Part shown: piece after piece, positions 1 through 64,000 of the stretch
How the letters are laid out: every line of letters begins with the position of its first letter
Numbering within the stretch: position 1 is the first letter of the stretch
Virus record (IMG/VR): IMGVR_UViG_3300026488_000011
Span: 1 to 64,000 of that record
Strand: one strand, 5' to 3'
Length of the DNA stretch: 64,000 nucleotides
Source of the DNA: a virus
Notes under the pieces: generated by a model
The model's database searches: none
What the model was told of the DNA's origin: nothing
Seen by the model: only the letters and a program-made list of their open reading frames with translations
Position numbers and translations under genes: made by a program

Positions 1-21
1 AAAAAAAAAAGATCAGGAGAC

Positions 22-1182
22 TCAATCCTCCTGATAAAAGATTATATAGTCTAAATTATCGGGATCTCCATCTAATCCCATATCTTTCCACATCCTTAGT
101 AATGTTTCCTTATCAATGTCGTCTACAGCAATCTTAATCTCTTCTCCATACTTACCTTCATCTTCATCACAGAGAGAATACTTAGAGTATGGGATGTTTT
201 TATCTCTAAGATAATCAAGAATGCCGTCCCAAGACATATAGGTATGATTGTAATCTACCCATTCTACTAGTTTACCTATTTTTCTCTTAGTCTCGACGTC
301 GTTACTTTCTGAATCGGACTTATGTTTAATGTCTGTTTCCATTACAGGTCTAATACTTAAAACTACATTACCTAATATAATGCCATCTTTATCTACGATT
401 AGATAATATAAGAATACATCATCATTCTCTACCAGTTTTAAATCGAAACTTTCCATATGTCTGTTTGTTAACACTGACAAACTTCTTCTTATATCATACA
501 TGATATAACTGTTGTTTTCTTTCATATTTTTAAACCTGGCTACAATAGCGTCTCTATCTGAGGAAACATATTCCATAATACTTTTTCTGTATGTTTCTAT
601 GCTATCGTCTTGTTTAATATGTAGAACTATTTCTTTAAACAAAGCATATAGTGGCGGTTCAACAGCTTTCACGTCATCTAACCCATTTACAGTTTCCTCA
701 ATGACAGGACTCTCTATATCAAACAACTTTTTGTATTTTCTCCTTTCTCTAAATGATTCTTCCAACATTGCAGCTGGTATATCATACTTTCTGTTATTAA
801 CTTTACCAACCGTATCGAAAGACAAAATATTTATTGTTCCAGCACATTTACCGCACATACCTCTAACACCACAAGCACCGAACATATTGTTTATAGTCTT
901 ATTTCGTAAATCCAACATCTTTTTTCCTTTTGATATTTTTCTACTAAGGGACATTGCTTTATCATCGTCATATCTTACTCTAAATCTTATCCTATCCATT
1001 ATACCACCTTCTTTCCATCTAATGCTCCTACCGCTATTACTTGTTGTTACTGTCTTCGTTTCTATTATTAGCTCACCTTTCCTTACTTCATCTGGTAATT
1101 CGCTTAGATGTCTTATTAAATCGTCGATTGTTTTAGCTGTTTTGAATATACTGTTTATATTTCTAATTTTCTTCATTTTCAT
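22..1182 (-). CDS. Hypothetical protein with a Cys cluster (CGVRGMCGKC)
   Basis: 386-aa ORF overlapping the upstream gene, with a terminator hairpin over its stop; no family recognised. Confidence 0.75.
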   Translation of the reverse strand: MKMKKIRNINSIFKTAKTIDDLIRHLSELPDEVRKGELIIETKTVTTSNSGRSIRWKEGGIMDRIRFRVRYDDDKAMSLSRKISKGKKMLDLRNKTINNMFGACGVRGMCGKCAGTINILSFDTVGKVNNRKYDIPAAMLEESFRERRKYKKLFDIESPVIEETVNGLDDVKAVEPPLYALFKEIVLHIKQDDSIETYRKSIMEYVSSDRDAIVARFKNMKENNSYIMYDIRRSLSVLTNRHMESFDLKLVENDDVFLYYLIVDKDGIILGNVVLSIRPVMETDIKHKSDSESNDVETKRKIGKLVEWVDYNHTYMSWDGILDYLRDKNIPYSKYSLCDEDEGKYGEEIKIAVDDIDKETLLRMWKDMGLDGDPDNLDYIIFYQED

Positions 1183-1846
1183 CCTCCTCAGTATCAGTAA
1201 TATTGTTTATTTCTATGTCCCCTAAATCAGAATCCAGGACTGCGACATTTCCATCGTTAGCCACCACTTGATCTTCTGTCACAGTTATCAAGCATTTGTT
1301 CTCATAAGTGTTACCTCTTCCTGTACGTCTATGGTAATCCAACGTTATACTATGCGTTTTTCCTACTTTTACGAAAAACACGTAGTACCTCCTCCAATTT
1401 CTTACCTGATACGTGTGAAGCCAAACATCAGGAATCGGTGGTATCTGATCAAACAGACCAAATTCATCTATGTACGGAATGTCGATATTATTAACATTGA
1501 CAAGTGTCCATTTTCTACTGGTCGCTCCTGTAATCCTAAATTCACCATGAACGATTATAAGTTTATGAGTTGGTTCATCTTTAGTGAGCGGTTTAGCCTT
1601 CCATAGACCATTACGCGACCTGAGTGGATTTCTTTCATAATTTTTAGGTATCTTAATTTTGAAACCTTTTATATCCTCTAATTCATACGGATATAAAGCC
1701 TCGTTCAGGATACCAAAATCATTTTTCGACATCACCGGTGTATGGTGGATGGTTAGATCTTCTCTATAGGGAATGGTTAGTTCTTCAACTGTTCTTGAAT
1801 CCAAATTTACCTCAACAATCTCTTTACTGATTTTAAACTTTAACAT
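1163..1846 (-). CDS. Hypothetical early protein
   Basis: 227-aa ORF with AAAAGGAG SD and an upstream early-promoter motif. Confidence 0.8.
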   Translation of the reverse strand: MLKFKISKEIVEVNLDSRTVEELTIPYREDLTIHHTPVMSKNDFGILNEALYPYELEDIKGFKIKIPKNYERNPLRSRNGLWKAKPLTKDEPTHKLIIVHGEFRITGATSRKWTLVNVNNIDIPYIDEFGLFDQIPPIPDVWLHTYQVRNWRRYYVFFVKVGKTHSITLDYHRRTGRGNTYENKCLITVTEDQVVANDGNVAVLDSDLGDIEINNITDTEEDENEEN

Positions 1847-1886
1847 CTCATGCTCCTTTTTTTGTTAATTGGTTTCTTAAGTCTGT

Positions 1887-1897
1887 TTAATAATATG
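1887..1897 (-). promoter_or_regulatory. Putative early (virion RNAP) promoter CATATTATTAA
   Basis: Matches the recurrent YATATYAYTWA motif found before A-rich leaders and SD sites; resembles the phiKZ early TATTAC motif. Confidence 0.6.
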
Positions 1898-1980
1898 TAG
1901 CTTAAAGTGTTTGAAAGTAAAAAAATAACTCAACAGACGGGGAAAGACCGGTTGTATCATTTACCGTCTATAAACAACGA

Positions 1981-2454
1981 TTAGAGTTCGTCACTGTTAT
2001 CGTCAGCGATGAACTCTAGAAGTGAGTCCCCGGGAACCTCTTTTTTGTATTTCCCGGCCCATCCCCATTTCTTAAAGAACCCGTACCTTAGTTCTCCTCT
2101 CATGTAGCTTTTAGCTACAGAGAAGAACTTCCCAAGATTTTCTTGATCGAAAGGCTGTTTCCTTTCGATCAAGTACAGGAAAGTATCATGAGCAAGGTCC
2201 GCCACCATAGTGGCGTCGTAGACCTTGCTCATCTCCTTTACCACGTTAGAGGCTATTTTGTACAGCCTCCCTATGATTATTTCACAGGTCTCCGGGTCCT
2301 TATGCCAGTCTGATGAAATTGACTGGCTATGAGGTATATGATAGTCTATAATAACGTAACCTCTTTTAAGGCCACGATAATATGTGGCCTTGTGAATCTT
2401 TCCCTCTTTATATAGTTTTAACATCTCATTTCTGTCCTCTATTCTTGTTGCCAT
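1981..2454 (-). CDS. Sigma-70 region-2-like protein with a possible N-terminal HTH and no region 4
   Basis: LYKIA...ADLAHDTFLYLIE...FD...KFFSVAKSYMRGEL resembles sigma region 2; KATYYR is HTH-like; SD and promoter present. Confidence 0.5.
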   Translation of the reverse strand: MATRIEDRNEMLKLYKEGKIHKATYYRGLKRGYVIIDYHIPHSQSISSDWHKDPETCEIIIGRLYKIASNVVKEMSKVYDATMVADLAHDTFLYLIERKQPFDQENLGKFFSVAKSYMRGELRYGFFKKWGWAGKYKKEVPGDSLLEFIADDNSDEL

Positions 2455-2487
2455 TTTTTACTCCTTTTTTGGTTTTGCTTTGTCTAG

Positions 2488-2498
2488 TTAATGATATA
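2488..2498 (-). promoter_or_regulatory. Putative early promoter TATATCATTAA
   Basis: Recurrent motif; lies within a 50-nt cassette duplicated at 62663-62712. Confidence 0.65.
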
Positions 2499-2554
2499 TA
2501 AATGAAATAAAATGCATGCTAGAAAAGAAAAGATGATGTTTCTAAACAGAAACA

Positions 2555-2731
2555 TCATCTCTTTAATCCAACTATCTGTCCTAACCAGTTATTTATATGT
2601 AAATATGTAGGTCCTAGGCAGTGTTTAAATAATAACATGTCCCTTACTTGCCCAGGCAGCAAATTAATGTGTGGATAATATAATTTACCTTCCTTATCTA
2701 ATATTAGACCTTTTTCCAGTACCCTTAACAC
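2555..2731 (-). CDS. Small hypothetical protein (58 aa, GTG start; not in ORF track)
   Basis: GGAGGG SD, then GTG TTA AGG... (MLRVLEKGLILDKEGKLYYPH...GLKR*); fills the gap; stop lies in a hairpin. Confidence 0.65.
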   Translation of the reverse strand: MLRVLEKGLILDKEGKLYYPHINLLPGQVRDMLLFKHCLGPTYLHINNWLGQIVGLKR

Positions 2732-2740
2732 AATCCCTCC

Positions 2741-3232
2741 TTACTCACAAATCATATGTTTGACATTACCGTTTATATAGTCATTCCTATCTTTGTTCGT
2801 GGACCATACGGGTATGTTACCTAGTATGCATGCTATAAACTTCCTAAACAGTTTGATAACAATTCTTTCTAACTGTTCTTCGGAGAAATCATTTATATTG
2901 TCAGTTAGACATTCTTCTCCCCTATAACAATCTCCTTTCTTTCTAGAATATAATACCCAACTACCCCTGTAGAGGGTATCCTCGTTTGTTAATACGATTT
3001 CATTTTCATTGTTTATCTCATGTTTTAATTTAGACATGATGTTAGTACTGTATAATAAGTAATTTACATTCACTTCTTTAGAATAATTTCTTTTTAATAA
3101 ATGCTGTACTGTTTCCTTTGGTCCGTTTAACTTTTTCCAGCTAAGCGATGTTTTTATACGTATATCGACTTCATAATACGTATGTTCTAGACATTCAGTT
3201 TTTCTTTTGTTTAATTTTACTTTAACCCTCAT
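2741..3232 (-). CDS. Hypothetical protein
   Basis: 163-aa ORF, translationally coupled in the operon. Confidence 0.75.
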   Translation of the reverse strand: MRVKVKLNKRKTECLEHTYYEVDIRIKTSLSWKKLNGPKETVQHLLKRNYSKEVNVNYLLYSTNIMSKLKHEINNENEIVLTNEDTLYRGSWVLYSRKKGDCYRGEECLTDNINDFSEEQLERIVIKLFRKFIACILGNIPVWSTNKDRNDYINGNVKHMICE

Positions 3233-3956
3233 TGCTTAATCCTTTCATTACCTTTACACCTAAACCAGTCCATAATAGTTCGCTAATATATTCATTTACA
3301 GCATGCTCTACTGCTCCTTTAGTTAAAATATTAGGACTATGCTTAGCTTTTGACAAAAGAATTTCAGCAAAACCAGATAGACTGGCATTACAAGCGACAA
3401 CTTCATCAGCCATGATCGGATATGCTAGTTCTATCGTTGCATTATTGATATTACCATTTACCAGTTCTACGGAAACAGATATACCGTTTAGATAACTTAA
3501 GTTTACCCACCCATTCATTTCTTCTAATAGTTTATCTCTTTTTTCTACAGAGATAACAAAACCATGACCAAATTTAGTATTAAATAGAACATCAGAAGCA
3601 AACGGTTTCATATTCTTTAGTTCTTCATAATCGAATAATTTATCAACCACTTTAAAATTGTGATACCAACTATATCCTAGTATTTGGTTTAAGTAATTTT
3701 CTTCACAACTAGCTAAATAACGTAAGATATGATAACAACAACCTCCAGTAATATATTCTACTTCAAATCCACTAACATCTCTTTCTCCTAAAATTATATC
3801 TTTTAGCACTACATCACATTGTCTACAATCTATACATTCACTACTACAATATTCCCTAGACATCTCAATAGCATCTCTTTTATAGCCCATTCTTAACAAT
3901 GCCTCTAATTGGTATAGAAATTCAGTAGCAATTCCTAGTTTTTTAATTATATTCAT
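3222..3956 (-). CDS. Hypothetical protein with Cys motifs (CSSECIDCRQC)
   Basis: 244-aa ORF with SD, overlapping its neighbours. Confidence 0.75.
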   Translation of the reverse strand: MNIIKKLGIATEFLYQLEALLRMGYKRDAIEMSREYCSSECIDCRQCDVVLKDIILGERDVSGFEVEYITGGCCYHILRYLASCEENYLNQILGYSWYHNFKVVDKLFDYEELKNMKPFASDVLFNTKFGHGFVISVEKRDKLLEEMNGWVNLSYLNGISVSVELVNGNINNATIELAYPIMADEVVACNASLSGFAEILLSKAKHSPNILTKGAVEHAVNEYISELLWTGLGVKVMKGLSNEG

Positions 3957-4170
3957 TTTTTACTCCTTGTTCGTTATATTTTTCCCAGGGAAAGACACCT
4001 AAACCTCTGCGTGTGCCTATATAGATACCCAGACTAGGTTTCATACATCTACTAGTTTTACTAACCTCTTCGGACCATTTCTTAAATTTTTCCCTATCCA
4101 AAATTTCTATTATCTTATAAACATGCTTGTCTATATATTCTACTACCATAAAACAATTTTTTCTCTTCAT
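3943..4170 (-). CDS. Small hypothetical protein (start MKRKNCF)
   Basis: GAAGGAG SD before ATG at 4170; the longer track ORF overlaps the upstream gene and terminator. Confidence 0.65.
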   Translation of the reverse strand: MKRKNCFMVVEYIDKHVYKIIEILDREKFKKWSEEVSKTSRCMKPSLGIYIGTRRGLGVFPWEKYNEQGVKNEYN

Positions 4171-4264
4171 AATTTCTCCTTCGTGATACTTACTATCTAA
4201 ATGATGTAGAGATAAAAATAAATAAATACTAGAGCCAAGATAGGCTCTAGTATTTATAGTTAGA

Positions 4265-5086
4265 TTAAGCTTGATTGTCAGCGTCTGTCCAGAAATATTC
4301 AACAATAGCATTGTTATCAGATGGTAATTGTACATCTGATTCAATTACATACACTTTACCAGTGTCGTCTTCACTGTCTTTAGTTATAGTAAAGATACCA
4401 GTGATTACTCTGTTACCATTTGCATCACTAAAGTAAACTTTAGCTTGTCTACCAATAATATCTCCGTGAGGTACATAACTTAATGTTACTTTGTTACCTT
4501 CATTTATAGTTAAAGCATCATCAATTTTATATTTAGGAATTTGTTTTAGAACATCAGAAATAGATGCTTCAGTATCACCTTGAAGTTCATCTAGTCTAGC
4601 ATTAATTTCTTTTATTCTTTGTTCAATTTTTTCTAATGTATTATAATCTTCACCAGCGTTTCCTACTATAGCATCGATCTTAGCGTTTAAGTTATTAATA
4701 AGGTCTTGGAATTCGCTAGCTTCGTTATTAATATAATCTACGATTTCTTTTAGCGTATCGTATGCTTCACCCGCACCGTTAATTAATGCATCTAATGCTT
4801 GTTTAATTTTATAGTCTACAGAGCCTTCTACCGTACTGTCGCCGTTTAAAGTGTTAATAGCTTCTTGTAGGCTAGCAATTTCATTATCTTTAAGAGATTG
4901 AATTTGAGAATCGATATAGTTTCTTAAATCACTAACATCTTGAGTATGTTGATCTCTTAGTTCAGTAATACTGTTATTAATATCATTAATGGCAGCATTA
5001 AAAGCTGTAAGGTCTACTTTAGTATTATATAAGTCAAGTATTTGACTGTCTTGTGTTAGGTCTTTCTGAAATAGAATTTGAGCCAT
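4265..5086 (-). CDS. Coiled-coil virion or tail-fibre-like protein
   Basis: Heptad repeats and two GAGE(A/D)Y(D/N)TL(K/E)(E/K)I repeats like the 'APEALDTLKEL' segments of phage fibres; C-terminal beta domain. Confidence 0.55.
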   Translation of the reverse strand: MAQILFQKDLTQDSQILDLYNTKVDLTAFNAAINDINNSITELRDQHTQDVSDLRNYIDSQIQSLKDNEIASLQEAINTLNGDSTVEGSVDYKIKQALDALINGAGEAYDTLKEIVDYINNEASEFQDLINNLNAKIDAIVGNAGEDYNTLEKIEQRIKEINARLDELQGDTEASISDVLKQIPKYKIDDALTINEGNKVTLSYVPHGDIIGRQAKVYFSDANGNRVITGIFTITKDSEDDTGKVYVIESDVQLPSDNNAIVEYFWTDADNQA

Positions 5087-5170
5087 AAGGCCTCCTTAAC
5101 ATATAATTTATGAAGTGTTTCTAAAGAGAGAAACACATTCAAGATATAATTAAAAATGTGTGGTTAAAAG

Positions 5171-5635
5171 CTATGTGTTTTTATCAGTAAGAGTAAAGTA
5201 GGACACGCTAGCTATGCCTGACTTATCTGTATCTATCTTGACTGTCAGATTGCTTAAATCTACTTCCGGATCATCAAAGAACTCATACGCGTTGGTTAGG
5301 TTCTTATCTTCGTCAAATAGTCTAACTACTACTAGGTTATTAATAAAATAGCTATCCTCCATAGCAATAGGAGGTTTAGAAAGTTTAAATACGCCGTTAG
5401 TCACTAAACACTTTTCTGTAACAGGTTTGAAGTTAAACTCTGGTGACACTTTAATACCTTCGAAATATAATGCTTTTAATAGATCTACTACCTTATTGCA
5501 ATTATATTTAGAATTAAAGTATTCCACTAAGCCCTCTATAGTGTGTATATTTCTTTCTTTCATTACGTTTGATATCTCTATAATATCCTGTGCTGTAAAT
5601 AAGATACCGTCTTTACATATGTTAGGTAATGCCAT
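5171..5635 (-). CDS. Hypothetical protein, C-terminal domain weakly like that of 4265..5086
   Basis: 154-aa ORF with SD. Confidence 0.7.
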   Translation of the reverse strand: MALPNICKDGILFTAQDIIEISNVMKERNIHTIEGLVEYFNSKYNCNKVVDLLKALYFEGIKVSPEFNFKPVTEKCLVTNGVFKLSKPPIAMEDSYFINNLVVVRLFDEDKNLTNAYEFFDDPEVDLSNLTVKIDTDKSGIASVSYFTLTDKNT

Positions 5636-5835
5636 TACTAATCCTTATTGATGATTTTCTATCATTAGATCCTTACACGTTACAGTAAGTATAATTTCCG
5701 TATAATGTTTTGCTGTTTAGAGTCTAATTCACAAAACTTTATTAGTAATAAATAATATTGAGTTCGTAAGAATAGTGTTAAGTGCATATCTATATCCTCT
5801 CTTCGATTCTACACGAGTATGTGATAGATGATGTA

Positions 5836-6100
5836 GAGGTGCGATCACTACACTAGATAGGAATTGGCAGGGTCCTATCGACCTCGTCACTATTGCCTAT
5901 CCACTAGATGGTCTCCTATACTCTGCCTCTCTGAGGTGGGGTATAGGAGATCGGGTAGGTAACTCAGACCGTTAGCTAGCGGAAATCGGGGGGAGTAGAG
6001 GGGGGAGGATGACCTGCTGGTGGAGGGTGGGGCGGCGAGGAGCGTAGCGGCTCTAAAAATAAAAACCTTTTTCCTATTAGCTAACTGAACGAAGTGAGGT
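5836..6100 (+). ncRNA. GC-rich structured non-coding element, copy 1 (candidate ncRNA or origin)
   Basis: 21-bp hairpin 5909-5953 with G-U pairs, G-tracts 5988-6035, and motifs GTGCGATCACT and TGAACGAAGTGAG shared with copy 2. Confidence 0.6.
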
Positions 6101-6153
6101 TACTCCGGAAATATAAAAAAGAAAAATAGAGAATAAAGAATGAGGTAGAGAAT

Positions 6154-6723
6154 CTAGAGAGAATATTCTCTAGTAAGAATATCTCTAATCTGTTTATAAC
6201 CAGAGATGAGAGATGAGGTAGTGACTAAGAGAGGATAAAAGTATTTATCATTTGTCTTAGTTAACAGTTCTAAAAGAGTATCTGGATAGGTAGGTTTAAA
6301 TGTATCTAAGGAATGTTTTAGTTCCTCTATAGTTTTGTTTATAGTAGTTTGTAGGTTATTAGTTAGTTCAGTATCTTTGAGCTTATTGATATCTGTGTTT
6401 AGATCTATTACCAGTTTATGATTCGATAAAGATATGATAAAGGATGGAGTAGGATTGATGAGACCTAGGGAAAAGAACTTATCTCTTAATCTATCCTTAA
6501 TAGTATTTCTGTAATCTATAAAGTTAGAATCTAGATCTGTATAATACGAGTCAGAGATGATAGCTTCGAGTCTGTAGTTTAACGTAATAGTGTCATGATC
6601 TGATGATGAGAGAGTTATAATGGCTCTAGCTGTGGATATAGGTATTAGATCATTCGTATTGTACTGGTGTAAGAATGTTAGTTCTTTTTCTAGATCGGAA
6701 ATTGACATTTGGAATAGTTTCAT
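6154..6723 (-). CDS. Hypothetical early protein (L/S/T/D-rich)
   Basis: 189-aa ORF with SD and early promoter; strand composition is atypical. Confidence 0.7.
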   Translation of the reverse strand: MKLFQMSISDLEKELTFLHQYNTNDLIPISTARAIITLSSSDHDTITLNYRLEAIISDSYYTDLDSNFIDYRNTIKDRLRDKFFSLGLINPTPSFIISLSNHKLVIDLNTDINKLKDTELTNNLQTTINKTIEELKHSLDTFKPTYPDTLLELLTKTNDKYFYPLLVTTSSLISGYKQIRDILTREYSL

Positions 6724-6762
6724 GTTTTGCTCCTTTTGTTAGTTTAGTTTTATTACGTTTGG

Positions 6763-6773
6763 TTAGTGATATA
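6763..6773 (-). promoter_or_regulatory. Putative early promoter TATATCACTAA
   Basis: Recurrent motif directly after the helicase terminator. Confidence 0.65.
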
Positions 6774-6792
6774 TGAATAAAAATGATGAGAG

Positions 6793-6822
6793 AGACATTC
6801 TGACTATATAGTCAGAATGTCT
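6793..6822 (-). terminator. Intrinsic terminator hairpin after the helicase
   Basis: AGACATTCTGAC-TATATA-GTCAGAATGTCT, 12-bp stem. Confidence 0.75.
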
Positions 6823-6831
6823 TAAATTCTT

Positions 6832-8343
6832 TTATATAGGTTTTTTATAGTTTAAGACTCTAAAGTTTTTACCTTGGTCTTGGAAGTACTTTAGACGATT
6901 TTTATCGTACTTTCTATGTTGTTTTATATCAGGAGTCCATACATAGACAAAGAGTACATCTTTGTCTTTTAAATCCCTTAATCTACCTATGGTTTGCTTA
7001 TTAGCATTAGGAGAGTCTATAGCTACGGTTTGGATTACAGTAGTGAGATTAGGAATGTCTACTGCAGTACCTGAGCTGAGTATAGTGGACACTATAATGT
7101 CTGAATCCATTAGTACGTTGTAATCTTCTTCGGCGTTGTATTTTTCTATCTTTAGAGTCTTATCATCGATGGTGTTTCTTAGATGATCTCTGATAGTTTT
7201 ACACATGTTTACCGTACCTGCAAATATCAGACACTTATCTCCGGGAGATCTCCTTTTGAGATAGAATTCTTTAGTAAGGAGTTCTATCATTTTTAGATAG
7301 TTTTCTAACATATCAGAGTTTCTAAATAGGGAGTTTTCATACTCAGCCTGGCTATATCCAAATCCTTTATCATATCTCACTCTCTTTGGATTAGAGAGAT
7401 AATATTTTACAGATAGTACATTTATATACCTGTTTACGTTTTCTTCTCTGAGACGCTTCTCAGAGGGGAATATGAGTTCATACATTCTTCTAGTCCTACC
7501 GTCCCTGGCTTCTAGGGTAGCAGTGAGGCCTATAAACTTTCCTACGTTTATAAAGAGCATAGATCTTACTACGTTGTGAAACTCTTGATGAGATTCATCG
7601 TTTATCAATAATCCAAAATCCAGTGTCTCTGCCAAAAGATGAGGACCTACCGGATATGTAAAAGTTTCGTCTATGTTTAACCATTCCTTTATATAGTTAT
7701 TCATAGTGGAGAGTGAGAAGATATAACATTTTATACTATCTCTCTCTTCATCACTGTACGAGAGTAGTTTTCTAAGACTATCTCCTCCTTGGACTACATA
7801 AATTTCTTCTTTCTTAACATCGGTAAGAGTGGTGATGTCAGAAATCCACTTGTCTATATAAGTAGGCAATATCAAAATAGCAAATCTCTTTTTTAATCTA
7901 GTTGCTATTTCAGCAGCTATCACAGTCTTACCCCTACCTGGTTTTAAGTTAATTAGATTAATAGGATCATCACTGTTTATTACCTTTTCAATAATTTCTT
8001 TTTGATAATCCCTTAGCTCAAATTCATAGATTGTATTTATATCTATGTCCTTACCTTCGACAGGAGGTACTTCTTCAATGACTGGTTCTTCGCCTAGTCT
8101 GGTCCTTATTTCATAAAGGACTTCCCCGAATGCATTAATAGGATACCTCAAGACCTGATTTCTCCAATCTATTACGAAAAACTCTTTATCCTTTTCGATT
8201 TTTCTTTTCTTTGTTCTTCTGTCAAATTTACCATATTTGAAAGTAACTAAATCGTTATGTAGGAAAATCATTTTACTCAGCAGCTTATCAAACATTTCAC
8301 TAGCAACTGTTATAAATAGCTTATATTTTTTTACATTAATCAT
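6832..8343 (-). CDS. SF2 DExD/H helicase (phiKZ gp75-like)
   Basis: LRDYQ Q-motif, PGRGKT Walker A, DESH, TAT, SGTAVDIPNL, QTIGRLR; lies after nvRNAP beta'. Start moved to the SD-supported ATG at 8343. Confidence 0.9.
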   Translation of the reverse strand: MINVKKYKLFITVASEMFDKLLSKMIFLHNDLVTFKYGKFDRRTKKRKIEKDKEFFVIDWRNQVLRYPINAFGEVLYEIRTRLGEEPVIEEVPPVEGKDIDINTIYEFELRDYQKEIIEKVINSDDPINLINLKPGRGKTVIAAEIATRLKKRFAILILPTYIDKWISDITTLTDVKKEEIYVVQGGDSLRKLLSYSDEERDSIKCYIFSLSTMNNYIKEWLNIDETFTYPVGPHLLAETLDFGLLINDESHQEFHNVVRSMLFINVGKFIGLTATLEARDGRTRRMYELIFPSEKRLREENVNRYINVLSVKYYLSNPKRVRYDKGFGYSQAEYENSLFRNSDMLENYLKMIELLTKEFYLKRRSPGDKCLIFAGTVNMCKTIRDHLRNTIDDKTLKIEKYNAEEDYNVLMDSDIIVSTILSSGTAVDIPNLTTVIQTVAIDSPNANKQTIGRLRDLKDKDVLFVYVWTPDIKQHRKYDKNRLKYFQDQGKNFRVLNYKKPI

Positions 8344-8379
8344 TTTTATCTCCTTTTTTTGTAGAGTCATTACGTCATA

Positions 8380-8390
8380 TTAGTAATATA
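8380..8390 (-). promoter_or_regulatory. Putative early promoter TATATTACTAA
   Basis: Recurrent motif containing TATTAC. Confidence 0.65.
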
Positions 8391-8432
8391 GGGATAAAAA
8401 TGACTGGGTATGAGGAGATCTCTCCTCATACC

Positions 8433-8924
8433 TTATCCTAACATTATTTGTCTAATGTTTCGTTGTTCCAGGCTACGTATTAAAGCATTTCTGCTTACAC
8501 CGAATAACCTACATAAGTTTCTGACATATGACTTCATGTTGTTGTTAAGCTCTCTTCTTTTGTCGTTTTCTGACAAGAGAGGATTGTTTTCTAACATTTG
8601 CAGTTTTCTCATATATCTACTGGTTAAACTTAATAGTATGGATAACTGGTTCTTTCTATCCATTACGTAATAGATATACATACCGTCTAGGATCAGTATG
8701 GTCCCTGAGATCGCATATGTAAGATACATACCGAGCTCTTTATCCAGGTAGTTCATCACGACTGGTAAGATCATCAACATTAATGCTAGTAACCCTACAC
8801 CTAACCAAAATTTAGTTTTGTATGTTTGTAAAGCTCTATCGGCTTCGTTCATGACGTAGTTTAAATAACCAATTACGTCATCGATGCCTTTATTCTTTAG
8901 GAACTCCTCTAATCTAGTTTTCAT
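8433..8924 (-). CDS. Membrane protein with two TM helices
   Basis: Two hydrophobic stretches; coupled to the upstream ORF. Confidence 0.75.
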   Translation of the reverse strand: MKTRLEEFLKNKGIDDVIGYLNYVMNEADRALQTYKTKFWLGVGLLALMLMILPVVMNYLDKELGMYLTYAISGTILILDGMYIYYVMDRKNQLSILLSLTSRYMRKLQMLENNPLLSENDKRRELNNNMKSYVRNLCRLFGVSRNALIRSLEQRNIRQIMLG

Positions 8925-9310
8925 TTCTCATCCTTCAGTAGGTCGTAGTATTGTCTCTCTTTTATAAACTTAGAGAACTTGTTAAAATGTACTCTAATGT
9001 AACCAGAGAGTCTTTTAAGACCATCGTCTCTTTCTTCGTCAGTTTCAGCATAGTCAAGTTCGTTCACTATGTTTTCTAAGGTATTCAACCTTTGCATTTT
9101 GTCTACCCTGTCATAAGTAATAATAGTGTAGGTTACAAACAAAATACCTACCATAGGCATAATTGACAAAATATCGTAACCAGTAATGTATATCATGTAA
9201 CCAGTAATTAAACTAAATCCAAAAGACATAAGTAGTATCGTAGCAAACGTCTGTCTTTTACCATTACGTATTTCTTTTTTCAAGTTTTCATTGTCTACAC
9301 AGTCTTTCAT
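8921..9310 (-). CDS. Membrane protein with two TM helices
   Basis: Two hydrophobic stretches; SD present. Confidence 0.75.
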   Translation of the reverse strand: MKDCVDNENLKKEIRNGKRQTFATILLMSFGFSLITGYMIYITGYDILSIMPMVGILFVTYTIITYDRVDKMQRLNTLENIVNELDYAETDEERDDGLKRLSGYIRVHFNKFSKFIKERQYYDLLKDEK

Positions 9311-9382
9311 CCTATCCTCCGTTCTACCACCAATAATGATTTATATAAATCATGGAAAAATAAAAAGATAGGGGAGAGTAGG

Positions 9383-11401
9383 TTAATCCTTACCTACTCT
9401 CTCTAAAACTTCATTCGGTCTAAATAGTACATCAAGAGGATGATCTGGTTTATCCTTGTCTTTATGAGAGACAGGATCCAGAATTTTATTAGTCAGAGCA
9501 TCCCAGTCGTAACTACCTCCTATACTCCTAAAGTCAATAGCAGGCTTAATACCTACCACATCGTCATAAGGACTATTTCTGCCTATGTCATAATTATCGT
9601 TGGTAATATCATAGGCAGTGAATCCATAGACGATAGTTTCCAGGAGAGCTATGTTAATGTCTAGCTTTTTGTTAACTAGTTCAAACAGTTTACCTACCAA
9701 TACATCAGGAGTAAACTCTGATCTAATTCTACCGTTTTGTTTATAATACTTTCTCTTCTTGATAATATTTTTGAATTCTTTACTCAATGCAGCAAAATCG
9801 AATTCTACCTTTTCATATTGGATTATAGGATACTTACTATCCCAATCCGATAAATCTATTTCATAGTTATCAAATTCGTCTATCTGATAACCATTCTTTA
9901 TCACATAGTCCCAGAAATAAGTAGTGAAGTAACCGAATCTATTACCAGATTTTAACTTCACAACATCGTAGTTAGGAATCTTCCCTGTTTCCTCGATTAC
10001 TACTTCATATAGCCTACTAGCTTTTCTGAGGTTTACTTTTAGAACATCTTTTGTGTCTATAACGGATTTAAGTCCAAATGCTTGTTCTTGCGGGACATGT
10101 AATTTTATCTTCTTAGTCTTCTTATTCAACCATTTGGAATAGAAGAACAGTTTGTTTTTATCCTTGACCATAAAATACTTCTTAGCTGTATCGTCTAGTT
10201 CCACAGTACCGCTACTAGCAGATTTAGTTAAGTGCTTGGTACTGATGATACTTTGCGAAATAGGCTTGGTGGTATTAGTGGTGGTAATATGGCCCAGATT
10301 TTGATGTTTAAAGATGTTATAAGCTAATTCTCCAAAACATTTACTACATACTTTTTTCTTATCTCTTAGATTACATCCTAGTACAGTACGTAGTTTGATA
10401 TGTTTACCTTCTAAGTGTGTAGAATCTTTAGTGATGAGTTTCTCCTCGCCAGTTTCTTCATCTAGATACCATTTACCTACAAGGTTTCTGAGATCTCCTT
10501 TATAGATCTCTTTTCCTGTAATAGGATCTATTTTTCTAGGCTCTACAAAGAAATCCATATAGTTCTTACTACCGCAGTCACCAAACTCTAGTCTTTCTAT
10601 AATCATTGTTACTAATTGTAATTCTCTAGCCATGTATTCAGAATCTTGGATAGCTTTACTGGATAAATAGAGAGCTTTAGCACCAGCTCTACTCTCAATT
10701 GCTAACTCATATATATTTTTACATCCCAGAGTAAATGAGTTAGTCATAGGTAGAGCGAATATTTTACTGTTAATCTCAGTAAGAAACCCTCTACTACCAA
10801 ATAGCTGCTGTATTTGAGAAATACTAATCATCTTACTCAGATAGATTAGTTTAATAATGCTGTCATCTGGGGCTTCTTTAATCACATCATCAAGAGTTTT
10901 ATATGTGTTTTCTATTTTCTCTTGTGTAGGTGTATTATTTACTTCTACTATAGAGCGTAATAACTTCTCATTCATTTGGATTTCTAACACGTCAGGGATT
11001 TCGATCCCTACCACGTAATTACCTAATAGTTTGGAAAGCTTTTTAGCAATCATGTTTACAGATTCATACATTCCTTTCAGTATGTGCTCTAGCAGATCAT
11101 TATCATTATTCGGATAGATGTACTTTTCTTTAAACTTTCTGACAATAGCAGTATATAGACCGGTATACGTACCGCTGTTGAAATATCCGGATTCGTAGAA
11201 GTTAGATAACCATAGATCACTAGTTAACTCGATAGGAGGAAGGTCTTTTATAAAATCCATAAGAAACCTGTAAAGTATTATCTCTTTCCAGTTTGCTTCA
11301 ATTTCCACACCATCTTCAAATACTAATGTCAGGTCGGCACGTAGATCTAGTATTTCATCTAGATCTACTTTAAAAAGATTTCTTACTGGTAGTTTAGCCA
11401 T
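9383..11401 (-). CDS. Non-virion RNA polymerase beta' C-terminal subunit (phiKZ gp74-like)
   Basis: Bridge-helix region (ESRAGAKAL...SEYMARELQ), DCG and C..K.C..CFG zinc site, trigger-loop-like QSIISTKH; follows the beta subunit. Confidence 0.9.
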   Translation of the reverse strand: MAKLPVRNLFKVDLDEILDLRADLTLVFEDGVEIEANWKEIILYRFLMDFIKDLPPIELTSDLWLSNFYESGYFNSGTYTGLYTAIVRKFKEKYIYPNNDNDLLEHILKGMYESVNMIAKKLSKLLGNYVVGIEIPDVLEIQMNEKLLRSIVEVNNTPTQEKIENTYKTLDDVIKEAPDDSIIKLIYLSKMISISQIQQLFGSRGFLTEINSKIFALPMTNSFTLGCKNIYELAIESRAGAKALYLSSKAIQDSEYMARELQLVTMIIERLEFGDCGSKNYMDFFVEPRKIDPITGKEIYKGDLRNLVGKWYLDEETGEEKLITKDSTHLEGKHIKLRTVLGCNLRDKKKVCSKCFGELAYNIFKHQNLGHITTTNTTKPISQSIISTKHLTKSASSGTVELDDTAKKYFMVKDKNKLFFYSKWLNKKTKKIKLHVPQEQAFGLKSVIDTKDVLKVNLRKASRLYEVVIEETGKIPNYDVVKLKSGNRFGYFTTYFWDYVIKNGYQIDEFDNYEIDLSDWDSKYPIIQYEKVEFDFAALSKEFKNIIKKRKYYKQNGRIRSEFTPDVLVGKLFELVNKKLDINIALLETIVYGFTAYDITNDNYDIGRNSPYDDVVGIKPAIDFRSIGGSYDWDALTNKILDPVSHKDKDKPDHPLDVLFRPNEVLERVGKD

Positions 11402-13634
11402 TTCTTGTACCTCCTTCTTCGTCTTCGTCAGTTTCTACTTTCTTAATATCCAATGTTTCGTTTACCTTCTCCGTAGGTTCGTGATAGCGATGGTTATCGT
11501 CTACATATTTGAAATCTAACCCTATGCTCTTGAACAATGTTTCTAGATTCTCTAACGCTCTATCTGTTCCATATGGATGTTCATTTCTATCTACCACATC
11601 GTCGATGTTAGTAGGTTTTTCACTTTTTAGGATGTTTTTGTAGACACGAGTGTGGGTCTCTATGGATGCACCTCTATCTTTTAATTCTGCTAAGAACTCT
11701 CTTCCTCCATACGAAGCATATAACCTACCCTCGGTCTCTCCTACAGTCCTTACCGGAGAATTTCTCCATGGTAATCTATATCTGTCATTCTTACTAACAC
11801 CAATAGGTAATCCGAAATGATTCACTTTTGCAGAAGATACACTTAGCACAGAATCAGCAATTTTGTTTAATAGTAACATGTGCATAGGCGCAATCATTAC
11901 AGGCTTTTTAGTCCTATATTTTACTCCGTTTTCTACAAACTCTACAGGACCATAGTTTGGTTTAAATTTACTACTCTCGATGTCTAGTACAATTTCCCAG
12001 GCTTCTTTATCTTTTTCAGAGTTATAGTGGATATAAAACTCTTCTTCCACTATCTCCTCTATAGTAGATAACATGTCTTCTATTTGAGAATGTTCTAATG
12101 CGCTTTTGAATATTTCATACTGCTCTGTTCCAAACAACTCTAGGAACGGTAATACTATTTCTCTCCATAATTCTACTACATCATCATCGGACATCCTTCT
12201 AACATCCTCATGAGTTATTTCATCTTTACCTACTTTACCTTTAATAAAATCCACTACCATTCTTTTTGCCTTACGGCTAGCAGCTCCGAAATATCTTTCA
12301 TAGAGAGTACCGATATTTAACCTAGAAATAATAGAACTAGGATCCATTATTACGTCTGCTACTTCGCCAGTGACTGGATCTCTAGGCATTTCACTTCTAG
12401 GTCTTACTTGGACTATTACACCCTTACCACCATGCATAGTGGTAAGCTTAAAACCAATAGTAGGTGTGACTGTATACTCAATATCAAACTCTGCTCTGTA
12501 AAGATCTATTTCTTCTTTACGATAAGCCTTCTTTATTTTCTTTTCGTTTAACAGACTGAGAGACTCTACCACTCTCCTAGTGAATTCTGGAGACACTATA
12601 AGATCTTCTCCGGTTAATTGCTTATGTCTCTTGTTAAGTTCGTTATAAACATCTACAATAGCTCTGTGATAACTCAATAGAGCTTCTTTATATTTCTCTA
12701 ACTGGACATCAGTCCCCTTTGGTAGTGTTTTCCTTTTTGTATTTTTCAATACTTTTATATCCACTACTTTACCGCCTTCTCCTCTAGTATAGAGAACATT
12801 ATCAAACATTGGATTAAAAGTCCTGCTATCAGATACTGAAGTAAGACCAGGTATCAGCGAGATTGGTGTTTTTCTAGCAGCTAACACTGCGGATGTACTG
12901 TTTATTTCTTCTCCTATTTCTGGAAAGACTTTATAGTTATTATCGTCTCCATAGATATTCAACAGCACTACTTCATCACTGATATTAGCTGCTCTATGTT
13001 CATAAAGGTTGAACTTTAGCTCTTCTAGTATTTCTTCGCTGACAATAAAACCATCCTCAGCTACACCATCTAACGTCATAAAGGCTACGTTGATATTTTT
13101 ACCAAACCCGTAGCTACCATCCTCTCTTAACGTAGGAGGTCTGGCTACTATTTTACCGGCTGGTATCATATCACCGCTAAACAGGTTTTGTAAATATTCT
13201 TCATCCCTTATATATTTAAAACCGAAATAAGGATGGTTTCTTATAAAATAAGGCACCTCCATGACATCTATTACATTTGTTTCTAAATCTCTATACACAA
13301 TTAAATATTCTACTGGGTTAGGGGTAATCCCGTGATGATATCTTTGAATCACAGTGATTACTTCACTGTCGTTCTCGAATTTCTTGGTAATAGCGTGTTC
13401 GCCGAATTCCTCTTCAAACCCAGTATAGATTATCTTTTTATCAGGTTTTATTAGTGTTAACACCTGGGCTACATGCGAACTCATCATTAATCCTCTTGGA
13501 GAGGAGTTATGTTTAATGAACGGATTGAGTACAGCTGTACCCAATAGTTCTGCTTTTATTTTAAGTTTTGAATTTGTTTCTTTGAATTCTGGTAATAATG
13601 CTTTTATAGTGTCGTTTATTTTTAGATTAGACAC
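11394..13634 (-). CDS. Non-virion RNA polymerase beta C-terminal subunit (phiKZ gp71-73-like), GTG start
   Basis: NSSPRGLMMSSHVAQ, EDGFIVSE, GFKLTTMHGGKGV, DPSSIISRLNIG and GETEGR match RpoB motifs; no intron. Confidence 0.92.
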   Translation of the reverse strand: MSNLKINDTIKALLPEFKETNSKLKIKAELLGTAVLNPFIKHNSSPRGLMMSSHVAQVLTLIKPDKKIIYTGFEEEFGEHAITKKFENDSEVITVIQRYHHGITPNPVEYLIVYRDLETNVIDVMEVPYFIRNHPYFGFKYIRDEEYLQNLFSGDMIPAGKIVARPPTLREDGSYGFGKNINVAFMTLDGVAEDGFIVSEEILEELKFNLYEHRAANISDEVVLLNIYGDDNNYKVFPEIGEEINSTSAVLAARKTPISLIPGLTSVSDSRTFNPMFDNVLYTRGEGGKVVDIKVLKNTKRKTLPKGTDVQLEKYKEALLSYHRAIVDVYNELNKRHKQLTGEDLIVSPEFTRRVVESLSLLNEKKIKKAYRKEEIDLYRAEFDIEYTVTPTIGFKLTTMHGGKGVIVQVRPRSEMPRDPVTGEVADVIMDPSSIISRLNIGTLYERYFGAASRKAKRMVVDFIKGKVGKDEITHEDVRRMSDDDVVELWREIVLPFLELFGTEQYEIFKSALEHSQIEDMLSTIEEIVEEEFYIHYNSEKDKEAWEIVLDIESSKFKPNYGPVEFVENGVKYRTKKPVMIAPMHMLLLNKIADSVLSVSSAKVNHFGLPIGVSKNDRYRLPWRNSPVRTVGETEGRLYASYGGREFLAELKDRGASIETHTRVYKNILKSEKPTNIDDVVDRNEHPYGTDRALENLETLFKSIGLDFKYVDDNHRYHEPTEKVNETLDIKKVETDEDEEGGTRNG

Positions 13635-13675
13635 GCTACCTCCTTTGTTTAGTTATTTTCAGATACGAGACCATA

Positions 13676-13686
13676 TAAATAATATA
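13676..13686 (-). promoter_or_regulatory. Putative early promoter TATATTATTTA for the nvRNAP beta/beta' genes
   Basis: Recurrent motif. Confidence 0.55.
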
Positions 13687-13737
13687 TAGATAAAAAAATG
13701 TTTGATCTATACCAATGATTAGGAGAAAGGTAGAAAA

Positions 13738-14319
13738 ATGACCTTAGGAATTGATACAATGATTTCACTAGTAGTACTCTTAGCTACTGGTATTTTGGGT
13801 TTTGCTAAAGTAAGGAATATGGCTTTAGACAATAGTACTAGAATATCTGATCTGGAAGAAGATCTGGATAGTGTTAGACAGTCTATATCCATTATAGTAA
13901 AAGAACAATTACAATTACTGGATGACAGAATCCAACACCAATTAAACAGCATTTTAGAGAGACTAGAGAAACTAGAAAAAAACTTAGTGAAGATAACAGA
14001 TAAATTAGAAATAGATTTTAAGAATAAAATGGAACTTATATCTACCGAGTTAAATTCTAAAGTAAATACAGTATTTGCAAAACTAGATGCGCATAAGGAC
14101 ACTATCTCAGATATTGATAAAAACTTAAACGGTATGAATACAAAACTTACTAGCTTAGACGAAGCTTTTAAACACATACAGTCTAACAGTGAAGTATTCC
14201 ACGAATATAAGGTAATTAAAGCGGAACTTACGCGTATCGTAAAAGAGATAGATGCAATAGAAGCTAGGATAGAAAGAATCTTATTTGAACTAATAAAAGA
14301 AGATAAGGATAAGAAATGA
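13738..14319 (+). CDS. Membrane-anchored coiled-coil protein
   Basis: N-terminal TM helix and long heptad repeat; AGGAG SD. Confidence 0.75.
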   Translation: MTLGIDTMISLVVLLATGILGFAKVRNMALDNSTRISDLEEDLDSVRQSISIIVKEQLQLLDDRIQHQLNSILERLEKLEKNLVKITDKLEIDFKNKMELISTELNSKVNTVFAKLDAHKDTISDIDKNLNGMNTKLTSLDEAFKHIQSNSEVFHEYKVIKAELTRIVKEIDAIEARIERILFELIKEDKDKK

Positions 14320-14666
14320 CCATAGATAAATTAATCACTCTTAAGACTAGAGAAATAAATCTAAATCCGGATTTGATTCAGTTATGGGATAAGATAGTGA
14401 ACTTGCCTGATGTGAAAGAAAATACTGTAGGTAAAATAATTAGTCCTGCCGTGGCTAACAGTTATATAGGGAATTTCTATGGTTTATTAGGAAACGAGCT
14501 AAACCTACCTGAAGATGCTTTTTATCCTACGCTCTTAGTAAATAATCTCAGAAACCCGGTAGACTATTCGGGTAGTGAAATTATTTACATAATTAGTCCT
14601 GATGTATTTGAAAAATATCACACACTGATAAAAGAAAAAATATCACTGGAGGAGTCTCTCCAGTGA
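14316..14666 (+). CDS. Putative baseplate wedge protein (T4 gp53/LysM-like)
   Basis: GNFYGLL..LNLP...YPTLLVNNL.NPVDY pattern of small phiKZ-like baseplate proteins. Confidence 0.5.
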   Translation: MTIDKLITLKTREINLNPDLIQLWDKIVNLPDVKENTVGKIISPAVANSYIGNFYGLLGNELNLPEDAFYPTLLVNNLRNPVDYSGSEIIYIISPDVFEKYHTLIKEKISLEESLQ

Positions 14667-14674
14667 TATTAATT

Positions 14675-15940
14675 TTAGTATCCATATGGATAAGGATACA
14701 TTGGTTGTTGATAACCCTGTTGAGGGTAACCTTGTTGCTGAGGATATTGTGGTTGGTTATAGTTAGGGAATAGACTAGACTGATATCCTTGTTGACAACC
14801 TTGTTGCGGCATTTGTGAATATGCTTGTTGAGAATATTGTGGCGCCGCTGGTTGAACAGGTGGAGTTTGTTGTCTTAGCGCATTCACATACCAGTCATCG
14901 TCATTTTCTTCTTCAGTCGCGTTATGCACAGGTTGATTAGTTTCAGCACCTCCAACTATTTCTGGGCCAGCACTAGTTTCCGCTGATAACAGTAGATCAG
15001 ATTCACTAGGAATCATTTTTAGTTCTGGTCTAAGATCTTCTATTAAATTCTCTAGATCTTCTATTTTTACAGGAAGATCTTTAAGCTCTAACTCCTGTAG
15101 GTAATCTACATCATAGTCTGTTCTCTTTAAGATATTTATGACATCGTTTATTTTATTCTTAATAAACTCATAAAGCATCATTAATACATGGAACGCTGGA
15201 GAGGTATCGTTTTTACTACCAAACTGTATACCCTTCAATATTTCATCTTGACTCGCATCGAACGTATATTCGTGGAAAGATTTATACACGTGTTTGTCTT
15301 TGTTTCTCAGTTTCACGCCGTAAAGACTCTCGTCTTTTTTAAGCTTATCTAGCTTTTCATAAACTGGGAATGTCAGGACTCCGGTTCTGTTTTGTTTCTC
15401 TCCGTTAATCTCTCCTCCTCTTTTCAGAAACGTGTGTAAGAATAATTGATTTGTTTCTAATCCTACTATCTCCTTATAGATTTTATACCAGTTCTCAGTA
15501 GTTTTGTCGTCTACCATTTTCTTTATACCGGATGCTTTGTATTTGTTAATGATGCTGATTAATCTAATCAGGTCAGGGTCGTTTATCTCTTCATTCTTTT
15601 TATCCAGAATAGTAAACGCTACTTCGCCAGCACCAGCAAAACTATTATTGACATGTCTTTCAATAATCTCCTTTAGTCTTAAAAGAGATTTGTTCTCTCC
15701 TCTTAACGCGTTTTCTTCGAGAGGGTTAAACAGATGCATCACTAGCTGTGGTTTCCCATTCTCGTCCAGCTGAACGCAATTTCTTATATTCTCTCTAGTA
15801 GGGAGAACTAATGGCCTCCCGTCTATAGTAATAGGTAGTTTTCCTCTCTTTTTACTTCTGAGGAATATATTGCCCGCGTCATCTGTTTCCAGACCAAATA
15901 CTGCTAATAGATCTTTATAGAATTGTATTAGATTTTCCAT
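14675..15940 (-). CDS. Conserved chimallivirus protein (phiKZ gp70-like) with a Q/P/Y-rich tail
   Basis: Size and position between PicA-like and nvRNAP beta; GRPLVLPT and FNPLEEN motifs. Confidence 0.65.
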   Translation of the reverse strand: MENLIQFYKDLLAVFGLETDDAGNIFLRSKKRGKLPITIDGRPLVLPTRENIRNCVQLDENGKPQLVMHLFNPLEENALRGENKSLLRLKEIIERHVNNSFAGAGEVAFTILDKKNEEINDPDLIRLISIINKYKASGIKKMVDDKTTENWYKIYKEIVGLETNQLFLHTFLKRGGEINGEKQNRTGVLTFPVYEKLDKLKKDESLYGVKLRNKDKHVYKSFHEYTFDASQDEILKGIQFGSKNDTSPAFHVLMMLYEFIKNKINDVINILKRTDYDVDYLQELELKDLPVKIEDLENLIEDLRPELKMIPSESDLLLSAETSAGPEIVGGAETNQPVHNATEEENDDDWYVNALRQQTPPVQPAAPQYSQQAYSQMPQQGCQQGYQSSLFPNYNQPQYPQQQGYPQQGYQQPMYPYPYGY

Positions 15941-15953
15941 TTTTTCTCTCCTT

Positions 15954-17417
15954 TTAAGATACTAACATCATAGTGTTTATAACGTCGCTATATGCTTCTG
16001 ACAATTTATTAAATCTGTGCTTAGGTGCCAATAGTGGACTAAATGTACTATCGGCGAATGTAGGGATAATATATCTGATTGTTGGTCCAGTACCTATACT
16101 GATATCCACGACAGTCTCTCCAAAAGCATTGGCAATTACTGTCATTTTTACCAGTAGCTCATTGTTGTGCGTCAATACCGGAGCTACCTGGTCTATAAAC
16201 TGTACTCTTAGTCTCTCTAACCATGAAGTTATGTCGAGTCCTTCTAGAATAGTAGCTCCTCCTAGTATTTGAGCATCATAAACACCTGTGGCATTTGTGA
16301 AACCTAATGCTACTTCACTGAGAAGATTTTCACTCATTAGGGCATTTATTGCTTCTGCAGTAAATACAGCTAGTCTTGTTTCTAGCTGCGGGTTACTTAA
16401 CTCCTCGCTGTTACTATTATGTTGGATAACAGCCATAGGGTCTCTAGCTAATGTCACAGTAGTAACTGCATCAATACCTGGCTCTAAATATTTCAAATCT
16501 CTCCATTTGAACGCATTTACTTCTTCGTAATTATATAAAGCACTAATAGCTGTGAAGAAGTCCATGGTTTGTCCATTTTCCTCTTCATATACAGATCTAG
16601 TACGAGTAGTGCTAACTGCCGATGAAGTAATGTCTGATTGATCATAGCCTATACCAGCTGCTTTCTTAGCTTTTAATAATCCGGTTAAAGTCTTAGCTAG
16701 ATGAACAGAAGGAATCACTAATTCTTTGTTAGCATCTACTGGTTTAATCAATACTCCGTCAGGAATATAATCTAGTTGATACCCGCCAGTCATGTCGTGA
16801 CTAATACTATGCTTTATTAGAATATCCTCAGGTCTAGCTGCATAAATATTTGCTGTTATTGTCTGTTGATGCTGATATGGATTAACTTCATGTGTTAGAT
16901 CCAGGACATCTATACCTCCGCCAGGCAGATGTAAAATACTTAGTTTCTTAAGTATTCTAGCTATTATAGATCCAGTATTAGGATCCATCATCCTGTGTAC
17001 AATGATAACAGAGTTGACAAAGAATGTTAAGTTATCATCTATTATCGATTTGTCTCCCCTTACAATTGCCTCAGGGGTATCGGTATATCCTTGAAGGACT
17101 GTTACTTTTTCTCCGAATCCTCCAGCACCAGGTTCCACTACTTCTATAAGGAACTTAAATCTTCTTTCTCCCCATCCATACGGTAATTGAGTTTTGATGG
17201 TGGGTGCTGCGCTAGGCAGCATAATGTCTGAAATCGTATGTGCTATCTGCTCAGGCGTAATGTTCGTAGACTCTAGTCTATTCGCCTGTGAGACAATATC
17301 TTCTATTTTGCTAAGCGCCCTATTGTCTAACTGCATGTCCAGAGATCTAACATATTGATCTTTAAACCCCCCTGTTTCGGTTAATATTACTTTGTTTATT
17401 CTAAAATTCTTTTGCAT
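15954..17417 (-). CDS. picA: Nuclear import factor PicA/Imp1 (phiKZ gp69-like)
   Basis: 487 aa, directly after the gp68-like gene; PYGWGERRFKF and GYTD motifs; mainly a synteny call. Confidence 0.7.
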   Translation of the reverse strand: MQKNFRINKVILTETGGFKDQYVRSLDMQLDNRALSKIEDIVSQANRLESTNITPEQIAHTISDIMLPSAAPTIKTQLPYGWGERRFKFLIEVVEPGAGGFGEKVTVLQGYTDTPEAIVRGDKSIIDDNLTFFVNSVIIVHRMMDPNTGSIIARILKKLSILHLPGGGIDVLDLTHEVNPYQHQQTITANIYAARPEDILIKHSISHDMTGGYQLDYIPDGVLIKPVDANKELVIPSVHLAKTLTGLLKAKKAAGIGYDQSDITSSAVSTTRTRSVYEEENGQTMDFFTAISALYNYEEVNAFKWRDLKYLEPGIDAVTTVTLARDPMAVIQHNSNSEELSNPQLETRLAVFTAEAINALMSENLLSEVALGFTNATGVYDAQILGGATILEGLDITSWLERLRVQFIDQVAPVLTHNNELLVKMTVIANAFGETVVDISIGTGPTIRYIIPTFADSTFSPLLAPKHRFNKLSEAYSDVINTMMLVS

Positions 17418-17452
17418 GCTCGCTCCTTTTGTTTGGTTTGTTGGTTTACATC

Positions 17453-17463
17453 TTAGTAATATA
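17453..17463 (-). promoter_or_regulatory. Putative early promoter TATATTACTAA
   Basis: Recurrent motif. Confidence 0.65.
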
Positions 17464-17490
17464 TCGTTAACAGACTATGGAAACAGTCTA

Positions 17491-19080
17491 TTAGCTGCCA
17501 TAGATTTCCTTACCGTAATCCTCTACATCTATAATAAACCCCGCTAGTTTATTTTTAAACTCAGGACTAATACTAATTATTCTGTCTTTCTTACCAGATA
17601 GTTTTTCTATTAGTTCAGAGTTTAGTACTGATGCTAAATTCTTTCTAGGATATTCTTTAGATACACTATCTATCCATTCCTTAACCACAGAGGTATACTT
17701 AACTTCTTCTTTGCTTATTATACCTCTATGATATGGAAAGCGTTCTTCCAGCTTCTCTAATAAGTGTTCGTCTATTTTAGTTTTTACAGACAAACTCAAT
17801 CTGTGACTATCATCTTCAAGCTCTATACCGGAAAGCAGCAAGGCTATGTCATTATGTCCTCTGGTCATTGCCCATGTAATAGCTACAGCTAGTCCATTAA
17901 GTATGCCGTCAATCGGTATATAATCAATAGTTCTGGGATCAATAATATGTTTCATTAGGATAGCGACCATATTTATATTTTCTACGGGTATATTTTTATT
18001 TTTCATAGTCTCTAACTGACTTCTAATTTCATAAATCACAGGGATATGTTCCGTCATTTTCATTTGTCCCGCTAATCTCTCTATGTCTTCGTAGATGAAT
18101 ATGAACTCTTCTACAAATCCGGGAGGTACTGTAGTCGGTACTCTATATGTCTCCAATGCCGATTCGCTGTCGCCATCCTCACCACCACCCATAGTGTGTT
18201 GTTTAATCTTTATATTACTACTGCTGCCTATATCTTTCAGTTTTATCTTATTCTTCACAAAGTTATATAGTCTGCTTACTAGATGTTTTTCATCAGTACC
18301 AAATATCTCGCTACTTAGTAAAAGTTTCTGGAATAACACAGAACCTAGTACATAATATGGCATATCATCGTTGCTAACTACTTTTTCTATTAATCTTACA
18401 GAATTTTCCTCTTCGTTTAGTAGTCCTATGTTAACTAGTTTTGTGACATAGTCCAATAATTTCTGAAATGGAGGAGTCTTAAATATAGGATGTCCTACAT
18501 AGAAGTTTAGTAAAATGTACTCTTTGTAGTTAGCAGGTATTTGTCCGGCTTTTAAAGTAGCAAACTCTGCTACCGGTCCTAATGTAGATTTTAAGATAGT
18601 AAGTAAAGCTACGAGCCAGATGTAATCTTCTTTTAAATAAGTTTGTTCCCTGCTGCCCTCTTCATTGTCTATCATGGACTGATCGAAAACATCTTTTAAT
18701 ATACTAGGCGGCTTAATAATGCCGGTTTGTTTAATCCAATCATATACCTCTTGAATGTCAAACATGTCTAATATATTATGTACTGGTTCTACTGGTAGAG
18801 GTTCTAGACTGGGTCTGGTAATGACTTTCTCTAGCTCTTCTTTTGCCAACTCCTCTCTTTTATAGAGCTCTTCGGCAAAGTCCTTTCCTTTATGCTCTAT
18901 GAATCTATTAAGGATATAGAACACTCCTTCAGGATCAGGTCTATCTTTCAATCTCCTATTAATAACCGATTCTATGTAGAAGGTAAGCGGTTCCTTACCT
19001 TCTACTTTTGTTTCTACACTCGTGCTACCTGCAAATAGATTTTTTAATGCAAAATATGGATATACTTTAGGAAGCTCCAT
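17491..19080 (-). CDS. Non-virion RNAP promoter-specificity subunit (phiKZ gp68-like)
   Basis: 529 aa; position in the gp65-gp75 block; EQTYLKEDYIWL motif. Confidence 0.7.
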   Translation of the reverse strand: MELPKVYPYFALKNLFAGSTSVETKVEGKEPLTFYIESVINRRLKDRPDPEGVFYILNRFIEHKGKDFAEELYKREELAKEELEKVITRPSLEPLPVEPVHNILDMFDIQEVYDWIKQTGIIKPPSILKDVFDQSMIDNEEGSREQTYLKEDYIWLVALLTILKSTLGPVAEFATLKAGQIPANYKEYILLNFYVGHPIFKTPPFQKLLDYVTKLVNIGLLNEEENSVRLIEKVVSNDDMPYYVLGSVLFQKLLLSSEIFGTDEKHLVSRLYNFVKNKIKLKDIGSSSNIKIKQHTMGGGEDGDSESALETYRVPTTVPPGFVEEFIFIYEDIERLAGQMKMTEHIPVIYEIRSQLETMKNKNIPVENINMVAILMKHIIDPRTIDYIPIDGILNGLAVAITWAMTRGHNDIALLLSGIELEDDSHRLSLSVKTKIDEHLLEKLEERFPYHRGIISKEEVKYTSVVKEWIDSVSKEYPRKNLASVLNSELIEKLSGKKDRIISISPEFKNKLAGFIIDVEDYGKEIYGS

Positions 19081-19103
19081 TTATTCTCCTTTTGTTTGGT
19101 TTA

Positions 19104-19748
19104 TTAGAAAAGTTCGTCAAAATCGTCAACAGCTGTATCTTTAGATTCGTTTTTAGGTTTACTATTCTTTTTATCAGATTCACCTTGTCTTAATGGTTTG
19201 TTAGAATCAAAATCAGATTCTTCATCTTCCAAGACTTCAGGGAACATATCTAACACTTTGTCCAGTGTAATGGCGTATCCAATAGTCCAATCCTCGCTAG
19301 CTTCAGTTTCAGAAACAGGTTTACCGTTTTTGAAAAACTTCACATATGGACTTGGTAACAACTTAAAGTAAAATTTTTTACCGCCTGCGTCTTCTACACC
19401 AAAGTAGTTAATTATCTCTCCTTCAAAGTCTTTTCTACCTAATACTATATAACCAGATAACTTAGTATCCCTGGTCATTTTGTCATTTTCCCATACAGGA
19501 GATCTTACTTCTACTTTGTAATTATATCCTGGATCTTGGTTATTTAGTTCTTTCAATTTTTCTACTACTATCTGTAGCGCCACTCTGTTTACAGGTAAAT
19601 GTAGTTGCATCTTAGGAGTCTTACCTATATCACCTGTAAAAACCATTAATCTTAGGAAATTCTTATAACCGCTTAGCTTCAATCTAGCTTCTTTATTACC
19701 GTTTACAGTGAATAAAGTAGCTTTTGTTAATATCTTTTGTTTATCCAT
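19104..19748 (-). CDS. chmC: ChmC/Imp6-like nucleus-associated RNA-binding protein (phiKZ gp67-like)
   Basis: Synteny before the gp68-like gene; folded N-terminal domain and a disordered charged tail ending DDFDELF. Confidence 0.55.
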   Translation of the reverse strand: MDKQKILTKATLFTVNGNKEARLKLSGYKNFLRLMVFTGDIGKTPKMQLHLPVNRVALQIVVEKLKELNNQDPGYNYKVEVRSPVWENDKMTRDTKLSGYIVLGRKDFEGEIINYFGVEDAGGKKFYFKLLPSPYVKFFKNGKPVSETEASEDWTIGYAITLDKVLDMFPEVLEDEESDFDSNKPLRQGESDKKNSKPKNESKDTAVDDFDELF

Positions 19749-19784
19749 TATTACTCCTTTTGTATTTTCTAGACTGCGTCCTAA

Positions 19785-19795
19785 TTAATGATATA
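19785..19795 (-). promoter_or_regulatory. Putative early promoter TATATCATTAA
   Basis: Recurrent motif following a terminator. Confidence 0.65.
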
Positions 19796-19812
19796 ATTGT
19801 AAAATAAAATGT

Positions 19813-19845
19813 GTATACATGTGAGATACTGCCTCACATGTATAC
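19813..19845 (-). terminator. Terminator hairpin overlapping the stop of the gp66-like gene
   Basis: GTATACATGTGAG-ATACTGC-CTCACATGTATAC, 13-bp stem. Confidence 0.75.
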
Positions 19846-20673
19846 TCTAGGTATTTTTGTTATTATTGCGTTATATCTAGACAGATCAGAAGATCTCAGA
19901 TCGTCCTTAATTTTAGTTAGTTTGGTATTGTAATTCCATCTTTTGTTTAGGGCTACTTCATAAATCCATTCTCTTAACTCTAGCTCTCTAGGTCTGATAT
20001 ATAAATCATCACCCATTATATAATACAATATTTCGTTAAATGGTATAATGCTCATATCTTTTTTCCCTATTTTATGCATCTTTGTATACCATTTATTGTA
20101 TTTCTTAATCTCTCCAGTATAAGATTCTATCAGATGTGTGTCTGGATGGTATTGATAATTTAACAGATCTATACCTACATGTGTAGTCAACAGTGTCTTT
20201 TGTCCTCTCATATCTGGTTTTGGTAAATATAGTGTCGTATTGAGAATAGGGAACAATTTCTCATCTGTCAAAATTTTAGCCATAGTTTCTATAGCAATCA
20301 TGCTTTCTTGTTTAAATCCTTTAAAATCGGAAATCTTTCTAACATTGTCTAACTTCTTAAACAGAGGTTTGTAGTTGTTAAAGTAAAAAATAACCTTTCC
20401 ATCTTTCAGATTCTCATTTATTATTTCAACTTCTGATAATAGTTCGTCTATTATCTTTAGCAAATTGGATTCTAGTCTTAAAAATCTAATCTTATCACTT
20501 GCTCTACCAGGCAGTAGGTTTATTAAATTTCTTAACAATGTTTTTACGTTAAACAGATAAACATCGTAGAATTTTAACAAGTCTTTCTCGATTATTTTTT
20601 CTAGAATTATACCGGTAGCGAAATTAATACCGGTATAACTTTTGTACTTACTGGGTATTAGACTCATCTTCAA
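19834..20673 (-). CDS. Conserved chimallivirus protein (phiKZ gp66-like)
   Basis: Synteny after SbcD; FNVKTLLRN, TTH..IDLL, LIESYTG, PFN motifs. Confidence 0.65.
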   Translation of the reverse strand: MKMSLIPSKYKSYTGINFATGIILEKIIEKDLLKFYDVYLFNVKTLLRNLINLLPGRASDKIRFLRLESNLLKIIDELLSEVEIINENLKDGKVIFYFNNYKPLFKKLDNVRKISDFKGFKQESMIAIETMAKILTDEKLFPILNTTLYLPKPDMRGQKTLLTTHVGIDLLNYQYHPDTHLIESYTGEIKKYNKWYTKMHKIGKKDMSIIPFNEILYYIMGDDLYIRPRELELREWIYEVALNKRWNYNTKLTKIKDDLRSSDLSRYNAIITKIPRVYM

Positions 20674-20706
20674 TCCTTTCTTAGCTATTTCTAGCTAAGT
20701 AATATA

Positions 20707-21825
20707 TTATAGTATATTTTTTAATTCAGCTTCTAACATATTTTTATCGACGTCAGGAGATATATTTTCTTTCACATATTGCTCAATGGTTTCTGAGTCT
20801 AATTTAGTTAATTCTATTTCTGTAGTTTTCTCAAGATCGAGTTCTTTCTCTTTTAAGTTTTGATTAGATTTCTTTTCTACTTTGAATTTTAGGTTAGGAT
20901 ATTTTTCCTTTAACTCTATCAAGTTTTGACTAAGAGCCGATCTATCGTTTACTATAAATCTGATATGGCCTTTATCTAGTTTTTTGTTTAATTTTTCTAA
21001 TTCTTTTTCTATCGCATCCCAACTCGTTTTATCTAAATCAAATGTCTTAAAATATAACGCATTTGTATTTTCTAATACCTTGTAATCAAATGTCCCGTCA
21101 GAATTCAGATACACTAACAAACCTCCCTTAATATCTCCCTCGTCGGCAAAAGTCAATCTATCAAAACTTCCAGGGACTAGTATGTTTTCATATTGACTTC
21201 TATTATGTACATGTCCGCAATTTATTGTATACCTAGCTAATTTTACATATTCGTCTTGATCGTGAAACGACTCTGATTGGATATGCGGTATTTGATATTT
21301 AAAAGCACCATGCATTACTATCACATCTACTTTATCTAAATCATTTTCTTCCAACTTCTTTTTAACATCTTCTAACACCTCAGAAGCTTTATGCTTCCAT
21401 TCATCCGGAATATATAGAAACCATAGACCTAAATCTTCTATGTACTCGACATCCAACTCTTCGAAGTATTTATAGTCTACCTTATCCTCTAGTCCTAGTG
21501 ATTTTATTATTTCGGTAAGCTGTTTCACTTGCTTCCTGTCATGACTAGGAGTGCCTTCTAAGATTCTTAATTTAATGTTATTCATACTGCAATATTGTAC
21601 CAATCTTGATAACCAACTATAGGCTAATATACTGTCTTTGTTAGCATTTGATAATAATCTGTCAAATACATCCCCAGATATTATTATCATATCCACGTTG
21701 TCTATATCTCTTTTATATTTTATAAAAAATCTGTCCAAATTGTTTATAATGTTGGTTGTTTTATTTATATCGTGTCCCAAATGTATATCTGATAATAGTA
21801 AATATTTTACTATATGTTTATTCAT
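20707..21825 (-). CDS. sbcD: SbcD/Mre11-like metallophosphoesterase nuclease (phiKZ gp65-like)
   Basis: SDIHLG, GDVFD, GTPSHD, MHG, GHVH, PGSFDRL motifs. Confidence 0.9.
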   Translation of the reverse strand: MNKHIVKYLLLSDIHLGHDINKTTNIINNLDRFFIKYKRDIDNVDMIIISGDVFDRLLSNANKDSILAYSWLSRLVQYCSMNNIKLRILEGTPSHDRKQVKQLTEIIKSLGLEDKVDYKYFEELDVEYIEDLGLWFLYIPDEWKHKASEVLEDVKKKLEENDLDKVDVIVMHGAFKYQIPHIQSESFHDQDEYVKLARYTINCGHVHNRSQYENILVPGSFDRLTFADEGDIKGGLLVYLNSDGTFDYKVLENTNALYFKTFDLDKTSWDAIEKELEKLNKKLDKGHIRFIVNDRSALSQNLIELKEKYPNLKFKVEKKSNQNLKEKELDLEKTTEIELTKLDSETIEQYVKENISPDVDKNMLEAELKNIL

Positions 21826-21871
21826 ACCTCTGCCTTTCTGTGAAAATCATATTAGTAGTAAGGAGTAAACA

Positions 21872-22288
21872 ATGTCAACATTACCCACATTATCAGGGGC
21901 TGGCTTTACCAATGATGGTAGAGTAAAACTCTATAAGTTATTTGCTTACTTTATAGCTAGTGATTATTCTCAAACAGTATTATACTATGGGAATGTATCC
22001 AGCCTAAAGTATCTATTAATGAAATACGGAGACGACTTTACTACATTAAAGTCTGAAATAAATTCTACCTTAATGTCTATGTATAGGAGATACTTTCCTA
22101 CAGTAGAAGTAAACACTGATGTAGTGGAAGAGAATGGTCCTGATGGTACTGTCTACAATAAATTAACCATAGAAATTACATGCATAGATAAAGATAACAA
22201 AGAGTATAGTCTCACCCAGGACATTAGATATGCAAACGATATCATCCAAGAGTTAGACAACATACTAACTAGATTAAATCAAGTATAA
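21872..22288 (+). CDS. Conserved phiKZ-like virion protein (possibly gp25-like)
   Basis: 138 aa, SD and late-type promoter; SDYSQT..Y.GNVSSL motif. Confidence 0.55.
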   Translation: MSTLPTLSGAGFTNDGRVKLYKLFAYFIASDYSQTVLYYGNVSSLKYLLMKYGDDFTTLKSEINSTLMSMYRRYFPTVEVNTDVVEENGPDGTVYNKLTIEITCIDKDNKEYSLTQDIRYANDIIQELDNILTRLNQV

Positions 22289-22298
22289 GGAGTGTTAA

Positions 22299-22913
22299 AT
22301 GGAATCTAAACAAAACAATAACCCTATGGAAGCTTTAGTAAAACAAAATAAGAATGAACTAAAAAAGTATCTAGAGGACATGAGTGGTATAGTGAAAGAA
22401 GCAATAGTGGAAGATGTGGAATTAGTTAGATCGGATTTTGAAAAATACTTTTTACCTATGATTACAATGCAGGTGGAACCTAATGAGGAAAACATGAAAA
22501 GGTTTATAAACAATATTTTGGCAGTGACTGAATCTTACTTCTTGGGAATAAAGGTAATCGATGATGTTACCAAGGAAGAATTATTCCTGTTACCTCCATT
22601 GATGCTAGATCTAGACCTTAACGACCCTATGATGAGAAACATTAGTTTCTTTAAATTACTAAATATGTACAAGAGCATCGAAGAAAATAGTGGTTCAGAA
22701 GCTAGAGCTTTTCTAGGTAAAACATTACCAGCGTTAGCAAGTCAAGCTTTCAAACCTGATCCTGAAAAAACAAAGAGATATATGGAAGGCCTATTAAAGC
22801 TATATAAGTTCTACGGTTTATTAGACGAAAAAGGACAACCGCTAGAAAACACCCAAAATGGTAATAGAGAATATGAAGATAATATAGGAGAATTTTTGGA
22901 TTATGACGATTAG
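22299..22913 (+). CDS. Conserved hypothetical protein
   Basis: 204 aa with SD; F.KYFLP...LFLLPPL pattern. Confidence 0.7.
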   Translation: MESKQNNNPMEALVKQNKNELKKYLEDMSGIVKEAIVEDVELVRSDFEKYFLPMITMQVEPNEENMKRFINNILAVTESYFLGIKVIDDVTKEELFLLPPLMLDLDLNDPMMRNISFFKLLNMYKSIEENSGSEARAFLGKTLPALASQAFKPDPEKTKRYMEGLLKLYKFYGLLDEKGQPLENTQNGNREYEDNIGEFLDYDD

Positions 22914-22931
22914 GAAATATCCTAATCGTCA
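22904..22931. terminator. Bidirectional terminator containing both convergent stop codons
   Basis: TGACGATTAGGA-AATA-TCCTAATCGTCA; both flanking proteins end in DD*. Confidence 0.8.
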
Positions 22932-23272
22932 ATCACTAATTCTCTTTCTAACGGATCTAGTAAAATACTATAGAGATACATATCGTTTTCAAGATCTCTA
23001 CTTATCACCATCATTCTTTTTTTGTTGCCTATAAAAAATGTTATCATAATAGGTGTTCCGTCTGATGTTAAATTGTTTATCAGGTCCTTATTTTTCTCGA
23101 TGATATCATTTGCCAATAATCTAGTAAGAATGTTGTAAAACAACTCCTTGTCCCTAAGAGGATCATATTTGAATTTGGTAATAGATTTCATAATTTCCTT
23201 AGTTCTCTCGATTAAATCCTCTATACTACTCTCTAGAATGTAAGAATTATTCTTCTCATGTTTTAACTTCAT
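22922..23272 (-). CDS. Hypothetical protein
   Basis: 116 aa with SD. Confidence 0.7.
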   Translation of the reverse strand: MKLKHEKNNSYILESSIEDLIERTKEIMKSITKFKYDPLRDKELFYNILTRLLANDIIEKNKDLINNLTSDGTPIMITFFIGNKKRMMVISRDLENDMYLYSILLDPLERELVIDD

Positions 23273-23283
23273 TTCTATCTCCT

Positions 23284-24591
23284 TTATTTTTCTAACGTAA
23301 AATTCAGTAATCCTGCATTTTCTCGCTTTATGATATTGTAACTTAAACTCAGTTGCTGTAGGTTACCTCTCTTTTCCGCTACTCTATCGTTTTTCAAGTA
23401 CACGTATTTTAATAACATACCTGGCTTGAATATTCTTTCATCTATGTTTCTTAACAATACTTTAGCGTCTATTGTACTGTTTTTTAAGATCTGGCTCCTG
23501 AATTTATATAGGTTATCATCGAAGTTTGTGTTAATTAAATTAGGTATCATATTCGCTAATTTATCAGAGAAGACATGCTCGGTCATGGCATGTTTATCCA
23601 CTACCATCTCTTCTTCATTTACTAGAGTAAAGTCCTTGCTGATTGCTGGTAGAGGATATGTGATATTTAAACCACTTCCATACTTGGTTAGTTTGTTAGC
23701 TACTTGATTATCTATCTCTATATCGTTAGTGACGATTTTGTAGATTTTATTTTCCTTTAAATATGTGACATCGTTAAGATCAATACCTATAGTCTTACTG
23801 TTATAAAAGATAAGTTTAGGTTCATGACTAATATCAAATATCTCATGGTTATAGAGCTGGTAGATGTAACTTCTGTATTTACCCTCTCTGAGTTGTTTTA
23901 TAAATGAATTTATCCCACCATTATATACACCATAGTCAAAGTCCTGTAGATAATGAGGTAATTTAGCTAACTTAGTAAATGATTTTACAATTATGTGGTC
24001 ATAAATCCTTTTATTATCTGGTAGTCTCATATCGATACTATAGTCAATATTCTTACCTGCAATTCTTACTCTATTCATAGAGTAAGATAATAATGTCTTT
24101 ATTACGTTTTCTACAGTAGTGTCTTTATAAACGCCACTCACATACAACTGCCTATAAATAGCTAAAATAGGATCAATGCATTGTCCTTTTACTAATACTA
24201 CATCCATAGTGTTTAACTTATCCTTATCTAATCCATCATACCTACTGTTTTCAAACTCTTTTTCTTGCGATAAAATCATGAATTTATATCTAGTTATTCT
24301 AGGCACATTTTCATCTGGAAACTTTACTAGAATTGATATTTCTAAGTTATCCTTTTTAGGGTAAACATGTTTTAAGTAATCACCCATAGGCATCAAGAAG
24401 TCTACCGTGATTTCAGAAGATATAGCCGAGTTATAATTCTCCACCACATCGTAATACAATGGATAGTTGATAGGGATATCTTCAGTATCCGTATGTAGTA
24501 TATACCTAATATCTGGAAATACAAATCGATTAGAATTATTGATTATTGATCTTACCTCTTTTTCTAGCAATTTAGCTGTATACATCGTCAT
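23284..24591 (-). CDS. Virion structural protein, likely baseplate hub (phiKZ gp101-like)
   Basis: 435 aa at the end of the structural cluster; LPDN.RIYDHI and LQ..DYGVY..G motifs; synteny. Confidence 0.55.
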   Translation of the reverse strand: MTMYTAKLLEKEVRSIINNSNRFVFPDIRYILHTDTEDIPINYPLYYDVVENYNSAISSEITVDFLMPMGDYLKHVYPKKDNLEISILVKFPDENVPRITRYKFMILSQEKEFENSRYDGLDKDKLNTMDVVLVKGQCIDPILAIYRQLYVSGVYKDTTVENVIKTLLSYSMNRVRIAGKNIDYSIDMRLPDNKRIYDHIIVKSFTKLAKLPHYLQDFDYGVYNGGINSFIKQLREGKYRSYIYQLYNHEIFDISHEPKLIFYNSKTIGIDLNDVTYLKENKIYKIVTNDIEIDNQVANKLTKYGSGLNITYPLPAISKDFTLVNEEEMVVDKHAMTEHVFSDKLANMIPNLINTNFDDNLYKFRSQILKNSTIDAKVLLRNIDERIFKPGMLLKYVYLKNDRVAEKRGNLQQLSLSYNIIKRENAGLLNFTLEK

Positions 24592-24638
24592 CCTTCTTAA
24601 TGTATTTTATTCATAAAAGGATAGGAAAGAATATTAAT

Positions 24639-24664
24639 GCTAGAGGTTTAGTCAAACCTCTAGC
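24639..24664 (-). terminator. Terminator hairpin overlapping the stop
   Basis: GCTAGAGGTTT-AGTC-AAACCTCTAGC. Confidence 0.7.
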
Positions 24665-25170
24665 TTACTGATATCGATCTTAGGTCCAGTAGGTCCTTGG
24701 ACAAACATGTCTTCTCCAAAATCATCTTCCTCAATTTCTTCTTTAATTTTATTCTGGATATAATCTTTATTTATATCTAATACATTTTCTAGAAATAATT
24801 CCATCTTTTCCTTTAGTAAGTTGTCATCAGTGCTTACTGAGTATTTTAGTAGTTCTAAAGCTTCTGCTATGGATTCTGCTATATGCGGGATTTCATTACT
24901 GTCTTTTATAAATATTGGAAAACCGTCGTAGTTTATGTCTATCAAACGACTGATAGGCAACATTACAGTATCCATTTCTTTTACTGTTTGCTTTCTATCT
25001 AGTTTGCCATCCACAAACACTCCAGGTAGACCAAAGTTCTCCAGTTCTGCTTCTGAATAAAGAGCCAGTCTAGGCACTCTCACTAGCACTAATCTTTTTA
25101 GGTTATCAAAAACTTTTCTTCTTAGTTCGATAGGACTAATATAGCCTCCAATTGGTGTATTCATTTTCAA
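24652..25170 (-). CDS. Conserved hypothetical protein (phiKZ gp100-like)
   Basis: 172 aa; synteny within the structural cluster. Confidence 0.6.
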   Translation of the reverse strand: MKMNTPIGGYISPIELRRKVFDNLKRLVLVRVPRLALYSEAELENFGLPGVFVDGKLDRKQTVKEMDTVMLPISRLIDINYDGFPIFIKDSNEIPHIAESIAEALELLKYSVSTDDNLLKEKMELFLENVLDINKDYIQNKIKEEIEEDDFGEDMFVQGPTGPKIDISKLEV

Positions 25171-26408
25171 ATCCTTTGTCTAGGTAAGTTCGATAAATAA
25201 TATCTACCTATAGTGTACAGGATGGGTATGAAATATAATTGTTGTATTTCTCCTATTTCTGGTAGTATTCTGATGGCATTTATGATATCGTTAAACTCTA
25301 TAGGTTCTCTATAAATTACTGACAGTGTCATGTTTTCCAGTTTAGTCAGTTCTTTATCTGTGTTATTTAAAAGTACATCATAAAAGCCTTCTCCAAACAA
25401 GTAATAGTCGTTTGTCGATAAAACAGGGAAATATTCATTCTGTATATTGTCTTTTATTTCTAATTTACCATCTGGATTATCGGCGGGTAATAATACTTTA
25501 GTAACATTACTATATCTTAATGGTTTTAAGAATGGATTAACTCCAAAACGTGTAGGATATTCCAATTTGAACTTTGTTTTAATATATTCCGGATAAACAC
25601 TTTCATCTAGCATCATGTCTAGAAATGTACTTTCTCCTACATCTAGACCATAGGTATAAATTTTAGGACTAAGCTTACTTCTTCCCATAACTTCTAAAAC
25701 AAACTTTTCTAATATAGGGTCATAAATTATATCAGCATCTGATTTAAAACATAAAACATTGTAAAGATCAGGTCTGATAAAACGTCTGTTAAAATACTTT
25801 AACAGATTCTCTAATTCTTCCTTTAGAAGAGAGAGATTATTATAATCAGTCTCTGTATATAGAGGTTCTGATTGGTCAATAGCATAATCCTTATTGTACA
25901 CTAACGTATTGACAGTCTTGCTTAACAGTCTATCTAATATGTCTTTATTACTCTCGTCTATTATGGCACGTATTTTAAATTCTATTTTAAACACATTGTA
26001 GAGATTATATACGCCTCTTTTCACGCTTGTTAACGAAAATAAACCTATCCTACCGTCTACCAGCTTAGCTGTAAATAAGTCTCCTAGTTTAGGCACGATA
26101 TTTAGATCTATTAGACCACTGCCTTCTAACTCAGTAGGAGATGCATTATTCAAAGGACTATCCAGATAGATGACAGCGTCTTTTATTCTAACATATTCTG
26201 TAATAGGTAAATCTATACTGATATCGTAATCTGATTGATAGTCAGTAAGATCGGTAATCAAATTGAAATAATCCACTGTCCATGGATATCCTCTTAATTG
26301 CTTCACAATAGCTGTATCCGGTGCTTCTGATTCCATTATAGGTGTAGGCGTAACATTAACTTCTTTACTCTCTATCTTTATATTTTCTTTTACATTAAAT
26401 ATTGACAT
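25167..26408 (-). CDS. Virion structural protein (phiKZ gp99-like)
   Basis: GYPWTVDYF, P..GDLF.A and Y.FIPIL motifs; synteny. Confidence 0.6.
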   Translation of the reverse strand: MSIFNVKENIKIESKEVNVTPTPIMESEAPDTAIVKQLRGYPWTVDYFNLITDLTDYQSDYDISIDLPITEYVRIKDAVIYLDSPLNNASPTELEGSGLIDLNIVPKLGDLFTAKLVDGRIGLFSLTSVKRGVYNLYNVFKIEFKIRAIIDESNKDILDRLLSKTVNTLVYNKDYAIDQSEPLYTETDYNNLSLLKEELENLLKYFNRRFIRPDLYNVLCFKSDADIIYDPILEKFVLEVMGRSKLSPKIYTYGLDVGESTFLDMMLDESVYPEYIKTKFKLEYPTRFGVNPFLKPLRYSNVTKVLLPADNPDGKLEIKDNIQNEYFPVLSTNDYYLFGEGFYDVLLNNTDKELTKLENMTLSVIYREPIEFNDIINAIRILPEIGEIQQLYFIPILYTIGRYYLSNLPRQRI

Positions 26409-26462
26409 ATTCGCTCCTTATTACATATCTTCACGGAAAAGAATGAGTAGTATCCTGATAGT

Positions 26463-27872
26463 CTATCGACTATCAGGACTTAATATTAACGCTATGATTC
26501 TCATCAGCATTACAGTAAACATAGAATTTCCATACTCATAATGTCCGTATATGTTTAGTTTATCTAACATCTCTCTCCATTGCGATATAAAGTCTTCAGG
26601 TAGACCATTCACATTGTAAAGCATATTTAAATCCCAGACTACGTTCAATAACAATCTATAAGTCTTTAATGTGTCTAATGGTTTGCTAGTCCTTATTTCA
26701 CCGTTCTCGTTTAGATAAAGACCCATGTCTTTCACAAAGGCATCTTCCAAAATTTCAAAATGTACAAAATCCATACCTGGAGTAAATAATGATTTTCCTA
26801 CTCTTGTTTTCAAGTATTTGAGAAAGAAATCATTCATATTCAGAGCTTTAAGTTCTTCTATACTAGTGATGTAGTAAGGATCACTTGGGTCTACTTCTAA
26901 GAGTATAGATAATAATCTTATCATACCCGGTTTTACAGGCACATGTTTGAAATCAAAACTATCAAAGTTAGGTATTCTTATTATCACATCACCAGTTCTG
27001 AGATATCTATAAATAGATTCTTTTATCTTGGCAAATGCTTCGGCATAGTAACTACCTTTTTCACCTACTAACGTAGCTTGCTCCTGCGGAATAAAGTCTT
27101 TTTTAATAGGTTTATTATTTACTAATAGAGGGTATTGTGTAAACAATGTATACGGAACTTCTAAATCTATAGAGTATTGAAATTCTATGTAATATCCTTT
27201 GCTGTCGTCTTTATCAATCCTTATTTCAAAAGGATCTGTAACAAGATGCGTGAGTACACTAGGTTGTTGTTCCCTTACTACCGGCACGGAATATTCATCT
27301 GTTCTGCTTCTCATAAAGTCTAGAGGTACCGCAGCTATGTTAATCAAATAGTCCTTAGGAGGTATATTTTTCAACTCAGCTATGTTTTCTATAAGAGCCA
27401 ATAGTGGCACCGGAATAGTATAGTAATACTCCACATCAGTATGGAGTATGTTATTATCTAAAGTAGCGGAAGATTTAAGTAATGATAAAATCTTAACTAA
27501 GACATTTCTATTTCGAGAATAATATCTGAAATTTATGTTATACGTAGTGTTAATTAGGTTAGGCAATACAAAAAATCCTATTCCTTTATCTCTCAAGATA
27601 GCCTTAGTATCAGGATCTGATACAGTATTGTTATAAACATATTCGCCTTCAGTGATTTTCTCGACAGTGATTTCCAAATATTCTTCTTTCATCTTGTTAT
27701 CAGCAATATGAGGCTCGGTTTCAAAATTGCTAGCCTCTTTATCAGATAAGTAAAATGTGTATAAGTTTTCAGACTTTAAAATAGTATTTTTTACTAGTTC
27801 TACTACAGATTTTACGATAGGTCTATCGATGGTAAAATCTGTATTATTCAGTAATACTATTCTCTTTATCAT
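26463..27872 (-). CDS. Virion structural protein (phiKZ gp98-like)
   Basis: 469 aa; RPIVKSVV N-terminus; synteny. Confidence 0.6.
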   Translation of the reverse strand: MIKRIVLLNNTDFTIDRPIVKSVVELVKNTILKSENLYTFYLSDKEASNFETEPHIADNKMKEEYLEITVEKITEGEYVYNNTVSDPDTKAILRDKGIGFFVLPNLINTTYNINFRYYSRNRNVLVKILSLLKSSATLDNNILHTDVEYYYTIPVPLLALIENIAELKNIPPKDYLINIAAVPLDFMRSRTDEYSVPVVREQQPSVLTHLVTDPFEIRIDKDDSKGYYIEFQYSIDLEVPYTLFTQYPLLVNNKPIKKDFIPQEQATLVGEKGSYYAEAFAKIKESIYRYLRTGDVIIRIPNFDSFDFKHVPVKPGMIRLLSILLEVDPSDPYYITSIEELKALNMNDFFLKYLKTRVGKSLFTPGMDFVHFEILEDAFVKDMGLYLNENGEIRTSKPLDTLKTYRLLLNVVWDLNMLYNVNGLPEDFISQWREMLDKLNIYGHYEYGNSMFTVMLMRIIALILSPDSR

Positions 27873-28473
27873 TTTCTACTTCTTCTACGAAAGGTTTGAC
27901 CTTCATCATTGTTAATAAATCTACACTTAATACTAGACCTAATACTGCTCCGTAATGAGCAAATGCAAAGGCGATAGCATCCGTTACAGTAAGATCAATG
28001 TTTCTTTTCTTCATATCGTCTATTATTTCATCAATTTCTAATTCTAAAATTTCGTAACCGTATTGTTTACCTTCTTCTAGTGCTTTAAATCTTTCGTAGT
28101 ACATGAATAGTATTATATCCCTATGATTCTGATCTTCTAACTGGGATATCGGTCTTAATGCTCTCTTTCTAACTAACTCGTCTAAAGACAGAACAGGACT
28201 GGTCATTATTTCTTTTACCTTATTTTCTAAATCGTCTGTTGACATATCTTCAAACCACTCATTAACTGCTTTATACATGTTTACGTTGTTGACATTTAAT
28301 TCCACATTGTCTAAAATATCTTTTATCTTTATTCCTGGATCAGGTAGTAAAGATACTAAATATCTGTTTAAGCTACCTACATTATTTCTTACATCTTCAC
28401 AATCTAAAGTACCTTTTCTAATACATTTTATTGCTTTCAATACCAGTGTTTCAAATTTAGCTTTACTTATCAT
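27844..28473 (-). CDS. Hypothetical (probably virion) protein
   Basis: SD-supported ATG at 28473 (MISKAK), overlapping the upstream stop. Confidence 0.65.
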   Translation of the reverse strand: MISKAKFETLVLKAIKCIRKGTLDCEDVRNNVGSLNRYLVSLLPDPGIKIKDILDNVELNVNNVNMYKAVNEWFEDMSTDDLENKVKEIMTSPVLSLDELVRKRALRPISQLEDQNHRDIILFMYYERFKALEEGKQYGYEILELEIDEIIDDMKKRNIDLTVTDAIAFAFAHYGAVLGLVLSVDLLTMMKVKPFVEEVENDKENSITE

Positions 28474-29866
28474 TTTCTTTCCTTTCGTATAATTTAATAT
28501 TAGCATCTAGGTAATCGTAAATAGAGTAGTTGTTAAATGTTTGAACTGTCTTAATCAATCCACTAAATGAATCGTTAATAAACTTAAACTCTGTTCTAAG
28601 TAATACGTTTAACATTAGTTTGTATGCTTCTGCTTTTTTGCCTTCTAGACTACTAGCCTGTACTTTAAGTTCGTAAATAAAGTCTTTAAATGTCTTTAAC
28701 TTCTTTTTATTTTCTTTTAATATCAAAGCCATGTATTTACTGTTGATCTTTAACTCTCTGACTATGTTTTCCATAGCACTTACTGATAATACTTTAATCG
28801 GTACATTATTCGTATCCACGTTTTTATCATTAAACTCGAGCTTGCTATATTTGATTAATTTATAGATACTAGGCAATCTCTCTAGAATAAATGAAATATT
28901 ATCATCGTTCTTTCTATTACTGAGTTCTAGTATCACGTTTTTCATTTCAGGATTTTTATACATCCTGTCAGCTAACACTACCTTATCAGGCTTTATAAAT
29001 AGTATGTTTATGCGGTGATCATAATTGGGATCTAATCTTTGGTTTAGATATTGATCTACAATAGGTAAACCTATACGCTTATTGTAATACCCATGTATGA
29101 AAAACATTTCGTAATAATCTATTAAATCATTTTGATCTCTAGGTATCGCTTTCTTATCAGACAGATTTACTTTTAAGAATTTACTAGCAATACTCTTTAC
29201 CTTTTCTTTAAGAAATGAATTAGTATCTTCTATGTTTGCTAGTAATACAATATTATTATATTCTTTCACATCTAATCCTCTAATTACGTTAAAGAATCTA
29301 CTCAGACCTATGTCGCTAATCTCTCCTCCTAATATGTATACTCCGGTTAATTTTCTTCTCAACGTCTTAATATCTTTCTCTGTAAAAGAAGTCAGTGGAC
29401 TATCTGAGTACTTTAAATTAGAAATCTTTTTTTCAATACTACTTAACAATACTGTCTTGCCGGTAGCTAGTCTAAATAAGATAGTAACAATTTTAACTAA
29501 TAAGTCTGCTAACAATTCGAGCGATTTAATAATTATATCGACTAATTTATAAAAAACTTTTTTACCTAATTTTACCCAGTCAATATCATCAACATCTTCA
29601 AATCCGAGTACTTGTTGATTGTTAGCCAAGATATCCAAATTGGTTTCATATTTTCTATCTAATATCTCAAATGCTAGATCTAGTTCCACTAGTTCTCTAG
29701 ACTTTTCAATCATCGCATCTAGGTCTATGTTTGCATCAATATCTTCTACAGCCAGCATTTCTTTCTTCATCCATTTACCCATATACCATTCTTCGTTAGG
29801 TATTTTTGTCATCTCTGAAGTCTTTATTTTATCCTCGAGATATTTGTTAAAATCTAAATTAAACAT
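28463..29866 (-). CDS. Internal head/ejection protein paralog 3
   Basis: Acidic propeptide ending LGFE, then an amphipathic KL.KKV..KL.D.I helix, as in phiKZ gp93-97-type families. Confidence 0.65.
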   Translation of the reverse strand: MFNLDFNKYLEDKIKTSEMTKIPNEEWYMGKWMKKEMLAVEDIDANIDLDAMIEKSRELVELDLAFEILDRKYETNLDILANNQQVLGFEDVDDIDWVKLGKKVFYKLVDIIIKSLELLADLLVKIVTILFRLATGKTVLLSSIEKKISNLKYSDSPLTSFTEKDIKTLRRKLTGVYILGGEISDIGLSRFFNVIRGLDVKEYNNIVLLANIEDTNSFLKEKVKSIASKFLKVNLSDKKAIPRDQNDLIDYYEMFFIHGYYNKRIGLPIVDQYLNQRLDPNYDHRINILFIKPDKVVLADRMYKNPEMKNVILELSNRKNDDNISFILERLPSIYKLIKYSKLEFNDKNVDTNNVPIKVLSVSAMENIVRELKINSKYMALILKENKKKLKTFKDFIYELKVQASSLEGKKAEAYKLMLNVLLRTEFKFINDSFSGLIKTVQTFNNYSIYDYLDANIKLYERKENDK

Positions 29867-29907
29867 TCTTTCTCCTTACTGAAACGTATTCACAGAAAAA
29901 AAGTAGA

Positions 29908-29936
29908 ATAGTGATCGACTAATTGTCGATCACTAT
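29908..29936 (-). terminator. Terminator hairpin
   Basis: ATAGTGATCGAC-TAATT-GTCGATCACTAT followed by a U-tract on the minus strand. Confidence 0.8.
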
Positions 29937-29941
29937 CTTAT

Positions 29942-31327
29942 TTACTCAGCTTTACCTTCTTCAGATTTTTCACCTGATTTTTCTTCTTCTTTAACATATA
30001 GTTTAGCAGATTCTCTTACGATCATCGCTATTCTAGATTTAACCAGATCAGCACCACTTGAAGCAACTGCTGTAACTGCATCTTTTGCTACTTTGTTAAC
30101 AAATAGTTTAACTACAAGTCTAGTAATAATACTTGCTTCTTTTTTATTTTTTAGTTCTTTAGCAACAGTTTCTTTAAATCTTTTAGCTTCTTTTTGGAAT
30201 TTTTCTAGGACTCTACCTACAGTTTCTCCTGCATTTTTAAGCTCTTCAGCAACTGCTTTAGCTTCGTCAAATGTAAGAGGTTTTAAGTGTTTTTTAGCGT
30301 TTTCAATCGCTGCTTTATTTTCGTCGATTGTAAATGATTTAACACTAATGCTTGTTAGTTTTTCAAGAGGTGTTTTGAATTCACCTTTCTTAGCGAAAAT
30401 TATGTTTCCTCTGATTTTGTTAGCTCTAATCTCAGTGACAACTACAGTAACTTCAGAATCCTTCATATCTTTAGCATATCTTTCTTTAACAAAGTTTGTT
30501 GCTAATTCATACGCAGGTTTTATAGAATTCAAACCAGTCTCAGCGATAGCGTCGATCTCTTTTAATACTTTCTTAAGCTCGTCGATGTTTTTAGGGTCTT
30601 CTTTAACAGTGTTTTCAATTTGTTTTAACGCTTTAGCATAACTTACAGTTACACCGCTAAACCAACCTTCTAAAGATTTTAGATATTTCTCAATACCTTT
30701 AGCATCTAAGCTACCACCAATTAATTCTACTACCCAGTTATTTTCAGCTAGTTGTTGAACTGTTTTGTCGTCAAACTTAGCATCTTTAGGTAATATAGTT
30801 TTACCTTCTTTTTCTAGTTTCTCTAACATATCAAGAAGTTTTTGTCCATCAGCTTCTCTCTTACCAAATAGACCAGCGATAAAGTCTACTACTTTCTTAA
30901 CAAATTTTACTACAGCTTCCCAAACTTTAATAGCGGCATTTTTAATACCTTCCCAAAGTTTAGCAGCTACGTTTTTCTTTTCTTCAGGTACGTTTTCACC
31001 GTCTGCTTCAAATCCAGGTGTAAGAAGTTTGCTAGGTTCAATTCCTAATACTTTTAGATTTGATTCTAACACGTGATAAGATTCTTGAGCTGCTACTGCG
31101 TCAAATTTACCTTTAGCAATTGCTTCAGCATCTAGTTCAGCACTAGCTTCAATGTTTTCAACTGCAGCGATAGCTACTTCTGTCATGATTGATGTTTCTA
31201 CAAGTTCTTCAGTAGCTTCCATAATGTCTAAGCTTACTGCATCTACGTCGATTTCTGGATTACCGAATGGCTTTGTATCCTCAACCGCTTCTTCGAATCC
31301 TGAAATGAATTTTTCAAATGTTTGCAT
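29942..31327 (-). CDS. Internal head/ejection protein paralog 2 (probably abundant)
   Basis: Acidic propeptide with SGFE and PGFE, then KLWEGIKNAAIKVWEAVVKFVKKV helix; codon choice suggests high expression. Confidence 0.7.
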   Translation of the reverse strand: MQTFEKFISGFEEAVEDTKPFGNPEIDVDAVSLDIMEATEELVETSIMTEVAIAAVENIEASAELDAEAIAKGKFDAVAAQESYHVLESNLKVLGIEPSKLLTPGFEADGENVPEEKKNVAAKLWEGIKNAAIKVWEAVVKFVKKVVDFIAGLFGKREADGQKLLDMLEKLEKEGKTILPKDAKFDDKTVQQLAENNWVVELIGGSLDAKGIEKYLKSLEGWFSGVTVSYAKALKQIENTVKEDPKNIDELKKVLKEIDAIAETGLNSIKPAYELATNFVKERYAKDMKDSEVTVVVTEIRANKIRGNIIFAKKGEFKTPLEKLTSISVKSFTIDENKAAIENAKKHLKPLTFDEAKAVAEELKNAGETVGRVLEKFQKEAKRFKETVAKELKNKKEASIITRLVVKLFVNKVAKDAVTAVASSGADLVKSRIAMIVRESAKLYVKEEEKSGEKSEEGKAE

Positions 31328-31347
31328 TTCTGCTCCTTTACTTTATT

Positions 31348-32919
31348 TTATACTTTTTTAGCTAATACGTAGTAATCAGTTAAAATAGTCAAAAAACGAC
31401 TAATCCTTTTAGTAGTAAAAATGAAATGTCTATAGTAAATAGTAGTACTATGCACAATACTAGCTACCTGTCGTGTTGTATACAGTAATAGCTCATTATA
31501 ACCAATCCATACTTTCTTTATTGTTTTCTGACATGGATCGTCATCTGATAACTTTTCTAAGATATTATTTTCTAACTTTATCAGTGTCTCTGTGTTGTTT
31601 AGTATTTTCATAATACCCTTTAAAGCAGTAGCATCTTTTTTACTCTCTCTAGCCATTGCATCAAATGCTGCTAACTCTTTTAAGTATTCGTTTATGTGTT
31701 TCAAGGTAGGAATGTCTGAATCTTCTATTAATGGTTCTAGATTAAAACCTAACTTTTTCACATCCTCAAAAGTCATTTTCTGTGTAGTAACAGAAAACTG
31801 AGAATACAGTGCTTTTAATTCTCTCATTACCCTAGAAAATATTTCACATAGTTTCTCACCATCCAATAACTTACTAGTATTCATCAAACACTTCACATGG
31901 TCTACATGTTTCTCGAGAGTAGTTTTATCAGGTATATTGATTCTAAGGAAACTTATCTCAGTAGGAGAAATACTGCTTAACACTATAACTTCTTTTTCAG
32001 GAATGTTAAATAATTTCCTTATATCGCTCACAGCTCTTTGGTTCATAGGGGACGCATAATCTATGTTAAAGAATAACGGTAGTTCTTTAAATCCGTTTAA
32101 GTCAGTCTTAATCTTGTCATAGAACGATGATAGTAACTCTGATAAAAGCTCGCTATCACTGATAGCAAAAGCTTTAATAATATTTTCCATATTATTATCA
32201 GTACTGAGGTATTCTATACTTGTTCTAGGTAAGATAAAACTTACAGTACCTTCATTTACTACATCCATTAGTCTTAAATGTATTTCTTCCAAAGCTTTGA
32301 GAAACTTACTAACGTTTCTAGGATGCATTGGTTCACTAATATAATACATAACCATAGGCATGGACTCTAAGGTACGTTTTTTGGCTTCGTCCAAAATATT
32401 TAACACTCTAGGATTTTCATCTTCTTTAATTTCTTCTAGTTTTTCTTCTAAGTTTTCCTTTCTCTTTTTAGCTTCTTTTTCTGCTTTTTTTACACTCTCC
32501 TCTACTACTTTTTTAGGATTATTGTCTTTTCTGGTAAATACTTTAACAATAAAATCCCATACTTTTAAGATAAGGTTTTTAATATAGTTGATTAGTTTTA
32601 ATATAGCGTCTCTTATCGCAGCTAATATGTCTCCGAGTATCTTTTTGGTTCTACCTAGTATTCCCTCGAATCCTATAAATGTCCTATAGTCTTCTCTTAT
32701 ATCGATATCTAAAAATTTAAGATCAGTTTTAATAACCTCCATGCCTATACCGATATCAAATTCTTTATCTTCTAATGTTAGCGGATGTTCTATAAATTGT
32801 CCTAAGTTTATTACCGATAATTTATTCTCGGCTAATTCCTCATATGCTTCTATCACATCACATATAGTAGGTTCAATTGTTAAAACAGTATCATTGCTGG
32901 TTACGAGCTCGTTAAACAT
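31348..32919 (-). CDS. Internal head/ejection protein paralog 1
   Basis: GME and GFE sites before a KILGDILAAIRDAILKLINYIK helix. Confidence 0.65.
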   Translation of the reverse strand: MFNELVTSNDTVLTIEPTICDVIEAYEELAENKLSVINLGQFIEHPLTLEDKEFDIGIGMEVIKTDLKFLDIDIREDYRTFIGFEGILGRTKKILGDILAAIRDAILKLINYIKNLILKVWDFIVKVFTRKDNNPKKVVEESVKKAEKEAKKRKENLEEKLEEIKEDENPRVLNILDEAKKRTLESMPMVMYYISEPMHPRNVSKFLKALEEIHLRLMDVVNEGTVSFILPRTSIEYLSTDNNMENIIKAFAISDSELLSELLSSFYDKIKTDLNGFKELPLFFNIDYASPMNQRAVSDIRKLFNIPEKEVIVLSSISPTEISFLRINIPDKTTLEKHVDHVKCLMNTSKLLDGEKLCEIFSRVMRELKALYSQFSVTTQKMTFEDVKKLGFNLEPLIEDSDIPTLKHINEYLKELAAFDAMARESKKDATALKGIMKILNNTETLIKLENNILEKLSDDDPCQKTIKKVWIGYNELLLYTTRQVASIVHSTTIYYRHFIFTTKRISRFLTILTDYYVLAKKV

Positions 32920-32979
32920 CTTTCTATCCTTTATATTTAGTTAATCAAAAAATAAGGACTGAGACGGAACTTAGCCGTC

Positions 32980-33870
32980 TCAGTCTTCTATAATGGATCT
33001 TATCTTTTCTTCTGTTAATGCTAACTGTTTCTCGTAATACTCTATTTGCTTTTTAAGCTTTTCGTTCTCAGGTTCATTTTTTAATCTTTGTTTAAGTTCT
33101 AACAGTTTCAGTTCTAGTAGTTTTTTTCTTTCTTCTAGAGATTTTAATCTATTAATCTGTAAATCTACTAGAAACTTTCTAATGTGGTAAATAGGGTTAC
33201 CGGTAAATCCTAACGAATAACCTTCATTAATGGATTTGTTAATAAATCCTAATGTTTTATTATCAGTAAAACCAAGAGATCTTAACACTTTTAACACCAT
33301 TGTTGATACTAGGTTTTTACCAGCAGGCATTTTACCCACAGTGTTAATCACATCTTCAATATCTGTCTTAATATAGAACTTATAGAGCTCCACTAAGCCT
33401 CTAATTTGTTTAGTAACGTCTTTAAACATTTCGTCTAATACTGAACTGCTGTAACTATTTGAATCATTGATATAGAATCTATCTAACAAGTAGACCAGTA
33501 TTAGTGGTAGGTCAGTAATCATGAATATACCTGTATTGTATAACATATAGATAGTTCTTAGATTAGGGTTATTAGTTCTTAAAGGTAATTCTTCAGGAAG
33601 ATCCTTTATCTTAGCTCTCAATGCTGGTATAGCAGCTTTATATCTTTTTAGGATAGAGATTAAGTCAGAAATAAACTCTAAGTCGTCTTTCGTTTTAATA
33701 TCTTTAAATATCATTAACGAAGTAAATCTTTTTCTATTCTCAAACCCTTTTAATGTCTTAGCTATGTTTGTTAATGTAGGGATTACGCTATCAGTTAACT
33801 CAGCTTCGATTATATCTAGTGTTTCTTCAATATCTGTTTTCGATATCGTCTTTTCGAACAATTTAAACAT
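32980..33870 (-). CDS. Head structural protein (phiKZ gp90-like)
   Basis: GFTGNPIYHIR motif followed by a C-terminal coiled coil; synteny. Confidence 0.65.
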   Translation of the reverse strand: MFKLFEKTISKTDIEETLDIIEAELTDSVIPTLTNIAKTLKGFENRKRFTSLMIFKDIKTKDDLEFISDLISILKRYKAAIPALRAKIKDLPEELPLRTNNPNLRTIYMLYNTGIFMITDLPLILVYLLDRFYINDSNSYSSSVLDEMFKDVTKQIRGLVELYKFYIKTDIEDVINTVGKMPAGKNLVSTMVLKVLRSLGFTDNKTLGFINKSINEGYSLGFTGNPIYHIRKFLVDLQINRLKSLEERKKLLELKLLELKQRLKNEPENEKLKKQIEYYEKQLALTEEKIRSIIED

Positions 33871-33884
33871 CTCTTCTCCTTTTG

Positions 33885-34907
33885 TTAAAACGGTGATTTA
33901 CCGGCTATTAAAGTTTTTAGTAATTCATCAGTATCTAGTCCTTGTTTACCGTTATTTAACATATTAAACGGTATAACCGAATACGGTCTAGTGAATTTTG
34001 TTATATAAATCATCTTTTCTTTGTGTAAGTCTATAAAACTAATAGAATGTGCTTTTAATTCCTCTATTAGTTTCATCTTACACTTATCAGATTTAATACT
34101 ACATTTAATAGCAGATTCTATATACGGTCTCTCTTCCATTGTGAAATTATACAGGTTATAATAAGCAGATACATCTTTTAGTGTCAATAATTTCTTCAGT
34201 CCAGCTTTTGTTTCTTTCTCTTTTATTAAAGCATAGAGTTCGCTTTCGCTAGAAATTCTTTTCTTTTTATAATCTTTTACTAAATCACTAGCAAATAGAA
34301 ATTCTTTCCAGCCAATTGCTCCTGATCTTAACTCATCCAGTCTATTAGAAAATGAAGCTCTCTCTACTTCTCCAATCATCAAGTCTATAAAGTCTTTAAC
34401 ATCGATGTAAAGTATAGTAGGTTTAATAAAGATAGGAATATCTATTACAATTGTTTTATCTCCCACTCTTCTTGCATACTTGATATTAATATAGACATTC
34501 ACACCTTCGATTTTGATATTACTTGCATTACCTTTGTCGTTTTCAAAACCAGCAAACAATCTTTTATCGTCTAAAATCTTTTCAGTAACTTCTTCTGCAC
34601 CTAATGCTCTTATAACATCTGTAGGTACGTGTTTACCTGTGATAGTAGAAATCTTAAACTCATCTGTTCTAGATACGTTCAATATTATTTTCAGCGCTTC
34701 CACGATAACAGTACTGAAATTTATCAACTCGAATTTGATAATGTTTTTTATCAGAGACTTGTCAGCGTATTCTAGCTGTTTACTCAATATCACTTTAGGT
34801 TCAATTACATACCTGTTGATAATATCAGTAACGTCATCAGGTTGTGCTTGAATTTTATCTAGCCAGCTTATTAAATCAGCAAACCCATTTAAAATTTTAG
34901 GTACCAT
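33885..34907 (-). CDS. Head/inner-body protein (phiKZ gp89-like)
   Basis: YVIEP.VI.S and RLDELRSGAIGWKEFLFASDL motifs; divergent from the gp88-like gene. Confidence 0.65.
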   Translation of the reverse strand: MVPKILNGFADLISWLDKIQAQPDDVTDIINRYVIEPKVILSKQLEYADKSLIKNIIKFELINFSTVIVEALKIILNVSRTDEFKISTITGKHVPTDVIRALGAEEVTEKILDDKRLFAGFENDKGNASNIKIEGVNVYINIKYARRVGDKTIVIDIPIFIKPTILYIDVKDFIDLMIGEVERASFSNRLDELRSGAIGWKEFLFASDLVKDYKKKRISSESELYALIKEKETKAGLKKLLTLKDVSAYYNLYNFTMEERPYIESAIKCSIKSDKCKMKLIEELKAHSISFIDLHKEKMIYITKFTRPYSVIPFNMLNNGKQGLDTDELLKTLIAGKSPF

Positions 34908-34992
34908 TATTACTCCTTAATACGTGTTATGTTTCATAGTAAGCCAATCTGGACTATCCGATGAAGATAAATATAATTATAGTAAGGAATGA

Positions 34993-36141
34993 ATGATGGC
35001 AATTTATGACGGTAACATTAACGATTTTTTAGATAATACCGCTTTAGGCGGCATGGATAAAGCTGTAGCAAATACCCTATACGGTTTAAAGCATACCAGG
35101 ACCACACCTCCTGTAAAATCGTCACACGACTACCAAGGATTTACGTTTTTCGTAAGACCGCAACTCAATCTCAGATCTGATAATATTAGAAACATCAGAC
35201 AATTTTACCCGCTCCTAACTAAGGACAGACTTTCTATACAGAGATATGTGAGAGTAATGCTAGATCCTAGACTACCTTTTAAATTATACATAAACGGAGA
35301 ATTAGAAGATAGTTTCTACGGTAAGGAAATAATCGATTGCCCTATAGTAGATAAGTACAATCCGTTTATACCAATTCTGACAAATACCATCACCAATATG
35401 TCTGGATGGCCAGATGTAGTAGTGCCTGAGTGGACTAGTAACCCAGGAATAAGAAAAGAACAAATCAGCATGGTGGATGGTACTTATGAAATCAATGATG
35501 TTTTCGACATTGACGTTACATTTAGAAACATAGTAACTGATCCTATCCTATACATGATGCAAATATGGACTATGTATAGCACATTTGTCTTTGAAGGAAT
35601 GTTGGCACCTTATTGGGACTTTGCCTTAGAAAATGAAATAGACTACAATACCAGAATTTATAGAGTAGTATTAGATCCTACTTCCAGATATGTAAAAAGA
35701 ATAGCTGCTACTGGAGCAGCATTTCCTATAAATGTGCCTACTGGAAAATTCTTTGATTTTAGTTTCGATAGACCATATTCCGACCAGACAAAAGAAATTA
35801 ATATCAGATTCAAATGCATAGGTGCTACTTATAACGATGACATATTAATCAGAGAGTTTAACCAAACTAACGCTATATTTAATCCAGCCTATAGAGCGTA
35901 TCTAAATGGTAATAAAAACACCATGGTAGAAATCCCTAAAGAGTTATTAGAAATAATAAACTTCAGAGGTTATCCGTATATAGATCCAAATACATATGAA
36001 TTCAAATGGTTATTACCTAAAACCAGTCCTACGTTTATGAAGCTAGACGAAATTGTAAACAAAAAGAAAATTAAACAAAACGAAATTACCCATGAACAAA
36101 ACATACCTAATTTTAACCTAGAAGGAGTATTAAATGGCTAA
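34993..36141 (+). CDS. Tail/baseplate structural protein (phiKZ gp88-like)
   Basis: GFTFFVRPQLNL, GWPD, DYNTRIYR.VLD and GAAFP motifs. Confidence 0.7.
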   Translation: MMAIYDGNINDFLDNTALGGMDKAVANTLYGLKHTRTTPPVKSSHDYQGFTFFVRPQLNLRSDNIRNIRQFYPLLTKDRLSIQRYVRVMLDPRLPFKLYINGELEDSFYGKEIIDCPIVDKYNPFIPILTNTITNMSGWPDVVVPEWTSNPGIRKEQISMVDGTYEINDVFDIDVTFRNIVTDPILYMMQIWTMYSTFVFEGMLAPYWDFALENEIDYNTRIYRVVLDPTSRYVKRIAATGAAFPINVPTGKFFDFSFDRPYSDQTKEINIRFKCIGATYNDDILIREFNQTNAIFNPAYRAYLNGNKNTMVEIPKELLEIINFRGYPYIDPNTYEFKWLLPKTSPTFMKLDEIVNKKKIKQNEITHEQNIPNFNLEGVLNG

Positions 36142-38980
36142 TATTTTAGACGACATATCAAATCTACTTTATAACCCTAGTGCTATACAAAGTAAAGTAT
36201 TAGAACTCCTTAGTAAAGGAAGCGAAGGAAAAGTAGATATTCCTGATCCTACTAATCCTTTTGTTTTTCTTGTAGAGAGTAATGCATTAATAGGTTCAGG
36301 GATAGTGCAGGAGTTTGGAAACAACATTAAAAAACTCTACCCGCATTTAGCGGAGAATAAAGAGGACTTATATCATCATTTATCCGATAATGAATTACAA
36401 GATATATTTGCTAGTCCATCCACTGGTAAGTTTAGATTTTTCCTAAGTATCGATGAAATAAAAAACAATATACCACTTACTAACAATTATTACGAGCTAT
36501 TAATACCTAAATTAACTAAGATAACTGTGAATGATATAGTCTTCACTGTGTTAAACGATATAGTCATTAGGTACTACGATAGCAGAAAAACGTTTGTTAA
36601 ACTAGTAGGTAATAATATAGGAATTAGCCACGATAATGACATAATTTGTCCATCGGGTATAATTACTGATTCTAACCTGAATGAGTGGCTAATCTTTGAT
36701 GTGGATATTCAACAGTTGAACTATACGATTATAAACGATACTATCATAAATTCAAAACCTTTCTATAAAAGAATACCTATTGAGAATCAATATGCTTATG
36801 CAGAAGCATATGCGTATAGTCCTACGAATGGTAGCATGATTAAACTAAACAAAACGTATAGTAGTTTTGTGTATAATCCAGCTATTCCGACTGTCTACTT
36901 AAAGCCTATTGGTAAAGAGCTAATAGTAGAAATACCTTTAATCTATACGTCTAATAATGTAATCACAGGAGATTTTAAGTTAGATCTATTTACTACACAC
37001 GGTGAATTAGATATGCCTCTGGAAAACTATTCTATGTCAGATTTTAGCATTAGCTTTCCGGAAAATATAGATGATCCAAGATTTAAACCATTATTAAACA
37101 TGAATGTACTTACAAAAGGTATAGGGTTTACATATGGAGGTAGAAACGAGTTAACATTTGAAGAGCTAAAAAATAAGATTATTTATCACAGTACAGGTGA
37201 TAACTTACTACCTATCACAGAGGATGAAATAAAAGAAGAGTTAAGTCAAATAGGTTACGAATTAATTAACAAGGTAGATACAATTTTAGATAGAATCTAT
37301 ATAGCTGATAAAAAGATAAGCAGTTTAGGATTTGATGTAAATGTTCTAGCAGATGTTTTTTCAGAAAACATAGTGATAAGGGCTAACAACATAGATAACA
37401 TCTATATTAAACAGGATGGACCTAGATTAATTATAAATCCATTTACTGTGTTCGAACTAATGGAAGGTAAGTTAAGACCGTTAACTGTAACGGAGTTAGA
37501 AGAAATAAACGAAATGGAGAAGGATGAATTACTTACTCTCATTTCCCAGAAGAAATATTTTTACAATATATACAAATATGTATGTGACTTTGAGAATAAG
37601 TTAAAAGTAAGGGCGTATGATCTAAATATGCCTAGTGTATATAACAACCGAAATATAGTTATTAACAGTGGTTTGAATACACTCACTACCTTATCCAATT
37701 ATAAATTAACAAGATTGAAAGACGACTTCTATCTAACATTTACAATTAATCCAGATGAGAACTTTTTAAATCTAGACCTCAATAGTCTAAAAATCCAACT
37801 AACGTTATATGGAGAAAATGAGGGAGTAAAATATTCATTCTTTGGAGAAATTCTAGAAACAGAAACAGGATTAGTAGGTAGAGTAAAGATAAACACCACT
37901 GGTTATATAAACGAAGATGATAAAGTTGAACTAAGTAATTTCATATCTAGTTTAACAGTAGGTAGCTGTAACTTAATAAATGATGCTTACTTATTAATTT
38001 ACTCTACTACGAAATTAGCTAATGATAAGGATCTTACCTTACTATCGTTAGCAGAATCGGAAGATGTTCAGACAGTAATTTATAAAGAAGATCTGACCTT
38101 AGAATTCGGAAAGAGATTAACTTATCTATATACTAATTACGATGTTAACTACACTTCTAGAAAATATAAAACTTACGACGAAGATGTTTACTTAACATAT
38201 GAAGAAGATGTCTATGAACTAGATGAAACTGGTACTCCTAAGCTAATCCCGGTAGACACAGATGGAGACGGAGAACCTGATGATGTAGAATTCGTAATAT
38301 TACACAGAAAAGGAGATCCTGTATTAGACGATGAAGGGAAACCTATAATTGTACATAAAGCAGGAGATGTAGTGCTAGATGAAAATGGAGATCCTATAAT
38401 TGACTATGAATTAGGATTAGAACATATCCTAAATTTATTGCTTTTAGAGTATCCGATAAGAAGTGCTACAAATCCTGTTTACAGAGATTATAGAATAGCA
38501 TTATACAAAGAACTAACGTATACCGTTACTACTGAGCTAGATGATATTAACAGTAGGATACTAGAGAATACAGTAATTAAATTCAAACCTAGAAACAATT
38601 TAAGAGATGTTAAACTAGTGGTGAATGATACTATTTATTCAGTACCTAACTTTATAAATCCTGTTATTGATATCTATGTAGTTAACACAGTCCTCACACC
38701 TGACTTAAGTACTAACTTTAAATTAATAGCAGGACGCATATTACAAGAAGGTTTAAGAGAGAATAAGCGTATCTCAGAAATAACTGATGACATTACGAAA
38801 GCCCTAGGAGACAATGTAGTATCTGTTAAGATTTACAATACTGATAATATTGGCGATATCGATATTAAGACATATACTCCTGACAGTAGCAGGCTGGTAA
38901 TAGATAAAAGACTATCCATAGGATCAGATGGTACTTTACTACCAGAACTTAAAGTAGACGTAAATATTTATAATCTCTAG
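36134..38980 (+). CDS. Baseplate wedge protein (phiKZ gp87-like)
   Basis: 948 aa; NP..IQ, DPTNPFVFL and H.KGD.VLD..G.P motifs. Confidence 0.7.
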   Translation: MANILDDISNLLYNPSAIQSKVLELLSKGSEGKVDIPDPTNPFVFLVESNALIGSGIVQEFGNNIKKLYPHLAENKEDLYHHLSDNELQDIFASPSTGKFRFFLSIDEIKNNIPLTNNYYELLIPKLTKITVNDIVFTVLNDIVIRYYDSRKTFVKLVGNNIGISHDNDIICPSGIITDSNLNEWLIFDVDIQQLNYTIINDTIINSKPFYKRIPIENQYAYAEAYAYSPTNGSMIKLNKTYSSFVYNPAIPTVYLKPIGKELIVEIPLIYTSNNVITGDFKLDLFTTHGELDMPLENYSMSDFSISFPENIDDPRFKPLLNMNVLTKGIGFTYGGRNELTFEELKNKIIYHSTGDNLLPITEDEIKEELSQIGYELINKVDTILDRIYIADKKISSLGFDVNVLADVFSENIVIRANNIDNIYIKQDGPRLIINPFTVFELMEGKLRPLTVTELEEINEMEKDELLTLISQKKYFYNIYKYVCDFENKLKVRAYDLNMPSVYNNRNIVINSGLNTLTTLSNYKLTRLKDDFYLTFTINPDENFLNLDLNSLKIQLTLYGENEGVKYSFFGEILETETGLVGRVKINTTGYINEDDKVELSNFISSLTVGSCNLINDAYLLIYSTTKLANDKDLTLLSLAESEDVQTVIYKEDLTLEFGKRLTYLYTNYDVNYTSRKYKTYDEDVYLTYEEDVYELDETGTPKLIPVDTDGDGEPDDVEFVILHRKGDPVLDDEGKPIIVHKAGDVVLDENGDPIIDYELGLEHILNLLLLEYPIRSATNPVYRDYRIALYKELTYTVTTELDDINSRILENTVIKFKPRNNLRDVKLVVNDTIYSVPNFINPVIDIYVVNTVLTPDLSTNFKLIAGRILQEGLRENKRISEITDDITKALGDNVVSVKIYNTDNIGDIDIKTYTPDSSRLVIDKRLSIGSDGTLLPELKVDVNIYNL

Positions 38981-39000
38981 GACTATTTGTCCTAGAGATT
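38972..39000. terminator. Bidirectional terminator overlapping the stop
   Basis: AATCTCTAGGAC-TATTT-GTCCTAGAGATT between convergent genes. Confidence 0.8.
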
Positions 39001-39010
39001 ATGTTTTTTA

Positions 39011-39550
39011 TTAATTAGAATTTCTCATTCCTGAAAACAGTCCTTCTAATGTAAACACGCCTAACAAAAACATCTTTTTATTTTTTCTTATAGCAGCTAG
39101 ATCATCTTTAGAAACTATTAAAGATAGCGGTCCTTCTGTCATGACGTCTAAAGTAAAATTATTAGTCCCTAATACGTAATTAAATTTATGTTCTACTAAC
39201 AACATTGCTGCTTCACTTACATCCTCTATTATTTCTGCAGGTACATCGTAAGAGTTCTTTAGCAAGTTTTTGAAAATTATCTTGCCTCCTAAAACAATCT
39301 TTGACGGTTCAATACCGTTAGCTTCGCAATAATGTTCTTTTACAATTTCAACTTTAGAAGCAAGTCCTGCAGCTAAACCTGCTTTGAGTTGTTGTCTGGT
39401 ACTTTTATCCCCTGTTATGTATGCTTCGTTAAATTTAGCTAACGTTTTCTTTGCATACAGAATTGGGACTGTTCTTGTTAATAAGTCTGCATTAAGTTCT
39501 CCCATGACGAAAAATGGGTAAAGTACATCCTCTATTCTTAAACCTAACAT
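39011..39550 (-). CDS. Hypothetical protein
   Basis: 179 aa with SD. Confidence 0.7.
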   Translation of the reverse strand: MLGLRIEDVLYPFFVMGELNADLLTRTVPILYAKKTLAKFNEAYITGDKSTRQQLKAGLAAGLASKVEIVKEHYCEANGIEPSKIVLGGKIIFKNLLKNSYDVPAEIIEDVSEAAMLLVEHKFNYVLGTNNFTLDVMTEGPLSLIVSKDDLAAIRKNKKMFLLGVFTLEGLFSGMRNSN

Positions 39551-39626
39551 GGATTCTCCTTATTCGTAAATATTATCATCAACGTAATCATGATTTGAAA
39601 GAAGTAGCAATAATAAGGAGCAACAC

Positions 39627-40646
39627 ATGGCAATTTTTTATGTAGATGAATATATGCTCTATAACACATTATCAGATGTAATAGAAGCTGAATATGAAGT
39701 ATATTTAGACCCGGGATTTAACAACTTAATAGCCAGCGGTAAAGTGAGTAAACCTGATAATGTTTTAGAATGGTTTAACAGTCTGCCTAAAAACATACCG
39801 CATAAGTTTATAGAAGAGGATACAGATATTTATCCTAGAGTAAAATTACATACAATAAACTCTGTATCACCATGGTATTTATTAAAACCAGATAAAAGTA
39901 GAAATATCAGGTACTACGATAGAGATAAATTTGTTAGAGAGAGAATCTACGATAAGAGAGGTAATCTATTAAAAGATCTATTGTTTAAAGAAGATGACAA
40001 ACCTATTGACATTTGGTTCTATAATACTATCTGGAAAGAAGACTTCTTACTACCTATGTTAGATCCGAATGAATGGAAAACAGAATACTTTACTTTAGGT
40101 AATAAAATAATTGGTAATAGAAATTTAAGAGTAGAAGAAGATGGAATTGAAGGATGGTTAAAATTAGGTACAGACTACGAAAATGAATTTATGTATGGTA
40201 ATCAGATAGAATACACATCACCTATACCTATACCAAAAGATGGTTACATAGAGACTAAGGTATACTTAGATACTATGGTTAATAGTAGCTTAACTGTAAA
40301 TATTCAGGTAGGTAGTTACACCTTACGATTAGCATCCTTTATTTCTTTAAATGGTGTAACCAGGTTATATATGCAAGTACTAAATAAAAACATATTACAA
40401 CAACAGGTCGTTGTTAATTCTGAGGACGATAAAACATACATATTAGGTATAGCTATAGAAGGAAGAGTAATAAAGTTTTATCAAAACCACAAAGAACTAG
40501 GAAGATATATAGCATTCGATGATTTAGAAGACACAGGTAAGTTAATAATAAAAACGGATCCACTAACCTTAGATAACAGGGGATCATATTCTATCGATTA
40601 TATATCTGTAATGAAGAAATCAGACTTTACAGTAGATAGATATTAA
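39627..40646 (+). CDS. Virion protein with a C-terminal concanavalin-A/LamG-like beta-sandwich
   Basis: Beta-strand pattern W.EDF...IETKVY..GIAIEG..IKFYQN..ELG...IDYISV. Confidence 0.5.
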   Translation: MAIFYVDEYMLYNTLSDVIEAEYEVYLDPGFNNLIASGKVSKPDNVLEWFNSLPKNIPHKFIEEDTDIYPRVKLHTINSVSPWYLLKPDKSRNIRYYDRDKFVRERIYDKRGNLLKDLLFKEDDKPIDIWFYNTIWKEDFLLPMLDPNEWKTEYFTLGNKIIGNRNLRVEEDGIEGWLKLGTDYENEFMYGNQIEYTSPIPIPKDGYIETKVYLDTMVNSSLTVNIQVGSYTLRLASFISLNGVTRLYMQVLNKNILQQQVVVNSEDDKTYILGIAIEGRVIKFYQNHKELGRYIAFDDLEDTGKLIIKTDPLTLDNRGSYSIDYISVMKKSDFTVDRY

Positions 40647-40647
40647 A

Positions 40648-40679
40648 TATCCACATGAGTCGTATGACTCATGTGGATA
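40648..40679. terminator. Bidirectional terminator
   Basis: TATCCACATGAGTC-GTAT-GACTCATGTGGATA, 14-bp stem. Confidence 0.8.
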
Positions 40680-41241
40680 CCATATTCTCTATTATATAAT
40701 TAGCTAACAGTTTTACTTCTTCATTTGTCTTGGTTAAATTTCCTCTGTGATTATTAATATTAATATCTGGTTTAATCTTATCTACATCATATCTTATTCC
40801 ATTTGCGCCGCATGTGCTAATATCTGAGTTTACTTTTACTATTAGCGATTTGAGTGTTCCATCTTTTAGCACATGATACTCAGGTATAAATCTTAAATCC
40901 GGTATTACAACTACGTCGACATCTCTTTTTAGAGACTCTTCTACTAAAATTCTAGCAAAGATGTCTTGACCTAATTTACTCCTTAGACCTTCAGCATATC
41001 TTATTATGGCTTCTCTGGTGGTGATTATCTCTGCCCCAAAACCCACTAGTACATTATCGTTTTTCATCTTTTCTAAAACGATAGGATCAACTCTAAAAGA
41101 TTTAGCAACCATTTCCTTTAATGGTCTAGCTAATGAATCATAGTAGACTTTATAACCTGCATTCCTTAGATGTTTGGTTAACATGGTAGCTACGGTGTCT
41201 TTACCACAACGATCGTAACCTGTAAATGCTATAAATATCAT
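40669..41241 (-). CDS. Deoxynucleoside monophosphate kinase
   Basis: P-loop GYDRCGKDT, DSLARPLKEM, REAII.YAE and PDLRF.PE (T4 gp1-like). Confidence 0.85.
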   Translation of the reverse strand: MIFIAFTGYDRCGKDTVATMLTKHLRNAGYKVYYDSLARPLKEMVAKSFRVDPIVLEKMKNDNVLVGFGAEIITTREAIIRYAEGLRSKLGQDIFARILVEESLKRDVDVVVIPDLRFIPEYHVLKDGTLKSLIVKVNSDISTCGANGIRYDVDKIKPDININNHRGNLTKTNEEVKLLANYIIENMVST

Positions 41242-41243
41242 TT

Positions 41244-41762
41244 TTATTCCTTTATCGGTATTTTATTAAGAACATTGTAATCTTTATACAACTCTATATT
41301 TTCACCTATCAAATGGCTAGAAACTTTAATATTAACCACATTAGGTTTATTACTACTAATATAATAAGCATCCGCAGTACTGACCGGGATACAGATTATT
41401 GTGTTTTCGTTATCTAGACCACATACTTTATTCTCAACTACCTGGGGTTCTCTTAACCGGATAGTAGAAACACTTTCTCTCTGAAAAAACATAAATAGTA
41501 TTAAGAAAGTTATAAGACTTACTATACTATAAACTACAAGGAACCATACTGTTGCTGCTAGTAAATAGCCTGTCATGTTGTTATTTGTTCCGTGATCTTC
41601 AAATATAACAATCTTATACAGTACCACCACGAATGTATAAAACAGAAAGCCTAATATCAGAATCTTGCTTTCCTGATATATTGTAGCTAATATACCAGTT
41701 ATTATAATTATAACGTTCATTAGTATAACAGCTATCTTATAGTTACGATCATTCCTTTCCAT
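41244..41762 (-). CDS. Membrane protein with about three TM helices
   Basis: Hydrophobic N-terminal half. Confidence 0.7.
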   Translation of the reverse strand: MERNDRNYKIAVILMNVIIIITGILATIYQESKILILGFLFYTFVVVLYKIVIFEDHGTNNNMTGYLLAATVWFLVVYSIVSLITFLILFMFFQRESVSTIRLREPQVVENKVCGLDNENTIICIPVSTADAYYISSNKPNVVNIKVSSHLIGENIELYKDYNVLNKIPIKE

Positions 41763-42393
41763 ATCTAGCCTTTAATAAAATAGTAATATATTTAGCTGCT
41801 TTAAACTTCTTGTAAAGCCTATCTATTCTACCAGTCTTTATACTTAAGACTGCTTTTCTTTTTTCTTTTGGTGGTCTATTCGATTCCATTATCTCTAGAT
41901 ATTTAGAAATTGCTTTCAATTCGTTTTCGTTCATAAATTCATGTATCCTACCAGTAATATCTACTACGCCACTAGGATCTTTTAACAAATAATTTCCATC
42001 TTCATAATGATATTCTATTTCTACAGATCTATTAACCAATTTTGATAAATCGTGTCCATCGTCTTTAGGTAATCTCGATTTGGCTACCCTGATCACTACG
42101 CGTCCTAGCTCTAGCAAAATATTGTTAATATCTTCAACTGTACCTAAATATACAATACTGAATTGCCCGTCGTAACTGCAAGGATAGAGCTTATGTTCTG
42201 TTATTCTCTTAATAGAATCAAATCTTCTATCAAACTCTAATAATTCTAGCTCTTTCTTAAGAGTGCAAATAACAGACAGCTCCTTTATAAAAATTGAAAT
42301 CAAAGATTTCTCGTCCTTATTTAACTTTCTGTTCAGCTCTATTATCTCATTTTTATTCCCTGTACTTACTTTTATAAAAACTTCCATTTTCAA
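41749..42393 (-). CDS. Hypothetical protein
   Basis: ~214 aa in the operon; true start may be ATG 42387. Confidence 0.7.
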   Translation of the reverse strand: MKMEVFIKVSTGNKNEIIELNRKLNKDEKSLISIFIKELSVICTLKKELELLEFDRRFDSIKRITEHKLYPCSYDGQFSIVYLGTVEDINNILLELGRVVIRVAKSRLPKDDGHDLSKLVNRSVEIEYHYEDGNYLLKDPSGVVDITGRIHEFMNENELKAISKYLEIMESNRPPKEKRKAVLSIKTGRIDRLYKKFKAAKYITILLKARYGKE

Positions 42394-42396
42394 TCC

Positions 42397-42738
42397 TTAG
42401 ATACTTGGTAATCTACTGCGATATGAGGAATATCTAAAATTCTTATTATTCAGCGTCTCGATAGCAGAAAACATAAATCTGTTAAACTTATCACATTTCT
42501 TAAATCTTAATAGATAAGGAAACTTATCCTTTATCTTTTTTCGTTCTTGCCTGGAATTAATATTACTCTCTACCTCATCCATAGCACTTAATTCTTCTTG
42601 GGTTAGATATTTCTTTAAAGATTCTCGTCCCCATACTTTAGCACGTGTTAGGACTCTAAGATTCTTATCCAGTAATCTAATTGTATAAATATCAGTATCA
42701 TTGTTTTTAGTAACTAGTTTAAAAGCTGTTTTAAACAT
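42397..42738 (-). CDS. Hypothetical protein
   Basis: 113 aa; AAGGAGG SD; TAA-ATG junction with the upstream ORF. Confidence 0.7.
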   Translation of the reverse strand: MFKTAFKLVTKNNDTDIYTIRLLDKNLRVLTRAKVWGRESLKKYLTQEELSAMDEVESNINSRQERKKIKDKFPYLLRFKKCDKFNRFMFSAIETLNNKNFRYSSYRSRLPSI

Positions 42739-43140
42739 TTATTCCTCCTTAAATCCATTTAAGATATAACAGATAGCTCTGGCTTGATTAATAGGCGTTA
42801 CACCAAACATATCTGTAATGGTTTTATCTTTTGCCTTTTCTTTTATTTCTTCTAGCAACTCTGGTTTCTCTTTAAAATACTCTACCCATAGTTCTACGTA
42901 TTCTTTAAATAACTCTTGTTCGGACTTATTATTTAGAGGGGGTTTGTCTTTAGCTTCTTTCCAGTGGCTAACTTTACCTCTATAACCTTTTATATCTAAC
43001 TGATAAATCTCTTCAATGGACCTACCGTGATATCTTGTTAGACGAGCATAAAGAGCTGAATATCGTTTATCCCCTTTACTACTGCATTCGTAATAGGGTT
43101 CTCCTCTCTTAACTCTCCTAGCCCATCTGTAAATTACTTT
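42739..43140 (-). CDS. Start-less ORF in the -1 frame of the DNA polymerase stop; conserved phage domain, possibly NADAR-like fold
   Basis: Manual translation: KVIYRWARRVKRGEPYYECSSKGDKRYSALYARLTRYHGRSIEEIYQLDIKGYRG...YVELWVEYFKEKPELLEEIKEKAKDKTITDMFGVTPINQARAICYILNGFKEE*; exactly fills the gap; no ATG, GTG or TTG near its 5' end. Confidence 0.7.
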   Translation of the reverse strand, partial: KVIYRWARRVKRGEPYYECSSKGDKRYSALYARLTRYHGRSIEEIYQLDIKGYRGKVSHWKEAKDKPPLNNKSEQELFKEYVELWVEYFKEKPELLEEIKEKAKDKTITDMFGVTPINQARAICYILNGFKEE

Positions 43141-45302
43141 TTTTCTTCTACTCCATTGTCAATTAGATCTATAACTTTTAATCCAGGTTTAATGTAATAC
43201 CCTAATGAGTTTAGGATCATGTATAAGACATTACAGTTATCTTTTACAACTTTGTCTATATCTATTACTGACATAATCTCTTCTGGGAATCCTTTGTTAT
43301 ATAGGTTTACTAATGGAAACTTAAATGTCTTTATTTCTGACTTGTTGTATTTTTTAAGGAACTCTTCAAATCTCTGCTTAAGCTCATTGTCTTTTATAGA
43401 GTCCAAGAAGTTTTTCATATCTGTTTTATTATTAATAGTCGTAGGAATTTTAAGAGCCATATATGTAGGCTCAGGAGCATGACCGTACTTAGGTGCAAAC
43501 ACTTCTTCCCATAGCAAGTATTGTAGATATGGTGTTTTAGAAATATCTGGTTCTTTATACGCATTAGCTTCTTTAATTTTCTCTAACTTCAATACTTCCG
43601 GAGAACCTTCTTGTATTTTAGTAATTATATGTTTCTCCATGTCTGCTACTTTCTTCACATATTTACGTAGTGATATTTTCTTGTTACTACCTACCTCACT
43701 CATAATCTCCATCATCATTTCGTCTGCTAACTTCCTTACTGGTCCATACGCAAATGATGCAATAAGATGTACTCCTTTCTTTTCTAAATCAGGTTCTTTA
43801 AACACGTTACCTTCCTGTATTCTCACGTTAGCGTAATAGTGTTTAGATACATCTGTATTTACAAATACATCCCAGAAAAACTCATTCTTCATTTCTAAGT
43901 TTTTAGCAGCGTCATAATCTAAGTTCATATTGGCTCCTAGGAGCTTAATATAGTGGTCGATTGCCTGCGTCGTAAATGTCATAATTGCTGCCGTAATGGA
44001 TACCGCGTCTTTATTAAATACCATCTGACCATCATTATACCACTCTACCCAGTTTTGATATGTAGCACAGGTAGAATCCGTATCTGATAGCACGATTACT
44101 TCTCTTAGCATATCTTTTATATATGCGATCGAAATTGGAAACACTTTAGTAACAAAAAATGTTTTTATCAAGTCTTCTTTTTCCTGGAACGACTGCATTA
44201 GTCTGTTAGCGGTAGAAGCTAATATCTCTACCGTGTCATCGTCTAACGCGTCTTCTCCATCTAAGACATATTTTCTTCCTCTCATTAAGTCAGATTCTAC
44301 ATGTAGTAGTAAGTTAGTAATCCAGCTAGGTATCGATTTTAGATAGTCTCTAGGATTATCTACTTTGATCGGTTTATACTTAATTATATCGTCTAACCAA
44401 CCCTTCATGAATTCAGGATTTAACTCCCGTAATTGGAATAGATCATTTACGTATGCAATAGCTGCTAATTCGAATCCCGATAGTGATTTCAGAAATTTAT
44501 ATATCTCTCTTTCCTTTTCTGTATGCTTCCAGTACGGTCTTGTATTTTTCTTAATTACATTTTCCATCACATAGTCAGGTGTAGGAATAGTAAGTCTATA
44601 CTTCCTTATTATTTCTTCTATCTTATCTACGTCTACTGAGGCTAATATAGCGGTAAGATGATTTAATGTTACTTCAGGGTTTCTATAGTGTCTATTACCG
44701 GATATCATTGATTCAGAGATGGCATTTCCTATACCAGCTACACATCTGGTAATTGAAGTAAGCGTATAATGTGCTGATGGATTATATAACACCGTACCGG
44801 CACTAGCATAAGCTCCTGATAGAGAGTTGTTTTTAATCTTCATGGATTTTTGCAATGTATTGTGGTAATTATGTTTTTCTATATCTCCATCCATTTTGTA
44901 TTTAAAAGCTAGTTTTTTATGTTTAGATCTTAAAGCAATGTTATCGCTAATAAATTCTGCATGTAGAGATTTTTTCTTTTTAGGATTAAAGTAAACTGTA
45001 AATGATGGTACTATTATATCTCCTTGTTGTTTAACATAGTTGATATAACCGATTAGTGTAGTGATTTGATTATTTAGAATCTTACCATCCAATGTTCTTT
45101 CTCTAAACTTAACTCTAGGGTTTTTTATTTTACCTTGTTCTTTAAACTCTTGCAATTTCTTTTTTACTAGTTTTTTAGATTCTGGAAATGGTATATCTTT
45201 TTTCTTAGTTATATAAATAGCTGCTTGTTCTATGTAATCACTTATTGGATCCATATGTGGTTTATAATCTTCAGGTCTTAGCTTAAATATATCTGACATC
45301 AT
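43134..45302 (-). CDS. Family-B DNA polymerase, catalytic part of the split enzyme (phiKZ gp82-like)
   Basis: Motif B SMKIKNNSLSGA, motif C SDTDST, KHYYA and LEKKGVHL. Confidence 0.9.
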   Translation of the reverse strand: MMSDIFKLRPEDYKPHMDPISDYIEQAAIYITKKKDIPFPESKKLVKKKLQEFKEQGKIKNPRVKFRERTLDGKILNNQITTLIGYINYVKQQGDIIVPSFTVYFNPKKKKSLHAEFISDNIALRSKHKKLAFKYKMDGDIEKHNYHNTLQKSMKIKNNSLSGAYASAGTVLYNPSAHYTLTSITRCVAGIGNAISESMISGNRHYRNPEVTLNHLTAILASVDVDKIEEIIRKYRLTIPTPDYVMENVIKKNTRPYWKHTEKEREIYKFLKSLSGFELAAIAYVNDLFQLRELNPEFMKGWLDDIIKYKPIKVDNPRDYLKSIPSWITNLLLHVESDLMRGRKYVLDGEDALDDDTVEILASTANRLMQSFQEKEDLIKTFFVTKVFPISIAYIKDMLREVIVLSDTDSTCATYQNWVEWYNDGQMVFNKDAVSITAAIMTFTTQAIDHYIKLLGANMNLDYDAAKNLEMKNEFFWDVFVNTDVSKHYYANVRIQEGNVFKEPDLEKKGVHLIASFAYGPVRKLADEMMMEIMSEVGSNKKISLRKYVKKVADMEKHIITKIQEGSPEVLKLEKIKEANAYKEPDISKTPYLQYLLWEEVFAPKYGHAPEPTYMALKIPTTINNKTDMKNFLDSIKDNELKQRFEEFLKKYNKSEIKTFKFPLVNLYNKGFPEEIMSVIDIDKVVKDNCNVLYMILNSLGYYIKPGLKVIDLIDNGVEEKK

Positions 45303-45439
45303 TTAGTCCTTTATAGGTTCTATGCATTCTATAAACCATTGGTGATATTTGATAACCAAACTTTTTTAATCGGATTAAAATCTGTTGATCTTTAAATAAG
45401 ATGTTAGGGAACATATCAAAATCTCTCTATAGATATAGA

Positions 45440-45682
45440 AGAGTGCGATCACTGTTCTTAGTAGGCCTGGACAACCTACGACCGTGTCATCTTAGCTATC
45501 GCTCTCGGTGATCCTGCCTCTCTGAGGTGGGGTCATCGAGGGTGGTAGTAGAGAAACCATTAGCTGGTGGGAATCACGGGGGAGCAGAGGGGGAGGTCTA
45601 TGTCCGGGTGGGGGCGGGTGTAGGGAAGGACAATACAATCCAATGTTTAACCGATTAGCAAAACTATTTGAACGAAGTGAGA
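45440..45682 (+). ncRNA. GC-rich structured non-coding element, copy 2 (candidate ncRNA or origin)
   Basis: 20-bp hairpin 45501-45543 with G-U pairs, G-tracts 45578-45625 and motifs shared with copy 1. Confidence 0.6.
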
Positions 45683-45790
45683 ATACTCTGTAAAGAGTAA
45701 ATAAGAAAAAGAAAAAATAAAGATAGAAATATTAGGAATAGAGAAGAAAGTACTAGAGCAGTGTAGATAAGGATAGATAGGAACTATATC

Positions 45791-46078
45791 CTATCTATTT
45801 GACTTTATGTACTGTATGAGATCATCAAGTTCATAAACTGTTAAGTTAGATGTGAGAAATGATAAGAATGTTTCACTAAACATCCTATGTCTTTGTTCTA
45901 ATAGTTGTGGAATGTGATAGATTAACCTGTTTGACAGATCAGGGTTATCTGGATTATATATCTCTCTAAGGTATGAGGCTGAGGAAATGTTAATAAGTGT
46001 TGATTCTAATAGATGAGGTAGTAGATTATTATCAGACAGATATTTTACTAAGGTAAGTAAATCTTTATCCGTAAACAT
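45791..46078 (-). CDS. Hypothetical L/S-rich protein; possibly the frameshifted 3' part of an ORF starting at 46155
   Basis: No SD at 46078; SD-led ATG at 46155 opens a 35-codon overlapping ORF in another frame. Confidence 0.45.
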   Translation of the reverse strand: MFTDKDLLTLVKYLSDNNLLPHLLESTLINISSASYLREIYNPDNPDLSNRLIYHIPQLLEQRHRMFSETFLSFLTSNLTVYELDDLIQYIKSNR

Positions 46079-46166
46079 ATTATCGATATTACTTTAGATG
46101 GTGTGTCAAGACGATCTAGTATGGCTGGGAATATGTTTATCATAATTTCTTTCATGTCGTGTTCCT

Positions 46167-46544
46167 TTACAGTGGTGATATTTTAGTATCATTAGTGAGT
46201 TGCTTTCTGATAAGGTTATTGAACTTTCTATAGTTTTTTCTTACCATGGTTTTAGCGTTACCTGGGACACCCTTCTTAAAATGTCCTATCGTGCAGTTTA
46301 CTGTAGGATAATGATCTTCAGGTATGTCTAGCTTTTTACCTTTAAATCGTTTATTCAGATCCCTTATAAAGCCGTCTAGGTAGTTCTTATCTAAGTCAGT
46401 GTACTTATAAAGATTTACAGAATGTCTTGAACCATCTGGTAATTCTAAAACCACGTATACTTTATCATCACCTTGTAAATATTGATCTGCGGTGGTGATG
46501 AAGTAGTCTGATCCGTATGAGAAAAATAGAATCTTTACTTTCAT
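46167..46544 (-). CDS. Hypothetical early protein
   Basis: 125 aa; AAAAGGAG SD and early promoter. Confidence 0.8.
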   Translation of the reverse strand: MKVKILFFSYGSDYFITTADQYLQGDDKVYVVLELPDGSRHSVNLYKYTDLDKNYLDGFIRDLNKRFKGKKLDIPEDHYPTVNCTIGHFKKGVPGNAKTMVRKNYRKFNNLIRKQLTNDTKISPL

Positions 46545-46578
46545 GTCGTACTCCTTTTGTTAATTTTGATTCTTCTGT

Positions 46579-46589
46579 TTAATAATATG
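46579..46589 (-). promoter_or_regulatory. Putative early promoter CATATTATTAA
   Basis: 17-nt identity (46575-46591) with 1883-1899. Confidence 0.65.
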
Positions 46590-46606
46590 TAAACATATGG
46601 CATTAG

Positions 46607-46638
46607 ACATCACAGTAGGAAATATCCTACTGTGATGT
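46607..46638 (-). terminator. Terminator hairpin overlapping the mazG stop
   Basis: ACATCACAGTAGGA-AATA-TCCTACTGTGATGT. Confidence 0.75.
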
Positions 46639-47196
46639 TAAGTTTCGTTCTAATATTTCTCTTTCTTTCTTAAGATCTCTTTGTAAAGCATCTACTTGTG
46701 TAAATTTATTAGGATATCTGGCAGAGAGCTTTTCTATGTTAGAAATCATTAACAGTTCTATGCTATTATCATATGTGGCGTCTCTGATAAAGTAACATAA
46801 GTCTAATAGATCTTTCTTTAACGCATCTATGTCAAACTCTTTTCCGTAGAACAGAGTCTTTTTAGAGTTATCAAAACTGTTTACTAGTATTGTATCGAAT
46901 TCTATGGATTTTATTAGATCGGTATTAAATATTTCTTCTATTTCGTTTATAAAATTGTTATCGTTTAATTCATCAGCAATTATAGCTAGATACCATAACA
47001 TATCTCCTACTTCTTCCAGAGCATTTACATTATCGTTATTTTTAATAGCTTCTCTGAATTCATCTTTTTCTGTAATTATTCCTTGTATACCATGGAATAA
47101 TCTAGCTGTTAAGCCTCTTTCCTCTACTTCCTTTTTAAAAGGATTTAAACTGCTTTCAGTTCTTATTGCTAACGGAATATATTCCTTAAACTTCAT
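46627..47196 (-). CDS. mazG: MazG-like nucleotide pyrophosphohydrolase
   Basis: LFHG..GIITE..E, EEVGDMLWYLA and NIEKLSARYP motifs. Confidence 0.85.
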   Translation of the reverse strand: MKFKEYIPLAIRTESSLNPFKKEVEERGLTARLFHGIQGIITEKDEFREAIKNNDNVNALEEVGDMLWYLAIIADELNDNNFINEIEEIFNTDLIKSIEFDTILVNSFDNSKKTLFYGKEFDIDALKKDLLDLCYFIRDATYDNSIELLMISNIEKLSARYPNKFTQVDALQRDLKKEREILERNLTSQ

Positions 47197-47678
47197 TTTA
47201 CATCTCCTGATGTTAATTTCTCTACTAGTTGATTATATGTTCTAAATAGATAAATATCGCATGTATCTCTATCTCTGACTATATAAAAATGAGGTATAGT
47301 ACCGTAGTCATATATTTTATCTCTTATAGACAACGATCCTATCCATTTGACTTTACCTACAGATTCGTCGTATACCTCTTCTTTAGTATTCTTATTCTTC
47401 ATATGGTTATCTTTATCGAATTTAGGTAGGATCTGTATATGTATGTTATTACCAGCTAGAAGTTCTTTATCCTTAGGTTTAAATATAAATGGATAATCTA
47501 GTTTCTTATATAGATCATTATACAGTCCTCTTACCGTACTGTTTATACCATTTTCATCTATATAACTCTTAATCAATCTTTTTAACTCCACTACGTCGTA
47601 ATCTGAGAAGTTCTTTACATCTACTGTAAGTGTACTAGTCTCGTTTGTGATGTATGCTATAGGTATTTCAAATACCAT
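47193..47678 (-). CDS. Hypothetical protein
   Basis: 161 aa with SD. Confidence 0.7.
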   Translation of the reverse strand: MVFEIPIAYITNETSTLTVDVKNFSDYDVVELKRLIKSYIDENGINSTVRGLYNDLYKKLDYPFIFKPKDKELLAGNNIHIQILPKFDKDNHMKNKNTKEEVYDESVGKVKWIGSLSIRDKIYDYGTIPHFYIVRDRDTCDIYLFRTYNQLVEKLTSGDVK

Positions 47679-47751
47679 GGGTTACTCCTTTCTTTTTTGA
47701 TCTCATGGATATTGAAGACAATTAAAAAACAGTATAGGGTAAAAGTTTACC

Positions 47752-48711
47752 CTATACCTTGTGCAAGTTGTCTTCAATTACGTTTTCAATAGTCTTTATT
47801 ATTTCTTTGGTTTTGTAGAATGATTTTCTAGAATCTGCTATTTTTCTAATCATGCTCCTATTGTTTATACCTTCTGTTAAAACAGAATAGATAATTGCCA
47901 GGAGAGTAGGTTTATGCTCTACCATAGCTATTGATAGTTCTTTGCTGTTTACTGCTATGAACGATCTACTTAGTCCATTTATAACTAAGTCTTCAGTAAT
48001 TCCCTTAGCTCTTTTGTTATCATAAATAACTTTAATATTTTCTACTAGGTCGCTAATAGTTCTAGATGGTAATATTAGTCTCTCTTCTTTATATGCTCTT
48101 TCTAGAGAATCTTTAAGATATCTCAAATCGCCAGTAATTAATCTTCTTAACGTTAGGTTAGGTAACATGTTGATAATCGTATCAAAGTCAATTTCTCTCT
48201 CTATGTCCATTGCAACATAGTGTAACTGTGCTAACACATTTACAATATCGCCTAACTGTTTATCAAATACGGCAGTCATTATCGTAGTAGATATTACAGT
48301 ACTGAACAAATAATTAATAGGTTCGTTGATGCTTAACATAAACCCTGTATCGCCTTCTAAAAACATTTTATTTAGGATTAATCTATTTAGCTGTAATCTT
48401 CCGTTGTATCTATCCGCAAAGTAATCAGTCACATTGATCATATCTTCTAAGTTTTGTTTCATAAACATTCTGAGATCAATAGCTATGGTATCTCTATCCT
48501 TCACATCTTTAAAGATTAAAGGATGATGGAATGGAATTACTTCTTTTTCTATTTCATGTTTTCCAGTAATTAATACTACTTTGTATTTGTTTTCAATTAC
48601 CTCGTAATTTAGAGGTTCGCCTATTTTAATAATCAGCTCATTGAGCTCTGTCTTAATTTTATCTAGATTAGGTGTATATTCACCTAACGTTCCTTTATAT
48701 ACGTCTAACAC
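47752..48711 (-). CDS. Hypothetical protein, probably a conserved phiKZ-like core gene
   Basis: 319 aa, GTG start with AAGGAG SD; PF.HP and IDLR.F motifs. Confidence 0.65.
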   Translation of the reverse strand: MLDVYKGTLGEYTPNLDKIKTELNELIIKIGEPLNYEVIENKYKVVLITGKHEIEKEVIPFHHPLIFKDVKDRDTIAIDLRMFMKQNLEDMINVTDYFADRYNGRLQLNRLILNKMFLEGDTGFMLSINEPINYLFSTVISTTIMTAVFDKQLGDIVNVLAQLHYVAMDIEREIDFDTIINMLPNLTLRRLITGDLRYLKDSLERAYKEERLILPSRTISDLVENIKVIYDNKRAKGITEDLVINGLSRSFIAVNSKELSIAMVEHKPTLLAIIYSVLTEGINNRSMIRKIADSRKSFYKTKEIIKTIENVIEDNLHKV

Positions 48712-48802
48712 TTTCTGCTCCTTAAATTTTAATTCAAAATAACGTTATTTAATATCTAGTTCTTTACTGAAAAAAAAAAATGAAACTATTAAGGAGTGTA
48801 AA

Positions 48803-49336
48803 ATGATATGGCAAAAATACTTAGCAGATATATACGGTATCAAAAATATACCTGATGGTCTTTTTGATCTAGAAATAGTAAATGAATCTGAACCGGTAAT
48901 GAACGTAAAAGATGAATTATCCAGACTAAATCCAGAGACTGTTAACGCTTACACATATTCTATAGTTAATAGAAGAAATGAAAACTCGTTATATATAACC
49001 GTGAAAACAAGATATGGTAAATCAGAAGAAATAATAGTCCATGGTGTTACTGAACCTGGAAAAGGTAATAAAACAGATATCCTGTACGAATTTAGATCTA
49101 AAAATAAGTTCACAGATGACGAATTAGCCAAATTAAAAGAAGCTCTAACATTCCTCAAATCTGTCATAGGCGATTCTGAGGCGTTATTTAATTCTAAACC
49201 ATTTATTAAACTAAAATCATGGTTTTTAGCAAACTTAGTCGGATTTGATATTATTGATTCCATTAACAACATAAATCGTATTGTAGCAGGCGTAACTGGT
49301 AAACCTATAAAGTATTGGTTAGAAAATGACTTATGA
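48803..49336 (+). CDS. Hypothetical protein
   Basis: 177 aa with AAGGAG SD. Confidence 0.75.
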   Translation: MIWQKYLADIYGIKNIPDGLFDLEIVNESEPVMNVKDELSRLNPETVNAYTYSIVNRRNENSLYITVKTRYGKSEEIIVHGVTEPGKGNKTDILYEFRSKNKFTDDELAKLKEALTFLKSVIGDSEALFNSKPFIKLKSWFLANLVGFDIIDSINNINRIVAGVTGKPIKYWLENDL

Positions 49337-49583
49337 AGTTTTAGATGTTAAACACGGGAACAAAAGAATTATTTACAGATTTAGCTTGCCTGCTAGGCTA
49401 GATTTAAAAACAGTTAATTTAGGTAGTTCAGATAAGGCTAGGAAGTTTGCTATCGATACTTATAACAATGTTATTGATGAATTAGGTATTAATCCACAGG
49501 ATCACTTAGTAGCTTTAAAATCGATGAAGAAAATAATAGCTACTAGGATAAAAGAAAAAATAAAATCATATACTCCATCATGA
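49326..49583 (+). CDS. Hypothetical protein
   Basis: 85 aa, overlapping the upstream stop; its own stop lies in a hairpin. Confidence 0.65.
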   Translation: MTYEVLDVKHGNKRIIYRFSLPARLDLKTVNLGSSDKARKFAIDTYNNVIDELGINPQDHLVALKSMKKIIATRIKEKIKSYTPS

Positions 49584-49606
49584 CAGGTTAATTCCTGTCA
49601 TGATGG

Positions 49607-50053
49607 TTATAAAGATTTCTCTCTTAATACAAGTGGTAACTCGAATATTTCTACTAATTTTTTATCTAGGATTTCATCTGCTTCTTTTATCTTATCTATT
49701 TCTATATGTGTTAATGCCGGTACTTCACCTATTTCTTCTGCTATCATATCTCTTACAATTTTCATATATGTTTCCAGGTGCTTTAGTTTAAATTCAGGCA
49801 GTTCAAAATCGCGAAACACTATCATAACTTTTTCATGTTCCGGTAATGTTTCAGATAAGGACTGAATTTCTTTTATTACTCCTAATGGAAAAACCACTTT
49901 AAGATTGTCAGTGTTGATACTTATTGCAGCTCTAGATTGCGTATCTAACGTTAATACACTGTCCAACTTAAACAACATATTAACTGTCTTGTCTATAGCT
50001 CTTACTGCTGTCATTGGTTTATCTATAGATACTAAGAGTACTGGGTATTTCAT
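49607..50053 (-). CDS. Hypothetical protein
   Basis: 148 aa with AGGAG SD. Confidence 0.7.
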   Translation of the reverse strand: MKYPVLLVSIDKPMTAVRAIDKTVNMLFKLDSVLTLDTQSRAAISINTDNLKVVFPLGVIKEIQSLSETLPEHEKVMIVFRDFELPEFKLKHLETYMKIVRDMIAEEIGEVPALTHIEIDKIKEADEILDKKLVEIFELPLVLREKSL

Positions 50054-50103
50054 GTTTTCTCCTTTTTTTGTTTAGTAAAAAAGAAATAGGAACGGAATAC
50101 GGA

Positions 50104-51921
50104 TTAAGATCCGTATCCGAACATTCCCATTCCTGGCATTGCGAATTGTGGTCCTTGTGGTCCTGCGTATCCAAAGTTAACTCCACCAACTTTAGCTCCA
50201 GCGTAAGCTGCTGCAACTGCTTGAAGATTACTGTAGCTAGTAAACTCTATCTTACCAATATCTGCTCTTGGATTTAATCCAGCTGCGATTGCTGCTTCTA
50301 CTAGTTCTTTATAGAATGCTCCGTTTAGAGTCACTCTCACTGCCTTACCTGTAATTACCGCGTTTGGAATCAATGCGTTTATTACTTCTAATTTTAGTAG
50401 GTAAGGATCTTTCCCAGTGATGTGCGCAGGAGCATTACTATCGATCCATTTAAGCACTAAATCCATATCTTTAGCATGTTCTAAGACATATGCTAAATCC
50501 ACTTCTCGGATGTCTCTCTTAGTACCAGTGTTATCGATCCATTCTCCTACTGGCACCACAATAGTAGAGGCAGCTACTTGTCTGTTAGCGAATGCGTGTC
50601 CAGTTAGTGATTCAGCGATAGCAATAATTTCTTCATTAGCAGCTTCTGCTGCTCCTGGTACTGCTAGTGCTGCAAATGGTGCTTCGATACCGAAATTCGG
50701 ACCATAATATTCTACTTCCACAGCGAATGCTTTTTCAAACTCCACTGCGTTAGCTAAGAAATTGAGTACTTCATTTTCGTTCAATTTACCGTCTTTGAGT
50801 TTGATCTTTTTACCGAATTGCGCATTAGGTGTTTTAGGATCAACTACTGTTTTAGTTAACACATTGAGTACACCTAAATCTCTAGGCACGTTCATTAATA
50901 GTTGATAATGCATGCTTTGGTTGTTAAAGATGCTGCTATTAATAATGTTTAATAGTATCATTTCAGCTGTAGGTCTGAACGCATGAAATTCGTTCAATAT
51001 TACTAGAGGCATTATCATTGTTCTAGGAGGCTGCCCAGGTATATTAGCAATCATATCTGGCAAATACTCTAGATAACCTACCTCAGTAGTCTGAGGTTTT
51101 CTTATATTTCCTCCTATTAAACTTTGCGCTCTATTAAATACTGCTACTAGATCTAGTTCAAAATCAGTTCTAATAGGTTTACCGACAGCGTTTTGAAATA
51201 CACCCATATTGAATGTTGTGTCTATAACTAATTGTCCTTGTTTTTGGGCAATTTTACTAGTATATGTTCTCAAGTCCAGGTAATTTAAGACACTGTTTTC
51301 GATGTAAAGTTTTGCTAGATTGTTGTTTAGCGCTACTACTGTAGCCGGAATACCAACTTGTTCTGGATCTTGATCGTGTGGCACTACCAGACCTTCAGTA
51401 GGTCTTAAGTTGTCTTCAGTCGTGCCATACGCATCCATCAACACTCTCTTAATAAGGGATTGTAGATATGTATCTGCAAATGTGTCAGCTGCTACATAAA
51501 TTAAACTTGATCTTTTGAATTTAATCTCTTCTAGTATATGTGCGATTTGTACAGGTTTTCTACCTGTCGCTTCTAACAGTATTACGTGGAAGTATACTTT
51601 AGGGCTATTGCTAGCCTGTGTTGCTACTATAACATAACTGTACGGTAGATCTTGGAACTGTGTATCTTTGTCTAACTTAAATAATCTAGTTCTGATCTCT
51701 ACCCCTTTTTTAACTAGAGGTTCTTTAATAGCCGGAACTTCTTTAGCTTTTTCTATAAATTTGTTTAAATATTCGCTACCTGTTCCTGGTACTAGGAACA
51801 TTGTTGCTCCGAAATCATCATCGTCGAAGCTTGCAGTTTGATTAACGTTTTGTTGTTGTTGCTCTTGTGCAACTTTTTCAGTTGTTTGTGTTGTCATTTT
51901 GCTTTCATCTCTTAAAGCCAT
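50104..51921 (-). CDS. chmA: Chimallin, major phage nuclear shell protein (phiKZ gp54-like)
   Basis: Q/T-rich flexible N-terminus; FKLDKD..., NAVGKPIRTDF, RPTAEM, RDLGVLN, VGEWID...KRDIREVD and ITGKAVRVTLN.AF..EL..A..AAGL match chimallin; start set at SD-supported ATG 51921 (605 aa). Confidence 0.85.
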   Translation of the reverse strand: MALRDESKMTTQTTEKVAQEQQQQNVNQTASFDDDDFGATMFLVPGTGSEYLNKFIEKAKEVPAIKEPLVKKGVEIRTRLFKLDKDTQFQDLPYSYVIVATQASNSPKVYFHVILLEATGRKPVQIAHILEEIKFKRSSLIYVAADTFADTYLQSLIKRVLMDAYGTTEDNLRPTEGLVVPHDQDPEQVGIPATVVALNNNLAKLYIENSVLNYLDLRTYTSKIAQKQGQLVIDTTFNMGVFQNAVGKPIRTDFELDLVAVFNRAQSLIGGNIRKPQTTEVGYLEYLPDMIANIPGQPPRTMIMPLVILNEFHAFRPTAEMILLNIINSSIFNNQSMHYQLLMNVPRDLGVLNVLTKTVVDPKTPNAQFGKKIKLKDGKLNENEVLNFLANAVEFEKAFAVEVEYYGPNFGIEAPFAALAVPGAAEAANEEIIAIAESLTGHAFANRQVAASTIVVPVGEWIDNTGTKRDIREVDLAYVLEHAKDMDLVLKWIDSNAPAHITGKDPYLLKLEVINALIPNAVITGKAVRVTLNGAFYKELVEAAIAAGLNPRADIGKIEFTSYSNLQAVAAAYAGAKVGGVNFGYAGPQGPQFAMPGMGMFGYGS

Positions 51922-52147
51922 TTTCTTCTCCTTTTGGTTTTGTTTTTTTTTAAAGGCACTGATCAGTGTCTTATGACACGCAACTGTGTTAGACGCCAAC
52001 TCTTCTACACTTTGCTCAGAGGTAGTTCTGAGCAACTTAATAATATATTGGTTTAATTATTTTGGAATTAAACCAATAGTACCGCTAGGCGGTTCTTCTA
52101 TAGGTCTGAGTCCGAAGACCCAGACCTGATACCTGTTTGGTATCACA
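51922..52147 (-). promoter_or_regulatory. Structured chmA 5' leader with tandem early promoters
   Basis: Promoter motifs at 52148-52158 and 52037-52047; at least six hairpins including a cUUCGg tetraloop. Confidence 0.65.
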
Positions 52148-52228
52148 TAAGTAATATATGATAAAAAAAAGTTGAATTCACATAATATATAAGATTCGTT
52201 GAATAAATTTAATCAGTAAGGGAAAAAG

Positions 52229-53275
52229 ATGTTTTCATTATTCTTCAGTAAGAACAATAATAGTATCAGTATTACTAATTCCAAGTTAGACTGGTTACTC
52301 TTAAAACTAGGATTACAAGTAAGGAGATTAAAGAACTATTATTATAGCAGAAACTTCTATATAGACAGACCAAACATTTTAGTATCCCTACTAGAACATT
52401 TACCTGTAAGGTATGACAGTTCTAAGGAGGAGTTAAGTGATATTGATATATACGACGTACCTATCAATGATTTAGTTTCTATTAAGTCTAAAGGTAGAAT
52501 ACTGGCAAATAATGTATTTGTAAATGTAAGTGAGATATTTGAGATACATAAAGGTGACTGGGTAAATATGGATGAAATCAATTATTTGGATTTCAGTCCT
52601 ATAAAGTGTCTATACCATACTTTGGACAATATAGGACCAATATATCCCAAAGATTATGACTATGCGAGTGAAGTAACTGATTATGCAGTATTCAGTATAG
52701 ACATCACAATACTTTCTCAACAGTTCTTTTTCTGGTTAAACGAACAAGTTGAGAATGATAAAGATACTGATCCTGCTAGATATGTAGCTAGTGTTCTTTT
52801 ACCAAATTTAATAGACTCTATCACAAATATAAGCTTAATTAACAGATTTATTAGGTTAACGGAAGATGTTGAAAATGTAAACGTAATAACGAATATTAAC
52901 GGTATCTATGATTTAAGCAGTAAAATAGATGAAGAGTTGTTAAGGCTACATAAGAAGTTAGATACCAAACCTATGTATTATACAGATTATCTTTATAATA
53001 TCCCGGATATTACCAGTAATATTTTACATACCTTAAGTCTGTCAAATATACCATTCAATAGTCAAAACGAATGGTTAGTTTACTTTACCAGATTTCCTTA
53101 CGTTAACTATTTACTCAGTCTGGATAAATTAAAGACAATGAATAAACCATACATTACCGAACTAAAGAATGAGATTAAACAAATTAGACGTTCGGTATTG
53201 CCTAAGTTAAATGATCATTATGTAATAAAATCAATCCTGGAGACTGAAATCCAGGAAGCTGAAAGGAGATTTTAA
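52229..53275 (+). CDS. Conserved phiKZ-like virion protein
   Basis: 348 aa; FSIDI..L..Q and F...V.LPN-like motifs; coupled to the next gene. Confidence 0.6.
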   Translation: MFSLFFSKNNNSISITNSKLDWLLLKLGLQVRRLKNYYYSRNFYIDRPNILVSLLEHLPVRYDSSKEELSDIDIYDVPINDLVSIKSKGRILANNVFVNVSEIFEIHKGDWVNMDEINYLDFSPIKCLYHTLDNIGPIYPKDYDYASEVTDYAVFSIDITILSQQFFFWLNEQVENDKDTDPARYVASVLLPNLIDSITNISLINRFIRLTEDVENVNVITNINGIYDLSSKIDEELLRLHKKLDTKPMYYTDYLYNIPDITSNILHTLSLSNIPFNSQNEWLVYFTRFPYVNYLLSLDKLKTMNKPYITELKNEIKQIRRSVLPKLNDHYVIKSILETEIQEAERRF

Positions 53276-54081
53276 TGTTAGCTATACAAAAAGCCATACA
53301 AGATATAGAATTTGAAATACCCTCTAAGATACTGGAATTAGCATTTCTATCAGATATTTCTAAAACACATATTTTAAGGCCTACGCTAGAGGAACAAATA
53401 GAGAAGGTTTTAATTAAGCCTAAGGTACTCACAGATTGTAATATTGTAGGAGGAACTACAATTACAATACCTGTAGAACAATGCTACCAGGAACTAGTAC
53501 CGTATAATCCTACCGGTAACTATATGGTAATTTATGTACCACCTGAACTAAGGGATAATAAGGACATATTATCAGCATTATCACTTACGTATAGTTTATA
53601 CACACCTCCTGGTGCGTATGGTATTAATACTAACCCTGGTTTGAAATTGACAGAGAGAGCGTTTAATGCTGTAGATGCTAATGTAGGTGGTTTTGCTACA
53701 TCTAATTTAGAATTAATAGGGCCAAATACTATACTAGTTCATGAAACCATTTACTCCAACATAGGAGGTTATCTGAGAGTTAAGGTAGAAAATGATGATG
53801 AATTAAGAAACCTGAATCCTAGGTATTTCTTACACTTTAGTAAGCTATGCATCTTGGCTACTAAAGGCTATTGCTATAACAAACTTATTATAGGACTAAA
53901 TGAAGGATATGTATACGGCGGTCATGAACTAAATAAGATAACAGAGATAGTGGAAAGTTATTCTGATGCTTGGGAAGAGTATAGAGAGTATCTTAACACT
54001 GTATGGAGAAAACTCTCATTTATGAACGATGATCAAAGTCATTCTAGATTCATAAAGGCTATGATAAATCCTATATTATAA
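53275..54081 (+). CDS. Conserved phiKZ-like virion structural protein
   Basis: AIQKAI.DIEFEIP..IL N-terminus, LIGPNT.LV, LA.K.Y.YN and GG..L..I.EIVESYSDA.E.Y.EYL..VW motifs. Confidence 0.65.
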   Translation: MLAIQKAIQDIEFEIPSKILELAFLSDISKTHILRPTLEEQIEKVLIKPKVLTDCNIVGGTTITIPVEQCYQELVPYNPTGNYMVIYVPPELRDNKDILSALSLTYSLYTPPGAYGINTNPGLKLTERAFNAVDANVGGFATSNLELIGPNTILVHETIYSNIGGYLRVKVENDDELRNLNPRYFLHFSKLCILATKGYCYNKLIIGLNEGYVYGGHELNKITEIVESYSDAWEEYREYLNTVWRKLSFMNDDQSHSRFIKAMINPIL

Positions 54082-54110
54082 AAAGCATTACGAAAAGAAA
54101 AAAAAAGAAT

Positions 54111-54141
54111 ATCCATAGGACAGTTATTCTGTCCTATGGAT
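54111..54141. terminator. Bidirectional terminator
   Basis: ATCCATAGGACAG-TTATT-CTGTCCTATGGAT. Confidence 0.8.
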
Positions 54142-54149
54142 GTCTATCA

Positions 54150-54911
54150 TTAATCTATAGAGAGTTTCCAGTAGTGGTCGAAGTTCAATTTCCTGATAGT
54201 AGGATAATCATAAACCGATTTTGTTACTATATATTGGTTATCCTTATCTGTATATATCAGGATTTCATACCCATCTTCCATATACGGATTGAGGAGCTTG
54301 TATAGCTTTCTATTACTTGTGAGTCTGAATATCTTACCGTTTTCCAATTCTGTATTTTTAGGAATTAGTTCTTGCGGTAATACAATAAATCTCACTGCAG
54401 AAGGATATATAATGCTTTTCACTCCCTCAATCTTGTATCTTTCTAAGTCTTCTATCAGTTCTACCTCTATCTCCGTTATTCTAGTGTCTAGGTTATTTTC
54501 GTTAAAAAGCTCTATGAACTTTTTATATCGAGGATCTTCTTTAGCGGCTTCTATGATTTCCGCCCTGTCTATATCATAACTATCGATACTCACAGGACCT
54601 ATCATCGATTTAAGTTTTCTGTTAACTTCATTAGTTAACTGCACGTTTAAAAATTCTTTTATCTCCATAGGAGCGTCTTTTTTAATTTCAGGTAACAGTC
54701 CCTGGAAATCTATATACTTTCTTAGATCCCAAATAATCTCACCGTCATTATCCTTTTCCAGAGGAAGCATGTTTATGAGCATGAGATTTAACATTTTAGG
54801 ATTGTCATTCTCAAGATGGTCTATTAGTGATAAAGTTCTTGCTTCCATCTTATTATCTAAAAGAATAATTGCATCTGTTTCACTTAGTTCTTTAATCTTT
54901 TTAAAATTCAT
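54150..54911 (-). CDS. Hypothetical protein
   Basis: 253 aa with SD. Confidence 0.75.
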   Translation of the reverse strand: MNFKKIKELSETDAIILLDNKMEARTLSLIDHLENDNPKMLNLMLINMLPLEKDNDGEIIWDLRKYIDFQGLLPEIKKDAPMEIKEFLNVQLTNEVNRKLKSMIGPVSIDSYDIDRAEIIEAAKEDPRYKKFIELFNENNLDTRITEIEVELIEDLERYKIEGVKSIIYPSAVRFIVLPQELIPKNTELENGKIFRLTSNRKLYKLLNPYMEDGYEILIYTDKDNQYIVTKSVYDYPTIRKLNFDHYWKLSID

Positions 54912-54983
54912 ATCTTCTCCTTTTTTTAGTGTTTATTGTTCATATATATTAGATATGGTTAAATGTGTTTATGAGGGCTAGAC

Positions 54984-55637
54984 CTAACATTCTTTAGGTC
55001 TAACGATAAACTCATACGTCTTTGTTAGGTCATCGAATACAATTTCTAGGATCTCTGTTTCCTCGTCATAGAGTGGAGGGAACTCATTGCCTGGTTTTGG
55101 TTTATAATTGCTTCTATCTAATTGAGTTGTTTGCGGTCGTGTTTGCTGTCTTGGTTGTGCAGGCTGTTGAGGCTGTTGATTTTGATATCCCATAGGTGGC
55201 GGCGCAGCAGTAGTTGCACCAGGTCCCATATTCTGGTAAGCAGGTTGCCCTATCGCCACCCCACCTGTACCAACATTAGGTCTCTGATATCCCATTGGTG
55301 CCGGTGCGATGGTAGGGCCCATAGGATTCATGGTTGGAGGCAAACCTCCTCCTTGAAACATTGGTCTAGGGCTTTGACCTGGATACATTGGTTGTTGGTA
55401 TCCTTGTTGTTGTGGATATTGAGGTGGATACATGGGTTGCTGATATCCTTGCTGGGGCATCGGTTGTCCCATAGGCGGCGGCTGCATTCCCATATTTACA
55501 GGCTGTCCCGCTGGCTGCTGATAACTTTGTTGTCTATATTGCTGATACGCTCCTGGTTTTGGACCAGGTTGTTGATTAGGGTATTGACCTGGTTGGCCAT
55601 AGCCAGGTTGTCCCCATTGATTTTGGTTGTTCCACAT
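54984..55637 (-). CDS. Q/P/G/Y-rich low-complexity protein with a small C-terminal domain
   Basis: QQGYQQPMYP repeats; AAAGGAG SD. Confidence 0.75.
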   Translation of the reverse strand: MWNNQNQWGQPGYGQPGQYPNQQPGPKPGAYQQYRQQSYQQPAGQPVNMGMQPPPMGQPMPQQGYQQPMYPPQYPQQQGYQQPMYPGQSPRPMFQGGGLPPTMNPMGPTIAPAPMGYQRPNVGTGGVAIGQPAYQNMGPGATTAAPPPMGYQNQQPQQPAQPRQQTRPQTTQLDRSNYKPKPGNEFPPLYDEETEILEIVFDDLTKTYEFIVRPKEC

Positions 55638-55711
55638 ATTTTCTCCTTTGTTTAGTTTATCTTTTCCGGAAAAGATGCTAGGATGGTTCCTAGCACCTAA
55701 ATAATGTATAT

Positions 55712-56230
55712 CTACTTTTTATTAGAATTTAAGGTTTTTAGTATTGTTTCGATCTTTTTAATGTCAAAATCTACTACACCCGCCCCCACTAAGTCTTTTA
55801 AAAACTTAACAGATTCTTCTACGAATACCTTTTCTTTATCAGAAAGACCTTTGATGGTTTTCTCAATATCTTCTTTAGTTAGGTCCTTAAATGGTTCTAC
55901 CATCGCCATTATACCTGATAACACATTATTCCTGAATATCTCGTTAGTAATATTCTTTTCTAAAGAACCTGCTGATCTAGTTATGGTGTTTTCTACTAAC
56001 AACTCAACCTGTTCTGGATCGTTAGGATCTGTAAGATCATTTAACGCCACATCTGTAGCGACATACACAGCATCTTTTCCGCCTAATATATCGTCTAGTC
56101 TAGTATCCTTTATCACTGCACCAGAGTAGATTATTTTATCGTCTACATCGTTTATATCTAGGGTAGCAACCTTTACGTCCCCACCTTTTCTGTATATTAG
56201 CATTACTGCTTTATTGTTTGCTTCATTCAT
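55712..56230 (-). CDS. Hypothetical early protein
   Basis: 172 aa; SD and promoter at 56264-56274. Confidence 0.75.
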   Translation of the reverse strand: MNEANNKAVMLIYRKGGDVKVATLDINDVDDKIIYSGAVIKDTRLDDILGGKDAVYVATDVALNDLTDPNDPEQVELLVENTITRSAGSLEKNITNEIFRNNVLSGIMAMVEPFKDLTKEDIEKTIKGLSDKEKVFVEESVKFLKDLVGAGVVDFDIKKIETILKTLNSNKK

Positions 56231-56263
56231 GTTTTCTCCTTTACTTAGTTTAGATTTGTCCTA

Positions 56264-56274
56264 TTAGTAATATA
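56264..56274 (-). promoter_or_regulatory. Putative early promoter TATATTACTAA
   Basis: Recurrent motif directly after the portal terminator. Confidence 0.65.
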
Positions 56275-56281
56275 TAAGCAT

Positions 56282-56311
56282 ATACTAGACCAGGTTAATC
56301 TGGTCTAGTAT
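56282..56311 (-). terminator. Terminator after the portal gene
   Basis: ATACTAGACCAG-GTTAAT-CTGGTCTAGTAT. Confidence 0.75.
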
Positions 56312-56312
56312 G

Positions 56313-58727
56313 CTATATTTCAGGTTCCTCTATCGTATTAGTTTCTTCAGGTTCTTCATCATTACCAAGCTCTGTTTCTCCATTACCCTCAGTTATAGGT
56401 TCTTCTTCATCTTCTTCGTTCTCTATTTTCTCTAGTTTTTTCTCGATTTTCTTTTCTTTCTTTTTCATAGATTTTAGGAATGGCATAACTACCTTTTCTA
56501 GTACTTCTATGTAACTTTCATATTCTTCCAATATGTTTAATGCAGGTTTACCATCATCAGTAAGACTAAATAGACTGGCTATGTCTTCCATGTAACCGTT
56601 TTCACTAATCCATTTCTTAATTAGGATTACTTTAATTACATTTTTAATGTTCTCTACCTTATCGCTAAATTCTCCTAACAGTTCATCAGGTATTACCTCA
56701 CTATTAAACATAGTCTCTAAGATAGAATCTAAACTGTCTACATATGCTTCAAATGTTTCTTTAAGGTTGTCGTTGTCTTGTGATTCTGGTTTAGGTAGAT
56801 TCACTCTCATTGATTTAAGTATTTGCCTATAGACGTGTTCTGCTAGTTCCGTATCTGATAAATGTTTTAACACTGATATTTCTTCTTTATAGGCAGTCTT
56901 AGTTAATTGTTTCCTTATAGAAGAAATACTCTTGAGTATTACATCCATTAACTTTCTCTTTAGTAATCCATCTACAGTGCATTGCTTTCTGATGTTTCTA
57001 CTGGCCTGATCGTTAAATATTTCTTGGTACTTGCTAACTCTTTTGGCAAACAACACGTTATTATTTCTAACAGTCGTAGCAAAATCAGGACTATATGCAT
57101 TATCAATCATTTCCGGAGTGAGTCCTAAGGTTAATGTAATGTGTTTATCTACTTGTTCTTTTAAATCATCGTTAACAGGATTTACATCGAAAGTCTTTTC
57201 GTTTATGTCTATATCTACGTCCGGTAAACCTGGGTGTTTAAAGTTAAAACTAAAACCTATCTTATGCACCCAATCTACTAAGTCATCGACTTTCAATATC
57301 CCTATAGGCAGGTTTACTTGTCTATTCTTTAAGACTTCTGTCATTATCTTTTCCATGGTCTTTTCATAATCTACGTCATCATCATCCAGTTTAGCATTTA
57401 CCTCTGTAATAGGAATAGACGACTTAATAAAACTTAACAAACTAACAAACACTATTATTGCTCTAAAACTAGCTAGTACTGTAATTCTTTCTAATAAAGA
57501 TTTTCCAGTACCGTTCTCTCTATAATCAAATGCATAATACGATAATAAGTTTTCAGGAACAAATAATAATTTTGTTTTCTTCCCGGTCAGGATTCTATTT
57601 AGTAGTATGTCTATTAGTTCAGATCTGTCTTCTAAACTTAGTTTAGCTACTCTACCCAATTTACTGTCTTGTATTACTGACTTGAGTTTTTCTATTACTA
57701 ACTCTTCCCTTAATTGGTCTATATTTTCTAGTGTAGGAGCTCTGCTTACTTTGTCCTTGACTAGCTTCTTAGCTCTTCCTAATATATCGTCTATCATAGA
57801 TTTATTATCTTTATGATAGTCTGTTAATTCGGTATCGAAAGCACTAGTGATTTGATTACCAGATTCGTCTAATAAGACAAAATACCCAAAGTGTTTACTA
57901 GGGTCATTTTTGCTAGTAATAGGAATGATTGAATTAGTATCTATTTTTTTAACGAGCGGCATTCCGTGGTTATTACCATAATCGTTTAACATAGTGATAG
58001 GTTCTTCTTCTCTTCTTAACGCACCAGAAGTTATATTCACTTCCTCAAAACCTAATGCAACTCCTGTTAGTTTGCTTTCTATCTCTAATTCCAATGCTTC
58101 CTCATAGGCTTCTTCTGCTAATAATAAAGCAGGATTGTCACTTACTTCTAATAACGCATTTCTGCCTTCTTTTACCAGTGCTTTGTAACCAATAATATCT
58201 ATACTAGTTTTAGCCATGGTATCCATGACGTGCTCTATATTCTCGAAACCTATTCCTATTGATTTCTTGTTAGCAGATATAAAGCTGTCAGGGATTATAA
58301 TTTCCCCGTATGAACCTTTTGTAAAGAGTGCTTCTTCGATAATCTTAGGTATCTTTTTGGTAAATTCATATTCTTTCTTAATATGGTTTCTTAAGATATC
58401 TGTAACTAATAATCTAACATCTGACGGTAAATTCAGATCTTCAAATTTTATGTTAAAATTAATTGTTAATAGGTCGTTTGGAGATATAATACTAGATACC
58501 AAAATTTCTTTCGCCAATTCTAGATCTGGAAAAATATCTAAGATATCTTTATTTACTTCTGATGTATTTTTATTATGTTTATAAATTCTAAACAAATCAG
58601 AGTAGGTAACGCTTGTCGGTTTTTCTTTTATATTTCTTTTAGCTAAATTTTTTTCTAATTCCTTTACAATTGGATCTTCTGCTGGATCAACTGTGTTTAC
58701 TTTTATTTTTTTTGTTTGTTTGCTCAT
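56313..58727 (-). CDS. Portal protein (phiKZ gp129-like)
   Basis: FPDLELAKEILVSSIISPND, YAFDYRENGTGKSLL, LGLTPEMID and FATTV..NN motifs; divergent from the gp128-like gene. Confidence 0.8.
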   Translation of the reverse strand: MSKQTKKIKVNTVDPAEDPIVKELEKNLAKRNIKEKPTSVTYSDLFRIYKHNKNTSEVNKDILDIFPDLELAKEILVSSIISPNDLLTINFNIKFEDLNLPSDVRLLVTDILRNHIKKEYEFTKKIPKIIEEALFTKGSYGEIIIPDSFISANKKSIGIGFENIEHVMDTMAKTSIDIIGYKALVKEGRNALLEVSDNPALLLAEEAYEEALELEIESKLTGVALGFEEVNITSGALRREEEPITMLNDYGNNHGMPLVKKIDTNSIIPITSKNDPSKHFGYFVLLDESGNQITSAFDTELTDYHKDNKSMIDDILGRAKKLVKDKVSRAPTLENIDQLREELVIEKLKSVIQDSKLGRVAKLSLEDRSELIDILLNRILTGKKTKLLFVPENLLSYYAFDYRENGTGKSLLERITVLASFRAIIVFVSLLSFIKSSIPITEVNAKLDDDDVDYEKTMEKIMTEVLKNRQVNLPIGILKVDDLVDWVHKIGFSFNFKHPGLPDVDIDINEKTFDVNPVNDDLKEQVDKHITLTLGLTPEMIDNAYSPDFATTVRNNNVLFAKRVSKYQEIFNDQASRNIRKQCTVDGLLKRKLMDVILKSISSIRKQLTKTAYKEEISVLKHLSDTELAEHVYRQILKSMRVNLPKPESQDNDNLKETFEAYVDSLDSILETMFNSEVIPDELLGEFSDKVENIKNVIKVILIKKWISENGYMEDIASLFSLTDDGKPALNILEEYESYIEVLEKVVMPFLKSMKKKEKKIEKKLEKIENEEDEEEPITEGNGETELGNDEEPEETNTIEEPEI

Positions 58728-58773
58728 AAAGGCTCCTTTTTTTGAATTAAGACTATATAATAAGGAATAAACG

Positions 58774-61344
58774 ATGATAAACTTAAGAGATTATATCAAA
58801 TCAACGCTCCAGTTAGTAAACAGTATGACTATATACATACAAGATGAAGCATACTTCATAGAAGATACTATTTTTAAACTAACTGGTAATAGGGAACTGG
58901 ATCCTTTAAAATGGAAGTATGTGTTAAACCTGCAGGGAAAACCACATCCTCTTATAGACGTCCCTATCTACACATACATTCCTGATATAGGAAAAGTCGA
59001 TATAATAACAGTAGATAACATAAACAGTTATCCAGTACTGAAACAAGAGTTGTTACGCTTCGACGATACTTTTCATAGGTTAATTTCTAATTATCCTAGG
59101 CAAGCTACACAGATAAGAGGAATTTTAAATCCTATTGATGAAAAAACCGTCATTGAAGCTAAAGATGGAGAAATCCTTTATTATAACAAAAATTTCATCA
59201 GTGAGAATGAGACTGACTTAATATATGAAATACAAACATTTGTTTATAATTTCTTATCCAGATACCATATAAAAGCCTATATGGTAGATGAGTATTATCT
59301 ACCTGCAATGATTTCTTTGTTGTATTCGGTGTTGCCTGGATTTGTATTAGCGAAAAGATTAGGTAATATACTCAGTAATAAAACTGATGCTTTCCATATA
59401 GAGAATTGGTTATATACGTTAAAGGAATTAGATCCGGGTAACTTACTTAATATGTCTACTAAAATCTGGTTATACGGTAACTTGAACGACATCAGAACAA
59501 ATGTAGGACATAACAGGATACTAGGTTATCTAGTGGAAAAAATTCTTGAGGAAAATAACGTAGGGGTAGGTAATTTAACAATCAATAAGACTGCCCCTGT
59601 CTTAAAAGATGATATTGGTGACTTAAAGGATCTACCATATAGCAAAGATCATATTCTAGATATTAAACCTGTTAATAAAGCATACATAAAAGAAGACGAT
59701 GACGAAATAGATGTTTTAAAGACCTTAGAAATTGAGAAAACGTTAGATCTAATACCGGACGACATAAACATCTACAGATTGAAAGATATCTATGAAAAAC
59801 AAATCAATAGTATTAAATTAAACGAAGCTAACACTAAAGTCTTCTTTTTAGACAAAAAAGAAATGGGTAACTTCTACCCAGAGACCATTTTAACTATACT
59901 GGTCTACAACTTTATTTATAAACTAAAAAATAAAGAAATATATGTAGATAGCAAGTATGTGGATCCTATCGCTAAAAAACTTATAGAGATAGATACAAAC
60001 AAAGCTTTCTACATATTTATTAAATATCTGCTGAGTATATCTGGGATAAATGATGAAGAGATATGGTTGACTGAGTACACATTTGATTATGTTTACAAAC
60101 CAATAACCGACACTACTGAATTAACTAAAGATTTAATGTACGGTACGGAATTAAAACCTTTTGCAGATATTATGGTACACACACTTAACGAGTACTCTAA
60201 TACTGTAAACCTACAGGTATTCCACAAATATATCCTAGTGTTATTAAAGACGATGTCGTTTATGTGGTACTTAATATCCAACGTAAACGACCAAATGCTA
60301 TCAGCAGATTTAAAAGTGTTATTTAATAGGATGTTTAAGAAGGGGAGAATTAGAGAACCTAGACCCGTGGAACTGAATTCTTTAATCGAATCATATGGAT
60401 TAAGAACTGAATTTCCTAAGGATCTAGCTTACAATGGATTAAGGAGCATAGTAAAGACATTCTTTAACTTAGATATTAGAGAAATAGATGTGATAGTAGA
60501 TACATTAAAATCATATTTAAAACTATCTAACAAGTTTAAATCTTATACTATCCAATTTGTCTTTGATGCTAATGTGATCGAAAAACAAAATATACAATTT
60601 AACAGTGTAATGCTAGGTAGCGCTAATAAGGGTATAGTTACTGTGCAATACGGACACTTTAGATATTATATCGACTCCAGAATCTGGCATAGATATATTC
60701 AATTACCGCCTGAAACAGTAGCCGTGGCAGTAAACCCTGATTATTATATAATCAAACCTACTGAAAAGCTTAAATTAAGTTCAAAAATGAAGGATATCAT
60801 AGTCCTTGATAGTTATTCTACTATCCATAGAGGTGAACTGTTTGATATGTTAAAACCAGCGATGAATGGGACTATGAGTGACGGTAAAATTACATTAGGT
60901 AATATAAGTATGCTAGATGAGGCGGTTGTGAAAAATCCTAGTATAAGATATAATGTAAAATCTATACAGACTAGTATGGATGAGTTTGTAGAGACAAATG
61001 CTATTTATCCTAATTACCAAACTAAAGGTCTGTCTTCTATAGGTAGAGAAGAATATTTTAGAACAGAAAATGTAGACAGCGTAAATGAAGTATCTACTGA
61101 AAAACGACCTATTAGTAGGTCAACTGCAAATGACATTTCTGTAAATGAAGTAACAACATCTAGAGAACTAAATACATCTAGATATTCTCCTATTACTAGT
61201 AGCAAGACAGAAGAGGATGGATTAAATACTAACGAAATCAAAGATAAAACGAAGGCATCCGCATATACCACTACAGTCATAGCAGAAGAAAATCGGATTG
61301 TTACTGTTCCTACAAATACTACGTACACAGTAGATCCAGAATAA
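58774..61344 (+). CDS. Baseplate/tail structural protein (phiKZ gp128-like) with an S/T-rich C-terminal extension
   Basis: WKY.LNLQG..H..D, YP.Q...IRGILNPID and WLY.NL..IR.NVG motifs. Confidence 0.7.
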   Translation: MINLRDYIKSTLQLVNSMTIYIQDEAYFIEDTIFKLTGNRELDPLKWKYVLNLQGKPHPLIDVPIYTYIPDIGKVDIITVDNINSYPVLKQELLRFDDTFHRLISNYPRQATQIRGILNPIDEKTVIEAKDGEILYYNKNFISENETDLIYEIQTFVYNFLSRYHIKAYMVDEYYLPAMISLLYSVLPGFVLAKRLGNILSNKTDAFHIENWLYTLKELDPGNLLNMSTKIWLYGNLNDIRTNVGHNRILGYLVEKILEENNVGVGNLTINKTAPVLKDDIGDLKDLPYSKDHILDIKPVNKAYIKEDDDEIDVLKTLEIEKTLDLIPDDINIYRLKDIYEKQINSIKLNEANTKVFFLDKKEMGNFYPETILTILVYNFIYKLKNKEIYVDSKYVDPIAKKLIEIDTNKAFYIFIKYLLSISGINDEEIWLTEYTFDYVYKPITDTTELTKDLMYGTELKPFADIMVHTLNEYSNTVNLQVFHKYILVLLKTMSFMWYLISNVNDQMLSADLKVLFNRMFKKGRIREPRPVELNSLIESYGLRTEFPKDLAYNGLRSIVKTFFNLDIREIDVIVDTLKSYLKLSNKFKSYTIQFVFDANVIEKQNIQFNSVMLGSANKGIVTVQYGHFRYYIDSRIWHRYIQLPPETVAVAVNPDYYIIKPTEKLKLSSKMKDIIVLDSYSTIHRGELFDMLKPAMNGTMSDGKITLGNISMLDEAVVKNPSIRYNVKSIQTSMDEFVETNAIYPNYQTKGLSSIGREEYFRTENVDSVNEVSTEKRPISRSTANDISVNEVTTSRELNTSRYSPITSSKTEEDGLNTNEIKDKTKASAYTTTVIAEENRIVTVPTNTTYTVDPE

Positions 61345-61350
61345 TTTACC

Positions 61351-61380
61351 CACACTCTAGGGATCAGTCCCTAGAGTGTG
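61351..61380. terminator. Bidirectional terminator overlapping the vRNAP subunit stop
   Basis: CACACTCTAGGGA-TCAG-TCCCTAGAGTGTG. Confidence 0.8.
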
Positions 61381-62045
61381 TTTTTAAGATGCATTGCCGT
61401 TAAATAGTTTTTAAGAGCCTTAGTAGACATTGCGCCTTCCGCATATAAGTCTACCACTTTTTTAGATACTCTACCAAATTTCAGTAAAGCATTTTTCATT
61501 ACTGTATTAGCAGTAATGTCACCTCCTCTATCCCTCATAATTTCTACTAAAGAAGTTTTTACACCTAGACCTATTAACACCTGTAACTCAGGATAAGTCA
61601 TCTTACTGGTAGCATCATCGTCTTTAACTTGTCCAGTGATAGGATTAATTTGCTTACTGGATTCAGCTACTGATATACCTTTTTCTAGTGTTTGTTTAGT
61701 CCTTCTAAATGGTAGTGTAAGCACCATAAATTTTTCAGGAGTGATGTACTGTGGTAGGTCTTTATCTGGACCTATTGTAAGATGTTGAAAGAAATCAAAC
61801 CCCAATTCTTTAGCTAGGGAAATATTTCTTTTTAAATCTATCTTTCCATCAAATCCATCTGTAGGAATAATTACTTGTAGGATTTTTTTACCTGTACGTA
61901 AATCATTCATAAACTGCTCAAATTGTTTGTCATCCATAGAAGAGAATAAGTCTTCATAGAGTTTTACATTAAACTTACTTTGGGTAATTTTATAAATCCA
62001 GTCTTTAATAAATTTTTCTATCTCTTGTCTCTTTTTCATATTCAT
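61371..62045 (-). CDS. Virion RNA polymerase beta C-terminal subunit (phiKZ gp149-like)
   Basis: LPFRRTKQTLEKGIS, INPITGQV, KMTYPELQVL and EIM..RGGD correspond to the RpoB C-terminal motifs. Confidence 0.8.
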   Translation of the reverse strand: MNMKKRQEIEKFIKDWIYKITQSKFNVKLYEDLFSSMDDKQFEQFMNDLRTGKKILQVIIPTDGFDGKIDLKRNISLAKELGFDFFQHLTIGPDKDLPQYITPEKFMVLTLPFRRTKQTLEKGISVAESSKQINPITGQVKDDDATSKMTYPELQVLIGLGVKTSLVEIMRDRGGDITANTVMKNALLKFGRVSKKVVDLYAEGAMSTKALKNYLTAMHLKNTL

Positions 62046-62122
62046 TACCTTTACTTTTATCTTTCAGGAAAAGAAAAAAAGCGAGATGAAGAACAAAGAC
62101 GTAATAGAGGAAGACTAGTTCT

Positions 62123-62548
62123 TCATCTCTTTGCCGCTTTTCTATCTCTTTTATGTCTATTTCTTCTACGTTTATTTCTTATCTTCAACTTTAATTTTCC
62201 GAATCTTTCTGATAAATCCAGTTCCATGGAAGATGAATTTTTATCCAATATCTCGTATCTAATGGCGGCTTTGGCGTCCTCAACGAATTTGTCGAGGTAC
62301 TCCTCTGGTATATCGGCCATGATTCTTCTCATGGCCGCATTCCAGTCCTTCACAATTAAGGCGGGATCTATATGGTTTGTCCCGCCTTCACTCCAGACGC
62401 TGACCTCGTCTAGAGTGTCGATGATGTCGTCGCCACATACGTGGCTTATTTCTACTAGTTCTATTCTATACTCTTTTTCCCCTCCACTGGGGAATTTTAA
62501 TGTAGTAGAGAATATTACATTATTACCATTATTTAATTCTTTTACCAT
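62123..62548 (-). CDS. Hypothetical early protein with a basic C-terminal tail
   Basis: GGAGGT SD supports ATG 62548 (MVKEL) over the track start; tail RNKRRRNRHKRDRKAAKR. Confidence 0.7.
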   Translation of the reverse strand: MVKELNNGNNVIFSTTLKFPSGGEKEYRIELVEISHVCGDDIIDTLDEVSVWSEGGTNHIDPALIVKDWNAAMRRIMADIPEEYLDKFVEDAKAAIRYEILDKNSSSMELDLSERFGKLKLKIRNKRRRNRHKRDRKAAKR

Positions 62549-62678
62549 TTTGACCTCCAAAGTCCCGGACGCCATATTAGGAGACTCTAAAGAGTCGCTC
62601 AATTGTAAGGCGGCTTAAGAGCTTCCGCCTGGCGCTACCCGGAACAAAATTTACGTTAATTAGTTTTGCTTTGTCTTA

Positions 62679-62689
62679 TAAGTTATATA
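62679..62689 (-). promoter_or_regulatory. Putative early promoter TATATAACTTA
   Basis: Inside the cassette duplicated at 2472-2521. Confidence 0.55.
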
Positions 62690-62720
62690 TAAGTGAAATA
62701 AAATGCATGCTAAAAATACA

Positions 62721-62750
62721 TACCTTTCTAGGAACGTTCCTAGAAAGGTA
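62721..62750 (-). terminator. Perfect 30-nt palindrome overlapping the stop
   Basis: TACCTTTCTAGGAACGTTCCTAGAAAGGTA. Confidence 0.75.
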
Positions 62751-63453
62751 TTATCAGATAGATTTTATCAGGTTGTTTTAAACTAACATATTTTAGATTA
62801 AAGTTAACGGTGGTCTTAGGGAGTATAGTGTATAGAGGTAGTGTGGCATCATTGCCAAATACATTACCTCTGTCTAATTCTATAAAGGCTAGGTTATTTA
62901 CCCTTTTATAAATACTAACACCTCCTATATCTTCTCTCACTCTTCCATCATATCCATTTCTTAAACCGTGTAAGTTTAACATCCTTACCCTATAGTTAAC
63001 AGGTGCGTTGCCTTTAGGTAAATTCACTACTGGAAAGTCTTTGAACACATAACTGAAACCATCATCTATGTTACTAGTATTATAACCTACCCTGTATCCA
63101 GTTAATTCCAGGTAAGCGTTAGGAATAATACTTAAGTCATAACTATCAGGATTAGGCATCATGATATAATCGTTGTATTTTGCATCATGATAGATAGCAA
63201 AAGGTGTGTCTCTAAATACTGATTTACCTTTTACTAAAAAGGTAAACCTATTGTCCATATCTGGGTCATATGGTTTATTATTAGGTTCATTATTACTTAC
63301 CTCTAAAGAATCAATCTCAACTTCAGATATTAATTTATCAGGTAGTGTTATCATTGGTACACTAGAAGTAAAAACTAAATTTACCACAGGGTCGCTGTTT
63401 TTCTTTTCATTACCATCGTACAGTTTGAAGGATCTCCTATCAATATTACTCAT
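62740..63453 (-). CDS. Hypothetical protein
   Basis: 237 aa with AAGGAG SD. Confidence 0.75.
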   Translation of the reverse strand: MSNIDRRSFKLYDGNEKKNSDPVVNLVFTSSVPMITLPDKLISEVEIDSLEVSNNEPNNKPYDPDMDNRFTFLVKGKSVFRDTPFAIYHDAKYNDYIMMPNPDSYDLSIIPNAYLELTGYRVGYNTSNIDDGFSYVFKDFPVVNLPKGNAPVNYRVRMLNLHGLRNGYDGRVREDIGGVSIYKRVNNLAFIELDRGNVFGNDATLPLYTILPKTTVNFNLKYVSLKQPDKIYLIIPF

Positions 63454-63463
63454 TCTCTACTCC

Positions 63464-63880
63464 TTAAATAGCGTCATTATTGAACAATAAAGGTATTGTA
63501 TAATCAATCATGCAATCTAGCCATCCTTCTTCATCTGCATAGTATGGAATAGCCATCAATAGAGGCATGATGTCAATATTTTCGTCTTCTGCTTTTAATT
63601 TATATAGATGATTTATCAGTACTCCGCTAATAACCAATTTTTGTACTTGATCTTTCTTATTTTCAATATCAGGTTCTTCTGCTCTAATCATCTCTTCTAT
63701 TTTCTGTGCTTTTTCAGGATTTATCTTATAAGCTGCTTCCATCAGTTTTCTAAAGATATTTATATCGGCATCAGATTTCTCACTAGCGTATAATTTTAAT
63801 CCTGCCATTCTAAGTTTTTGACTAGCTTCTTGTAGCTCTTTCATAGATTGTTCAATCTCGTTTAACTTTTTACCGTCCAT
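63464..63880 (-). CDS. Hypothetical protein
   Basis: 138 aa with AGGAG SD. Confidence 0.75.
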   Translation of the reverse strand: MDGKKLNEIEQSMKELQEASQKLRMAGLKLYASEKSDADINIFRKLMEAAYKINPEKAQKIEEMIRAEEPDIENKKDQVQKLVISGVLINHLYKLKAEDENIDIMPLLMAIPYYADEEGWLDCMIDYTIPLLFNNDAI

Positions 63881-64000
63881 TTCTTCTCCTTTTATAATAT
63901 TATTGTTTCAGTGTATAAAGAGAAAAGAAAAAAGTTGACTAGGAATATTTCCTAGTCGTTAAACCATTTTTCGTATTCCTTTTTAGGCTTTTTAGTTTTC

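Follow-up and report, generated by a model that had tools for sequence, protein, structure and literature searches.

GC-rich islands in the AT-rich genomes of thermophiles were reportedly used by Klein, Misulovin and Eddy in 2002 as a detection principle for RNA genes. Primer RNAs such as ColE1 RNA II and that of mitochondrial CSB II bring together a promoter, a folded RNA, G-runs of the GGGGGAG...GGGGG type and AT-rich DNA that comes after them. The packaging RNA (pRNA) of phi29 is phage-specific and restricted to one clade, with a promoter of its own and a fold conserved by covariation. GOLLD, ROOL and HEARO are orphan structured RNAs of Rfam, enriched in phages and metagenomes, whose roles are unknown or were recently discovered. 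To our knowledge, few structured non-coding RNAs other than tRNAs and introns have been characterised in jumbo phages.

Here we describe two loci of the virus record IMGVR_UViG_3300026488_000011, the full contig of which comprises 185,491 bp with direct terminal repeats and a GC content of 33%; the window analysed is its first 64 kb (64,000 nucleotides). The phage is PhiKZ-like and encodes a vertex protein of the PhiKZ gp28 type, and the sequencing runs that contain the window DNA are hydrothermal-vent metagenomes, with no RNA run listed among them. Copy 1 (5839-6105) and copy 2 (45441-45689) are mutually homologous and are the two top GC islands genome-wide (63% and 62% vs 33%), as well as the only places in 185 kb at which a G4Hunter-type score reaches at least 1.5. 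Islands of 62-63% GC in a 33% GC, vent-derived genome resemble those attributed to Klein and colleagues, but theirs are archaeal tRNA, rRNA and small RNA genes, whereas ours are phage-encoded and belong to no known family. Each copy is a + strand island within a long block of minus-strand genes, and all flanking ORFs of at least 60 aa lie on the minus strand, in agreement with a sequence-only reading of the window that had described the elements as antisense to their neighbours. These minus-strand genes include a 'divergent family B' DNA polymerase (43134-45302) and a superfamily-2 helicase (6832-8370). Plus-strand folds of the two copies were more stable than those of shuffled sequences (z of -2.7 and -4.4), with worse values on the minus strand (-2.4 and -1.0). 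On comparative sequence evidence, the element family is a previously undescribed structured RNA of a small group of hydrothermal-vent PhiKZ-like jumbo phages.

The two copies can be divided into the same series of parts, all on the + strand. An upstream box (CATATCTATATC at 5786..5797 in copy 1, CATATCAAAATC at 45412..45423 in copy 2) precedes the 5' motif by 43 and 20 nt, respectively. The conserved 5' motif, GTGCGATCACT in both copies, is located at 5839..5849 and 45443..45453, and these element sites are its sole occurrences in its own genome. Hairpin P2 consists of GATAGGA/TCCTATC followed by CGACC in copy 1 (5856..5883, placed by the fold and by helix 1 of the eight-sequence alignment A9 described below) and of GTAGG/CCTAC followed by GACC in copy 2 (45461..45483, placed by the fold and A9). 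The rod hairpin P3 of copy 1 (5893..5962) has an unbroken apical helix of 20 bp, 5910-5929 with 5933-5952, including four G-U pairs and with a 7-nt bulge below, and that of copy 2 (45490..45554) is unbroken over 26 bp, 45495-45520 with 45524-45549, including eight G-U pairs. Hairpin P4 then reads CCG-TTAGCTAG-CGG plus AAATC in copy 1 (5968..5987, A9 helix 4) and CCA-TTAGCTGG-TGG plus GAATC in copy 2 (45556..45575, fold and A9). The G-tract domain of copy 1 (5988..6042) is made up of block 1 (5988-6008) and block 2 (6022-6042) and reaches a G4Hunter-type maximum of 2.20, while that of copy 2 (45578..45629; block 1 at 45578-45596, block 2 at 45607-45629) reaches 2.04 and contains a canonical run of four G3+ tracts. 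A 3' module kept between both copies, ATTAGC...TGAACGAAGTGAG..ACTC at 6076..6105 and ATTAGC...TGAACGAAGTGAG..TACTCT at 45654..45689, completes the series. Its AGTGA can pair with the TCACT of the 5' motif, and in copy 2 the partition function pairs the module with the 5' motif and its flank at a probability of at least 0.9. A closing helix P1 is nonetheless not claimed, because the partner of the 5' motif is inconsistent between members, being the 3' AGUGA module in some and the P3-P4 junction or G block 2 in others.

Every motif that the sequence-only reading had listed as shared by the two islands was found where it had been placed. The identical 20-mer, CTGCCTCTCTGAGGTGGGGT, occurs at 5923-5942 and 45514-45533 and nowhere else in the genome even with three mismatches allowed (0 matches expected by chance), and no other record of IMG/VR contains the exact 20-mer. 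The unbroken stems, given earlier as 21 and 20 bp, proved to be real rod hairpins, with lengths that we correct to 20 bp in copy 1 and 26 bp in copy 2. The outer halves of the rods are unlike between the copies while pairing is kept in both, which bears out the compensatory change proposed for them.

The family as retrieved consists of eight loci in seven contigs, six of them beyond the window (in G001, G002, c148/G005, L063, G012 and G009). Members were found through the loci of polymerase genes, by scanning for degenerate DNA patterns and with covariance models built in three successive versions (R1-R3). The eight sequences fall into two clades, clade 1 of the window type and clade 2 of the G002 type, plus one outlier, and their loci score at E values of 1e-24 to 1e-45 with R3 or its precursors. 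R3 matches exactly two sites in the window's own genome and one in each other member record. It gave no match in 47 further PhiKZ-like records (31-55% polymerase identity, two of them rated at least 90% complete), so the family is apparently confined to a small lineage of vent phages. R1 found no member among 34 relatives, a null result that we attribute to a first-look filter over-specific for the window-type clade. A strict three-motif pattern returned 51 loci in metagenome contigs, of which the model confirmed only four, three being records already known, and 34 loci in GTDB genomes, none of them true; a host-derived or prophage copy was thus not found by this strict-pattern search. The strict pattern misses divergent members (G012 and G009), since it requires the motif at the P3 apex. 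Weak R2 matches at L195 and L196 are coding-like and were rejected as false. Against the 4227 covariance models of Rfam 15 the window gave nothing at gathering thresholds, and at E values up to 10 returned only miRNA and snoRNA models, whose scores for the rod hairpin are well under threshold. A blastn search of 50,697 GenBank phage records produced no match to the element.

All eight members have in common the order of upstream box, 5' UGCGAUCACU, P2, CGACC, rod P3, P4 and G-tract blocks. The core of the upstream box, (C/G)ATATCWAWAT, is located 20-43 nt upstream in seven of the eight, and is looser in G009. In clade 2 the box takes an identical 17-nt form, which with zero mismatches has a single occurrence in each of G002, G005 and G012, in front of the element, while any other matches are at control level; its core occurs at chance frequency in the window's own genome. 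Because the clade-2 box is restricted to the elements, it is either a dedicated signal or part of the unit, and we rejected the possibility of a general phage promoter. Scans for a sigma-70-type promoter gave nothing consistent at the elements, nor was a consistent intrinsic terminator found there. Between the box and the 5' motif lies a variable spacer of 20-43 nt, and conservation begins abruptly at the 5' motif, which can be written (G/U)UGCGAUCACU and is followed by CUAG, hairpin P2 and (G)CGACC. The sequence TGCGATCACT is identical in seven members and is replaced by TGCGCTCACT in G009. P3 is a rod of 25-30 bp with an internal loop. The stem of P4 varies widely (CCG/CGG, CCA/TGG, CCATA/TATGG, CCTAG/CTAGG, CTAAG/CTTAG, CACAG/CTGTG, CCAG/CTGG) around loops of UUAGCU, CAACUA or CAGUUA, and is followed by GRAAYC or GAACAG. 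G-tract block 1 ends in a small GGG/CCC hairpin, and a variable segment precedes block 2, which contains GGGYGGG and in clade 2 reads GGGYGGGYGUGGGAGRAUGA, usually with a terminal hairpin after it. Several G3-G6 tracts are present in every member (G4Hunter-type maxima of 1.24-2.20), and a canonical four-tract run with loops of at most 12 nt is present in copy 2 and G001 only. The module TGAACG(A/T)AGTGA stands at the 3' end in the window copies; a related TGAACGTAGTGAATC has an internal position in G002 and c148, whereas L063, G012, G009 and G001 lack it.

Compensatory mutations strongly support the predicted fold, P2 to P4, on the G-rich strand. The more conservative estimate comes from A8, for which the four clade-2 sequences were aligned with plain MAFFT and given a hand-drawn structure, with no model fitting. 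In A8, 97.1% of the 140 cells pair and 25 of the 35 pairs change on both sides, a value reached by none of 500 shuffles, and controls in which the structure was slid pair at 32-46%. In A9, the alignment of all eight sequences, pairing extends to 95.3% of cells, with two-sided changes at 32 of the 35 pairs, counts that are inflated and somewhat favourable as this alignment was fitted to the model. The first helix of A9, P2, changes on both sides in five of six pairs with 98% of cells pairing, and helices 2 and 3, which make up P3, do so in 23 of 24 pairs. In G012 the P3 helix is kept though its apical sequence is unrelated to that of the others. Within the stems, 43 cells are G-U and four are A-C, such that 95% of cells pair when the G-rich strand is read and 81% when its complement is, which assigns the fold to the former. 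Across four DNA runs few SNPs were seen, and the sole variant within a stem, C>T at 5904, converts a C-G to a U-G pair. Alignment and covariance modelling, as the sequence-only reading had proposed, returned heavy covariation across homologs, and its claim of strand-specific G-U pairing is upheld, as is its broader suggestion of a candidate novel structured RNA, which now has six further homologs, covariation in three hairpins and no Rfam family.

Other non-coding or GC-rich regions of the same genome provide some perspective. A group I intron (RF00028, 79 bits, E 2e-19) is located in a GC-rich 843-nt gap at G000:99597-99972 (-) (L203:598-973), which supports reading the GC islands here as structured RNA. 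A GC-rich intergenic region at ~112.3 kb was considered as a third copy of the element and rejected, as R3 does not match it. It may be a separate candidate RNA (approximately G000:112255-112490 (+), L204:755-990) with no match in Rfam; it has short motifs in common with the element and contains CCCCTCTGAGGGAGAGGGG, GGAATC, TGAACGAAGTGAATGAGTGAG and a strong terminator-like hairpin, GGAGAGGGC-TAC-GCCCTCTCC, followed by TTATATAT. We also observed a 1.2-kb gap devoid of long ORFs at G000:89795-91010 (L202:1296-2511), with several long, perfect, AT-rich hairpins that the model matches as generic hairpins only. Within the window, a stretch in one of the minus-strand gene blocks, 55129-55575, is likewise GC-rich (up to 57% GC) and resembles Q/P-rich coding repeats.

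The genomic surroundings of the element are not constant. Neighbouring genes encode a polymerase, a helicase, MazG, a MYG1-like exonuclease, DUF7484 and unrelated small ORFs, none of which accompanies every member. Both copy 2 and the element of the 186-kb G001 are antisense to the DNA polymerase gene and sit directly upstream of it; copy 1 is 0.7 kb from the helicase gene. G001 carries an ortholog (63% identity) of the 154-aa gene beside copy 1, and between this ortholog and the helicase it has unlike genes and no element. The elements of the window and of G001 are antisense to their neighbours and those of clade 2 are co-directional, and copy number per genome is one or two. This variation in position, neighbours, orientation and copy number points to a free-standing RNA gene. 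A partner protein encoded next door was considered and rejected, as the small ORFs adjacent to the elements show no mutual relationship, and so was a small peptide beginning at GGAGG-AUG, the position and sequence of which are not conserved. Several neighbours merit separate mention. A 157-aa ORF without a Pfam match (L005:3124-3597, -) begins ~40 nt after the G001 element, on the element strand and opposite to every neighbour, and has no counterpart in the window. The MYG1-like exonuclease gene (PF03690) is directly downstream of the element in c148 (L018:1985-2842, -) and directly upstream in L063 (L063:12873-13805, -). The helicase ortholog of G002 (G002:C1:10457-13600, -, L072/L073) is a single open frame of 1052 aa whose two matching parts are ~500 aa apart, which could reflect an intein or another insertion.

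We hypothesize, with about even confidence, that each locus is a free-standing gene for a candidate structured non-coding RNA that acts in trans as a scaffold or decoy for protein binding. The RNA, of ~230-270 nt, would have the sequence of the G-rich (+) strand and run antisense to the minus-strand operons around it. Its 5' core would comprise the nearly invariant, single-stranded UGCGAUCACU, P2, the CGACC junction, the 25-30 bp rod P3 and P4 with its conserved loop, and its 3' tail would be rich in G-tracts and include the small GGG/CCC hairpin. A phage or host protein might recognise the conserved junction strands, loops and G-tracts, kept in position for it by the hairpins, and the high GC content could have evolved to keep the RNA stable in a warm vent host. 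The 5' motif, CGACC, P4 loop and G-tracts are best read as putative recognition surfaces; this reading, together with the finding of no link from the element to a known ribozyme, to a protein of mobile elements or to a downstream gene of the riboswitch type, leads us to favour a folded RNA acting in trans. The phi29 pRNA offers a partial parallel, in that the element is also limited to one clade, has a covarying fold with drifting sequence and a putative promoter of its own, though it shows no sequence or structure match in Rfam and is not near packaging genes. It is likewise an orphan-type structured RNA of phages and metagenomes, as are GOLLD, ROOL and HEARO, but none of these matches it, and it differs in being smaller, in having a G-tract tail and in not lying beside tRNA clusters or IscB. 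Conserved G-tracts would be unusual for a protein scaffold, and a role in an R-loop or G-quadruplex fits them at least as well.

The G-tracts are among the points in favour of a transcription-primed replication origin, whereby a dedicated promoter would drive the structured RNA, its G-tract tail would persist on the C-rich template as an R-loop or hybrid G-quadruplex, and a phage polymerase/RNase H complex would process and extend it, providing a primer in a group without a recognisable primase. The blocks are kept in eight of eight members while the sequence around them drifts, the two loci are the genome's only strong G-tract sites, AT-rich DNA comes after each element, and the polymerase and helicase genes are close by as described above. 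With its folded RNA, similar G-runs, following AT-rich DNA and putative promoter, in a phage group without a recognisable primase, the element resembles ColE1 RNA II and CSB II, but its location and orientation are not conserved, and the GC skew carries no origin signal. The idea gains interest because chimalliviruses have been reported to lack identifiable primases, and RNA-DNA hybrids have been speculated to start their replication (2026 preprint, PMC13648698). Several observations nevertheless make an origin unlikely in our view, and the replication-origin module that had been put forward for these loci finds no support in them. The cumulative GC skew declines steadily across the genome without inflecting at 5.9 or 45.5 kb; the window copies run head-on into long minus-strand operons whereas those of clade 2 are co-directional, so orientation is not conserved; there are one or two copies per genome, and the site of copy 1 is filled by unrelated genes in G001; and the element is absent from the 47 other PhiKZ-like records, near-complete ones included. 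Moreover, the conserved hairpin loops and junctions suggest selection on a folded RNA rather than a mere hybrid. A specific form of this proposal, in which the elements would be dedicated primer-RNA genes whose folded 5' domain recruits or positions the polymerase/RNase H complex while the G-tract tail locks an R-loop or hybrid G-quadruplex for cutting and extension, we consider about equally unlikely.

An improbable alternative is that the element acts in cis on transcription, as a processive antiterminator like put of HK022, as a G-quadruplex pause or stop, or as a leader controlling the genes downstream. It sits right after the conserved, element-specific upstream box, in clade 2 and G001 a same-strand ORF starts 40-200 nt downstream, and in c148 five or more genes in the direction of the element follow it in a row. 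Downstream of the window copies, however, no ORF is co-directional, and both copies run instead into convergent genes; the downstream genes of the family are mutually unrelated, such that no constant co-directional gene of the kind expected of a cis-regulatory leader or riboswitch was found among members, and an AT-rich spacer precedes the next gene. We give a similarly small chance to the element being a ribozyme or an RNA component of a mobile element, for which the invariant 5' edge would be a processing site and the copies would have spread between variable regions. The abrupt start of conservation after a variable spacer, the conserved junction strands around variable helices, which resemble catalytic or aptamer cores, the difference in gene content between the copy 1 region and G001, and the group I introns carried by the phage are all compatible with such an origin. 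Set against it, the self-cleaving ribozyme and intron models of Rfam give no match, no transposase, reverse transcriptase, recombinase or homing endonuclease gene lies beside any copy, terminal or target-site repeats were not seen, and each genome carries just one or two copies. [quoted passage not shown] Guide or partner RNAs (omega RNA of IscB/TnpB, bridge RNA of IS110, msr-msd of retrons) were set aside because the neighbours listed above include no nuclease, recombinase or reverse transcriptase gene of such a system, and resemblances to an SRP-like GGAA apex, a CRISPR repeat and the 16S 3' end (GAUCAC) are unsupported in conserved positions.

The element represents an orphan family with unusually clean comparative support, from an uncultured lineage of vent phages, and no sequence of the genome is as extremely G-rich as its conserved G-tract tail. 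If it forms a trans-acting particle, as we favour, it would point to an RNA-protein interaction new to infection by nucleus-forming phages. The two defined candidate loci also make the hypothesis of R-loop primers in chimallivirus replication directly testable and, were that hypothesis true, primer-RNA genes would explain how replication starts in a PhiKZ-like phage without a primase.
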